From Pseudogymnoascus verrucosus (taxonomy: Eukaryota), in assembly GCA_001662655.1 (NCBI GenBank), contig KV460211.1: a stretch of 64,000 nt of DNA; one strand, written 5' to 3'. A program made the translations under genes and the position numbers. Below the pieces are notes generated by a model, which was given only the letters and a program-made list of their open reading frames with translations, was not told the origin of the DNA and did no database searches. The first letter of the stretch is position 1. The number at the start of each line of letters is the position of its first letter. Shown piece after piece: positions 1-64,000 of this stretch.

Positions 1-154
1 AAGGGTGGAAGACAGAAGAGGGTGGCATTTCAAGGCGTTGGGATGTGGTATTATCTTTGTACACTATACATTTTGGGGACTGCAAAATGATGAAGCTCGC
101 AAGATTGTTTCAACCTTGTTATAGCAGAAATGGATGATAGTGCCCGCTTGCAAA

Positions 155-2194
155 TTATTCTTCATCCTCATGAGCCGTTCCTGATACCGAGTCATTCTGA
201 GTCTCCCCTGAGAGCCTGTGACTTGATTGTTCCGACTCTGAGGGTAGAGGGACCACGGGCGGTTTGTAGTAAGGTTGCTCGCCATCTTCCGCATCCAACT
301 GTACCAAGAATGTTTCCCATAGTTCGATGAGCTAGAATAGATGTTAGTAAACTGTTTCAGTCACCAGTGGGGGAGGTTAAATATACCTCTTTCTGAGCCT
401 CGACAGCGCTCTCTAGGAATGTCTCCACACCACTCTTGAAATCCTCCACCTTCTCCCGCTCAAATCTCTCCAGCTCAGCTCTTAACAGTCGTCCCATGTC
501 TTCGAATAGCAAACGTGCCTGGTGAACCTTTCTCTCTCCGTCGGCAACATCTGCGTTTAACTGGACCAAACGGTCTTGCTGAGTCTTGCCTTGGCGCAGA
601 AGCTTGTCCTGTGTCGCCTTGCGCTTCTGCATTTCCATATCTGCAGATTGCCATGAATGGAATGCCTTTTGCCTTTGCTCAAATGCCGTTTTGATACTCC
701 CAATCAAGCGAATGTATTCATCAATGGTGATGCCAAGGGTCAACACATCGTGTTGTGCCTGTCGTTCATAGAGTTCTTTGATACGGATCTGGAGGGAGGA
801 TAATCCAGCTAATGGGCCTGACAGAGTGGGGGACAGTTCAACGGCGGAAAGGGCTTGCAGCGATCCAGAGAAATCACTTGCGGCTTCGGCCAACCCCTTC
901 CGTTGGTCCACCACTGTGTCCATTGATTTCAGAAGAGCCTTCAGTTGGTTTTCAAGAGCATCGAGATAGACCTTTCTATCATGGAACCACTGCGCTTGTT
1001 AGCATATTGCATACCATCGGAGCCATTACTACAACTTACATCGTCTTGTTCCACGAATTTGCTTCCACTACCCACCGATAGTCCCAGTCCGGCGAACATA
1101 CCCTTGCTCTCTCCCAACACAGGCTCCTTGCGCTCCTTGTGCTTAACATCCATACTGAATGCCTCGCTCTCTAGGAATATCTTCAAGTCGCCGTCATGTT
1201 GTAGCGTCGGATGGGCCGCGGTCTTGTTGAGCATTTTCTCCAATGCCATGCGCCTTGATTCCACGAAATTGGTATCAAACCTTCCCATAGCTTGCTTCTC
1301 AGGTGGTGGAGGAACGACCACTCCGGGGTTGTTTGTATGCAGTGTATTGTACAGCCATAGGAAGTCCTTATATCTACGAGTCACCGAGAACTCCGGTTGC
1401 CTGTAGCCTATAGAAGTAGTCTATCATGATTGTCAGTTCCGTCCAATGATTAACCGCAGCCTGATCATACCTTAGTCCGAACTTGATATACAATATGAGA
1501 GCTTGTGAGGTCTCCAACTTTGTGTGGGTCGCCGACCGTGATATCGAATGTCGGCTTTGCTGCCTGTTCTATGCTCACACTTGGCTGGACATCGCGACGC
1601 GCAGAGCCAGGCTGGGCCGGTTGAACTGGCGGTGGTATCCTAGCCTTTCCGGAAGATTGCGCCTCGTCATCGTAGTTCGGATCCATGACATCTCGAACCC
1701 TCTGTGCAGTGTCGGGCTGCCTGGTGTTGAGGGTAACCGTCTGCTCCTTCATAGGCGGTGCCGGAGGCTGCTCCGAAGGAGACGTAGCCTGCACTCCATT
1801 ATCGCCCAGTGGTCCTAATGGCCCCAAGGGCCCCAATGAGTCGTCGAGGGGTTCGAGTCGAGTGGTTTGCGCGGCAACACGGCGAATGGGCCCTCTTGAT
1901 CGGCCGCCTGGCGACTTCACGTTCGAGGTTGCGGATGATTCGGATAATTGCGCAGCCGCAGTCTTAGATGGAGCATCTATAAATCCATGAGCATGTCGCG
2001 ACCAGGATTGGGTAGGAAAGAGGGCATACCTGATTGCCCCGCGTTGAATGAATCGTCTTCACCAGTCTTGGGCTTATTGGCGCCTGTCTGGGATTGGGTT
2101 GGGACATCTGTGGCAAATTAGAGACCGTGGCAGCTTAACATTCTCTAGAAGACATACCGCCCCATGGCGAGGATCCCCCGTCTTCAAGATCCAT
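155..2194 (-). CDS. VPS5: Retromer sorting nexin Vps5/SNX1 (PX + BAR domains), multi-exon
   Basis: ORF pieces 1465..1920 (TFDITVGDPHKVGDLTSSHIVYQVRTK), 941..1384 (RRYKDFLWLY...VVVPPPPEKQ, PX) and 357..923 (BAR C-terminus FEREKVEDFKSGVETFLESAVEAQKE). Start MDLEDGGSSPW at 2194; last exon LIELWETFL... ends TAA at 155-157. Confidence 0.93.
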
Positions 2195-2797
2195 TGTGTA
2201 TAGTTGGTTGAAGAGGTGGAAGAATGCAGTTGAACTCTCAGGTGTGGAGCTTGGCTCCTCCGGCAGGGTCACATACGTACGTGAGGCAGCGGCCGCTGCC
2301 AAGATAAGCGTCACCCATCGAGGTACCTCTCAAAAAGCCAATCAGACAACAATTACAACAAAAGCACAAAAATGTTACAACCAATGCCCTGGGTTTATAT
2401 TTTTTGGTATTTTCATTCATTTATATTTAGAATTATAGAGCCCTTGTTTGCATAATTTTACATTATCAAGTAACTCTCAATATAATGACGATGTATTTCT
2501 TTAATATTCACCTGTGAATATTATTACCACTCAAGATATTTGAGCAATTGCACTATAAATCAAGCTACCTCATAAACCGAGCTGCTCTTGTTTATGCTCC
2601 TTATATTCTCTCGATGCCATGCAATAATACATATCAGCCCCTTGCTTATCGTCGCCTTCCTGTGAGTTTGCCAGCATGATGGGAGCAGCAATTAAACCTC
2701 GAATGCCAAGGTATATGCTTGCACGAGACCGATTTTCGTGGGTATAAAAGACCATATTTGTATTCAGACAACCAATTATATGGCATTCTTTCCGTGA

Positions 2798-3396
2798 TCA
2801 TGAAGTGTCCATAGCATCGCCGTTGGATTCCCCACGGCCTTCCGTTCCCCCTCCGTTCTGACCAGGCAGAGAACCACCGGACTTTTTGGCTTCTAAACCG
2901 TCCAAAAAAATCCGTGCCTTCTCCCAAAGCTCTGCCTCCATGTCCCTCCCAACCTTGTTGCTTCGAGTGTTGAGCCATCCAACATCTACCGCGCCATTCT
3001 TGGTTTCCGGTGCTTGCTTTCCCTTATCGCCCTCCTCTTCAGTCTCCGGTTCTGCTTTTATTACACCCGCATCATCGAGCCCCTTGATTTGGCGCTTAAG
3101 GCGAACGTCGACAGAATGTAGGTCTTTGAGATATGTGTCTGTTGCGGCCGTAAATGCTTCTCGGCGACTGGCAGAGGTTGTTTCGGACGGTGAATTGATG
3201 GACGTTAGAGTCTTGACTGCCAGGCCGGCAGATTCAAGAAGTTTTGTAATGCTCTAAAGCGCCATTAGAACTATCCTTCAAGTGCTGAAAGACATCAGGG
3301 TAGGCTAACCTGGTCAATTTCATTGAGTTGTTTGATGCGCTCTGCCTTCGTGAGGTGTTTGGAAGAGATTGGCTGTTTGTCAAGCTCGGAGGACAT
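2798..3396 (-). CDS. MED11: Mediator head subunit Med11 (2 exons; missed by ORF track)
   Basis: Manual translation: exon 1 MSSELDKQPISSKHLTKAERIKQLNEIDQ|gttagc; exon 2 after ctttag reads SITKLLESAGLAVKTL...LHSVDVRLKRQIKGLDDAG...VDVGWLNTRSNKVGRDMEAELWEKARIFL...DAMDTS*. These motifs are typical of fungal Med11. Confidence 0.85.
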
Positions 3397-3761
3397 TGTG
3401 AATTTGAATTATTGATTAATAAATCCAATGACTTGCGATTATTGTAAAGGTTGAATTTGAGGAAACTGGGAGGTCTTTGAGCTGGCTGTTTATTGCGGGT
3501 TGGGTTGTAGCTTCTCCACGTTTAAGAAATGAGGCTCGGCGGATAGCTGCAGTAGCGCCATGTTTTCAAGGCGAAACTGGCGATTATGGGCAAGCCGTCA
3601 AGACACAAGTTCTCGACATATTACCATCTTTATTCATTTAGGGTCCATCAACGTTCTTAATTTGAATATTTTTGATGGTATGATGGGACATGGGACGTCT
3701 TCGACATAATCGCCCTATCGAGGAAGATACAGCGACGCGTCGCAAGTAATTAGCCATCGAT

Positions 3762-6700
3762 ATGTCAAACCATCCATCGCAAACCCCCGGCTCTGGGCCA
3801 CCGAGTGGCAGTATGGGGATGCCACCAGGACAGCAACAGCCGCCCGGCCCTCCGCCTGTACAAAATATGTCCCAGCAAAACTTGAATCAAATTGTGAGTT
3901 CAAACTTCCTTATTCCCATGCCACCTTAGCTAGAGGACTGGAAGCTTCCCAAGAAGACATACTGCATCATTGCAGGGCATCAAGCGATTAGCCTCAACTG
4001 GTCTACTGTGTGCCTTTTAAAAGAATTGCTATTGATGGCCATCTGCACGTGATACTCCTTTTGTTTTGCATCTCTGGCCAGCACAGCCTCCTACACACGA
4101 GTATAGCTTGCGGATGGTTGGGGCTTGATAATGGGCGATGAGGCCACATGAAGCCGCATAAGTGACCATAAGTGTTGGTTATATGCCTTACAATCTGCCA
4201 AAGTGGCATCCTAATTCACTTCCTACGGATTTACAAGAGACAAGAAGTAGAAGTCTTGAGTGGGAATCGATGGCGACAGCATCAGAGCCAAGTGGCGAAC
4301 GTACGGGCAGAGACGTATGTGTAATAGATTCATTTCTATTTCATTCTGGGGACACTGTCATAAATGAGCATGTTTGCAACTTAGCAGATATCACCTGCAA
4401 AATGCAAAACCTTCATTGTGTCTAGCTGAAGCGGTGATTCCTTTTGTCTATTCTTAAGCACATATGTGCTGTCTAGTTAAAGCTAGCGAAGGAGAATAAT
4501 GGGGTAGCTCTAGGCGAGTGAATTTAAGGTCTTGTAGCCTTTATATTCTCTCGTCAGTGGCGTCATGCCTCCCCTCAAAGTGAGATGAGGTTGTTCGCCA
4601 GGGGGGACCTCTAGGGAGGGCGAAAATCAAAAGTTCACATCGTTGAATTAGTATATACGCGACCCCAAAAGTTTGGGTGTGATAAGTGCTACTATTACAT
4701 CCTGCTCTTTCAATGCAAGCGCTAGATTGACCCCCACGTCCCATCCTCCGGGAACCCCCAGGAGAGAGCTACTGCTGCATCACTTCCTCCTCCAAAGACA
4801 AGAGCTACTGCTATATCACACTTCTCTGAATACAAAAGCTACTGCATATCACACTTCTATCAACGTCGTTTCTATACTTCTACCAACTCTACAATCATGG
4901 GCTTTGGAAGAGGAAAAAGGAAGCCTGCTCCAAGTGGCGCGGCTCCCACTGTCAGACTTCACGTTGGCAACCTTTCGCAAGCTGGGAGAGCCCCATCCAA
5001 CCTTTCACAAGGTGGACGAGCCCAGTTCAACCTTTCGCAAGCTGGACGAAGCCAATCCAGCATTTCATCAAGGCCAGCGGCTTCCGCCAATACTAGTGGC
5101 CAACCATCCGTCAAACCGAAGAATCCTGTAACTGATGCAAACTCCTCGCAGGTAATTGAGTACCTAATGAAAAAGGGCTATTTGAGGACGGAGCAGGTTC
5201 TTAGACAAGAATCAGCCCAAGTCGACAAGGATGGCCGTCCCATTTTTGGCCGAGACGAGTATGGAAATGAAAAATATATACGAGGGTTTGAGCTGTTGAG
5301 CTCGTGGATTGATTCGAATCTTGACATATACAAGGTTGGTCAATCATAGCACGTCGCTGGGCGGCCCTGACATTTCTAGTTCGAACTCAACCGTCTCCTA
5401 TGGCCAGTTTACGTCTATTCATTCATTGAACTTATTACCGACATGTTCACTGAAGACGCAAAGAAGTTCCTTCAGCAATTCCGGCAGCGATTTGAAAAGA
5501 ATCACGCAGATGAACTTCGCATTTTTGAAACGATCTCGCTCAAATCTCACGTCTTCGAAAACCCCGTGGCGAAGCTTTACAGAGAGAACAAATATCGCAT
5601 TCCACTGAACGCCCACGTGAACTTCAACCTAATCAGCTTCTTGGAGGGGCAAGGCAAGAAGGGCGGAAGCATTGTTCTCAACATCCTACAGACATACTGC
5701 CAAGTGGTCGAAACGTCTCGTGGGCCAATTGATCAATACAGCTTTGAGGCTATTGTCAACCGTGCTCGTGGTGGTGGGGTGGATGAAGTTGTGGATCTTC
5801 AGGAAGGAATTCCGGGAGGCTTTACTGGAGTCAGCAACCAAGATCTCGCGAATAATGATGCCCCTGTCCGACTGGGCCCGCTCCAGACGGAGACAGAGCT
5901 GACAGACGATGTGCGAGCTGAACTTCTTGAGGCCGATACCAAGAACCCTCCTGCACCAGGCCAGCAATCGTTGGTCGAAGCCTATGAGCAGAAGATCAAG
6001 AGGGAAGAAAGCGCCGATGCCATTCTCCGGACTGAAATACCCCTTCCGCCGTCGAAGGCTCGCGATGTGGTTATGGAAGTTCAAAAGATGAAAGAAAGCA
6101 GGGATCGCTTCAAGATTGAAGGCCGTACAGGGGGTGTTGGCCCGGCTGTTTCTGTCTGCATGTTCACTTTCCATAACACGCTTGATACGTAAGTTCATCT
6201 TAGAAGTCACATATACATTGACTGACTTATTCTAGCATAACCTGCATGGAATTCTCGGATGACAACAATCTTGTGGCGATAGGCACAGAGGAATCATATA
6301 TTAGAGTCTGGAACATGCACGGGGAAGCACTGAAGTCGACACTTTCAGGAGGACCAAGCGACGCACCACCTTCGAATTCTCGTCGTCTCATTGGCCATTC
6401 CGCCTCTGTATACAGCGTCTCCTTCTCTCCTTCTATTGCCGGTCCCGAGGGTCCATCCAGCGCAGTGCCTTCCACCGGATCCAACCTTCTCCTTTCCTGT
6501 TCATCGGATAAGTCAATCAGGCTTTGGTCTCTTGATGCTTGGACGTGTCTTGTTGTGTACAAAGGCCACGAAGGCCCAGTCTGGAATGTCCGCTGGGGTC
6601 CATTTGGACATTACTTTGTGAGCTGCGGTTGGGACAAGACTGTCCGAGTCTGGACTCAAGACCACATCTCGTACGTCCGCATGTTGGTCGGCCATGACTC

Positions 6701-7337
6701 CAGCGTCAACCAAATCGCTTGGCACCCGAACAACGCATACGTCTTTTCTGCGTCGGACCAAGTTGACAAGACGGTCCGCATGTGGTCTGTAGTGACTGGC
6801 CAATGCGTCCGCATATTCAACGGACACACCGACTTCATATCCGCACTCGAGTGCTCTCCAAGCGGGAAGATCCTTGCTTCTGCTGATGGCGGCGGCTCTA
6901 TCATTCTCTGGGACCTTGCAAAGGGCACGCAAATCAAGCGCTGCCGTGGCCACGGCAAGGGCGGTATTTGGTCGCTGTCTTTCAGTGCGGAGAGCACCGT
7001 GCTCACCTCTGGTGGTGCTGATGGCACAGTTCGAATTTGGGATGTCGAAGTCCCGTCTGATCCATACAAGGGTATCGATGGCGACGTGATCGGGTCAAGC
7101 AACCAGCCAGATGCCACTCGCATCACTGCCAACGGGACTGCCGGTGCGCAGAGTGTGGCTCCTGCAGGTGGAAGCAGTGGGCCTATGACGGGTGTTACGA
7201 CGGGCAAGAAGAAGGGGAAGGATATGGTTATCACACCGGACCAGATCAGCGCGTTCCCGACAAAGAAGAGCCCTGTTTACAAGGTCAAGTTCACGAGGAT
7301 GAATCTCGCTGTTGCTGGAGGGTGCTACTTGCCTTAG
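3762..7337 (+). CDS. TAF5: TFIID/SAGA subunit Taf5 (LisH, NTD2, WD40); exons approx. 3762-3893, 5152-5334, 5380-6188, ~6236-7337
   Basis: Exon 1 MSNHPSQ...MSQQNLNQI|gtgagt joins in phase to cag|[21 protein letters not shown] (LisH). Then [22 protein letters not shown]40 repeats ([18 protein letters not shown]) and the C-terminus [19 protein letters not shown]. Confidence 0.93.
4761..4860 (+). repeat. Three imperfect ~37 bp tandem copies (core AGCTACTGC...ATCAC..TTC) in TAF5 intron 1
   Basis: agagctactgctgcatcacttc / agagctactgctatatcacacttc / aaagctactgcatatcacacttc. Confidence 0.75.
4968..5058 (+). repeat. Three 30 bp tandem copies (CAACCTTTCrCAAGsTGG...), translating [10 protein letters not shown] / [10 protein letters not shown] / [10 protein letters not shown]
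   Basis: Visible in the sequence and in ORF 4897..5349. Confidence 0.8.
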
Positions 7338-7838
7338 ATGAGAAGTTTGCGTTGGTGGTGGAAATTATTCGGAGTTGGGGATGTGATATTTAGCTGGAGG
7401 TGGCAGGCAACAGGCATCAGAATGATCGTTTTGTGTTGAGTTCGTTTTATGCCCATAGCAAATTGCAAGGCTGTTTAATGCTAGAATGGCTGTTAGGATC
7501 GGAAAGAATGAAATCTCTTTGAAGTATTATTATTATTGCTGTCTCAGCAATGCATCGTAAACAACTGGCCGGTGTATTTAAGAACGCAATTATTTGAACA
7601 ATCTTCTGACCCAGCAGATTTATACCAATAAAACTTGCAACCCTGATGCATTCGGAGCATAGGGCGCCTCTCTCGAAATCTATGCCTCGAGTGGTAAATC
7701 CAAGACTCCACCTTTACATTATTCGTCATAAATATATACCACCCACCCGAAGTTCAAACTCGTGTCTAAGAAATTATACGTATGGGTATCCGTATCTATA
7801 CCCCATCATGATTCCAGCGTCGAGAGTCGTTACAAACC

Positions 7839-8658
7839 TTACTCGCTCTTTCCGTTGTCATTTGCAGATCCAGCTGCCATGGCCAGGCCCTCGAAGATCT
7901 CACTTCCCATAACGTACGATATGTAAGTCGGAAGGACGAGCCAAGCGCCGCTTCTTGATGTCAGTAATGCGCATGAAAGTTCGACCTAAGAGGTTGCTCA
8001 CTTGGGAATGATCCAGAGCAGAATCAAGTCTGGCAAGGTGTTGTGGCCGATGTTCTCGAAGCCGGAGTAGTATTCATTAAGCCCTGGAAATATGTCAGTC
8101 AATGCATGCTAAGCATAGAACGGGTCACTTACAATACAGCATCGTCTTGGCCAAGGTAAGGATCGCCGAGCTATAACCCACAAGGGCAGCGCATGCAGCT
8201 TTCTCTCCAGTCAATGTCCTCTGCTGTCCCAACCATCCCGCGTTCTTGGGCGCACCGCGGCCGTGCGCCACTGACTGCTTTCCAAAGTTCAAGATGAGCC
8301 AGAGGTAGGTGAAGTACCCGGCAGTCTCAATCAGGTTCATGACAGTCTGCGCAGCAGTAAAGCCGTTCTTCTCATTATACGCCTTCCAACCATAAATATA
8401 GTCCGTCTTGCCATATAGCTCGTACGGCACCCAAAGCGGCCAGTGATACTTCCCGCCCGGCATGGAGTGCGGGCGAAGAAGGACATAACCAGCGTCCCAG
8501 AGGACGAGCGGTAGAGAAATGGCGAGCCAGACTAAGACGAGGTTCGATGGGGTATGCGCCCACGCAGCTTTGGCTTTGCGCGTTGTGCGCGGTGAGGCTT
8601 TCACTGGACTGAGATCAGGCTCAGGGAAGTCCTTGGGGTGTTGGCGCGTGGAGACCAT
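7839..8658 (-). CDS. Conserved fungal multi-pass membrane protein (EXPERA/emopamil-binding-like), 3 exons
   Basis: ORF 8125..8658 (LVLWDAGYVLLRPHSMPGGKYHWPLWVPYELYG...NGFTAAQ...LAKTMLY) continues through exons LNEYYSGFENIGHN...LWIIPN and GAWLVLP...KSE* (stop 7839-7841). Family assignment is from motif memory. Confidence 0.75.
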
Positions 8659-9148
8659 GATGAGTTATTGGCAAAGTTATAATTATTATAGGACTATGGC
8701 AGTGTTGATATACTGATGATGGTCATTAAGTCGTATTGAGATGAGAAGTAAACAAGAGACGGAGGAATTGTGCGGGGGATGTGGCATTTACCCTTCAAAC
8801 GCGCTCCAGTCGCATCTCTCAGATGGCCACCCAGTGGTCGTGTGAAGGTTGCTAACCCCTGCACCAATACTGGCAGATCAGTCCACAACTCCCTCATAAC
8901 CTTCCCCAGTCCCCCGGCCGGCCTCGGTAAAAGAGTAGCTCCGTTGCGGCAAGCACAGACGGACAGGTCCCCAGGCACAACGTCATCGTCGCCGCTGAAG
9001 ACAACCAATTTCAAGATCCATTAACTGCCTTGCGCGTCTCCACTGTGGCAATCTGTCCTTCGGCGCATACTATCTCCAGAACATCTATGGAACCAAGCGG
9101 CCTCGTCTTTTTTATTTAAGCTATTTTATATATGTTATAACCCTCGCA

Positions 9149-10288
9149 ATGGCTGATGTAACTCCTCGGCGGTCAACTCGCCTGCAAGGCAAATCTACAC
9201 TTTCACGTTCAACGTCCAGCACAAGTGGCAACTCCTCAGCAGACCCAACGCCGCCGGGCTCGAGCTCATCGGACACCCCAATGCCGTCAACAAGCACAGA
9301 GTCCTACCCAATGGCAACATCCAAAGACTCGCCATACCTTCCCACATACGCAGAGTCGATCCTGCTCCTCGTGTACCCGACAACCCTCCTCCTCGGCTCT
9401 ATATTTGGTCTCCTCGACCCCGCCACCCGTGCCTCTCCTTACATTGAAACGCACCAGTCCCACGACCAGGACCTAGCACCCTCATACTTTGCGAAGAAGA
9501 GCAACCTCGTCAACATCCTCTTCGTTAAGAGGGGCTGGTTCTGGGTGACGATGTCATACTTTCTCTTCCTCTTCACAAACGCCGCGATAGGGGCGCGAGG
9601 AAGCGACGCGCTGTTGAGGAAGAGGATACAGGGGACGTTGAGGTGGGGCATAGTGACCCTCTGGTGGGTGTGCGTGACGCAGTGGTTTTTCGGGCCGGCG
9701 ATCATCGATAGGGGGTTTTTACTCACCGGCGGCGCGTGTGAGTTGAAGGATAGAATTGAAAGTGGCGATACGGAGGCAGATATCACGGAGAGATTTTTCA
9801 CTTCTATGGCCTGTAAAGCGCATGGCGGAAAATGGAGCGGGGGGCATGATATAAGTGGGCACGTATTTTTGTTGGTCTTGGGGAGCATGTTCTTGTTCCA
9901 AGAGGTTCTGCATGTGGCGTTGAGAGCTGCGAGGGGTAGAGAGGAGCGTGTGGTGCTTCTTCAGAACGGGGAAATCAAGGGCGCTGATAGTGAATCGGGG
10001 GCTGAGAGGGCGGATACGCAGAATGTCATTACTGCGAGCCCGTGGGATTTCGGGGTAAAGATCGCGCTGGGAGTTGGGGCGCTGAGTATATGGATGCTGC
10101 TCATGACAGCAGCATACTTCCACACTTGGTTTGAAAAGGCACGTATTATCATATCTTTCCGAAGACAACATGCTAACTCTTCACAGCTTACCGGGCTTGT
10201 AGTCGCCTTCTCTGGCGTCTTTGTAGTGTACTTTCTGCCACGATTTGTACCATCATGGCGAGCCATCATAGGCATGCCAGGCGTATAG
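9149..10288 (+). CDS. SCS3: Scs3/FIT-family ER acyl-CoA diphosphatase (fat storage-inducing transmembrane); probable GC-AG intron 10139-10186
   Basis: Motifs YFAKKSNLVNILFVKRGWFW, TQWFFGPAIIDR, WSGGHDISGHVFLL, TAAYFHTWFEK. Confidence 0.92.
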   Translation: MADVTPRRSTRLQGKSTLSRSTSSTSGNSSADPTPPGSSSSDTPMPSTSTESYPMATSKDSPYLPTYAESILLLVYPTTLLLGSIFGLLDPATRASPYIETHQSHDQDLAPSYFAKKSNLVNILFVKRGWFWVTMSYFLFLFTNAAIGARGSDALLRKRIQGTLRWGIVTLWWVCVTQWFFGPAIIDRGFLLTGGACELKDRIESGDTEADITERFFTSMACKAHGGKWSGGHDISGHVFLLVLGSMFLFQEVLHVALRAARGREERVVLLQNGEIKGADSESGAERADTQNVITASPWDFGVKIALGVGALSIWMLLMTAAYFHTWFEKARIIISFRRQHANSSQLTGLVVAFSGVFVVYFLPRFVPSWRAIIGMPGV

Positions 10289-10481
10289 TTTATGTATAAT
10301 ATGATTTAATTTCAATTCGCTGAAAACATATGTATATGAACAATGGCCCTGTCCACCAACCCGTCCTTCAAACATCGGCGCTGTTGAGATCCACCCACAT
10401 TACCGTAGCACTTCGTCCATCGAGGAACAAACTGTGCCCTATCTTGACATCGCAACAAGTACGCAAACCATAAAAGACTGA

Positions 10482-11294
10482 TCAACACGCACAAGCATCT
10501 TTCGTCGCTCCATCCCTCGGCCCCGCCAAATTCACCCTCGACTCCTCAGTCCTTGCTGCAGCCGCCGATGCACCCGGGCCCCTCGCACCCTTCAAGCTTG
10601 TCTCTGGAATCGCGTTTGCAATAGCTGTGAAAACCTCCGTGACATTCGTGCCCAACTTCGCACTAGTCTCAAAGAAGAGCAGGCCCTCCTCATCGGCATA
10701 ACTCCTGGCCTCTGCTGTGCTTATTTTCCTCGAATCGCCTTCGTTGTCGTCCTCCTCCTCGCCGTCGTCGTTGCGGCTCTCCTCGCCAGCTTCGTTTGTT
10801 AAGTCCAGCTTGTTGCCGACAAGGGCGATGATGATCCCTGGCGACGCTTGCCGTTGGAGCTCTGCGACCCAGTGCTTGGCTTTGATGAGGGAAGTTGGCT
10901 TGGTGAGATCATAGACGACGAGCGCGGATTGTGCGTTGCGGTAGTACATAGGTGCGAGGGAGGCGAATCGTTCTTGTCCTGCCGTATCCCAGATCTCGAA
11001 TTTGATAGTGCGGCTAGGGAGGTTGCATTTTTGGGTTAAGAAAGCGGCTGCCGGTTGTCAGTTCTGGGACATAGATGCTGCAGGTAGAGGCTACGAACCG
11101 CCGATGGTTGGCTCCTTGTTTTCTTGGAAGTCATTGTTCACGAACCGGAGGACGAGGGACGACTGCAACATGTTAGCGGGCTTCCGTGGCGGGCGGCTGT
11201 GGACTGTCCATACCTTCCCAACTGCAGCTTCGCCCAGGAGAACCAGCTTTACGCTGCTGCTGGGCTTTGGTGTTCCACTTGTGCTATCGGCCAT
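10482..11294 (-). CDS. VPS21: Rab5-family GTPase Vps21/Ypt51, 3 exons
   Basis: [42 protein letters not shown]...[21 protein letters not shown]...GNKLD...ETSAK; C-terminal CAC prenylation motif. Confidence 0.93.
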
Positions 11295-11649
11295 TGTAAG
11301 TTTCGCTCTGGCGTCGGGCGTATGTTAAGGGTTTTAAATCGATCAGTTGTGCCACATAGGCTGTTGGCTGTTCAGGGCAGTTGTCAGTATTTATAGCTGT
11401 TTGCGACGTAGTCAGAGTATAAGGTAGAAGTTTTCTGATTCAGGTGCCTAAGATGTTGGAATGCTCATGTTCCTGCCTGTGGACCTTGACGGCTTCGTAT
11501 GACGAAAGGCCCTGCATACAGTTTAGCGCAATCGCGGAGAAACATCGTTCCTGACTCCGAAATATTTTCTGTATCGCGGACCCCGATTATGAGAAAACTG
11601 AGCAGGGACTTCTTTCTAAGTTCATACGCGCTGATTCACCACCGTCACA

Positions 11650-13684
11650 ATGGGCAAACGAAAGGCAGAATCCGAGGTCGCATCCGTCAAGGATACGGGT
11701 GCGAAGAAGATTAAGCAAGAAATCGCCAAGCAACCGAAGGTTGAAGCAAAGCAGAATCTTCTGGATAGCGATTCCAGCGGGGATGAGGAATCCGACTCTG
11801 GCGGCGTGCCTCTAGAAGCGGAGTTCACTGTCAATAAAGAATATGCGAGACGCTTCGAATACAATAAAAAGAGAGAAGAACTGGCAAAGCGTGAGTGTCT
11901 GCCCCAATGAGTTATTGTGTTCGCCCGCCTAACATAAAACAGTTGAGGAAAAGTACCAAAAGGACAAGGCGAAGCCGGTCAAGGGCCAGTACGGAGACAA
12001 ATACGATGAGGAGGAGGACAGTTCATCTGACGAGGATGAGGATGACGAAGGTTTCCTTGCCACCGAAGATTTGGACGCCGAAATCTCAGCCACTCTCCAA
12101 GCTATTCGCAACAAGGACCCCAGAGTTTACGACGAGAAGGTTACATTCTATACGCCAATCGACGAGACTGCACAGGATGGGCCGAATGAGAAGGCTGAGA
12201 AGCCAGTATATCTGAGAGATTACCACCGTGAGAATCTGCTGAAGCAGGCTGCGAATGGTGATGCCGGTGATGTGGAGATGGATGATGCGCCACTCCCTAC
12301 ATTCAACCAAGAGCAAGCGATGCTTAAGAAGTCCATCGTCAAGGCGATGCACGAAGCTGGATCGGATGAGGGCGAGGACGAAGATGAAGACTTTTTGGTC
12401 CCGAAAGCGAAGCCAGCAGCGGCTCCCAAGTCAGAAGTACACGAGTCCCGCCGACACAAGATTAAGCTAGACACCGTAGGTGCCGACAAAGACCCAGAGA
12501 CCTTCCTCTCGAATTTCCTGGCTGCTAGAGCGTGGGTTCCAGGAGAAGGAACAAAATGGGAGCCCTTGGAGTCAGATGACGACGAAGACGACCAGCGTGC
12601 CGATAAGTTTGAGACGGCTTTCAACCTGCGATTCGAGGATCCAAAAGCCAGCAACGAGGTTCTCAAGTCTTTTGCCCGTGACATAATTGCGGAGAAGTCG
12701 GTGAGGAGGGAAGAGCCCAAGGCCAGGAAGAGGGCGAGAGACCTGGAGCGCGAGAAGCGAGATGCAGAGAAGCTGAAGCGCGAGGACGAGAAGGCACGCC
12801 TGAGGAAGCTGCAGATCGATCAGATGGAGGAGAAGCTAGCAAAGATCAAGAAGGCAGCAGGTGTCAGTGGCAAGACTCTCAAGAGCGAGGAGTGGACAAA
12901 GTTCTTGGGCGAAGGCTTTGACGATGCTACTTGGGAAGCGGAGATGAACAAGAAATTCGGAGAAGATTACTACGCTGAAGGGGAGGCCGGATCAGACGAC
13001 GACAGTGAGGATGGTGAAGGTGGCGCTTCTAAGAAGAAGAAGAAGGTCAAGAAGCCTAAGTGGGACGATGATATCGATATCAACGATATCATCCCTGAAT
13101 TCGTGGATGACGAAGAGGCTGTTGAAGGGGAAGGCTTCAAGTTATCTGACGACGAGGACAATGACGAAGACGAAGATGAGGAAAGCGGACCAGCCAAGAA
13201 GGGCAAGACAAGCAAAGACCGCAAGGCAGACCTGCAGGCAAAGAAGAAGGCCGGCCGCATCGAGCGCAAGAAGATCGAAGAGCTTGTCGACGCCAAGCTT
13301 GACATTGACCATGCAATCCTCCCCACGAAGTCAAAGACAGCATCGACCTTCCGTTACCGCGAGACTTCACCCACATCTTTCGGTCTCACAGCGAGAGACA
13401 TTCTCATGGCGCCAGACAACTCCCTGAACCAGTTCGTCGGCTTGAAGAGAATGGCTACTTTCAGAGACGCAGAGAAGAAGAGGAAGGATAAGAAGAGGCT
13501 CGGCAAGAAGGCTAGGCTGCGTGAGTGGCGTAAGGAGACATTCGGCAACGAGGATGGTCCAGAGATCATTATTGCGCCCCAGGATGCTGAGGCCAAGGAT
13601 GTGACGGACGATGTAGACATTATTGAGGGCAAGAAGAAGAAGAGGAGGTCGCGGAAGAGCAAGGCTGCAGATGAGGAGATTTAG
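11650..13684 (+). CDS. KRI1: Kri1, 40S ribosome biogenesis factor, 2 exons
   Basis: VNKEYARRFEYNKKREELAK, IRNKDPRVYD, FETAFNLRFEDP, FRYRETSPTSFGLTARDILMA...LNQFVGLKRMATFR. Confidence 0.93.
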
Positions 13685-13901
13685 TTTGATATCAGTATGA
13701 GTACGAATATGAGTATATGAATCAATTCAAGCCCATATTATTGTACAATCGCGCGTGTTTATAAAGATATGAATGCCTATCCCCGGTCCCGAGCCCATTC
13801 TTATGCGGAGGTTCTACTTGGATCAGATACCATTAAAATTGACCCCACGTCAGCAACGAGCAAGCTCGCTCCTTGATCATTGGCGTTTATTTATCCCCAG
13901 G

Positions 13902-14231
13902 CTATCGGCGCGGATCATCCCAGGTGGTGGTTTTCGTGTTATGATCTATGAAATATAACGGTCCTCCACCCCTCTTGCGCTTTGCTTCCCAACCTGACGG
14001 CAGTGGTCCTCCCTCTGGTATTTCCCTCACACCCTGCTCTATATAATTCTGACTTAGTGGATGGTACCAGTTTGTAGTGTGCGTATTGTGATCTATATAG
14101 TAGACTCTTCCGTCGGGCGTTGTTGCTCGCTCCCATCCTCGAGGGAGACTGTGTTCGGGATCTGTAGATGACCCACTTGAATCCGGGTTATGCGGCCCGT
14201 CGTTGCTGACGATCGATTTCTTGACAGCCAT
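13902..14231 (-). CDS. 109-aa protein consisting of two WW domains
   Basis: [30 protein letters not shown] and [35 protein letters not shown]. An in-frame TGA lies upstream of the ATG; a branch/acceptor (gctaac...tttag) at ~14280-14297 suggests a 5'UTR intron. Confidence 0.8.
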
Positions 14232-14874
14232 AGCTGTAGGGTATCGAAATGGAGCTCAGATCCGTTTACTTCAAGGAAACTAAATTTGTTTGTTAGCATT
14301 CATATTCCACGCACAGAAAGTTATTGGGTTTAAACATTTGCGCGCCCTGCGACAGTACTGCACGTACATGATATTCTCGTTGCTTAGACTTGCCAAGGTT
14401 AAAAAACACACCACTGATGATTGGACTTGAAGAGGCTATTTATGGGCTAAGTGGCATTGCTTATAACAAATGTTGGATTGAAGAGATCCGACGCGGGGTA
14501 TGGTTAAAGCACCAATCGTACGCCACCGGAACCCCCACGACGACCACCCCCCTCCATTGCCTATCATAGCGGCTAAATAATAAACCCGCCGCCGAAAAGC
14601 ACATATATGAGGGCTGAGATCAACGGCTTCATCCAGATGAAGGAATCCAGCCAAAGCGGGTCGTAGTGTAATATATTTTCATTCCCATCCATCTGCCGGC
14701 ACTCTCGCATGAACTGCGGGCGCTTGCATCGTGAGCTCCTGCCTTTGAAACCAGCGAACCAGCCTCCTCGGATAAGCGGATGTCACCATCAACAGTCTCG
14801 ACATATTGACGGGGAGTGTTGGATTAGCAAAAGGCTACCCTTGTTCCTGTTCAAGCACGTCCGTTTCCAACCAT

Positions 14875-15978
14875 CTAGCCCATCAGCTGCCTGACGTCCT
14901 CCGGTGGCCACCTGACCTGCGCAAAGCTCAGACAGCGCTTGATGCTCTGCAGGAATTTGCGTGTCACCTCGTCGCCCATGACATGGCCCTTATCGCTCTC
15001 GTGCAGCTTCTCGCGCGCTGACCGCTCGTGGATACCCACCATGGTGACACCGATAGGCCAGGCTGCTTTGCCGATACTAAGGGTGAGATACCCGTCGTTG
15101 GCGTCCACGTATCTGCGTTCCTGTGCCGCTTTGACAATCTCAACGACTGGCTCGAGGATGCCTACATCGAGATCACCTTTCTCAAACTTCCGGAACAGCT
15201 GGGGTTGGATGTTAGCTTGCTACCCCGCATTTGTAGTATAGGGCCAAGAGAGGGGTCATACCGGCGTCATGTTCTGCTTGCTCTGCGCCATGGCGTTATA
15301 CGCCGCCTTGCTAGCAAACGTATCCCTCTTGTCCTCCCTCAACAGGGCATCCTCCCACTCCTTAAGCACCATCGTAAAGTAGCTTGCCAGCTGCCTGTAC
15401 AACCACTTCGTCGCCTCCACATCCTCTGGTGGCGGCATCTTGTCAACCTTCATATCCTTCTCGTCCACCAGCTTCAAACTCGTCGGTATCGGCCCCGTCG
15501 TCATCACAGTCGTAACCCTCCTATACCGCCTAACCTTCTGTCTGTGATTTTCCCCAGGCAAGCTCGTAGGCTCTCCAATCTCCTCCAACAACTTCACCAC
15601 CTCGTCCTCCACAATATCATCATCGTCCACCGCCTCCACTTTCTCCTTCTCCACCAGCTCTGGCAAACCCACTCTCTTCCGCCTCCTCGCCTCCTCCTCC
15701 TTCTCTTCCTTCTCCCTCCTCACCTTGCTCTCTTCTGCTAGTCTCCTCCGCTTTTCCTCTCGCTCCTCCTTCGCCTCCGCCTCTTCCTCCTCGCGCTTCC
15801 GCTTCTGCGTCTCTCGCGCCATGCGCTCCTTCTCTAGCTTCTCCTGGTGCGCTGCATATGCCGCTTGCCGCTCGGCTTCCTCATCGGCGCGCTTCTTATA
15901 TTTCTTGCCTTCGGAGGTCGTGCTGGCGGGGGCCTTGGCCTTCGAGATCTCCTTCGACATTAGGGATGCAAAATCCAT
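14875..15978 (-). CDS. PRP18: Pre-mRNA splicing factor Prp18, 2 exons
   Basis: ANDGYLTLSIGKAAWPIGVTMVGIHERSAREK...DEVTRKFLQSIKR signature; N-terminal exon corresponds to ORF 15256..15978. Confidence 0.95.
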
Positions 15979-16492
15979 GGCTGCGGTCGTTTTGCTGTTG
16001 TGGCGCAGAATCGCGAGGTGTGAGACCGGTTGTCAATGCCGGATTTAATACGTATAGTTGATGTGTAATACTCGTATCCAACCGTAGCCTAAACAGCGGA
16101 CAGTAGTTGCTATTGTAAATGCTCAAATGCACTTGACGTGGGGTCATTCACAAGTCGATGTCGCACCGGAATTTTAGTACGAGGCTGATTCTAGGCCGCC
16201 CAGGCGGAGCAAACACAGCGCAAACACTCGGCAAACAATCCGTAAGGCTGAGGGGCCGAGACCCCAAGCCCAAAATCTTCGCCTCTCCTCCCTGAATCTG
16301 AACCCCGTCTTGAAGAGACAATAATTCACAACCCAATCTCAAACTATCTATTGAATTTTCTAGCTGAGCTATTTTGCACTTCCTAATCTTCACACCGCAC
16401 CGCATCTACGGAAACACTTGCGAACCCGACGGCTCGCTATCCACCACCAATCTATCACCAAAACCCCCCAGCAAAAACCCCCCCGTCAACCA

Positions 16493-16651
16493 ATGCCGGA
16501 CCCAAACCGCCGCTACGCTTACCTCGCTATCTCCACCCTCGTCGCAATCTGGTTCTGGGTTTTAATCGGACGACCGACTAGCCCAGGTGCTCTCTTCGGA
16601 AAGAGCGCGGATCCCGTTAAGCCGCTCGCGGGCCATACGTCTGGGAACTAG
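16493..16651 (+). CDS. Possible 52-aa single-pass membrane microprotein or uORF upstream of RCM1
   Basis: ATG 16493: MPDPNRRYAYLAISTLVAIWFWVLIGRPTSPG...; one clean hydrophobic segment; no homology recognised. Confidence 0.3.
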   Translation: MPDPNRRYAYLAISTLVAIWFWVLIGRPTSPGALFGKSADPVKPLAGHTSGN

Positions 16652-16774
16652 ACGTCGGTGTTGTAGACGTACCAACAACCAGATAGGGTTGGATTGAGGG
16701 GTACGAGGACTCTAGGATAGAGAGAGAAGAGACACAAGAAAAGAAATAGAAAGAGAAAGAGGAGGAACGCAGCA

Positions 16775-18698
16775 ATGTCACTCTATTACGAAGCAGCCGA
16801 CGTGCTGAAAGCACCCACCACCACCGGCGGCAGCCTCAAGTCCCGCATCTTCAGCAAGAAAGACTTCAAAGCCGCCCCAGCACAGATCTACGCCCTAGTG
16901 ATCGAGACATGCAAATGGTCCGCCGTACTAAAAGAAGTCATCGAGAAGACCGGACTACTAGGTCTAGAGAGAAAGGTGCGTCCTCTCCCTTCCTGCCAGA
17001 AAATACCTCTCAACTAACACCCCCCAGTTAACACCCCTCCTCTCCCTCCTCCTAGTCCACGACCTCCTCCTCGCCAAGCGCGGCATCTCCCTCCCCGCCA
17101 CCCATGGCCTCCGCGCCTCCATCGAGCGCCACAAAGCGCGCTTGACCGCCGAATTCACACGCGCCCGCATCCGGCGCGGCCTCGGCAGTCTCGAGGCGCT
17201 GACGGAGCACGTCGAGGCCGGGGGTGACAACACCTCCGGTATCCCAGTTACCACGCACCCTCGCTGGATCCGGATTAACACTCTCAAAACGACGCTTGAA
17301 GACCAGCTCGCCACGACGTTCAAAGACTACACGCGCGCCGCCGAGGTGAGCGAGGTGCAGAAGCGCGGCGGGAAGAAGATCTTCCTCGACGCACACGTAC
17401 CTAACCTCATCGCCGTCCCTCCAAGCGCGGACCTCACGAAATCAGCCGCCTACACCTCCGGCGCGCTGATCTTCCAAGATAAGGCGTCGTGCTTCCCGGC
17501 GTATTTGCTTGACCCGCTTGCTGAGGATGGGGATGTGATAGACTCGTGTGCGGCGCCGGGGAATAAGACAACGCATCTTGCGTCTATCTTGGCTTCGCAC
17601 TCGCCGGCGGTTGACATAGCTGATCCAAGTACCTTGGCGGAACTACCGCAGAGGATTCATGCGTTCGAGAAGGATAAGGTGCGCGCGACTACGTTGGCGA
17701 AGATGGTTGCGCTGGCGGGGTCGGAGGGGATGACGAAAATTCACGCGGCGACGGATTTCCTCAAAGCTGATCCTGAGTCCCCGCAGTTCGCCAAGGTTGG
17801 AGCGCTGCTGCTCGACCCGAGTTGTAGCGGGAGCGGCATCGTAGGGCGCGACGACATGCCAGAGCTGCATTTACCATCCGAAGCGAAGGGCGGTCCAGCA
17901 GCCGGCGGGAAGCCTGGCGGAAAAGGAGCAAAAGGAAAAGGCAAAGGTAAAGACAAACCAGCCGAAGACGAAAAGCCCTCCTCCCAAAAACGAAAACGCG
18001 ACAGCGAAGAAGAGGAGAAAGTCGAAGTCCTCCTCGACGACGACGGAGTCCCCACCGCCATCACCTCCGCGCAAGACCTGCAGGCGCGCTTAGCCGCCCT
18101 AGCTGCTTTCCAACTCACGCTTTTGTTGCACGCGATGCGTTTCCCTGGGGCGAGGAAGATCACGTATTCCACGTGCTCTGAGCATAATGAGGAGAATGAG
18201 GGTGTTGTGCTTGCGGCGCTCGGGTCGGAGGTTGCGAGGGAGAGGGGGTGGAGGGTGCTGAGACGAGATGAGCAGGTTGGGGGGATGAAGAGGTGGGATG
18301 TTAGGGGTGTGGAGGGGCCAGAGGGGGAGTATGAGAAGATTAGTGAGGGGTGTATTCGTGCGAATAAGGGGGATGGGGAGGGGACTATGGGGTTCTTTGT
18401 TTGTCCGTTTGTGAGGGATGGGGAGGGTGGGGATGTGGAGGCGAAGGTGGTGAGGGATGAGAGTGGGAAGATTGTGAGGGATGCGATGGGAATACCTGTT
18501 CTTGCATCTGCATCTGGTGGTGAAGATGTGGCGATGGATGATGAGGAGTGGGGTGGCATTGATGAGGCTGAAGAGCAGGTTGCGGAGAGCGTTCCAAATG
18601 GAGAGGCTACTGCCGCCGTGGATGAGGACGAGAGCAAAGAAGGAGAGGCTTCAAAGCCCGCCAAAAAGAAGAGAAGGAAGGCGAAGAAGAAGACTTGA
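16775..18698 (+). CDS. RCM1: NOL1/NOP2/Sun rRNA m5C methyltransferase Rcm1 (NSUN5), 2 exons
   Basis: MSLYYEAA start, HPRWIRINTLK, IFQDKASCFPA, DSCAAPGNKTTHLA, LLDPSCSGSG, TYSTCS. Confidence 0.92.
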
Positions 18699-18894
18699 TA
18701 AGGGGCGTAATGATATTTGTGAGCATACAAAGCAAAGAAGACATATAGTGTGTAACGTGACGTTCTTTAGTATATATGTAATGTATATTTCTCATCTGAA
18801 GCAGCTAATGCATTTCTGTGAACCTTTGCGCAAGCTCCTCCCCGTCACGGCTGGCTGCTACGCCAAAACCGTTCCGACGTCGGCTCACGGACGT

Positions 18895-21190
18895 CAGCTC
18901 ACGGAGCAACTATATAATGAATTTGTCGGCTTATGTTGTGCGCTTATGTCGTCGGCTTAGGCGTCCGCGCTAGACTCGGAGTGAATTTTGGGCTTCGCGC
19001 AAGCTCAGCTCCATCTACATAGATTTGCGCGAAATTAATTCCACACATTCCTATACATGTTTAGAGGGCTGCTCATAAACCTGCCGTTGCCTGACCATGA
19101 AAGGGGTAAGAAGAAGGGGAAGAAGGCGGAATGAAAAAAGAGGTAAGGAGAAAAGGGGTACGGATAAAAAAGGGGCAAGAAAAGGGGCGAAGAAAGCCGA
19201 AGAGAAGCGGCTGAAAACAACAAGGTCGGAGAGAAAAAGACCGAAGAAAGCCGCAGCGAATGCCGCGGAAAGCCGTAGGTTTGGACGCTGTCCAAACTGC
19301 CATTTCGCACAAATCCAGCTCCATTTAGTTGGGTTTGCGCAAAAACCCCTGAAACATGTTCAGAGAACCCACTGAGGACGAGCAGACTCATCGCAGACCC
19401 AGACAGACAGCTCGCTTACTAGCTTGAAGAGCTGGCTCGCAGACAGGGTCACAGCCGTCCTCACCATCCTCCGGACTCATCACACTTTTGGATTTGATGA
19501 TTTTTGAGCAAATTCAGCATTCTGTAGTTGAATTTGCGCATAAACGCTTCAGCACCAGTCACAAAGGCTCCCCTGGCGTAGACTAGTAGTCCCGTGACCA
19601 GCCTTAAGAAAGCCAGCCCATCGTAGATGGGTCAGGGGCTAGCCGAATCGCAGACAGGGTCACCAACTTCCTTACGAACTTCCGGACTCATCAACTTTTG
19701 GATTCTAGTAGTTTTTGCGCAAATCTGCGATCCCGTAGTTGAATTTGCGCAAAATGCTTCGGCACAAGTTCGGCAGCCTCCCAACCGTTAACCAACAGGG
19801 TTACAAGTTAGCCTTAACACAACCACCTCCTCGTCGACCAATAGGAGCTCTTGTATAGTAGCCGACTCGTAGACAGGGTCGCCGACTTCTTCACGAAGTT
19901 CAGAACCCATCGAACTTTTGGATTCTAGTAGTTTTTGCGCAAATCTGCGATCCCGTAGTTGAATTTGCTTCGGCACAAGTTCGGCAGCCTCACCACTATA
20001 GAGTAGCAGCCTCACAGGCTAGCCTCCACATCACCACGTCGTCGTGACTAATAGGTGCTCTCTCTCCATAGACTAACTAGCCGATTCGCAGAAGGGGTCA
20101 GGTCCGTCCTCACGAAGCTGCGGACTTATCGAACTTTTGGATTCCCGTGGTTTATGCGCAAATCCACGATATGATAGCTGAATCTGCGCATAACCAGCTT
20201 CACCCCACCGCGAGGGGCTTATCTACTCATCGATAAATAAGGGGGCTGGCTCCCTCTCGATTAGCCGAGCTCATAAACAGGGTCGGGTCCGTCCTCACGA
20301 AGTTCAGGACTCATCATCTTTTTGGATTCAGCTGTTTTCTGCGCAAATCCACGATATCATAACTGATTTTGCGCAAAAACGGCTCGAGGCACGTTTGACG
20401 GGTCGGGCCGGGCCACTACCCCGGATCGGTCGGGTTACCCCGCGCGGGTAGGGGGGGGCCTACCATGGCGGCAGATCGTAGTGACGGGCTAGAGCGGCTT
20501 ATGACGGCGGCTTGTAATGGTAGGTATGGTCTTTGGAGGGTTATAGAAGGCCCCGGAAGGGCTCTCGAACGGCTAGCTGGCTGTCTGCCCACGGACTCGT
20601 GTCAAACTTCAGACTAAGCGCAATTCCCCGTCCATCAAGACGAATCTGCGCAAATCTATTCCTATACATGTATAGGAGAAGGTGGCGCACCTCCCTGAGC
20701 TACCTACCGTAGGCAACGTGCCGTAGCCTCGCTAGCGCCGATGGCATGAAGGGGTCATCGTGGTCCTCGCTGGTTTCCGAACGAACAGGATTTTGGATTT
20801 TGGGGGTTTTCGCGCAAATCGCCCTCCTTTTTGACTAATCTGCGCATTTTGCGCAGAGATGCCTCGGTATACCACCGACGGCTTACCGCGGGAGGCTTCT
20901 TTCTTAGGCCGGCTCATCGTGGATTGAATCGGCTTATATCGGACGAATTCCTCCTCCACCGGCATATCCACAGAAGCCGACGCATCGTGGTAGACCGACA
21001 GTCACCGAAAGCAGTTTATCGCGGGTCGGCGCACCATAGGCGGCTTATTTCGGGAGGCACATCGTAAAGCAGAACGGCTGCCTTGATCGCTAGGCTCCTA
21101 GACTTATGGAGTTGCGCGTTTTTCGCAAATCCGCGGCCGTGTGAGCTAATTTGCGCAAAAGCGTATCTGCACAAGTTCAGAGAACGGGTC
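18895..21190. repeat. Degenerate non-coding tandem array of ~10 units (185-311 bp), each with paired TGCGCA-like dyads 30 bp apart
   Basis: Dyad pairs start at 18996/19026, 19306/19336, 19505/19535, 19716/19746, 19936/(19966, partly deleted), 20155/20185, 20340/20370, 20617/20647, 20811/20841 and 21122/21152. The five core units also share AGCCGA.TCG.AGACAGGGTC, CACGAAG, GGACTCATC and CTTTTGGATT. Confidence 0.9.
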
Positions 21191-24100
21191 GCATGGTGGT
21201 GGTGGTGCTGCTGCTGGATTGGCGTGGCGTGTTCACCGGATGGTTCGTCGTGGATAGGCGAGCACATTGAGGCTTAATCTCTTCGCCGTGAACTAGTGAC
21301 AGGCGTGGTCACCGTGGACCAACGCCCATGGCCTCATAGCATGCGGTGATTCTGCACTCCCCTCCCCCACTCCCACCACGCCATTCCCACCCATCACGCC
21401 ACAACCACGCAAAACAGTACTCAAACATGTTTAGAAACCTCACTCACCGAAGACCTCCGCGGCGTGCTCATCATACATAGGCGGCGCATCATGACGCATC
21501 ACAAACACTCACACTGCTCGGCGAAGCTTGGCTTCTTCTCTCGCCGGGGAGCCAGCCAGCCGCGGAGGGGCGTGCTCATGTTGTTTGTCCATTTGCAGCC
21601 CATCCCCGCCATTTCACCTTAACCCCGCCAAAGGTAATCTTGATCTTAAACATGTTTAGAGAAGCACTTGCTCCCATCGTAAAACTGGCATCTTCACCAC
21701 CAACATGCCCATGAGGAATGCCACGGTCATGCCATGTAATGTTCGACATGTCAAACATGTTCCTCAAACCACTCTCATCGTGCCAAGACGCGCCACGAAC
21801 CAACGTCAATCCAAGCCATCAACAACAAATGGAACTGACTCGTGCGGTCTGGCCCCTCCTTCCAGACTTAACCGCTCGAGAGAAAGGTAGGTGAGGCTCT
21901 CGTCCCGGACTAGTAGCTTTGGGAACTGACGTTCCTCCGGACCTGATAGAAAACCAGACTCAACCGCCCAAAAGAAAGCTCAACCACATGTAGAGAATCA
22001 CCTACTCTCATCGCAGAATCGGCATCCCCCACTATCCTGCCATCCATCTCCCCAACTCCATCCATCACCAGACTCACAAAACAAGACCTGACTCGCCTCC
22101 CCGCAAATGCGTTCCCAAACAATGTTCACTCACTCGCTCGCCAACGTGCGGCCCGGCCCACACGTGGACCTAGGACCTACTTTCCAGCTACTCGGCCAGT
22201 TAGCCAGTCAGCCAGTCAGATGGTTGTACGTAACCTTCGCGTCGGTGAACACGTCGGGAGCACCCTGGCGCAGAGAACCACGACTTGCGCGGAGATCCGG
22301 GAGTCTACCGTAGCAAGCAGTAGTAGAAGCAGGTAAGTGGTAGAGTAGAGAATTCAATAGCGCGTCGACTGTTCAGTAGAGCAAGTTGTAGAGAATCCAA
22401 TAGCGCGTCACCACCACCACCGGCGCTGGGTAAGACCCGCGTCTCACCCCTCCGACCTGATTGATAGCCAGGCACCAGAAGCCGTTGAACCCGGTGCCGG
22501 TGCGCTGAGTGAGGGGAGGGAGGGGATAGATACATAACGTGAAAACATGTCTCGTCTCGTCTCGTCTCAGTGACGCGACTCGAGTCGGGTCGATCCGATA
22601 TCGTATGTTATGTTGAGCCCGTATGTATGATGGATGTATAATCCCAATCTCGCTCTCTCCTCTCATCGCGTTGTTGTTTGTTGTTGTTGTGGTGTAGAGA
22701 ACGCGAGATAGCGAAAGGAGAGGAAAGGTCTAGATCACGGGATCACCACTATCGGTGGTGAATCGGTGAATTGGTGACAGGAGGTGTGTCGTGTCGTAAA
22801 AGTGCGATGGGCGACGCCACGGGGGGATCATCCCTTGCTTTATTGAGTTTATTTCATCCCATCCCATCACATTCCTTTCTATGGTCGGGGGATGCTTGAA
22901 TGGGAAGAGGGATCGGTCGGGGGGAGGTAGAGAGGTGATAGATAGATACGGCAACAGGATTGACTCCCTTACCTCGTCGCAAACGCGTTCATTCAATCCT
23001 CACCTCCCTTACATAGACTCTCTCTGACTCCGGGATGAAACCCACGAACCCGTATAATTCATACAGCACCCACCTACTTAACAATCCCATTCACTCGTCC
23101 AAGAAACCGCGTCGAGCGACAACAACAACACCCATAGTAGTAATCTCCCCGCCCATCCCTCCTCCCAATCCGTCTCGCGGCACCACCACCGCCAACGCGC
23201 TCTAGACCCCCATCCCCATCCCGATCGCCAACTCTGGATGTGTACCACACTCTCACACACACTATTAATAGGCTGGACTCATGGGGTATTCTTCTGTCTA
23301 ATCTCCCCCCATCTCCATTCGAGAAAAGCTAATAAACAGCTGCTCTGTCTTGGTACGCAGCGGGGCAAGCAAGAAGGGGAGGTGTGATGGTGGATGGGAG
23401 ATAGATGGGGCCGTGTAATCTCCCCCAACTCGCGCCCAGAGATGGAGAACACGGGATAAGGGGGCGTGGAATGAGGAACGTAAGCCAAGCGCCGAACGCA
23501 CGCACTCACGCACGGTGGTGGGCGGGCCTGGCTTCCCTTTTACGCAACTAGGTAGGTAGGGAAGGAAGGTAGATGAGTGGGAGCGGCTTCTGTCAATAAA
23601 CGCCGAAGCCGAAGATGGGATGAATGGCTGGATTGATGAATGGAGGGATGGATGGTTGGTTGGTCGGCGGCTAGGCTGGGCTGGACGACGGGATCAGCGG
23701 TGATGGTGATGGGATACGAATTAAGAGAGATGAGTTGGAAAGAAGGGAAGTGGTGCGGGTACGTATAATACGACGATAGTATCGGTATCTGACTGTGCTC
23801 TGCATGCCGTCTGTCTGTTCCTGTTCTGATTTGTAGCGGCAGCGGCAGACGACAGGACGGAGGGGGACGACACGACATCAGCGGTGACGGTGTCCCCGTG
23901 CCACAGCGGACAACAGACGGAGTACAGTACGACGGAGTACCTCCCTCAACGTTGCATTCGTGGCTAAATGGGGAAATATAGAGGGGGAGCTAAACGGGGG
24001 TTACGCGTCGATGATTGGATAACAGACGGTAGGTTCAGGGGAAACAGTCTACGTACTGTGGAAACGGCGCGTGGTGATTGGTGGGATGGAGGATTGGATG

Positions 24101-25518
24101 GGTGTTCCTGCAGTAGTGGCGTTACTGTGTGGGTTGGGTTGGGTTGGCGGCAAGTAACGATTGTGCGGTAGGATGATGTACCTGGTGTTGAAAGGGAGCA
24201 AAGTCGGGCCTTCCGCGCTGCGCTGGTGTTTGTTGTTCGCTGGCTGTTTATCTTTTCCCCGTTGCTAGGAGCTAAACAAGCCTAAGAAACCACCAGAAGC
24301 TGCCCGTTTCCCTCACATCAGCAATCCCCGTCAACAGCAAGGCCGGCCCACACCGAACACGCCCGCTACTCCGTACCAAATCTCCCATCTATCTTTACAC
24401 GAGAAAAAACAGGGGACCACTTTACTTTTCCTTTTCTTGTTCACACCTAAAATAGAAATCTAAATCTTAAAAAAATCTTGCTTTAACACACGGAGATCAA
24501 CAGTGGCAACAACGCAACGGGGAGGGGAGGGGGGCGAAAAATAACGGAAAATACCCTTTCCCCTTACTACTACGAATCTACTACCCAATTGGGGAGGTTA
24601 CTGCCGCACGGGGAACGGCCCACAGCGCGCATCTTAATCTCCCGCTGCCAGGGGTGGGAGGGGAGAGAGGGACGGCATGTACCGGTACGAACTAGAGGTA
24701 CTGGACGGACCGGCGCAGGTACGGATTTTAGTGGGCGAATAGCGGACGAGAAGAGCCACCACCACCGGACCACACGCACGCACAGCGCTGAGACCGACAA
24801 CTGGCTGAGACTTTTAGCTGCTGTGGACGCGCTGAGGTTTTTGTGATGATGGGGAGTGGCGGTGGGTGCAGGATGGTGGGTACAGGATGGTGGGTGGTAC
24901 GATGATGCTTTCGCTGTTGTTGTACGCGTACAGTAGTAGGTAGGTTTGTGTCGTGTGCACCATGAGATGCATATTTGTGAAATGCATGTATACAAATACT
25001 CACCAGCGAGGACTTTGTAGGGGAGGGAGGAGGGAGCTACGTAGTGTACGGAGGGAGCACAGAGAACCTGTTTCCTGGTCGGCTTTCGCCTCACTCTACG
25101 TAAGTATACGTCTATCTGTCTACTCCACGCGGGTGCCTCTCTCTCTGTCCGTCTCTCTCTCTCTCCATCCGTCCCTCCCTCGCCGTCGGCCCGTATCGAG
25201 CCCAGCCAGCATCGCAATATCAACACACTATGCGCTCCCCTTCTAGGCCTTCTCGATTCAGCAACAGCATGGGGGAAAAGAGATTAACGTTTAATGACAG
25301 GAAGAAGCAGGTTCCCCTGCCAGCATGAAGTCCCTACAATGGTACGCTGGGGAGATGAGATCTAGGCTATTTTGTGCCGTGATGAGCTTTTAATGAGAGG
25401 AGGCGCAAATTGAGTGGTTATGCCTCAGTGCTCAGTGGCACGCACGGCCAGGATGGGATCTAGGAACAAGCAACGGGCGGGATTATACTTAACGTGTACC
25501 TTTGGGGATGAACACATC

Positions 25519-25656
25519 AGGGGAAACAACATGAACAACATGTACTGTACATCACAAGCACGCCCATAACAAGCTATCAGTCTTCATACTGTCGGGGGAA
25601 AACAAGTACTGTACATACCAAGCACACCCATATCAAGCTATCCCCTTCGTACTGTC
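25519..25656 (+). repeat. Two imperfect tandem copies (~62-75 bp) upstream of the GPI gene
   Basis: gtactgtacatcacaagcacgcccataacaagctatc...cttcatactgtc vs gtactgtacataccaagcacacccatatcaagctatc...cttcgtactgtc. Confidence 0.8.
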
Positions 25657-26174
25657 AGGTACCATCCCAGCCACCCTCGCGGGACAATTTCATCCTGTCA
25701 AGTTTCGAGTTTCCCTTCTGTGCCCATCTCATCCCATGCCCATGCCCATCCCATCAATTCTCCACCCAACCACCGTTCTCCTCTCTCCCCTCTACCTACT
25801 CTACCTACCCTCCTACCGCCAATCCACACCATCCACCCTCCACCCACCACCCCCCTGTCATCCCCTACCCCTGTCAACAAACTCCCCCCCCATTCATTCC
25901 CAACTTCCCAACTCCACAACCACAATCTCCACACCACCCTAATCTCCCGGTAGCCGAATTCCTTTGCTTATATCCCCCCCCATCCTGCTCTCCATCTTCT
26001 TCTTTCTTTCCTCTCTTCTTCACCCACCACGCACTTACTTCCCAGTATCCAAACAGGCTTCTTTGACTTCGGTCGTCCATTCTTTACAGAACTCTATCAG
26101 CTTTCGTCTTTTCGAACCAACACTCGCTTTTTAACCCACCTCACCGTTTTTTAATAAACAACTCTACCGTCAAG

Positions 26175-26960
26175 ATGCAATTCACTTTCGCTACCCTTGC
26201 CGTCATGGCCACCGCCGTCCTGGCCACTGCCCCAGACTCCACCGTCTACCAGACTGAGGAGGTCACCATCACCAGCTGTGCCCCTACCGTCACCGTAAGT
26301 AGATTCTCTCTGATCTGAACGACGCGTTTATCGCACAATAAACCACAAGATCGATCCTAACAGCCTCTCCAGGACTGCCCGGCCCGCTCCACCGTCGTCT
26401 CCCTGACCTCCTACCCGGTCGTCCCAACCACCACCGCCGCTGAGGAGCCCCTCACCACCGAGGCCCCAGTCGTCCCAAGCTCCACCGAGGAGGCCGAGGA
26501 GACCCTCACCAGCTACACCACCATCGTCAACACCATCACCAGCTGCCACCCCACCGTGACCAACTGCCCGATCGGCCAGAAGACCACCCTCACCGTCCCC
26601 TGCTCCACCACCGAGGCCCCCGCCCCAACTGAGACCCCAGTTGTCCCAGAGGTCCCAGTCTCCTCCGAGGAGCCCACCACCCCTGAGGCCACCGTCCCAG
26701 CTCCCCCCGCCACCGTCACCGTCACCATCAACTCCTGCCCAGCTGAGGTCCCAACCTGGACTTCCGTCCCAGTTGGCCCAACTGCCCCAGCTGTCAACAC
26801 CCCCGTCCCAACCATCTCTGGCTTCCCTACCCCAAGCAACGGCACCACCGTCACCCCCCCAGTCGTCACCTCGCCTCCTATCGCTGGTGCCGCCTCGGCC
26901 GTGTCCGGCTCCATCTTCGCCGTTGGCTTCGCCGCCATGGCCGCTGTCTTCTTCGCTTAA
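26175..26960 (+). CDS. GPI-anchored Ser/Thr/Pro-rich cell-wall protein (~235 aa), exons 26175-26294 and 26373-26960
   Basis: Signal peptide MQFTFATLAVMATAVLA; two ITSC.PTVT.CP motifs; Thr/Pro/Glu-rich stalk; hydrophobic C-terminal GPI signal (AGAASAVSGSIFAVGFAAMAAVFFA); strong C-ending codon bias; gtaagt...ctaac...cag intron. Confidence 0.9.
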
Positions 26961-27647
26961 GCGGTTTCAATTCGACCAGAGGGATATATTTCTTCAGTCC
27001 GCCGCCTCGCTGAGCTGTCTTTTCGTTCTGATGAGGAGGGAGAAGATGGGCTGGAGAGGGCATCGGCTATGACTTTCTACGCATATTGGGATGGCTTTGG
27101 GAAAACGAGAGCGGGGCGTGTGTCCTTTGTTTATTAGGTCACGTCTTTTGCGATTGAGATCTTTTTATGTAATTCAGTAATTCTGGCGGGAGTGGTTCGC
27201 ACACATTTGTTTGTCTTGTCTATTATGGTTTTTTATTTCACGGAATAAAAATACAACCGGTTACTTCTATGTTGTTTTATTTCGTCGACCATCGTGTGCC
27301 AACATAAACTGTGTGTGCGGGCTGCTCCTAATTAGTTTTTACTTCCGTTTCGAATACTGGCGGGGTTGCGTGTGGACTGGAAATTTATATACCTTGTTTC
27401 CCCCATATATGATGGCTGTGTCTTTGTCTGTGTCTTAGTTCGCGTTATAAAGTGATCCATTGCCGTATGTATCTACGCGTATATATGTATGTGTATCCAT
27501 CTTTAAACGTCATACGTAAATCCCTCCTCTCATCCCTCTAGATGGCAGTTGTTCCAAGCATCCCCATCCATCTCCACATCTCTCCATATATCAATACCAT
27601 ACCATATCCATTACATACCCCGTCCAGCAGTCAATGAGAACAGCGCA

Positions 27648-27678
<31 letters not shown>
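27648..27678. repeat. Compound microsatellite (GC)7G-(AG)8
   Basis: gcgcgcgcgcgcgcg agagagagagagagag read directly. Confidence 0.9.
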
Positions 27679-28112
27679 CCCTCTAAACACGTGTAGTAGG
27701 AATGCGTTGGACCGGTTTTCGCGCAGAGGTGGGGGCGAGGCGAGTTTGCGCAAATCTAAAGTTTCACTCCCATGACGACTAAGCTGACGAACGACGTAAG
27801 CACACTATACAAGCCGACCAACTTATTGATATGCTTTAGTTCGCGAGCTGGGCGGTTGTGAGATGACGTCTAAACAGGGACAAACGGGGTCAATCTACGG
27901 TGGCTTGAGGGAATGGGAGACTGTAGCATGTCGAATGAAATACTTTTGTTCTTCAGTCTTTCTTCGTTCGGCCTCCTTTTCTACCTCTTTTCTGACCCCC
28001 TTTTTCCCCTAATCTTACCCCCTTCTTTCCTTCCCTCTTCCCCCCCTTATTTTCTTCCCTCTCCTCCCCTTTCCCCTCCATAAGCCGATAACTACTTCAT
28101 AAACAGCCCCTA
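27679..28112 (-). repeat. Inverted, diverged copy of the 18.9-19.26 kb repeat modules
   Basis: The reverse complement contains gtcggcttgtatagtgtgcttacgtcgt, ggagtgaa, a dyad pair (27747/27720), cattccta...gtttagagggc and a purine-rich block, all matching 18895-19260. Confidence 0.8.
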
Positions 28113-28508
28113 TACATTATCATCTATCTCTATATCCGTCTATATCTATCTCTCTCTCCTACGCATCCTCACAAATCGCAGGGAGGGAGGGAGGACAACA
28201 TACCCGTCCGCGTTAATTAATCTTCATACTTCCCCTCTTTAAAAGAAGAAGGGTAGATAGATATTCAAACGTACCTACTCATCACCGAAACCCAACAGGC
28301 CATCCGTCATCTTAAACCGTAATGTTCCCCATCAGCCAGCACCATCTCCCGAACCCCTACCCTCAGCATCCGCACATCATCGCGCCCCCTCCCCCTCTTC
28401 CTCGCCACTGTCGGCCGCCACACTCTCCTCTAACAATCCATTCTCTCTCCCAACATCTCCCTCCGCCTCACCACCACTACCCGCCACACCCTCCTCCTCC
28501 TCCTCCTC

Positions 28509-30261
28509 CTACTCCTCCTCCTCCTCCTCCTCCTCAACAATCTCCACAACCTCCACAACCTCCTCCCCATCCTCCGTATACTCCCGATACAAATTCCTCC
28601 CCCCATACTCCCCCCCCACAACCGCCTCATTCCCAACCACCAAACTCCCCGCCCTATACCCCAGCACCCCACCTTCCTCCTTCACCCTCCCCAGCGCCTC
28701 CGCCACCTCCCCTCCCGTCCTAAGCGGGAACCCCACCTCCCCCCCCGCCCCCCGCCCAGCAAAGATATACCGCCTCAGCACCTCGCTCATGCAGCTTGCG
28801 CCGCACACGTCCTGCGCCCACTTCGCGAACGGGGCGTTGAGATCGACCTGCCCGACGAGTGCCTCGGGGAAAGACCAATCCACGTCCACGCCCTCGAGGT
28901 AGCTGTGGATATCGAAGCAGGGCTGGGCTGCGACTTCTGCTGCGAGGGCGGAGGTCCAGGCGTTGGCGCCCCAGCTGCCGGTGAAGGTGAGGGAGTGGAG
29001 TTGGCGGAGGTGGGTGCGGAGGGAGGGGAGCTGGAGGAGCGTGGCCCAGTCGAAGTCGTAAGCAAAGGCGTTGTCGAGGGTGAAGTGGGCGAGGGAGGGG
29101 TGGTGGGCGAAGAAGGGGGGGAGGTCGTGTTCGTGGATAGTGAAAGAGGATAAAGAGATGTGTTTGAGGTGGGGCCAGGTCGAGGAGCCGAGGAGGGGGG
29201 TGAAGGATAAATTGTGTTCGCTGTTGGCGCCTCTGTGATTGATGCAGAGCGTCTGTAGGTTTTTGGCACCGCTGAGTGCAGTTCCGAGTCTTTGCTGGTA
29301 GAGTCCGTAGTTTGGGTTATACGTGAAACTGGTTTCCAATTTGACGGTTGTCAAGCTTTGAAATGTAGCACACAGGAGCGGGGGACCTAGATCCTTTGTA
29401 GGGTCTCTGACGAAGTTGTTGAACCTGGACAATCGGACAATGTGCCTCCTATAATCAGCCTCGGTCTCATCTTCGCCTCCATTTCCACCCCCACCGCCAC
29501 CCCCATCACCGTTATCATCCCCATCACAACTCAAGAGGCCCAGCTCGAAATTTTTAGAATCGAACCACGAAATGGCCTGCGGCGCCAATTTGCAAGCCGC
29601 AAGAACCGCCACGGTTTCACGGACGAAATAACTAGGCTCCCAGCACGACAAAAAACGAAACGGGCTACCCATGACCTTTGCCATGCTGCAAAACGCTTCC
29701 CCCCATGCTGGCGGAGGGTTCGCGAACCTTGCGCTATTCTCGGAGAATAATGACATGATGCGCACTCCTCTGAAGTTTGGAAGGCGGGATATGGCGGATT
29801 GGAGCATCTCGAAGTCGTATCCGGTGGCCTTCATGCGGTTCTGGTCATTGTAGTACCGGACGTGGCTTTGGTCTATGTCGTTCGTTAGCATAGGCGTCGA
29901 TAACGAACTGCTGGAACTTGGCACACGTACAGGCTTCCTCGACCTCGCTCTCGGAGAATGTCTTTTTCGGCGCCCCAGGTAACAAAAATTCGTTTTTGGT
30001 CCAGGCTATTCGGGTTTTAGGATTCGACACCAATTCGCCCCCATACTTGATGGTAAGGACGTAGTTCCTGTAGACGGGATGCTCTGATATACGCAGCAGG
30101 TTCTCGAGCGAGTTGCGGAATAACATTACGGGTATCACTTCGAACTGCCGTGGCAGACCCAGGGCTGCAAAGGAGCGGCATGTCAAGCGTAGAGATAGGA
30201 TGTCCTCGCGGTCAATGAGTTCAGCGATGACTCGCACGGTTTCTGTTGGAAGCTTGTCCAT
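28509..30261 (-). CDS. F-box domain protein with LRR-like C-terminal region, 2 exons
   Basis: N-terminal MDKLPTETVRVIAELIDREDILSLRLTCRSFAALG (F-box) and SLENLLRISEHP; continues in ORF 28509..29924 after an intron at ~29875-29930. Confidence 0.8.
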
Positions 30262-30581
30262 ATCGACGGTTCTGTGACCGCCTACGCAGAATGATATGAA
30301 CAACGGCAAGCGATGAAGAAACAATGTAGCAGAGATTCAATTAAAATATTGAAATATTTATAGAGAGGTGGTTTAGACATACTCGAGGAAACTATTCCTT
30401 TGTCTATGTGGAGAATATGCACCTTCGCGCCTGCCCTCTATGCACAATCTGTCAGCTGTGGAAAGTTAAATCGTACATAGGCAACAGTGAGTGAGTGAGG
30501 GTCGGGTGAAGTTATGCCTTGTGATTATGAAATTGCGCATCTGATAAGAAGCGCAATAGTAGGGATCCAGTTATCTACATT

Positions 30582-30684
30582 GCCGCCATGGCGCAGTGGT
30601 AACGCGTCGCACTTGTACCACTAAGACAGTAAACTGTCTAGCAATCTAATGCGAAGATCCCTAGTTCAATTCTGGGTGGCGGCA
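30582..30684 (+). tRNA. tRNA-Thr(TGT) with ~31 nt intron (30618-30648)
   Basis: Acceptor stem GCCGCCA/TGGCGGC; D-arm GCGC-AGTGGT; anticodon arm TCGCA-CT-TGT-A...A-TGCGA; T-arm CCTAG-TTCAATT-CTGGG; T-run terminator follows. Confidence 0.93.
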
Positions 30685-31538
30685 CATTTTTTGTGATTTT
30701 TTCTACGTTTTGTCGGTGCTTGTCTTCTATTTTGCTGTTTGTTATTTGCCTTTTGCTTTTTTATATATTTTTGCTTGCATTTTCCTTTCCTTTCGTTCCT
30801 TCCTTCCTTTCTGGTGTCGTTCGTTCCTTCCTCGTATGGCACAAAAGAAATCCACCACTTTGGGGCTGAGGTCAGCCGCTTACGTGGTTTGCGGAAGCGA
30901 GCCGCCACAGCCTCGGTGTACCTGCCAAGAAATCCCTGGTTTTGGTTGATAAGGGAGATCCGGAGATCTTTGTTTGGTTCGGATCCTTTTTTTAGACCTT
31001 GATAGCGTTCCGCGTATAGAAACTCGTTCCTGCAACGTATGAACTACCAACAACAGGTAAGACGGAAGGGGACCACTCCACCGAGGACCCTTATTTTGAT
31101 TCGTCTCAAAAAGCCAATCCATAATGAGGAAGCTTATTTTGCTTATTCCAGTAGTTTGCTCCTTCCTTCCATTGGAGTCTGTCATTGGAGTCGATCCATT
31201 TTTATAAGCTGACGTCAACGTCACTGCCCAACGGGGAAAGTACGCGCTTTCCTATTGTGTCCGCGCCCATCATGGCAAGTACTATGAGGCTGAAGCCGGA
31301 CTTTCTACTGTTTACCTTTCTGTCATCTACAATCTGCATCTTCAAACTTTCTTTCTCCTGTCTTCCAGAAGCAATTGACTACACAATTGCAGCTGACTGA
31401 TGTTGGAATAATACTCGGTGCCGCTAGTCCCGAGACCAACCTCCGCGCCTTCCGGGGACACTACCAACGGCTTTTCTGGGGCCGGGAATTTCTTACTGTT
31501 GCTTGCAATCTTTCTTCTTCCCAGTGGATGTCGTGGCT

Positions 31539-34010
31539 ATGGAAGAATCAAGTGATAAACCATTGGTCGAGACGGGAGTGCCGCTGCTAGAGGAGGAAGT
31601 GCAAGCCAATGCCCAAACCCAATCACTGAAGCCGCCGCAACAGGCGGCAGCGGAAGACAATGCTCAAACCCAAGCACCGGAGCCACAGCAGCAGCCGGCG
31701 CCGGAAAACGAGGGGAGTGATGAAGAGCGTGCTGATTTGCGGAACTTGACGGAGGAAGATGCAGAGTCTCTGGTGGGAGTGTCGATGAACTGGGCGCTCA
31801 CGCGCCGTAGCTCGCTGCAGTCAACTATCCCAGGATCCATCGCCGAGGTGGAATTGGAGGGAGGGGAGTTCCTTGAGAGTGATGAGGAGAGGCCGGTGCC
31901 GCAAACTACAACGTCGGAGAAAACGGATCTCTCGGAATCGTCGCATGCTGGGACGGTGGTTGAAGGGAAAGAAGGGAAACGGTTATCTTTCAGAGCAAAG
32001 ATATCTACGAAGCGAAGGTCAATGTCGATATCAGGGAGCGGAGAGTCCCTGAAGAAACTTTTACCTTCTTTATCTGGAAGTATCAAACTTGGCCTGCGGA
32101 AGGCACGGAATAAGGCAACAGGAGGGAGTAGTTACTCGTCAAGTCGTCAAGTGAGTGGCCAGGCGACGCCAGCTCCTGGTAGTGCCACCCCTAGCGACGT
32201 TGTCCGAACGGGCAGCCCTCATAAGATGGGGTCTAAAAGCACACTTGAGGGAGATAGAACCCCGGACCATGAAACGGCTGAACCGCCCTTGCTGCGGGTA
32301 ATCTCCGATTCAAAGCTTTATTCCTCCCTCTCACGCATCTCCTCCCTCGGCGATGACTCCCGCTTTGAAAACACTCAGCAGATGATCAATTCCCGCCGCA
32401 AGGCAATAAGTGATTCGTTACAAGACAAGAGTTTCAAAATGCCCAGTTTACCCAACTTGAGGGAGAAATTCAATGCTATCAGTGGCTACACGACACGCCC
32501 TCCGGATGATGTTCTCGGCGATGAGACGAAAGGGCAAAGCTTAGATGCTAAGCCAACTCTGTCGTCCGATAAAATTAATCCAACGGTCTTCGATAATGTC
32601 ATAGAGCAGCTGACTGGTGACGTTGTGATCTTGGGGGGTTACCGAGGATCAATTCTCAAATCAACGAAAGCGTCAGATCGCCCGCTTTGGATACCCCCTG
32701 TGGGAGTCGGGTTCAATCTTGGAACAGTAGACTTGGAGGTTGGCCTGGAAGATGAAGACGATGAGCGAATGGAAGATAGCGTCTATGCGTCTGGGATGCT
32801 GAAGAACATTGGAGTGGTGGATATCTCGCGCCGCCTAATAAAACGGTTACGGGCGACAAAGAACGCGAAGAATGGGAAGCTACGTGTCTGGGATTACGGA
32901 TATGACTGGCGGCTTAATCCTCACCTCCTCAGCCGCAAGCTGAAAGAGTTCCTTGAAGGGTTGCCATGCAATGTGCCTGGCAAAGAGAAGGGTGCCCTTG
33001 TTATCGCCCACAGCCTTGGCGGCCTCATCACCCGCCATGTCGTCAACCAGCGCCCAGAACTATTTTCAGGCGTCATATACGCTGGTGTCCCGCAGTCTTG
33101 CATTAACATCATCGGGCCCCTCCGAAATGGTGACTCCGTGGGCTTTAACCAGCGTATATTTACTGCACAAGTCAACTTCACGCTGAGGACAAGTTTGGTT
33201 CTCCTCCCACTTGACGGGTATGGTTACATCGATAAGAAGACTAAGGAGCCCTATCACATTGACTTTTTTGACGTGAACGACTGGATCAAATACCGCATCT
33301 CACCCTGCACGGATCAACCGATGCCGGCTAGGAATCCGCCAAATCCTTCTATCGCCAGTGCCATCACCAGCAGTCTCACTAGTCTGACAATACCACGCAA
33401 GAACCCCTCGCCGCCACCACCAGCGCTAGGCGTGGCCCCAAAAACTAGCCAGAGCACCGCCTCCAAAGCCATAGAAAAGGTCACATCCCCACTGCGAAAG
33501 CGAAAGAAGGGAAAGAAACAGCCTGATGCGACTCCCCCATCCTCAGACTCGCCCAAAACGCCCCCATCCGTCTCCATGACCGTGACTATCCCCCGCCCCG
33601 CCGCCGTCGCCTACCTCACACGCATCCTCCCCGCTATCAAGCAATTCAAGCTGGAGCTCGCGCATCGCCCTGACACCGAGGTCGCGAACAAGTACCCGCC
33701 GCTCGCCATCATCTACGCCAAGAACACCCCCACGGTGTGTGCGGCGAAGGTGGATGATCGCGAGGCCATACCGTGTGCGGATGTGTATGAAAACCTTGCG
33801 TTTGCGAGCGGGGACGGGGTATGTCTGGCCAAGGATGCGCAGCTGCCGTACGGGTATCGGTATGTGCTTAATGGGCGGATTAGGACTGAGAGGGGGCATG
33901 TTACGATGTTGGGGGATCTGGAGGCGGTGGGGAAGGCGTTAGAGGCTGTGTATAAGGGGAGGGAATTGGGAATTGGGTTGGGAGTTGGGAATAATGAGAT
34001 ATGGGATTAG
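31539..34010 (+). CDS. Alpha/beta-hydrolase / LCAT-like protein (probably YJR098C family) with long disordered N-terminus
   Basis: VILGGYRGSIL, YGYDWRL, IAHSLGG nucleophile elbow, SGDGV, GHVTMLGDL; first ATG in the ORF is at 31539. Confidence 0.8.
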   Translation: MEESSDKPLVETGVPLLEEEVQANAQTQSLKPPQQAAAEDNAQTQAPEPQQQPAPENEGSDEERADLRNLTEEDAESLVGVSMNWALTRRSSLQSTIPGSIAEVELEGGEFLESDEERPVPQTTTSEKTDLSESSHAGTVVEGKEGKRLSFRAKISTKRRSMSISGSGESLKKLLPSLSGSIKLGLRKARNKATGGSSYSSSRQVSGQATPAPGSATPSDVVRTGSPHKMGSKSTLEGDRTPDHETAEPPLLRVISDSKLYSSLSRISSLGDDSRFENTQQMINSRRKAISDSLQDKSFKMPSLPNLREKFNAISGYTTRPPDDVLGDETKGQSLDAKPTLSSDKINPTVFDNVIEQLTGDVVILGGYRGSILKSTKASDRPLWIPPVGVGFNLGTVDLEVGLEDEDDERMEDSVYASGMLKNIGVVDISRRLIKRLRATKNAKNGKLRVWDYGYDWRLNPHLLSRKLKEFLEGLPCNVPGKEKGALVIAHSLGGLITRHVVNQRPELFSGVIYAGVPQSCINIIGPLRNGDSVGFNQRIFTAQVNFTLRTSLVLLPLDGYGYIDKKTKEPYHIDFFDVNDWIKYRISPCTDQPMPARNPPNPSIASAITSSLTSLTIPRKNPSPPPPALGVAPKTSQSTASKAIEKVTSPLRKRKKGKKQPDATPPSSDSPKTPPSVSMTVTIPRPAAVAYLTRILPAIKQFKLELAHRPDTEVANKYPPLAIIYAKNTPTVCAAKVDDREAIPCADVYENLAFASGDGVCLAKDAQLPYGYRYVLNGRIRTERGHVTMLGDLEAVGKALEAVYKGRELGIGLGVGNNEIWD

Positions 34011-34558
34011 GCGTTTGTGCTGAGCGGCATTGCGTTGTATGCATTTTTATGGTGTTTTAAGACAGATGGGTAAAGCGCAAGCTATGGCAAGGGCTGGAGT
34101 TCAGGGATAGATATCAGGATGCTGGGCATCCATTCACTATTAGGTGATGTTTGAGTAACAATTGCACATATTATTATAAGTGGCATGATATATGCATGAA
34201 GTATCTTCGTCTATGTGCAAATACCCTATATACAACGATTTAACTCCAAAGTATTGCAGCTTCGGAACCGTGCAGTCATCGCATATAGCTAGACTGCTAT
34301 TCTGTGCTCAGTGCAAGGTGCCGCCGTCGTCGTCGTCGGTACGAACGCCACGTACCAACTCACTGTCTGTGTAGCAGTCCCACGCCCTCCCTTCGTGCCT
34401 CCGGGCTCATGCATACTGCGACTGCCGTGCAACGAGCGGGCGGTTAGGCGCCTTGATATCCAAGGACCTCAGCTCCAACATCTCCGACATCTCCAACCCC
34501 CCTTCCCCGCACACCCCTCCCTCGCTCAAAAAAAAATGCCATCTCCCCCCCCACCCTC

Positions 34559-35202
34559 TCACCACACATCCTCCGGATGGACCTCGAAATTCTCCCCATT
34601 CTCCCTAACATGCTTCCTATCCTTATCCCTCCTCAACGGCTTCCTCATATCATACGCGTCCTCGCCCTTCCCCTCCTCCGCCCCGGGTGACGGATCATCA
34701 CTGTAATAATCCAGCACCCGCCGGAACACGGAGTATCCCAGCCCCTTGTACAGGCCTATCGCGATCTCGTTGCTCTTGCGCACGTATAGGTCCACGAAGT
34801 AAGCGTCGGACTCGTCGCCGGCGTGCTCGAGGGATTGGGAGAGGATGCGGGCGAGGCCGAGGCGGCGGGCCGGGGGGGCGATGGTGAGGGCGGTTATGTG
34901 CGCGTGCCAGGGGAGGGCGTGGGGGGAGTGGCGGAGGTAGGCGGGGGAGGATTCGAGTTTGCCCATTACTGGATGAGGGGTTAGCTGGGAATGGTGCCGT
35001 AGATTGGGGGGATGGGGGGATGGAGAAACGTACTGTAGCCGTCGATGGCGCCGGTGTGGCTTTCGGCGACGTTGAAGAGGTGGGGCCAGCGCGCGAGGTA
35101 GGTGAAGTAGAAGTCTAGGCCGTAGGTCTCGGTGAGGGGGTCGAGGTTGGTGGTGTTGAAGTTGAAGACGTCCATAGCGTGGAAGGGGCGGATGGAGGTC
35201 AT
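34559..35202 (-). CDS. NAT3: NatB N-terminal acetyltransferase catalytic subunit Nat3/Naa20, 2 exons
   Basis: MTSIRPF...TNLDPLTETY...YLARWP; IMGKLE...PWHAHITALTIAPPARRLGLA...FVDLYVRKSN...YSVFRRVLDYY...EDAYDMRKPL. Confidence 0.95.
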
Positions 35203-35672
35203 CTTTGCGGCGGTTGGATGTGGTTCTCTTTGCGCCGGAGAGGGTTGAGGGTGGTGGGCTGGATCAGAGACAGTGGGAGGATAAAGATAAAAGCCACAAG
35301 GCGAGGCTGAGATGAGCGGGATATATTTCACAAAATGTTCATAAAAAGTTAGGGTCGTGACGTGATAGTTAACATATCAGGCCCCTAAGCCCAGCCTTGC
35401 CAATGTCTCGCTTCCCCGAATTTTAACCTTGGCGCATCCCTGTATTTGACGACGCCCGCCAGGTGTCTCGCAGGAAATATTTCCAGTCATGTACTCAACT
35501 AAGTATCGCGGCAGCCAACAGTCACCCCACCCCCCACTATAGCACATCCCGCTTGTCGAACCTCCTCCTCTCACGACCCCTCGTCACCCCAAAAAGCGCT
35601 CACGCCCTCGCTGGCGTTGACCGCTTTCCTCCCCAAACCCCCCGCCGCGGGTCTCCATCTAACCAAGTCAAG

Positions 35673-36809
35673 GTGGCTTCACGCGCAGTGGCATCGCAAG
35701 GTGCCACGACTTTCACATCCTTGGTTCAACACCTGCCCGACTCGCTGCAGAGCTACCTCGACGCCGCCCTCGTCAGCGTCAACAGCGCCTATCAGCAAAT
35801 TCCCGAGCCCGCTCGAGACTACATCCACGAGGCCGCTGAACGCTCGTACCTTAATACGCCGGTTGGTCTTGCCGGAACCACACTGGTCCTTGTCGCGACT
35901 ATCGTTTCAATGAGTCGCTGGGGATCTAGCTTCTGGACTGGAGGGCAACGCTTGTCGCCGTTTAGCTCCAGATCTCACGCCCCGCCTGTCATCACTAACG
36001 ACGACTTCTCCTACATCACATCGGAAGATTTGGCGGAACCAGGCAGAGCATATGACCCGCTGTCTCGCCCGCCAGCCTCGAGCGATTTAGAGGACGATGT
36101 GCTGTTACTGAAGAACAAGGGAATCACATATCCGCTGAAGTTCCCGGCATTCAGCATCGGCGATGGGAAGCTGCTCGTTCAGGATGTACGAGAGCGTGCT
36201 ATGGTGGTGCTTGGCATCAGAAACAGGCCTATAAAACTGCTATACAAGGGGAAGCAGCTGAAGGACAACGAAGCATTCTGCCGCGACTATGGCTTGAAGG
36301 ATAAGTCTGAGGTCTTGTGCATCGTGGGAGAGCCTCAGGCTGGCGACTCGGACTCGGGTCTCAGCGACACGGGGACCGGTGGGTCCAAGGATTCAAAGAA
36401 GAAGAAGAATAAGAAGGGCAAGAAGGGCAAGTCGGGCAAGTCGAAGAAGAAGAGCGACAAAGACGATGTCAAGGAGGGGCAGGGGCAGGGGGCTGCTGGA
36501 GGAGGGTCACGGACAGACTCGCCAGCTAATGCTCCGAAGACACCGTTAGAAAAACTGAACGCTATTGCATCGGACTTCCATACGAAGATCCTCCCGCTCT
36601 GTATCGTATACACGGCAAACCCACCAGAAGACCCGAAGAAGAAGGACTTCGAGCATAAGAAGCTGGGGGAGACGATCATGACCCAAGTACTACTGAAGTT
36701 GGATGGAGTTGATACGGAGGGAGACCCAGAGGCCAGGCAGGTCAGAAAGGACCTTGTCAAGGAGACACAGGGAGTTTTAGATGGGCTCGATGCGGCTGCG
36801 GCACGTTGA
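35673..36809 (+). CDS. BAG-domain Hsp70 co-chaperone with ubiquitin-like domain (first ATG 35910; probable upstream GTG start 35673)
   Basis: Ubl: [12 protein letters not shown]...[64 protein letters not shown]. Confidence 0.88.
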
Positions 36810-37432
36810 AGCATTTGTATGGCATTGGAAAGGGATGGGCATAGTACAGGCGTTGTCCACGGTCAAGGAGGAGTTATATGACAGTGGACGACCACAGAAA
36901 TATTATGAATACGCGCCCCTCACTTCCATATCCACTGCTGTCAGCAGATTCCACAGTGACACCAAGATAGTAGAGAAGAGATGCTCCAAATGGAGAGTAT
37001 AGCCCAGAATAAAATCTCGGTCACGTGCTTTATCTTTTTGTGCATGCATCTGGAGTAATTTAGGGGACCTTGTGATAATTTATGCAGGCCCCAAGTTTCG
37101 AAAGGCGCCGCCAATCATCAAAGCCGACGGACGAATTATGGGTGGCATAGCGCAACGGTGATATATGTTTTGAAATGCAAGGACATCAAAACCGACGATC
37201 ACGGAAATGACATCGCAGCCTCCAACTCCCTTTCCCGCCTACACCTAACTGAGCGCGCACGAAAAGGCCCTTCACCTTGGCGTCGACAACTACCACAGAC
37301 CGCCCTGTAAGCAAACGAACACGCATATATCGCATGTGCACTCCACGCCGCCTCGTTATCACGACAAACCTCTGCGTCGTCCCACCCTCGCCGTGCCGTC
37401 CAGGCACAACAACATAAACACACGCCCTTACC

Positions 37433-38620
37433 ATGCCATCCACGCCCCATACACCCACACACTCCCGCCGCCCCTCCGCCCTCTCTATCTCCATCTCGCC
37501 CGCGCCGTCCTCCCAGCGCCGCCAGTCCGTCGCCTCCCACCGCTCCAAAAATTCAATCTCCTCCATAACCCCCACATCCCCAGGAAGCCGCCTCCTGCGC
37601 TCCGACTCCCTCAACGACGCGCCCTTCTCCCCCGGCGCGCCCGCCTCAAATGGCCTCGGGAACCTCGCCGACGAACTCGCAGACGCCTGGGCCAGCGACG
37701 AAGATGAGGCCGAGCCAGACATGAATTTCGCCAGCATCGGCGCTGAGCTCGCCGACGCTGACGCCGACTCCCAAGACGAAGCCGACTCAGATACCGAGAC
37801 AAAAGATCCCTCCCAAAAGCCCCGCGAGCGCGACAGCGGCGTCTCCATCTCCGGATCGCCCGCGCCGAAGGGCCTCGCTCCCAACCCCATCGGCCACCGC
37901 CGCGCAGCTAGCGACTACGACGGGAGCGATTACGGGTCGTCGTCGTCGCTTCCCGAGACTGGGCTCCCGACTAGCCTACTCGCGCGCATCGATGGGATCG
38001 AGTCGCTCGCTCGGCGCGGGCTAGAGGATAACGGGGACGCGCGCTCAGGGGTGGTGAAGCGCGTTGTGGAGAGCTTACGGGATCTGAGTGGGCAGGGAGG
38101 CGTGGAGACGGGGGCTACAAGGTTGATTACTGCGAATACGGCGCTGAGCTCGCATTTGATGCATCAGACGCGCACGCTGCACAGCTTGACGTATCCGCTG
38201 ATTAGCCCGATGAATGCGCCGCTGGATGAGGAGTCGATTGAGGAGTTACTGCCGTTGCTGGCTGCGCTGGGGGAGGCGATGCCGAGGCCGGATGTGAGCA
38301 GCTTGGTGGCGCTGACGGGGCTGCATGGGGTTACGGGGGAGCTGATTGAGAAGTTGGGGGGGGTGGGGGATAGTTTGCATATGAGTCGGCAGACGACGAG
38401 TGTGGCGGCGAGGCGGCTGAGGGAGGCGAAGGAGATGGTGGAGGAGTTGAGGAAGGAGGAGGAGAGGAGGGAGGAGGGGGAGAGGTGGTTGAGGAGGGGG
38501 GGGTGGGGGGATAGGCTGGGGAAAAGGGAGTGTGCGCGGGTTTGTGGGGAGGTGGTGGGGGGGTTTGAGGAGGTGTGTGAGGGGTGGAGGAGGAGGTTGG
38601 GAGAGGGTGTTGGTGCTTGA
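37433..38620 (+). CDS. Fungal hypothetical protein (395 aa; disordered N-terminus, helical C-terminus)
   Basis: Long ORF with protein-like motifs GLGNLADELADAW, VETGATRLITANTALSSHL, LHMSRQTTSVAARRLR, CARVCGEVVGGFEEVC. Confidence 0.8.
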   Translation: MPSTPHTPTHSRRPSALSISISPAPSSQRRQSVASHRSKNSISSITPTSPGSRLLRSDSLNDAPFSPGAPASNGLGNLADELADAWASDEDEAEPDMNFASIGAELADADADSQDEADSDTETKDPSQKPRERDSGVSISGSPAPKGLAPNPIGHRRAASDYDGSDYGSSSSLPETGLPTSLLARIDGIESLARRGLEDNGDARSGVVKRVVESLRDLSGQGGVETGATRLITANTALSSHLMHQTRTLHSLTYPLISPMNAPLDEESIEELLPLLAALGEAMPRPDVSSLVALTGLHGVTGELIEKLGGVGDSLHMSRQTTSVAARRLREAKEMVEELRKEEERREEGERWLRRGGWGDRLGKRECARVCGEVVGGFEEVCEGWRRRLGEGVGA

Positions 38621-39288
38621 TCTATGTTGGATGCAATTGGATAGCTGGAAGATGTGGATGAGGATGAGGATGAGGCGTTAGGCGTGTGTGATACCGGATC
38701 AGCAATGTAGACTGAAACATGGGCGAAGAACTTGACGATTAGATTACATATTATATTCATATTTGTCTTTTGAATAGGCAGGTAGAAACATTAGCGGGAG
38801 AGATGATATCCCAATATTTTACTGAAAGACTTTCTATTCCAACCACCTTGTGCATCCCAAAGACTCCATTCCCTCTAGAGACACCAGATCGAAGGCTGCA
38901 AAAATTATAACTGGGTGCTGGCATACCTTTAATGGTTCGTTTTGACAACGCAATAACTCGAGGATGCTTAAGAGACTTCGTCGTGCGCGAGATGCATCTG
39001 CCGAAGCAACTTACAAAGCCAGTGAGAATACGGTGAGCTTACGCAAAACCACGTAAATAAATATGTAAATAATAAATAATACGAAGCTGATTCAGCCTGG
39101 TTCATCGCCCGACCCGTTATAATACAGTAAGCACGATATTACTTCTGATTGTGTAGTTTAGATGCATCATCATTTATGGTGAGAATTTACTATAAATATC
39201 AGTTTGTCCAATCCATTATCATACAGAAATATTATCCAAATCACATATCCAACTTTTAATTCAGCTCAATTACTGCGCAAATTTCAAA

Positions 39289-39812
39289 ATGGTACACACC
39301 CCCGCTACTCCTGCTATGTGTTGCAATTTAATGCTCATAAATTCAAACAGGTTCTCGTACCTGTGAAGACCCTCGCCATAGCCAGCCTGGCCGCTCTCGC
39401 TGTCGCCAACCCCTTCGAATTCGTCGTCTATAAAGATGGTGCCTGCAATGGCCCCGTCGCAGACCAGCGCATAGACCGCCCTATTGGGAGCTGTACGAGT
39501 AAGTTCCCCTTTCTTATTACTCGAAATATAAAAAATCGTACTCCTAAAGCAAGGTTTTGGAAGCTTTTTATCTACAAGTGAAATGCTAATATAAAACCCC
39601 CTATAGACTTCAAAACCGGCGGATTATATGGTGCCCTCATTCTCGACGAATACAACAACAAGCCCGGCTGCACCTTCAAGTTCTGGGAGCTCGCTGATTG
39701 TCATGGGAAGGCGACGGTGCAGCATAGTGGGATTACCTGCACTCCTATTGCGAACAAGGATGGGCAGTTTTATTTGACCAATGGGGCTAGGAGTGCTTCT
39801 ATCTCTTGCTAA
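39289..39812 (+). CDS. Small secreted cysteine-rich protein (118 aa, 6 Cys); exons 39289-39291, 39351-39498, 39607-39812
   Basis: Spliced translation MVLVPVKTLAIASLAALAVA-NPFEFVVYKDGAC...GSCTNF...PGCTFKFWELADCHG...TCTP...ARSASISC*; canonical GT-AG introns; TATAAATA at ~39191. Confidence 0.8.
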
Positions 39813-40434
39813 GGCAATTATTACATATCAATGACAACAGCATTTTCAACTTCACAAGAATACGAGACATCAGTCAGAGGTTCAAGATGTAATTGCTACA
39901 ATCCCCTATCATAAATACATCCCCTGCAGTGCAGTCCCCCAAAACAAAAAACCAGCGTTAACCCACACACACCCCCCCAGCCCCATCCCAAGAATAGCAA
40001 CGCACCCCCCTCCCAAATCCGTCGTCAAATCTCAATCCCAATCATAACATAATCCCCGCGCGCCCCATAAAAGTACAACAGTATGCCCAAGTATGCCCAA
40101 GTATAATAGCAAGCAAGCAACTAGCGCGAGCGAGCAGCACAGCCAGAGCCAAAGTTTGGTTGCGAGTCCAGAAAAATAAAAATCGTGGTGTTGTAAATAT
40201 ACAGTAAAACCATGGGGTAGATAAAAAGCAACGGGCAGCTAAACACGAATTTCTCTTTGATTGATGATGAAGATAGTGGAGTGGTAAAACCAATGTTTGC
40301 TTGGTTGGTGCTGGTCCAAAAAATGAATCTGGTGGGATGTTTCAAAAAAGGCTCTCTCCATATACGGCAATCGTGAGTTGGCGGTGGCTGGCTGTGGCAA
40401 AGCAGGCTGTTGCGGGTTGATGCATGATAGATAA

Positions 40435-42612
40435 CTATGGCTGCACCTTGCTGGCACTCGCAATCGGAGCCCCATTCCCAGCCGAAGCATGGTACTTGCT
40501 GATCTTCATAAAGCCCCTAAATATCAATCAGTATTTTATTTTATCAAACACAGTGCTGGAAGAACTCACCTCGTCAAATCAAAAGCCGGCTCCTCTCCCT
40601 CACTCTCCTCATCCTCCCTATCATCCTTCACATCCGCAGACCTCTCAGGGCTCTCCCTCCGCCTCCTCGGCGCGGGACTACTACTCTGCGGCGCGTCCCC
40701 ACCAAGTCCGCGGAGCGGGCTGACATCAAACCCCAGCCCGCCCTGCGCCCCCTTAATCACACTCGGTGTATTCCCAAGCTCTGCGAAACGCCAGAACGGC
40801 GCGGGACTCGACGTCGGCATGTGTTGGCTGGGTCGCTGCGCTGTGCTCGGTGGAGCAAAGTGCGGGTGCTTGCGTACGGGTGCTGGCGTTAGAAATGCCG
40901 TGCCCTCTTCCTGGGCAAACGACGATGACAGGACCGGAGACTCGGCTGCATTCTCGCCTATCCCAAACGGGTTGTTGCTGCCTGTTCGGCGCCTCGGTAA
41001 CGGGCTGCCATCACCGGGTTCCTCGTCTAGAAGAGGTCTTGGAAGCTTCAGGCGGTCCGGGGTCTGTTGAGATCCGTTTGGAGGGATACCGCGCATAGTG
41101 GGGCTTCCACCTGGACTTCTCTTAACCCTCCTTGACGGGGAGCCACCCTCCTTATCACCCGGGCCATGAACAGTCCTGGTAATCTTGGGGCCTGGTGATG
41201 AACGTGGAGTTCCAGAGGTCTCGCGTCGCTTTGGAGGGGACTTGCGTGCAGACTTTGGGCCCCAAGCATCGGAGATCATGTGCTCACGCATATCGGGAGT
41301 GAAGCACCAATACCCTCCCTTACCGGTGTCTTCTGGGCCGCGCTGGCGAACCTTGAAGCCGGGATTGAGGGAGAGGTTATGGCGGATGGAATTTTGCCAG
41401 CCCTTGAAGAACTCAGGGCGGCGATAGTGAGCGTAATTTCGTTTCATGTATTCGTAGATATCGTTAAGAGTTGCCATCTCGTTTTCGGATGTGTAGAGAG
41501 CTTGGCTGATGAGCTGCCCATAGGTGAAAGCCGGCTTAATATGGGACGTAGCATCGTTCTGATAATCAATCGTATCCGCGCTCATAATAATGGTTCCACC
41601 AGCACGTCCAAACGCAGGAGAGGATGTAGGAATAGGGCCCCTCGCTCTCTGCTTAGCTGGGGTGTCTGGCTTCTTGTAATCCGGAGGTGCAGGTGCCAGT
41701 GTTGGATGGTTAGATCCCAACGTTCCCTCTGCTTTCCCTCTGTTCGCCGCAGCAAGAAAGTTGCCTGTAATCGGCAGCTCGCTCTGGAAGGGATCCGAGG
41801 CAATAAGGCCCGCTCGTTGGAGATATTTATCATCGATTTCGACTGGTTGATCGTCCGTTGGTAGAACAAACATCATCTCGACGCCGGCTACTTCAATGAC
41901 TGCCCCGCTCTGGAGCTTCATTACATGGCCTCGGCGGACCTGCTGGTCGTTGACTTTGATGCCATTTCGCCCATTGACGATGACGTTCCACTGCGATGTC
42001 TGGCTGTCAAAGTATATCTCGGCGTGTAATCGAGAGACCAGCTTGTTAGGTCCAATATCGATATGGATCCTGCTTGGTTCCGTCGGCGCCGCCGGCAATT
42101 CCATGCCATCCCCTTCATTGCTCACCGCCGGGGTAGTTGGGGCGTTCTCGTCCTGGAGAGGTGCGATATATCCTTCTGGTGGTCGCCCAATGTTGGTCCG
42201 GAGACGCTTGACGTAGAACGTCCAGTCCTTTCCGGTAACTTTGGCGTACGCAGCAACGTTCTTGCTTTGTCTTTGGTGGTGATGATTGTCATGGTCGCGC
42301 GCAACTTGAACGAAGTGATCTGGCATAGACAGATGTTGTGATACGGTCGACACCAGGTCCTCGTCGCTCATGTTCAGTTCTGCTTGGCTGGTGGGCAATT
42401 TCACAGGCTCCGGGGCGCGTGTTTCGGACTTGTTCATCTCGGCCTTTGTCTTCGAGCGAGTTAGCAGTTTCCCTCAACAAGATAAACCTCATGCTCACCC
42501 TTCTTCTCTTCGCGGATTGCGCTGGGGACGTCAAGGTAGTATCCATGTCGTCAGAATGGTTGATGGGCTGCCCACGTTTGGCACGCTGGGTGCGTTTCGT
42601 GGAAGGTGGCAT
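40435..42612 (-). CDS. FKH2: FHA + forkhead transcription factor (Fkh1/Fkh2 type), 3 exons
   Basis: FHA: AYAKVTGKDWTFYVK...IGR...IDIGPNKLVSRLHAEI...GRNG; forkhead: KPAFTYGQLISQA...GWQNSIRHNLSLN; last exon RGFMKISKYH...VQP* ends 40435. Confidence 0.88.
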
Positions 42613-43718
42613 TGTGTCGCCTGTAGTTGTATTGTCAAAGTCCTAACAATAGTATATTAGTATGAGCGACAGACTGGTTTATTTGAGTCTGGATGGGTAG
42701 TCGCAGGGAAGTGTTGTTTGGGGGTTCTGCGCCAGTGGCGGTCATCTAAGACAGTACCCGGAAACCATCAAAGGACTGGATTCGCTCAATACGGACCTCT
42801 TACATCAATCTGCGGCAATCAAGAGTTGGCTCCTTCTTGCGCCCCGATGACTTGTACAAACTTTGGGATAGTTTTTGTGATTGAGGCTCTAGTGGGTTGG
42901 TGAATGTGTGTTGGACAATAAAGTCTAGTTTGTTGCACGACTCATGCCTCCGGTTTGTTTAGTTGGGTGAAATTCCTGTCTGGGTCTGTAATCAAAGTGG
43001 CAGGTTCGCGTCGTCGCGTATACGCTATGCGCGTGACTTTTTCCGATTAAAGTGAAAGAGCGCACTGGCCCAGCCTGCTCCTATTTCCCCTCTTAATAAT
43101 TTTTTTGGGGGGGGATAAGACGTTTTCGTAAATAAAGAGAATGATAACGGAATCCAGCCCTGAAGTGATTAAACGTCTGTATGGAAATAGCGTTTGCCTG
43201 TAAACACACTATTATTTATGGACAGTCCCTCTTCCGATATTTTAGGCGGCACCAATAGCCAAGTCCGTTTACATTTTTTTCATTTTCTGTAAAGTTTCGC
43301 TCGTTTTATCCTGTGGAAAGGGTTGTGATTGGCCCAACAAGACCAGATAAACATAATCGGATTCTGTCGTCACCAGCACGTGACTTAGAGGGACCAAATG
43401 CGGAGAAATAGTGTAAGTCCTTATGGAGTAGTAATCTCAGTAGTTTGTTCTACAAGAAAATGATCTAGACTTCCTTCGTCGTTGATTATAATTAATTGTG
43501 TCTGTGCAATTTACTCTGGTTATTAAAGTACCGTGAAACTCGTGCGGATTCAAAAGGGAAGGAGCATTCAAGACTAGTATGTGGAAAATCGACGTGTTCT
43601 CCAGTGAAGCAAGAACACAACAAAACAAAGAGCATCTCGTGACCCCGCCCTCCACGAACTCAATCTATCATCAACAGAATCCGTTATCAAAAAACACGCC
43701 TCACAAGACAAAAGGATA

Positions 43719-43815
43719 TGCCCACATACGGAGTTGAACCGTAGACCTCGGCATGTCAGATCACGTGACCGCGAATCATACTAGTGCCGCGCTCTACCAA
43801 CTGAGCTATGGGGGC
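43719..43815 (-). tRNA. tRNA-Thr(AGT) with ~24 nt intron
   Basis: Reverse complement GCCCCCA-TA-GCTC-AGTTGGTA-GAGC-G-CGGCA-CT-AGT-A-[intron]-A-TGCCG-AGGTC-TACGG-TTCAACT-CCGTA-TGTGGGC-A. Confidence 0.92.
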
Positions 43816-46273
43816 TGATAATTGACATGTTCCCGCCTATTCCAGTATCGCAGGTTTCAAAAAACAGGCCATCGGAAACAAGCTCTAGATTCATTGTGCA
43901 TCTGCCGTCGTATCCAAGATGGGTCTAGGCCACGCTGGACTGGGATACTCGTCAGCCTTGGATAAGGGCTGAAAAGCCAACAATGGCGACGTGCATCATC
44001 TGATCTTTATTAAGAGTGAGAAGTAAGCATGCGATGTGCGATCGTAGCCGGACATCCCTTCTCCTATCCTATGCAGGCGCAGAAGTATGGCCGGGGAACC
44101 CCCCCTTGCTGGGCTGGAAAAAGCTGGTCAGAGACATACATCTGCCCCTCATCACCGTGGCGTTCAGGCCGTGCATCGGCCGGCATAGGAGTTCACCGAT
44201 CCGACACTGCACCGCCTCGAGTCACGGCCCGAGTGGGGGCGGCGGGGCCGAGACTGCGGAGTAAATTTCTAATGGCCACCTTCCTTCTACACACTACTTA
44301 CTAAGGGCCGCCTCATCCTCGGGGGAAATCAAATCCTGGTCCAAAAATGCGAATGACACGCAGGACCCCGCGTGGGACGGCATGCAGTGCGTTCTCGTCC
44401 TCAGGAGGTACACCCGAGGCATAGCATCAAGCCATAGCCATAGCCCATAGTACCGCCGTACCATGATGCTCTTCTCTCTCGAGTACTGTAACTCGTAATG
44501 CTGTGATCCGATGTAGCCTACCCGCCCTGTTGAGTCCCTGAAACAGGTTCTACTGGCTATCTTTAACACTAGAGCAATACTTGGCCCTTCCCCGTGGTCC
44601 TGACCATGCAACTAGCCTCCTATACGTGGTAGACAAGGAAGCGGCGGTCCAACAGGACGAGCTAGCCGGACCCAAAGATGCACAGAGCATGTTGTGTCAC
44701 CTACACATCGAGAAAGCTGAGGCGGTTAATGTGCGTGCAACGGGTTCAATAAGTGACATGCCCTTACCATCCACGCGTTTACCACGCCGTTGGGATCTGA
44801 GAAGACCACGGTCATATGCATGTCAGTTTGTCCGCTTCCGTAAGCAATCGAGTCCTCTGACCGATTGCAGCTCTGCCCTGCCGGATGCTTACCGGACTGG
44901 CTGTGAGTGTGTCGGAGCATCCGGGAGGGGGTTTGCTGTGGTGCTGGAGCGGTAGAGGCATCCTAGTCGTAGGTCGAGCGCACGAGGGAGGTCAGGCCAT
45001 CCACGAAAAAGACGGTGAACGAGATATCTGTCCATAGGGGGATCAGTAAATCAGTAGAAAAAGGTAATAGAAAGTAGAGTAACCGGAAGTAGGTCCGTTT
45101 GACCTTCCTTTCCTGCGAATAAAGGGTGTAGTGGAGACCGTGGGGTTCAAGCGCCTTGACTGACCTTGCCTGACATGACCTGACTCGACGTTATGAGAAA
45201 CTCACCCCACGCTGGGCTGATGCCATTCCTAGCCAAGCTGGATAGGCAGGATATTTTTAATTTGGCCGTCCATCCAGCATCCAACATCCAAGGCATTGCC
45301 TGTCAGATTTTGGTATGGTATGTAGGTATGTAAGATCATAGGATCATGCATCCAGAAAACCTTGAGTAGTGAAGCAGAAAATGACTCGTCATATTTTATA
45401 TTCCGCAGGAAAGTGAGTGTGTGTTCGGTGATGTGGTAAAGACCCGACGGTTCACCCTCAACTTAGCCGATCCCTATCAGATCCGGGTGATCCGTATGAA
45501 CCGTGTTCCAGTACTATGGGGATACTCGGCAGGCTTAGTGGACAGATGCATCGTCTTCGCCTTTTTCATGGGGACACTACCCGTCATGGCCGCGCAACTC
45601 CCGCAACGCCCGCGACAGGTGGGACTTCACCGACAACTTCCGTTCCCGGCAGAAGGCATGAGAGGGGTTGGTTGCCCAGCTCCTGCCTTTTTCCCACCAT
45701 TTCCCACCTTTCCCACCCATAATCGTACCATTATACCAAACCATACATAGTACATCCCTATCCCCCCCCTCCCCCTCCCCTCCCCCCTTTGGTATACCCT
45801 ACTTAAAGTGCTTGTGCTGATAGACTGTCAAGCTGAACGATACACAGCTCCACTGTCGTCCGCCTCCCCCACTTGCTACCACAGTAGTAGCCAAGCAGGT
45901 AAGGCCACTTGACGGGACGTTGCCTTGAGATAGTCAACATTGGTCCCTAACCTTCAATTATTATATAAGTACTCTCGTTCTTCCCCCATCCACAGAATCA
46001 TCAGTCTCTCGCTGCTCCCTACTGTGCTTTGTTCTGTCCGTGATATATGATAAATACCTTCTTCTCCTTGGACGTTTGAAGCTATTTCTCGATTCCTTCT
46101 CCAAGATCATCTCCTACTTGTTGGCAGCTTCTCAAGAACGGGACCGTCTTTGGATATCTACCCGCTGTTTTTATCTGACATTCCTGCTGTCACGTTTCTT
46201 TATCACAACCCAGTCACCCTTTTCCCTTCGGTCTCCGGCCTGACTCCTGAAAATCATCTGTGGGACATACACT

Positions 46274-47813
46274 ATGGCCCCTTCAGCAACTTCACCGGGT
46301 GTCGTCTCTAAGCTCAACATGGCTAAAGATGTTAAAGATGGAGCAAACGGCGTCGAGGCCCCTCGTTGCCTCATCGACAGGTCATTAAATGAGGTCCCCT
46401 TTGAAGTTATTGGATCAAAGGGAAACTATCTTCATATGAGCAGCGGCTCCAAGATATTTGACGCTACAGGTGGTGCTGCAGTGGCATGTCTGGGTCATGG
46501 TAACCGTGAGGTCAAGGAGGCCATGCTGGATCAAATGGATGTCAATTCATACTGCAATTCTATGCTTTTCACGAACTCGATTAATGGTACTCTCGCCCAG
46601 GAGATTATTCGGGGCACAGGCAATCTCATGTCAAGGGTATATATTTGCAGCTCTGGTAAGTCCTCATCCACTCCGCTTCCACTTTCCAATGTTTTAACAT
46701 TCCCCTCCAGGCTCCGAAGCAACAGAGGCAGCCATGAAAATGGGACGACAATATTTCTACGAGCTCTCCCCCCGCCAACCCCAACGCACCAAATTCATCG
46801 CCCGCGAGCACTCCTACCACGGCAACACCATTGGCTCACTCTCCCTCTCCGGCCACGTCGCCCGCCGCGAGGCCTACACCCCCATCCTCTCCGAAAACAT
46901 CTCCTGGGTCTCAGCCTGCAACCCCTACCGGCAACGCCTCTCCAACGAATCCGACGCTGCCTTCGTCGCACGAAAAGCTGCCGAGCTAGATAACGAGTTC
47001 CAGCGCCTCGGGCCCGACACCGTCATAGGATTCGTGTGCGAGCCTATCTCCGGTGCCGCTCTCGGTTGCGTCCCTTACGTCGACGGGTACCTATCAGCTA
47101 TGAAGGGGGTGTGTCGTAAATACGGCGCTCTATTCATGCTCGATGAGATCATGTCCGGTATGGGGCGGTCCGGCACACTACACGCCTGGCAAGGTGAACA
47201 TGTCGAGGGCGACCCAAAGCGGGATTGTCTTCCTGATCTACAGATGGTTGGAAAAGGGCTGGGAGGTGGTTACCAACCCATCGCAGCAGTTATCGCTGGT
47301 AAGCAGTATATCAACGCCATCAAAGCCGGGAGCGGCGGCATCATCCACGGACAAACCTACCAAGCCCACCCCGTCGCCTGCGCCGCCTCACTAGCCGTGC
47401 AACGCATTATCCGGCGCGAGAACCTCCTCTCCAACGTCATGAGACAGGGCGCCTACCTATCGCAGCTCCTCCGACAGAAACTCGGATCGCACCCCCACGT
47501 GGGGGACATCCGGGGCAAGGGTCTCTTCTGGGGCGTGGAATTCGTGCGGGATAAAGAGACGAAGGAGCCATTTCCTAAGACATGGGGTGTCGCAGGGAGG
47601 ATGTTGGATGTGGCGCTCAAGGAGCCTTTTAATATTACGTTTTATCCGGGGCAGGGAACGGCGGATGGGTGGGAGGGCGATCATGTTATTGTGTCGCCGG
47701 CGTATAATGTTACGAAGGAGGACGTGGAGTTGATTACTGATAAGTTGGTGGGGGTTTTGGATGCGGTTTTTGAGCAGATGAAGCGTGAGGGGAAGGGTGC
47801 GGGTGATAATTGA
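46274..47813 (+). CDS. PLP-dependent class III aminotransferase, 2 exons (intron ~46656-46710)
   Basis: IFDATGGAAVACLGHG, SSG|SEATEAAMK, SYHGNT, CEPISGAALG, LDEIMSGMGRSG, GKGLGGGY (PLP Lys), HGQTY, DIRGKGLFWG. Confidence 0.92.
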
Positions 47814-48294
47814 GGAGGAGCCCGCATGTGTGGTCAGGGAGGCAAAATGCGTGCTGATATTTTGGATACTCGTGAGCTGTTGGAAAAGCAACGACAAGGG
47901 GAGCAAGGGCTGGGCTGGAGGTAATATATCTTGGTGATAATGTTTTAGCGATTTAGCAGTTCTCATTTTTGGTCTTAATATATTCTGATAATTATTTCAA
48001 TTTGATATTATGGATAACTACTAGAGTTTCGTACAAGGTTGCTAGAAATGAAGGGTATACGAATAAACCTGAACCAGAAAACCGGGAAATAGTGAGTGTC
48101 AAGGACCCCTCCCCCCCATCATCATCAAAGCGTCAAATATCCACATCCTGTATTCCCATTCCGCTGCGAGAGGCCGCCCGAAAAACACCAGTGAAACGCA
48201 AGAACGCACGCACGTCATTCATCGATCGCTCCCAAAGCAACAGAGCTAACTGTACACATACACAAAATCGCACTATGCACCATCACTATCATAA

Positions 48295-50006
48295 TCAAAC
48301 CACCGGTTGTGCTAACGGGGGTAACTCCCCAACCTTCCTCTCCCTCGCCACATCCCTCGCTCCCCCATCAATCCCCGTAACCTGCCCCTCCTCACTCAGC
48401 AGCGGAATCGAATCCACATTCGCGGCCCCCTCATCCCCTGAGGAAAGCGGGCTCTTCGCCGCCTCAGCGGGCGGTGTCCCGATCGCCAGATCCGGGCTAC
48501 TCTGCCACTTCTGGACTTCCTTACGCATTTCCTCGAGCTCGTTCTGGAAGCGCTTCCCGAAGACGTCGATGTAGTAGGTGGCGCCGTTATAGATACTCCA
48601 CGTGAACACGCCGAAGAGGAACATGGAGCTGGCCCAGCGGTACCAGAACCAGATCGGGCAGGGTAGCATGGTGGCGAGGGCGTAGGTGTACTGGATGAAC
48701 ATGAACGCGGGCTCTTGGAGGCTGTCGGGGAGGGAGGTGACGGCGCGGCCGATCCAGGCTTTGGCGTAGGATTTCTTGAGCCAGGTGTAGGATGTTGGGC
48801 GGCCGGCGGCGATTTGGGCGCGCCGGCGCACGGTGATGAGGAAGTGGTAGGAGAGTTGCCAGACGGCGTAGGGGAGGGTGGACCATAGGGCCATGGCGGC
48901 TAGGGTGTAGTGCTCGGGTGAGGAGGGGGCGGAGGTGCGGATTGTGTGGAGGGCGGGGAAGCGGGAGGCTTGGAGCTCGTCGGGGAGGAGGTGAACCATG
49001 CAGTGGAGGGCGACGCAGGGCATGATGTGGATGAAGAGACTGGGAGGGTTAGCTGATTAATGGAGTGTGAATGGAGTGTAGGAACTTACCTCGTGACTTT
49101 GTCGAGAGAGTGGAAGACGAGAGAGTTCCTCCACATAGCGATGGCGATCGCATTGTTACCAAATGCGAGGCAGTACGTGCTGATGAAAAGACGTTTCGAC
49201 TTAGGGAAAACCCAGATGCTGAGCATAAGGAGGAAGTTGACGAAGTAGCAGAGATCCGCGAGGAAATAGTGTAGACCGCGGCGCTTGTACGTGAAGAAGC
49301 GGATGGGCATGAAGTAGAGGAGCTGGAGCGTGTACCAGATATGGAACCACTCTGGGCGCCCACCGATGAGGTAGCCGCTGATGAGGATATTGAGGACACC
49401 GAAGATGAACGAGAACTTCTCGCGCAGTGTCACGGCTTTGGTATCGTTCCACTGTTTCCCAAGCTTGTCGACGCTGGTCTTCATCCGCCTGCGGTATTTC
49501 TCAAGCTGTTCATCGGCGGTGGGCACACGCCTCCTCCATTCCTCCACGACCTTGTCTTTGGCAAGGTTGCCTCGAGACCTAAGCGCATTTCGTTGCCGGA
49601 GGACCTTTTCTGTCTGTGCGCTGAGATTCTTTTGAAGCTTCTCGAGTTGTGACGGCAGAGCTAAGTTGTCAAGGAGGTCAAAGACGCTTAGACGGTCCAG
49701 CGGTGGGATGGCCTCCCAGTCTTCATGATAAGAACTGCTTCCCGAGAATGAATTGTTTCGTGATAGACGCGGACTTCCTTCAGACGCAGAGGCATGCCTG
49801 CCATTAGGTGGTGATGCACTGGCAAAGGATTCTGGGCTGCCAACCGCAAACTCCCCAGCGCCATCTGTGGCAGCTCCCCCCCCTCTTCCTGGTATTGGTA
49901 TAGGTTCAGACATCTCAGAGAGTGTTCGTGTGTGTTTGTGTGATCGGTCTGGAAAGGAGATACGTCGGAGTACTGCGGCGCCCCTGAGAACTAAAAGGTC
50001 AGCCAT
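48295..50006 (-). CDS. GPC1: Glycerophosphocholine acyltransferase Gpc1 (DUF2838), 2 exons; start at 50006 or 49913
   Basis: HYFLADLCYFVN, AIAMWRNSLVFHSLDKVT|SLFIHIMP, WSIYNGATYYIDVFGKRF. Confidence 0.88.
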
Positions 50007-50804
50007 AATCTTGGTGACGTCGACGATGTTATAACCCCAAGACGCGAAACCCTTGAGGCACGAGACGCGTGAAAATGAAGAGGGGTCTCAACTTACCGAC
50101 GATAGAGCCCTGACTTATAGTAATATATACAGAGCTACTCGGCAGTTACTCTTGAGGGGTAACGGTGAACCGCTGGGGTGGGTTGGTTCTTTGCGGGACA
50201 GAAGTCTAGGTTGCAGTGTGGGAGCTGCAGTAAGGGGATCTGGCTGGAAGATGGTCGTCAAGTTTGACGAGTAAGAAAGCTGGAAGGGTCGATATATGGC
50301 GTGTAAAGAACTAGTATAACGTATTCTTTAACATGCTAGTTATCGATCACCCGCCATGTGGAGTCAGACGCTGAGGTTGAAAGGAGGCGCATTTACTGGA
50401 TGTCGAGGTTGGAAATGAAATCGTGCTGCGAGCCGCAGATGTAATTGGGTCAAGGCTGAAGAGTGTCTCAAGGGCCGAGGGATCTGATGACGGCCATAAT
50501 GGCCACACCAACTCCAGCCAACGCCACCATTTTACAAAGCGCGTTCTATACATATTGGTACTTATGAATAAAAGCTGGAAAACCTGACTCAAGAATCATC
50601 TTTTAGGATATTTCTATTCTTGTTATTCTGGAGAATTACCAGGCAGCGAGACATGTGATACTTCTGTGGCTTTTGTATGGCGCAACCCTGTTGTGTAAAA
50701 TGATACAAGGAATAAATATCTTGTAGCCCAGTTAAGCGTCCAATCATTGCTCACGTACAGCTATGGGCGAGGCTGAGAAATATATACATCACGTGACGTC
50801 TACC

Positions 50805-50868
50805 TATTCGCGTCGGAGGACTCGAGGACGTATCGCGAGAACCGCGACTGTTCGCGACGGCGCGCGCA
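50805..50868. promoter_or_regulatory. Cluster of CGCG-core MCB/SCB-like elements upstream of SMC1
   Basis: tcgcgt (50808), tcgcga (50833), ccgcga, tcgcga and gcgcgcg within ~60 bp, about 200 bp before the SMC1 ATG. Confidence 0.5.
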
Positions 50869-51063
50869 TTGGTATCCATAAACGTCAACGAATCCGATAG
50901 CTTTTCGGGGTCATACGTATAAGCGGCTCGTTTCGACTCTTCCGAGACACATACCGGATCGACTATATCTATCTCCAAATTGAAAAAGCACCTATGTGTG
51001 TTTCTTTACAACCTACCCGTACCTGATTGACACGACTTCACCCCGCAAAGCGCAACTCTCAAA

Positions 51064-54000
51064 ATGGGGAAACTCATCCGCCTCGAGCTCTTCAGTAAGC
51101 CAATCTCGGATATTGATCGTGCGGCAACTTGCAATCTGACTATGAGACAGACTTCAAGTCCTACAAGGGCCATCATACCCTTCTGTTCGGCGACTCATAC
51201 TTCACCTCCATCATTGGGCCCAATGGATCCGGAAAATCAAATTCGTACGTCGCATCGAATAATGAGGGACATAAAAGAGGGACAATACTGACAATATTGC
51301 AGCATGGACGCGATCTCCTTCGTTTTAGGAATCAAGTCATCTCATCTTCGTTCAACGCACCTCAGAGACCTCGTGTACCGTGGTCGCGTCCTTAAGACCT
51401 CGAAAATCAACGATGACGGATCAGCGGATGCGCCGGCAGCAAATGGCGACGCAAATGGAGATGCGAATTCCGATGGCGAGGGTGCGGACCTACAGAGATC
51501 CGAGCGCAATGATCCGAAGAGCGCATGGGTTATGGCGGTCTACGAGGATGATGCTGGAGATGAACTGAAATGGAAGCGCACAATCACAAACCAGGGGGCT
51601 AGCGAATACAGAATCAACAACAAGGTCGTCACGGCCCAGCAATATAATGAAGCCCTCGAAGCGGAAAATATTCTCATCAAGGCACGGAATTTCTTGGTCT
51701 TCCAAGGTGATGTTGAAGCCATCGCGTCGCAATCTCCGAAAGACCTTACCCGCCTGATCGAGCAGATCTCTGGAAGTTTGGAACACAAAGCTGAATACGA
51801 ACGTCTGGAAACTGAGGCTCAAGAGGCGGCAGAAAACCAGAACAACAGCTTACAGCGTCGCCGAGGCATCAATTCCGAGATTAAACAATATCAGGACCAA
51901 AAGAAGGAGGCGGATAACTTCCAGGCCAAGGCGGACGAACGTGACGACGCGATTGTCAAGCATATTCTGTGGAAATTATACCACTTTCAAAAGGTCATCG
52001 ACGAATCGTCGGAGGAGATCGCAAAACATCAGGAGGAGCTAAAGAAGTTCCGCTATGGAATAAGGAAATACGAAGCTGAACTTGATGAGGCGCGGAAAGA
52101 GCATGCTCGCACACAGAAGGAAGTGGGTAAGGTTGAACGTGGCATCAAAAGCAAGGAGAGGGATGTCGAGCACAAGATGAACAGTCTCGTCCCCATCGAT
52201 GAAAAGGTAGAGCACGTCCAAAGGGAGACGGCGAAAGTTGAGAAGCGCATTAGCGACCTTACGAAAGAGCGTGACAGCCAACTTGCTGGAATACAGAGTG
52301 CCAAGAAGGAGCTTGCACTTGTGGACAAAGCGCACAAACTGTTCGAGACACAGTGGAAAGAGCAGATGAAGAAACAGGGCAAGGAACTCAGCGCGGATGA
52401 TTTGAAGGAGTACAACAAGCTCAAGGCCCAGGTCATCAACCAGTCGTCAACAAATCAAGCTAAATTGGACAACCTATTGAGGCAGCTGAAGACCGATGAG
52501 ATTACTGTCAATTCACTGAAGAGCAAGGTGCAATCATCGCAATCGCAGGTGGAGAAACTCGGTCAGGAAGCTAGCCAAATCACTGAGAGAAGGGATGCTA
52601 TGAAGGTTTCGATGAAGCAGATCACGAAAGACATCGACGGCAAGAAAAAGGAGTACAATGTTCTGCAGTCCGAACGTCTACGTGTCAACCAGAAGCGCAC
52701 AGAAATCGAAGAGAAGATTGAGGATATCGTCAAGAAACTCGACTTTGCGAATGATGGGAGGCGCCAGAACGACAGGGAGGCCAGAACGAAGGAGATCGTG
52801 ACGGCGCTGAAGCGCATATACCCTGGTGTTCGTGGCCGAATCGGTGAACTCTGTAAGCCAAAGCAGAAGAAATTCGACGAAGCAGTCATCACTGCCTTGG
52901 GCCGCGATTTCGATTCTGTGGTCGTTGATACCGAGAAGACCGGAACTGAATGCGTTCAGTATCTGAAAGATCAGCGCCGCGCCCCAATGACGTTCATCCC
53001 CTTGGACAACATCAAGGTTAATGCGGTTAACTCTAACTTGAAGGGACTCTCAAAGGCACGCCTGACAATTGACACCATTGACTTTGATTCTACGCTTGAA
53101 CGAGCCATGTCATATGCTTGTGGTAACTCGATCGTGTGTGACGACCTTGCCACAGCCAAGCAAATTTGCTACGACAAGGGCATGCAAGTGAAGGCTGTAA
53201 CACTGGAAGGTTTCGTCATTCACAAGGCTGGTTTGATGACTGGTGGTCGTGGCGCCGAGGGCAAGGGCGGCAAACGTCGCTTCGAAGAACAAGATGTTCA
53301 AAATCTCGAGAAGATGCTCGAGAAGATGAAGACGGAGCTGGATAGTCTGCCCAAGGCGAATCGCAGAGGTGCCGCTGAAGAGACTCTGCAAAGTGATCTG
53401 TCAGGCCTTGAGCAAAGGCTGGCATACACCAAGAGTGAACTCGCTGCATTTGAGCAAAACCTTGCAAGCAAGAAGAAGGAGCTTGATTATGAGAAGCGAC
53501 AGCTCAGTGATATTCAACCGAAGTATAAAGAGCAAGCTGGGTCCTTGCAGACTCTCCAGGAGTCTGTCCAGAACTTCAAGGATGCAGTCTCCAAGGTTGA
53601 GGACAAGGTGTTTGCTGGGTTCTGTCAGAGACTTGGTTACGATAACATTCGTGACTACGAAGTCCAGCAGGGCACATTGGAACAAGAAGCTGCTCAAAAG
53701 CGGAACGACTTCGAACTTCAGAAGCAGAAGCTCACGAGCCGATTGACTTGGGAGACGTCTCGTGTCGATGACACTAAGGCTCGCCTCAAGCGCCTTGAAG
53801 ACCAGACATTCTCCCTTTCTCAGGACATTGACACGTACAATTCCTCAAAGGAAAAGCTGGAAGAATCACTTGATGTCGACAATGCCGAAATCGAGGTCTT
53901 GAAAGAGCAATTGACGGAGGCAAAGCAGAAGTCCTCCAAAAAGAACGAAAAGGTCGTCCAAGCCCGCGACGAACTGCAGAAGCGAAGCAAGAATGTGGAC

Positions 54001-55031
54001 ACTGTGCAGAGGGCTATTTCCAGCTTGGAGAGCGAAGCCCAACGTGCCGCGGCCGGTCGCTACGCGCAGCTTCGTCGCTGTAAGCTCGAGCAGATTCGGA
54101 TCCCATTAGCCGACGGGTCTAGCGACCTGGAAAGCCTTCCTGTCGATAACATGCCTGATGTCGACCCCGATGCAATGGACGTTGACGAGGGTGACGCAGT
54201 CGACCCGGTGCTGATCAACGATGGCATCCAGATCGACTTTGACGAACTGGACGAGGACCTCACCGAATCAGGAGAAGAGCACATCGAAGAGACGCTCCTC
54301 TCGCAGATCGCAGCCCTCAACGCCGCTCTCGAGAAGCTCAACCCCAACATGCGCGCTATCGACCGTCTCGAAGCTGTCGAAGCACGCCTCAAGACTACAG
54401 AGCAGGACTACGAAGACGCGCGCAAGGCAGCTCGCGACTCTCGAGACGCGTTCTTGGAGGTGAAGGAGAAGCGCTTTAATCTCTTCAACAAGGCCTTCTC
54501 CCACATCTCGGAGCAGATCAGTCACGTCTACAAGGACCTCACGCGCTCGGCGGCGTACCCGCTGGGCGGGCAAGCCTACCTCGATATCGAAGACTCGGAT
54601 GCGCCGTACCTCTCCGGTATCAAGTACCACGCCATGCCGCCGCTCAAGCGTTTCCGTGACATGGAGCATCTCTCCGGTGGTGAGAAGACTATGGCGGCGC
54701 TGGCTCTCCTCTTCGCGGTCCACTCGTATCAGCCGAGTCCGTTCTTCGTGCTGGACGAGGTGGATGCTGCGCTGGACAATGCGAATGTGGAGAAGATCCG
54801 GAATTACATCCGTGAGCATGCCAATCCGGGGATGCAGTTTATTGTGATTAGTTTGAAGACGGGCTTGTTCCAGGGGAGTGAGAGCTTGGTGGGGGTTTAC
54901 AGGGACCAGGATGCTAATTCGAGTAATACGCTGACGCTTGATGTGAGTACCCCAATCCCTTCTTTCGGCCCCTTTTTGGTCCTGGTCGAGGACATAACTG
55001 ACTGAAAATCTAGTTGCGTAAATACCAGTAG
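51064..55031 (+). CDS. SMC1: Cohesin subunit Smc1, 4 exons
   Basis: MGKLIRLELF|NFKSYKG...IIGPNGSGKSN|SMDAISFVLG; hinge domain; LSGGEKT...FFVLDEVDAALD; last exon LRKYQ* at 55014-55031. Confidence 0.97.
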
Positions 55032-56629
55032 TGTAAATCGTTGCTTCGATGACAAGGGGGAGAAATGGGATGGCGTTAAATGGCTTGTGCTGGGTTCGCA
55101 TATAACTTTGCTATATTTTTTGCTGCACACGGCAGAAGCGTACTTGTATTTAATCATGGCTAGATGATGAGACCATGAAAGTCCTAGATACATATATCCA
55201 CACCATGATCTGCTCGGCGTTAGGCTGGTTTGAATATCATAAAAAGTTCGCACATATGAGACAACACATACTCCGGCCCTGATTCCACAGCCAATCTGCA
55301 CGACATATCACCCATTTTACGACCACCACAACTTCCCCTTACGCTACTTAATGCAAACACCCACACTGGTTCAATCATAGCGTGCTCATCCATCCGTGTG
55401 AGCAACTCGAACCCCCCAGCCGCCCTGTCCAAAAACGCGTGGTGGTCGTGACCGCACTTTACGCGCCCCAGCCAATCAATACCCCAAGCCACCCCCTGAC
55501 CTGACGCCAAACGCAGCCATTCGGAGCGCAGCCTTTCGCGTCGCGCAGGGCGCGTACTGCACGCCAGTCACAAACAAAGGTGATTCGGCGTGTCGCTCTG
55601 GATCATAACAACGCCCTTAGGGGGCCTGAGTAAGCCCCTGCTAGGTGCCCTGTCTACTGTCCTGGCAGGGGCCGGTGCACCCCGTTGCGGGCCGCTGGGG
55701 GGTTTGTTGTGGTCGTGGAGGCCGAATCAATGGCCTGGCGAGGATGGGATGGGGGGTGCTAATGGAGGTACTGTGGGGAGTTGGCGGCGGGTGTGGGGCT
55801 GGGAGTTAATAGGGTAGAAGAGAGGAGAGGAGAGGGGATGGGAGAGGTTAAAAGAGACGCGACGTGATGTTTTGATGTTGTGGTTTTGGTGATGGGGCGG
55901 TGAAGTGTGGAGAGGTTGGTGTTGCATTCTGTTTGCTGGGCTTAGGCTTACTGCTGCCGCTGAGGAAGGAAGCGTCAACAGAGCGATTGTTAGCTAGTAG
56001 CAGAACAGAGAGTGAATTGAACTAGCAAACATTTTGAAATTCGTAAAGCAAATCTTTCTTTCATCACCCTTTAACATCAAACATTATATTCCTAACCACG
56101 CAATAACCTATCTACACTCACCGACCTCAGCGGTCAAATCCTCGGTCACTCGCTTGCCTCCGTAAATGGCTTAGTGCGGCCCCTACCTATCCCATTATCA
56201 CGATTGACGAGCGCGGCAACGCCAAACAACAACCTCACGACGACGGCGAATCGAGCGCCAGGCAGGCTTCAGGAATAGCTGCTGTAGCTGCAGGATATCC
56301 GTCACTTCCGCATCACAAAATTGTTGCACAGCGAAACCCGACCGGAGTTGAGACTGCGAAATCGCATCCGGAGCGATACAAATAGAAGTGGAGCACCACC
56401 CCCGATAAACATCGCCGGAGTGGGACAGTCGTGGATTGCGACAGCGACTTGTGCCTGCGACAGCGACGCCGATTATTCACCTGGCTGGCGAGAGAAGCTA
56501 GTAGCGAATGAGAAGGAGATTTGGTACCTGGTTCTCGACATCGATCTAGACGAAATATTGGTCCGACGCTATTGCTTTGTTCCTTGCGCGCTTCGATAAC
56601 CTCACCTTCACCATCTGCGACAACCACCG

Positions 56630-58746
56630 ATGGCGACGATGGAGGCCAGCGACGACAACAACAACACCACAGCTGATGTGGCTACAGCTGCTGCTTCAAA
56701 GGCTATTGAGAGTGAAACAATCAACTCCTTGAATACACCACCGCTCGAGAAGGCGCCCGGAAATATGACACCGCCACTTCCAAAGGAGAGGACAAGACGG
56801 ACAACGGTGAATGCGAACACAAATGTGAACAGCAATACTGCCGGCGCACGGTCAAGGACACCAAGTGCGCCTGCGCCGTTGGATCCAAACGCTCTTAGCA
56901 AAGCGCTATTCAAGGAGTTTGAGGAGGGTGGAAGGTCGAGGGATATCACACCTGGAGGGAGTCCGAGTCGGAAGAGGCAAAGGGTCTACGGCGATAGGTG
57001 AGCTTTGATTTCTACTGTGTCTTTGCGCATGAAGAGAGGGTGTGGACGGCGCAAGGTGGAGGTCGCTGAGAGATTCATCTTTGAGGCTTGTGAGGATTGA
57101 AATAAATCTTGTGAATTCAAGATCGATTGGCGTTCAGATCCGATCTTTGGCCGCCTTTCAAGACTGATTTGCTGACAAAATATCCTTAGATTCATCCCAA
57201 ACCGAGAAGGACAAGACCTACAGGCAAGTTTCAGCTTGCTTCACGATGATGGTTCGCCGGCGACACCTTCAAAGGCCAAGAAACGGACGCCGCATGGCGA
57301 GCTTCATTTCCAAAAGAGTAAGCTTCACAGTGGCCGTGAATTGAGAATGGTAACATGTGCTAACCTGTGACAGCTGAGGAGGCAAACCGGACCTTTTCCA
57401 CACTTCTACGGGCAGAAATATTCGATACTTCAGTACCCCAAGCTACACCCACCAATTTATCACCAGACACTACAATACATTCAACATCTACGACAGCTCA
57501 CGATCCTACTCGCTCTCACACTCCTCCCAACAATGGATCAAATACCTCTGTTACAAACTCCATGACACCTTCCACACCTCACAAGAACCTCTTCACATAT
57601 ATGTCACCCAGACACCACACCCACATAGCTGGACACCCTACACCAACTCGAACGCCTCAAAGTCGGCATGGACCTAACCTCAATGCAAGATCCGAGATTT
57701 ACAGTCTTTCCCCAGTTCGCCTAAGCAGTCAACACATGCTCCTGAGCCCACGGAAGCAACCCCGAGCCGTTAACAAAGTTCCCTACAAAGTGCTTGATGC
57801 ACCAGATCTCGCGGACGACTTTTACCTCAATCTCGTCGACTGGGGGAGCAGTGATATCCTCGGTGTTGGATTGGGAAGTTGTGTGTATATGTGGAACTCG
57901 GAAACTCAGCGGGTGAACAAGCTCTGCGAACTCGAGGATGACACCGTCACCAGCGTCTCCTGGATCCAGCGCGGCTCTCACATCGCTATTGGCACTGGGA
58001 AAGGCTTCGTGCAAATCTGGGATGCAGCTCGGACGCGCAGGCTACGAACGATGACGGGTCACACAGCCAGAGTAGGTGCGTTGGCTTGGAACGACCATAT
58101 CCTGACTTCCGGGTCGAGAGACCGTCTCATCTACCACCGTGATGTACGACAACCAGATCAGTGGCTGCGAAAGTTGGTGGGCCATAAACAGGAAGTTTGT
58201 GGCCTGCGCTGGAACTGCGAGGATGGCCAGCTTGCATCGGGTGGAAACGACAACAAGCTCTTGGTCTGGGACAAACTATCCGAGACGCCGACGTGGAAAT
58301 TCTCAGAACACACCGCGGCCGTGAAGGCTATTGCTTGGTCGCCACATCAGCGAGGACTCCTTGCTTCCGGTGGAGGAACGGCGGATCGCAAAATTATCTT
58401 CCACAACACTCTCACTGGCGCGCTGATCAACGAAATCGACACTGGCTCGCAAGTGTGTAATCTGGCATGGAGCAAGAACAGCAACGAGATCGTCAGCACG
58501 CACGGGTACAGCCAGAACCAGATTGTGGTGTGGAAGTACCCGTCCATGACGCAGGTGGTCAGCTTGACGGGGCATACCTACCGTGTGCTGTACCTTGCGA
58601 TGAGCCCTGACGGCAGAGTCATCGTTACAGGCGCTGGCGACGAGACATTACGGTTCTGGAACGCGTTCCCCAAGAAAGCAGGGCAGCGTGGCGAGGACGG
58701 GGAAGGCGGCACCGGGAAGCTCGCGGAGTGGAGTGTCATCAGGTGA
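56630..58746 (+). CDS. CDH1: APC/C activator Cdh1/Fzr (Srw1), 3 exons
   Basis: C-box YGDR|FIPNR, KVPYKVLDAPDLADDFYLNLVDW, WD40 repeats, C-terminal IR tail. Confidence 0.95.
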
Positions 58747-59558
58747 AGAAACAGGGGGTTAATGACGGGATGATAAGGGGGATATGGGCGTTGTGGATGG
58801 CATATGGCTTTAGCAACGGAGCTGATGTGATGAGACTTACGAAGCATGGCATTTGCATGGCTGGCGTTTTTGGGGCTGGGCTGGGTTGGGCTGGGAGAGA
58901 TGAATCATATATGGATGGGCATGGCTTTCGACTTTGCTTTAGCGGGGGCATATATTTTTTGCTTTGGAGTTGGGCTTGGGCATTAGCGAGGCTCTTTCGG
59001 GTTCCGTTGGGGGACTTCGGAATGGGCACAGCGGGTTTTTGTGTGTAATGATTGGAGGTGGGGTGGGAAATTCTCCTCTCTCTTCCAGATTATATAGAGA
59101 TATAGCTGGACGTGGCTGCATATCTTGCAAGAAGGAATGGAACATTCTACACTCCCATTTATGAGCTTACGTTATACTCTATGAAGCATGATGTCAGCTC
59201 TGTTTATTGACCACACACGCCGGCGAAAGCCAATCATATTCGGAAGACCTATGCTTGTCAGTAAGCTCACCCTGAGGAATTGCGGGGTAGGTTTTCGGGA
59301 GCTTCTTCTCTGGGCTATTATAGAATGTAGCTGTAGTTATGAACGGTGGATGGATATGAACCTGCCCGCTATTGATTGTATCCAACGTAAGCTTACTTTC
59401 TGTTGGATTCATAAGCTTTTAATACAAAGTTGTCGGGTTGCGTTTTCAATTTACTCTTCATAAAGAAACATTCTCACTTAACTTAATCTTACAGCGTTAT
59501 AACGTCAAAGGGAACCTAGTTTCCCATCACAGTATCTACTTCCAACACTATCATCAGA

Positions 59559-60480
59559 ATGTCCATGAAAAATGCTGCCGGTATCGATCTTTCCTACCAA
59601 AGCACTTTTACCGTTTAACTAACCGTCATATTTAGGAGAAGTGTGGTCCAACTATGGCAAGGCGTTTATGATTTTGGCAAAGGACGGCCCCGGCATCATT
59701 CCAGCAAGGGACATGGTAAAAGCCACCAACAAGCTCTACCCCTACGCCTCCGCCCTCTCTGTGCTCGATCTCGGCTGCGGCGTCGGCGAGCTCACAAACA
59801 GCGTCATCGAATCCCATGGCTCCGACTTACCCCCGTCCTCCCAACTCCTCGCCTCCGACATAGCCGCCGGCATGCTCAGCCAGCTTGAGCTCCGCAAGAC
59901 CAACGCACTGGCAAAGGGGATCACGGCTTGGGAAAAGGTCGAAACTTCCGTTGACGATGCCCAGGATCTCTCTGCATTCTCAGATAACTCAGTGAGCCAT
60001 GTGCTTGCGGGTTTCATGCTTTTCATGATCCCGCAACCACGCACTGCATTGAAGGAAATCCGCCGCGTGCTCACGGATGAGAATGGCGGCGGCGCGTTTG
60101 CAATGAGCTCTTGGCTGGAGCTGGATAGCGAGTGGTATCATATCATGACGCTTACGAACCAGTTCCGCCCGGAGAGACCATCGGTGAAGATGCCCCAGAC
60201 GTGGCTCACGATTGATGGGATTCGAGGCGAGCTTGAGGAGGCAGGGTTTCGAGATGTGGATGTGTATCCGCTGAAGACGTATCTTCCGTTTGAGGGACAT
60301 GAGCAGCTGGCGGATTTCATGATGTATACGTTTCCTAATATGGATAGAATGACTGCGGGGTTTACGGAAGAGGAACTGAAGGAGCTGCGAAGGCAGATTA
60401 TCGAATATGTCCAATCGCGCCACCCTACAGCACCTTCGAAGCTGGAAGGCACTGCTATCATTGCAGTGTGCAGGAAGTAA
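59559..60480 (+). CDS. Class I SAM-dependent methyltransferase, 2 exons (intron 59581-59635)
   Basis: VLDLGCGVG, LLASDIAAGML, DAQDLSAFSDNSVSHV, ALKEIRRVL; short exon 1 MSMKNAAG splices in phase. Confidence 0.88.
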
Positions 60481-60723
60481 ATAGGGGGTTGGAGGCAATA
60501 TGGAGGATACATAGCTCATCTGATGGTAAATACTAAGGCAAATTCGACATGCCGAGCAATATAAATTTTGCACATGCACTCATCGCCTCATGTCTACAGC
60601 ACATATAAACAACACTGTAATATTATTCATGGAGAAGTGGTTCTATAACTCCGAATCAATTCTATTATATTCTCCTAGAATTTCGTATCAATACATTTTG
60701 TGTAAATCCCACTCTCACACCCC

Positions 60724-62101
60724 TTAAAGCACGAGGCTTCCCGGCTCCTCCTCCAAGATCTCCTTCACTCTCTCCAGGAACACCATTCCCTGCCTCTCAT
60801 CTCCCTCTGGCACGCTGACACTGAATATGTTCGTCGTTGCTGCTGGTCCTGGAAGTGGCGTGGCAGGGATGCGCTTAGGCGCCGTGCTCCTGACCTTACC
60901 GGTAAGGAAGTCCAAGACATCGACGTCTTGCTTCACGGTCCTCACGCGAGGCACGGTGGCCATGGCAGTGTGTGGCAGGGCAGTGATTTGTGGCAGGAAG
61001 TTGCCGCGGACGCCGTAAGAGCTGCGGATGGTGTTGAGGCCAAGGATGTCGTCGAAAAGTTCGTCTTGGGATGGCTTTGCGTTCTTGGAGCGTGGGAGAT
61101 CATCGTTGGCAAAGTCGGCGGCGCGAGCGATGAAGGTCGAGAGGGGAAGGTGGGTTCCGAGTTCTCTCTGGATGCGGGCCTGGACCTCGAGTGCTGCAGC
61201 CATAGAGATAGGGAGAGCAACTTGGATATCTTGCTCAACCACTGGCTCAGCGACTGGTGCAGGGGCGGCCTTCTTTGGTGCCTCCTTCGGTGGCGCAATC
61301 TTGATGTTGCTGAGGTCGAGATGGGAGAGTTTCTCAACCTTGCCAGCAAGCTCCTTCGGGTATGCCTTCGAGATCTGGCCGAGATGGGCGAGGATGTCGC
61401 CCTTGAGGAGTTGGTTCTTGGGCCCGGTGCGCTTAATCTTGTCGACCTCCGATGCGGCGATACCGTGCTCGTGAATGAGGTGAGCAACCGATGGCAAAAG
61501 CGGATATTCTCTAGTGCTTTTGTGGGATGGTGCAAACGTCTCAGCAGCCGGCTTTGCGGATTCCTCCTTTGCCTCTGCCTCCTTCGCTGGTTGCTGCTCC
61601 TTTGGCGATTCCTGCTTCTTGGGTGCTTCAGCTTGAGCGGTCTCTTCTGCTGGGATTTCCAGAGAGCTTATGTCGTCACCCAATTCAGCAAGAACACCAA
61701 TCCTTGCGCCAACTGGAATGCCCTTTGCACCATCGCCTTTGATGATTTTAGCCACTATGCCGTCATCTTGAGCCTCAACATCCATGCTAGCCTTATCTGT
61801 TTCGATTTCCAACAGAACATCGCCAGCGACAAATGAATCGCCCTCCTTCACTTTCCAGGTCGCAATGTTCCCCTCAGTCATCGTTGGCGACAGTGCCGGC
61901 ATTGTGAAATTTTGCGCGGCAAGGTTTGCACGAGAGCTTCTGTAGCCTATCCCGCAACAATCAGCAAATGAAGCTCAACTATTTTCCACCGGCGGCACCG
62001 GAATTTACAAAACCTCACGTACCTCGTGATTGAACATCTCTCCTCAATTGCCTTGTAACAGCCCGTGAGGACAGCCTGCAAGCCGCTGCAATTGACGCCA
62101 T
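60724..62101 (-). CDS. PDX1: Pyruvate dehydrogenase protein X (E3-binding protein), mitochondrial
   Basis: Presequence MASIAAACRLSSRAVTRQL; lipoyl domain MPALSPTMTEG...EIETDKASMD; E3-binding LPSV...TGPKNQLLKGDILA; no E2 catalytic motif. Confidence 0.9.
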
Positions 62102-62361
62102 GCTTGCTGAGTTGGCGAGGCTCAAGTGAGCTTCGAATGGGCGCCAAAGGGTTGTTGAGGTTCCCGCCCACCAAAATCACGGCGGACATGATACTCCGGA
62201 ATTCGGAGAAATACAACACCGAGATATTTTTACTGCAAGCTTTCCGCAGCCTTGCGGATTACTAGTCGTCCCAAATAGGCCCGCCCAAGGTGAGTGATTG
62301 CTGCAATTGAAGCCGACACGGCCACGCGATACGTTCATGCCTAACTAATACCCTCTACCAG

Positions 62362-63297
62362 ATGTCCTGCTTCACGAGGAGCGCCATGCTGCGCTTCCAA
62401 TCCCTCCGCGCGCCTCTCTCCCGCGTCGGCCTCAACAGCTTCCACGCGACACCCCTCCACACACTCCCCCAACGCCTCCCCCTCACGCGTACCTTCACCA
62501 GCACCATCCGCCTCGCCGCCAAAAAAGCATTCTCCAAACCCCTTCCCCCAAAGCAAGCCGTCAAACCGCCCTCGGCCATCCCCGCAACCCAAACCTACCA
62601 ATCCTACACCGCGAAGCTCGCCTCCCGCCCAACCCCAACACCCCTCTACATCGCCCCCTCCCACACCTTCTACATCCTCGCCGCCTACACCGGCGCCACC
62701 TTCTGCATCGCCTACGCCGGCTTCAGCTACTACGCCAACGTCTACGCGCCCCCCAACGGCCTCTCGGCATGGGTCCCCATCGCCTTCGCCGGGATCTGCT
62801 TCCTGATGGCCGGTATGGGCGGGTGGCTGCTCTTCGCGCCTACAAGCCTAATCCGCTCCATCACCGCATACCCCGTCAAGTCCCTCGTGGCTAACGGCCA
62901 GCCAACCCTCCGCGTCGACATCGAGCTGCGCAAGGTCCTGCCGATCCCCTTCCTTGCCCCCCGCGTCATCTCCACCTCCCCCACCGACCTGCAGCTGAAT
63001 CACAGCATCTACGTCCCCCCCGCGCGCCCGGCAACAGCGTCAGAGCGTTTTGAGGTCGCGCGGCTCGAGGCGGAGGCGCGGGAGGCGGAGAGGAAGAAGT
63101 CGATTATGTTGGCGCCGTTTAGGCATGCGTCGCAGGCTTTCTTTGGGATGTTTGTGGCGATTAAGAGGACGTGGACGAGGGATGGGTTTTTGGATTTGAA
63201 GGCGGGGAAGAGGAGGTATAAGTTGGATATTACGGGGGGGTGGGCGCTGGATGAGGGGAGGGCGTTGGATCGGATTTGTAAAGTTACGCCGAGTTGA
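62362..63297 (+). CDS. Probable mitochondrial membrane protein with two TM segments
   Basis: Arg/Ser/Leu-rich presequence-like N-terminus; two hydrophobic helices; uninterrupted 311-aa ORF divergent from PDX1. Confidence 0.75.
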   Translation: MSCFTRSAMLRFQSLRAPLSRVGLNSFHATPLHTLPQRLPLTRTFTSTIRLAAKKAFSKPLPPKQAVKPPSAIPATQTYQSYTAKLASRPTPTPLYIAPSHTFYILAAYTGATFCIAYAGFSYYANVYAPPNGLSAWVPIAFAGICFLMAGMGGWLLFAPTSLIRSITAYPVKSLVANGQPTLRVDIELRKVLPIPFLAPRVISTSPTDLQLNHSIYVPPARPATASERFEVARLEAEAREAERKKSIMLAPFRHASQAFFGMFVAIKRTWTRDGFLDLKAGKRRYKLDITGGWALDEGRALDRICKVTPS

Positions 63298-64000
63298 GGA
63301 GGAGGGGAAGGGTATGAGTGGGAGTGTTGTTTGTAGTAGGGATGGGTTGTAAGGATTATGGAGATGTATCATAGGATTGTATAGCACAAACAAATTCAAA
63401 CCAAATTCACAAGTCACCAACACCATCATGCGTGCCAAGCCCGCGTACAGCACAAGTTCATGAGAAGCTCAACCAGCATTTCAGTACCTGAAGTGAATAG
63501 GAAAATTAATCGCACCTCGTCTCCCCCCCCATTCATCAGCAAGCATGCCCGCGGCCGAAACATGGACACGCGGGTGCGAAACTACAAAAAACACCACTCT
63601 TGGTACAATCATAGCATACGGACTTTAAAAGAGGCTCTTCCCCGAATAACCCCTCCCCCCTTTTCGCATAATCCCCCCCCCCCCTTCTGCTCCCGAAAGT
63701 TCCCCCCCATACCCCCCTTATTCCCATCTCCAGTTACCCATAACGAAATCATTTGCAAGCCAGTGCAGGGAAGCACGGCTCGCCTCACGGCCAAACAGAC
63801 AAGTACATATGCCCCCCTCATGCGTCCCAACATCGTTAAAATGTCATATACACAAACCCCTTCCATCCCCTTACCCTACTTCCCAGTGCCGGCAACCAGG
63901 CCATTGAATACCCCCGTTAATTTTTCCATATCACGTAGGCGCCAGTCGCGAGGTCGTCGGGCTCATGAAGCAAAAAATCTGGGCGGGGTTAAGAAAAAGT

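Follow-up and report, generated by a model that had tools for sequence, protein, structure and literature searches.

The DNA analysed here is a stretch of 64,000 nucleotides of Pseudogymnoascus verrucosus contig KV460211.1, referred to below as the window. It contains a non-coding head-to-tail array of ten units at 18973-21186, and the features of the locus are listed in Table 1. An NSUN5-type gene ends about 100-170 bp ahead of the repeat and is convergent with an F-box gene downstream. Unit 1 and a distal inverted copy of it bracket a 9 kb Pfam-empty domain between these convergent genes. The Ser/Thr/Pro-rich ORF inside this domain resembles a GPI-anchored cell-wall protein, which we take as a lead only; its Atlas scores of 0.88-0.89 are under the 0.9 level.

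Table 1. Features of the array locus, in window positions.
Feature	Position	Strand	Remarks
NSUN5-type rRNA methyltransferase gene (upstream)	16968..18698	+	PF21148, PF01189, PF21153
Unit 1 with upstream flank (left arm of inverted pair)	18796..19074	+	profile match 18973-19070; dyad cores 18997/19027, then tail motif ACATGTTTAGAGGGC
Half-unit ("unit 0"), lone dyad	18824..18846	+	78% to 18993-19015, first dyad of unit 1
Purine-rich spacer, units 1-2	19099..19270	+	short repeats at 19101-19208
Unit 2	19278..19369	+	dyad cores 19307/19337; tail ACATGTTCAGAGAAC
Unit 3	19474..19569	+	dyad cores 19506/19536; TTTTGGATT head
Unit 4, best-kept copy	19685..19779	+	dyad cores 19717/19747
Unit 5	19904..19990	+	first dyad 19937; second lost by short deletion
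Unit 6	20123..20219	+	dyad cores 20156/20186
Unit 7	20308..20404	+	dyad cores 20341/20371
Unit 8	20594..20681	+	dyad cores 20618/20648; tail resembles unit 1 tail
Unit 9	20780..20884	+	dyad cores 20812/20842; additional dyad at 20851
Unit 10	21093..21186	+	dyad cores 21123/21153; tail ACAAGTTCAGAGAAC
Remnant: second dyad and tail motif	21405..21444	+	repeat comparison
Remnant: tail motif	21642..21669	+	repeat comparison
Ser/Thr/Pro-rich ORF, hydrophobic C-terminus	26361..26960	+	inside bracketed domain
Diverged inverted copy of unit 1 and flank (right arm)	27674..27956	-	dyad cores 27721/27748
F-box gene (downstream)	28512..30336	-	PF12937, PF00646, weak matches

Searching the window with a core profile (nhmmer) gave ten plus-strand matches with E values from 3.7e-22 to 1.5e-13 and no further match at E<0.01 anywhere in the 64 kb. 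This reproduces the ten units of an earlier note on this DNA together with their periods, which are in order 310, 199, 211, 220, 219, 185, 277, 194 and 311 bp; the length of the first period is due to the purine-rich spacer. The limits which that note had set are too narrow, however, since the half-unit, the tail remnants and the inverted copy lie beyond them. Divergence among the units is too great for Tandem Repeats Finder to report the array.

Each unit keeps a module of ~42 bp consisting of two self-complementary words of the form T3-4 GCGC A3-4, the ideal dyad being TTTGCGCAAA, a perfect palindrome. The description of every unit as a head followed by TGCGCA dyads proved too strict: the TTTTGGATT head, which in the younger units forms a third fixed word 20 bp upstream, is present in six of the ten units (3, 4, 5, 6, 7 and 9), exact TGCGCA occurs in 12/19 dyads and TTGCGCAA in 6/19, and several dyads are degenerate. 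The strict pattern TGCGCA-N24-TGCGCA occurs three times in the window, compared with a mean of 0 and a largest count of 0 in 100 shuffles, and 14 of the window's 27 TGCGCA words fall within 18827-21157.

Each of the nine intact units has its two GCGC-centred dyads at a distance of exactly 30 bp, as the earlier note had observed. In an alignment of 14 units, nine from the window and five from a metagenome contig (L032), mean column identity was 0.91 in the dyads, 0.64 between them and 0.56 outside; an inner TA(G) is found at a fixed place (columns 33-35). Across the 30 columns that separate the cores, none of the ten aligned units had an indel, while the adjacent conserved core had seven indel events in 78 columns and three in 25 (0.009-0.012 per base per unit). 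At this rate 3.8-5 indels are expected in 14 x 30 = 420 bases and none was observed (P about 0.007-0.02, with a weaker true significance because the units share ancestry and are not independent). The rigid spacing is thus a modest excess over the local indel rate. Thirty bp is about three helical turns, or more precisely 2.86, a non-integer number.

Four related genomes (X2, X3, X4 and X6) carry the array in synteny; their contigs skip blocks inside 19483-20364 and so vary in unit number. The skipped blocks of 200, 210, 245, 256 and 305 bp correspond to gains or losses of whole units. This comparison covers the stretches with contig support, which excludes for example 20457-20577, and an X6 contig that apparently joins 18718 to 21746, skipping the array, was left out because it has 20 letters on one side. 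The presence of the same locus in four related genomes indicates that the array persisted through speciation while turning over. The 30 bp distance is kept in units of two relatives despite different inner letters. The metagenome contig carries five homologous units, 5/5 at 30 bp, and this match looks orthologous; a pattern scan of metagenomes gave 89 loci, of which 88 were chance matches and only this one was homologous.

Four of the 30 differences between the window and X2 over 18400-19463 fall within the 50 bases of dyad 10-mers, and eight lie inside 19303-19344, i.e. at 8/42 positions of unit 2. The dyads thus do change between orthologues, but into other dyad-like forms. The core of unit 2 at 19307 reads GCAC in the window and GCGC in 4/4 relatives. 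The proposal of the earlier note that the spacing is under selection for a bipartite site stands in part: the contrast of 0.91 with 0.56-0.64 and the spacing in the metagenome contig and in the units of two relatives speak for it, but the single dispersed copy with 27 bp between its dyads, the modest indel excess and the altered unit 2 dyads in X2 do not.

A rival reading is a functionless tandem repeat in decay, minisatellite or macrosatellite-like, which we consider possible but rather unlikely. Here the dyads would appear conserved through gene conversion or unequal exchange together with template-switch correction of quasi-palindromes, and the 30 bp would persist simply because indels are infrequent over such a short distance. 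Gene conversion among units and self-templated correction of palindromes could indeed mimic selection. Consistent with this explanation, unit number differs among relatives, the X2 orthologue of unit 2 resembles unit 1, as conversion predicts, the spacing excess is modest, and the 27 bp copy demonstrates that the spacing can change. Moreover, transitions are about as frequent as transversions among the units (17:12, 6:12 and 11:8), as in ordinary drift and with no RIP signature; RIP as source of the divergence was rejected (TpA/ApT 0.90; (CpA+TpG)/(ApC+GpT) 1.12). The unit 10 hairpin aligns reversed in X3, X4 and X6, which may be a hairpin-associated inversion of purely mutational origin. On the other hand, a purely neutral history has to account for dyads of 0.91 identity inside units that are otherwise 60-80% alike, whereas conversion should homogenise entire tracts rather than islands of ten bases. 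Under neutrality CpG-bearing GCGC cores should not be the slowest sites to change, and the persistence of the array at a single locus, in five genomes or more and the metagenome contig, also counts against it.

Unit 1 has an inverted copy at 27674-27956, which is a new observation of this analysis and the only dispersed copy found in the 64 kb window. The inverted alignment of 18912-19070 with 27832-27677 has 67% identity over 169 bp (E 2.6e-5) and is extendable to ~280 bp (18796-19074 versus 27956-27674). The two arms of ~200-280 bp are 8.6 kb apart, and repeated units adjoin the left arm only. This arrangement raises the idea that the termini of an ancient DNA transposon, non-autonomous and ~9.2 kb long, survive at the locus, with unit 1 and its inverted copy as long terminal inverted repeats (TIRs), the array as subterminal repeats and the dyads as former transposase-binding sites. 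CACTA, hAT and Mutator elements typically carry transposase-binding words repeated in their subterminal regions, and the arms bracket exactly the stretch free of Pfam genes between convergent housekeeping-type genes. Against this origin, which we regard as improbable, a target-site duplication is absent at both candidate boundaries: no repeat is shared by the flanks at 18795/27957, and none was seen by eye at 18868/27905. No transposase or other mobile-element domain was detected among the scanned ORFs, neither in the 75 ORFs of at least 50 aa within 21100-28500 (E<=1) nor in two further ORF sets of the window (27 and 28 ORFs), which agrees with the earlier statement that no transposase is nearby. 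CACTA-type termini were not seen, and there is no second copy in the window. Furthermore, four relatives share the left part in synteny, the X2 contig could hold the entire interval, the interior has a plausible host gene, and the array is present at the left end only. A Helitron end, which has its hairpin 10-12 nt ahead of a 3' CTRR, was rejected as well: a CTRR of any kind occurs in 2/9 tails within 40 nt past the second dyad, at three sites with differing distances and hence at no fixed distance after the hairpin, and Rep or helicase domains were lacking among the ORFs scanned in the window.

The units were also considered as an RNA hairpin array, in which small-RNA precursors or lncRNA modules would use the dyads as arms of a 12-15 bp stem, a reading to which we assign a low probability. 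The hairpin between the dyads is the minimum free energy fold in 9/9 units on the minus strand and in 8/9 on the plus strand, with z values from +0.66 to -5.3, and its stem is often two to three pairs longer than the dyads. A few two-sided changes occur, at column pairs 22/39 (CG 3, TA 2), 13/48 (CG 1) and 24/37 (GC 1), and an X2 change at 19341 converts a C.A mismatch to C-G. However, a self-complementary word in two copies pairs by construction. Alifold consensus folds of the ten full units reach -10.9 (plus) and -11.4 kcal/mol (minus), with covariation terms of +0.34 and -0.31 kcal/mol and one and zero compensated pairs, respectively. The hairpin option of the earlier note thus finds no support from covariation. 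Wobbles conflict between the strands, with C.A at columns 22/39 in 8/14 units and G.T at columns 23 and 24 in four units each; folded as DNA, 3/9 units and the right-hand copy do no better than shuffles. A fixed loop length would also be unnecessary, as exact spacing matters to proteins on duplex DNA, by helical phasing, and not to a hairpin loop. There was no Rfam match at E<=0.1; 17000-23000 contained a single match at E<=1, to a bacterial sRNA and no better than chance (E 0.73, 18.6 bits versus a gathering score of 40), and ARAGORN predicted no tRNA genes. Hammerhead, snRNA Sm-site, SL-RNA, box C/D, H/ACA and tRNA-like elements were dropped by eye, lacking conserved boxes and Rfam matches.

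A decayed protein-coding repeat or exon array, in which 30 bp would stand for ten codons, is very improbable. Thirty is a multiple of three and one plus-strand frame yields a similar peptide (F-A-Q) in several units, but this frame is open in 7/14 units and the best of the six frames in 8/14 (27-28 codons). Column identity has no 3-base periodicity (0.69, 0.65, 0.68), one of the nine periods (219) is divisible by three, and overlapping ORFs have no Pfam match. The absence of a conserved reading frame, claimed earlier, is thereby confirmed.

The reading that we favour, with a probability of roughly 0.4, is a locus-specific tandem repeat that may be kept as a cluster of paired palindromic candidate protein-binding sites. 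We counted in its favour the dyad identity of 0.91, the fixed 30 bp and the persistence in relatives, together with the lack of any coding, Rfam, tRNA, transposase, RIP or covariation signal. Counted against it were the modest spacing excess, the 27 bp copy and the non-integer number of turns, as well as the changed orthologous dyads in X2 and the limitation of TTGCGCAA to 6/19 dyads. In this scenario a segment of ~200 bp would have been duplicated in tandem long ago at one locus, where genes are sparse on an ascomycete-like chromosome, to give at least ten units. These would have diverged by drift and been gained and lost through unequal exchange, with retention of the ~42 bp module and its two palindromes centred exactly 30 bp apart. 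Each palindrome is presumed to be bound by a sequence-specific DNA-binding protein acting as a dimer, and a distance of about three helical turns would place two dimers on roughly one face, where they could cooperate. As a homotypic cluster of paired sites, the array might constitute a regulatory or architectural element serving the 9 kb domain bracketed by the array and the inverted distal copy.

A further proposal, which we rate as a long shot, is that the module is recognised by an undescribed DNA-binding protein specific to the lineage, perhaps a derivative of a transposase or recombinase. The left array and the inverted copy would then delimit a 9 kb chromatin domain with a cell-surface gene inside it, serving as boundaries, as looping elements or as substrates for inversion between the inverted sites. 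The earlier note saw in the array the best candidate for an undescribed system; nothing shows such a system, and there is no associated protein. If the sites are real, the locus is a natural experiment on bases and spacing, with one bipartite site present in about fifteen diverged versions, and the 42 bp module would be usable as bait for its fungal binding protein. If the array is neutral, it is a tidy case of gene conversion and palindrome self-correction imitating selection. In both cases the feature is local to one clade and does not represent a general mechanism.

Several known systems resemble the array in part. The word TTGCGCAA is a C/EBP-type bZIP palindrome; the ideal array dyad contains it and is fully palindromic, which is what a dimer site should be, but the exact word is confined to the minority of dyads given above. 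Full-text searches gave no fungal factor with TTGCGCAA specificity among the matches listed, which were mostly primer sequences. Among the matches listed for the 10-mer palindrome there was no such element, and the literature searched on TGCGCA as a fungal palindromic promoter word offered nothing relevant.

Ndt80 binds as a monomer, and we know of no middle sporulation element (MSE) arrays of twin-dyad form. The ideal array dyad amounts to two overlapping inverted CGCAAA cores, and 14/19 array dyads match NCRCAAAW on either strand, the motif being one of low information. The MSE of the Ndt80 family is given in one article as gNCRCAAAW, with its core upstream of about 2000 yeast genes (PMC1326232). 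GCGCAAA paired with Ndt80 was not found in the literature searched.

A looser form of the Mac1 copper-response element has T/G, and the array dyads share with this element a T-run followed by GC.C(A). According to one article, the element is TTTGCTCA in yeasts and DHNTGCTCANNN in Fusarium oxysporum, and its Sordariomycete core, from ChIP, is TGCTCA (PMC11563359). A cluster of such elements was rejected because TGCTCA occurs in 1/19 dyads and the array conserves G at the position of its second T; among the ORFs scanned, no copper genes lie nearby.

To DNA transposons with long TIRs and subterminal repeats (Mutator, CACTA, Foldback) the locus is similar in its inverted arms and in the repeated units beside one of them, but it has no target duplication, transposase or other window copy and is syntenic in relatives. 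Of five loci obtained in a scan of viral contigs, none was homologous beyond the dyad word. The phage contigs L091, L092 and L094 contain the same palindromic word in phased clusters, with three sites ~15 bp apart, but nhmmer matches cover the dyads only, the hosts are bacterial and each array spans only tens of bases, so that they serve as an analogy for protein docking only.

Satellites are known to keep a protein box within diverging units, as exemplified by the CENP-B box in alpha satellite. Homotypic clusters of transcription factor sites, as found in promoter or enhancer segments duplicated in tandem, and CENP-B-type satellites are like the array in their drifting head-to-tail units with a short word fixed in sequence and position, and in a unit number that is variable among relatives. 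In contrast to them, the array described here is confined to a single locus with only about ten units, and what it keeps is not a single box but a pair of palindromes at 30 bp.

The array is a real feature. Searching with a profile of the cores of nine units recovered ten plus-strand copies of the roughly 200-bp unit (E 3.7e-22 to 1.5e-13), and the 64 kb window outside the array held no further match below E 0.01. Every one of the nine intact units has its two dyads, the small palindromes forming a 42-bp module, placed with their GCGC cores exactly 30 bp apart as previously claimed, and the reported unit periods were obtained again; in unit 5 a short deletion has removed the second dyad. The window has three exact matches to TGCGCA-N24-TGCGCA, against none in 100 shuffles, and 14 of the window's 27 TGCGCA words fall within 18827-21157. 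The unit formula in the earlier note captured the twin dyads but was too generous on dyad word, head and uniformity of the units: TGCGCA is exact in 12/19 dyads, TTGCGCAA in 6/19, and the TTTTGGATT head upstream of the module is present in only six of ten units. Two unit types are distinguishable: units 3-7 and 9 bear this head, and ACATGTTYAGAG-like tails close units 1, 2, 8 and 10. Both types derive from a single ancestral unit.

Between units 1 and 2 a purine-rich tract of ~170 bases with short GAAG/AAAGGGG-type repeats is inserted; in two related genomes (X4, X6) ~136-139 bp of it are swapped for ~153-155 other letters. A second recurring word, (C)GGCTTAT, is scattered in the array spacers (18925-18960, 20217, 20496-20515, 20883, 20932, 21044), with one inverted occurrence at 28079-28101, past the right arm described below. 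A protein-coding repeat was rejected: as the earlier note had observed, no reading frame is conserved, the best being open in at most 8/14 units, codon periodicity is absent and, of the nine unit periods, 219 alone is divisible by 3. RIP was likewise rejected as the source of unit divergence. Helitron ends were also rejected: CTRR occurs within 40 nt in only 2/9 tails, at unequal distances, and neither a Rep nor a helicase domain was seen.

By its gene content the window resembles part of a core chromosome from an ascomycete-like eukaryote, with housekeeping genes for Vps5, Med11, a TFIID WD40 subunit (TFIID_NTD2 domain), Kri1, NSUN5, SMC, Cdc20 and others. The array starts ~100-170 bp past the stop of the NSUN5-type gene, and no ORF with a credible Pfam match was found from 18.7 to 28.5 kb, an interval flanked by convergent genes; 75 ORFs of at least 50 aa in 21100-28500 gave only chance-level matches at E<=1. 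One ORF therein is, as a lead only, similar to GPI-anchored fungal cell-wall proteins; in the one Protein Atlas query, made with this ORF, the nearest clusters were Ascomycota, with scores of 0.88-0.89, below 0.9.

Features of the array and its surroundings (window coordinates)
Feature	Position	Strand	Remark
NSUN5-type gene	16968-18698	plus	upstream neighbour of array
Ten-unit array	18973-21186	plus	profile matches
Purine-rich tract	19099-19270		between units 1 and 2
G run	20440-20465		
Ser/Thr/Pro-rich ORF, hydrophobic C-terminus	26361-26960	plus	inside Pfam-empty interval
(GC)n and (GA)n microsatellites, side by side	27650-27680		immediately inside right arm
Right arm, diverged copy of unit 1 and upstream flank	27674-27956	minus	inverted
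F-box gene	28512-30336	minus	far end of Pfam-empty interval
Forkhead-FHA transcription factor gene	40566-42473	minus	

The ten units of the earlier note stand, but an inverted recurrence of unit 1 and its upstream flank, 8.6 kb away, had been overlooked. By blastn, 18912-19070 matched 27832-27677 (67% over 169 bp, E 2.6e-5), the array region having no other match in the remainder of the window, and local alignment extended the homology to 18796-19074 versus 27956-27674. The dyad cores of this right arm (27721 and 27748) are 27 bp apart versus 30 in the array. Together the arms enclose the entire Pfam-empty interval, an arrangement that old transposon ends would also produce; this origin is unlikely, three of the four defining features of a TIR transposon not being seen in the window. 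No target-site duplication was visible at the candidate arm ends checked, and the claim of no nearby transposase was borne out by the absence of any remnant among the 75 ORFs.

When 14 units (nine from the window, five from the metagenome contig L032) were stacked without gaps, mean identity was 0.91 in the dyad columns (n=22), 0.64 in the inner columns between the dyads (n=19) and 0.56 in the outer flanks of the module; an inner TA(G) at fixed position was also retained. Alignment of the ten head-type units showed no indel in the 30 core-to-core columns, with seven nearby events in 78 conserved upstream columns and three in 25 downstream columns. At this local rate of 0.009-0.012 per base per unit, 3.8-5 indels would be expected in 14 x 30 bases (P of zero ~0.007-0.02, for units that are not independent). 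The 30-bp spacing is thus rigid, but the statistical case for special constraint is moderate because the excess is modest, the units are non-independent and the spacing of the right-hand copy has changed by 3 bp.

Two duplex sites must lie a fixed distance apart to be in helical phase, while a hairpin needs no fixed loop length; since the fixed spacing suits the former, we prefer a reading as paired duplex sites. That the array encodes RNA hairpins, as had been suggested, is quite improbable. As RNA, the dyads of every unit can form a 12-15 bp stem on both strands, but a self-complementary word present twice will pair in any case. Column pair 22/39 is C.A in 8/14 units, a wobble on the minus strand only, columns 23 and 24 are G.T in four units each, a wobble on the plus strand only, and the pair table shows no consistent strand and few double changes. 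The consensus fold of ten whole units reached ~-11 kcal/mol with covariation terms of +0.34 / -0.31 and 1 / 0 compensated pairs, and Rfam and ARAGORN found no RNA family or tRNA in the array region. DNA folding gave z <= -2.6 in 6/9 units, the right-hand copy being no better than shuffles.

Array and flanks are syntenic in all four relatives whose contigs were compared with 18400-22000 (X2, X3, X4, X6). Within 19483-20364 these differ by whole-unit steps (skips of 200, 210, 245, 256 and 305 bp, some back-steps), a pattern characteristic of tandem repeats undergoing unequal exchange. Two relative-only units differ in their inner letters, and their dyads are again 30 bp apart by hand count. Among 89 metagenome loci matching a head-plus-dyad pattern, only L032 (1081 bp) was homologous; all five of its units keep the 30 bp spacing, and it is probably the same locus of a related species because its end matches the spacer between units 6 and 7. 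The array predates the split of several species; its units are gained and lost over time, and the bipartite palindromic module is retained.

Region 20580-22000 (X2, 16/1421 bases different; X3, 9/529 and 8/634) is better conserved than 18400-19463 (30/1064; 40/729). This non-coding stretch, comprising units 8-10 and 0.8 kb further, holds no convincing ORF and is ~1-2% different in X2, X3 and X4, less than the NSUN5-type gene 3' end and downstream sequence (~3-5.5%). Of the 30 positions at which X2 differs in 18400-19463, eight lie within the 42-base module of unit 2, four of them in dyad 10-mers, which speaks against simple purifying selection. The X2 form suggests gene conversion, since it resembles unit 1; a functionless repeat shaped by conversion is a somewhat less likely account than paired binding sites, and both versions of this module are still dyad-like. 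The unit-10 module (21119-21160) aligned in reverse orientation in X3, X4 and X6, with 7 mismatches over its 42 bases, which may reflect a small inversion between dyads or a palindrome effect; the ~200 bases after it are replaced there. The contigs of X3 and X4 stop at the G run with poly-G loose ends, probably an assembly-breaking homopolymer.

Altogether, the best-supported reading (probability roughly 0.4) is a tandem repeat specific to this locus and kept as a cluster of paired, putative protein-binding sites. Interest is moderate, mainly as a well-defined bait for finding the putative reader protein. The ideal dyad holds the C/EBP-type palindrome, as proposed earlier, but the exact word is limited to the six dyads carrying TTGCGCAA. 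The only recognised DNA-binding factor in the window is the Forkhead-FHA protein, whose known type of site is unlike the dyad. Among the matches listed for the dyad words in the full-text literature, no such element was described. The Ndt80 element gNCRCAAAW, whose core is stressed as common in PMC1326232, is matched by 14/19 array dyads, and the core TGCTCA of the Mac1 element, defined by ChIP in Fusarium oxysporum (PMC11563359), by 1/19. The array would be a further example of an already known sort of element. Three phage contigs (L091, ~1495-1550; L092, ~1475-1550; L094, ~1495-1550) each carry three TTGCGCAA-type palindromes ~15 bp apart, operator- or pac-like word arrays. They share the word alone with the fungal repeat and are otherwise unrelated; such phased protein-docking arrays in bacteria serve as an analogy only.
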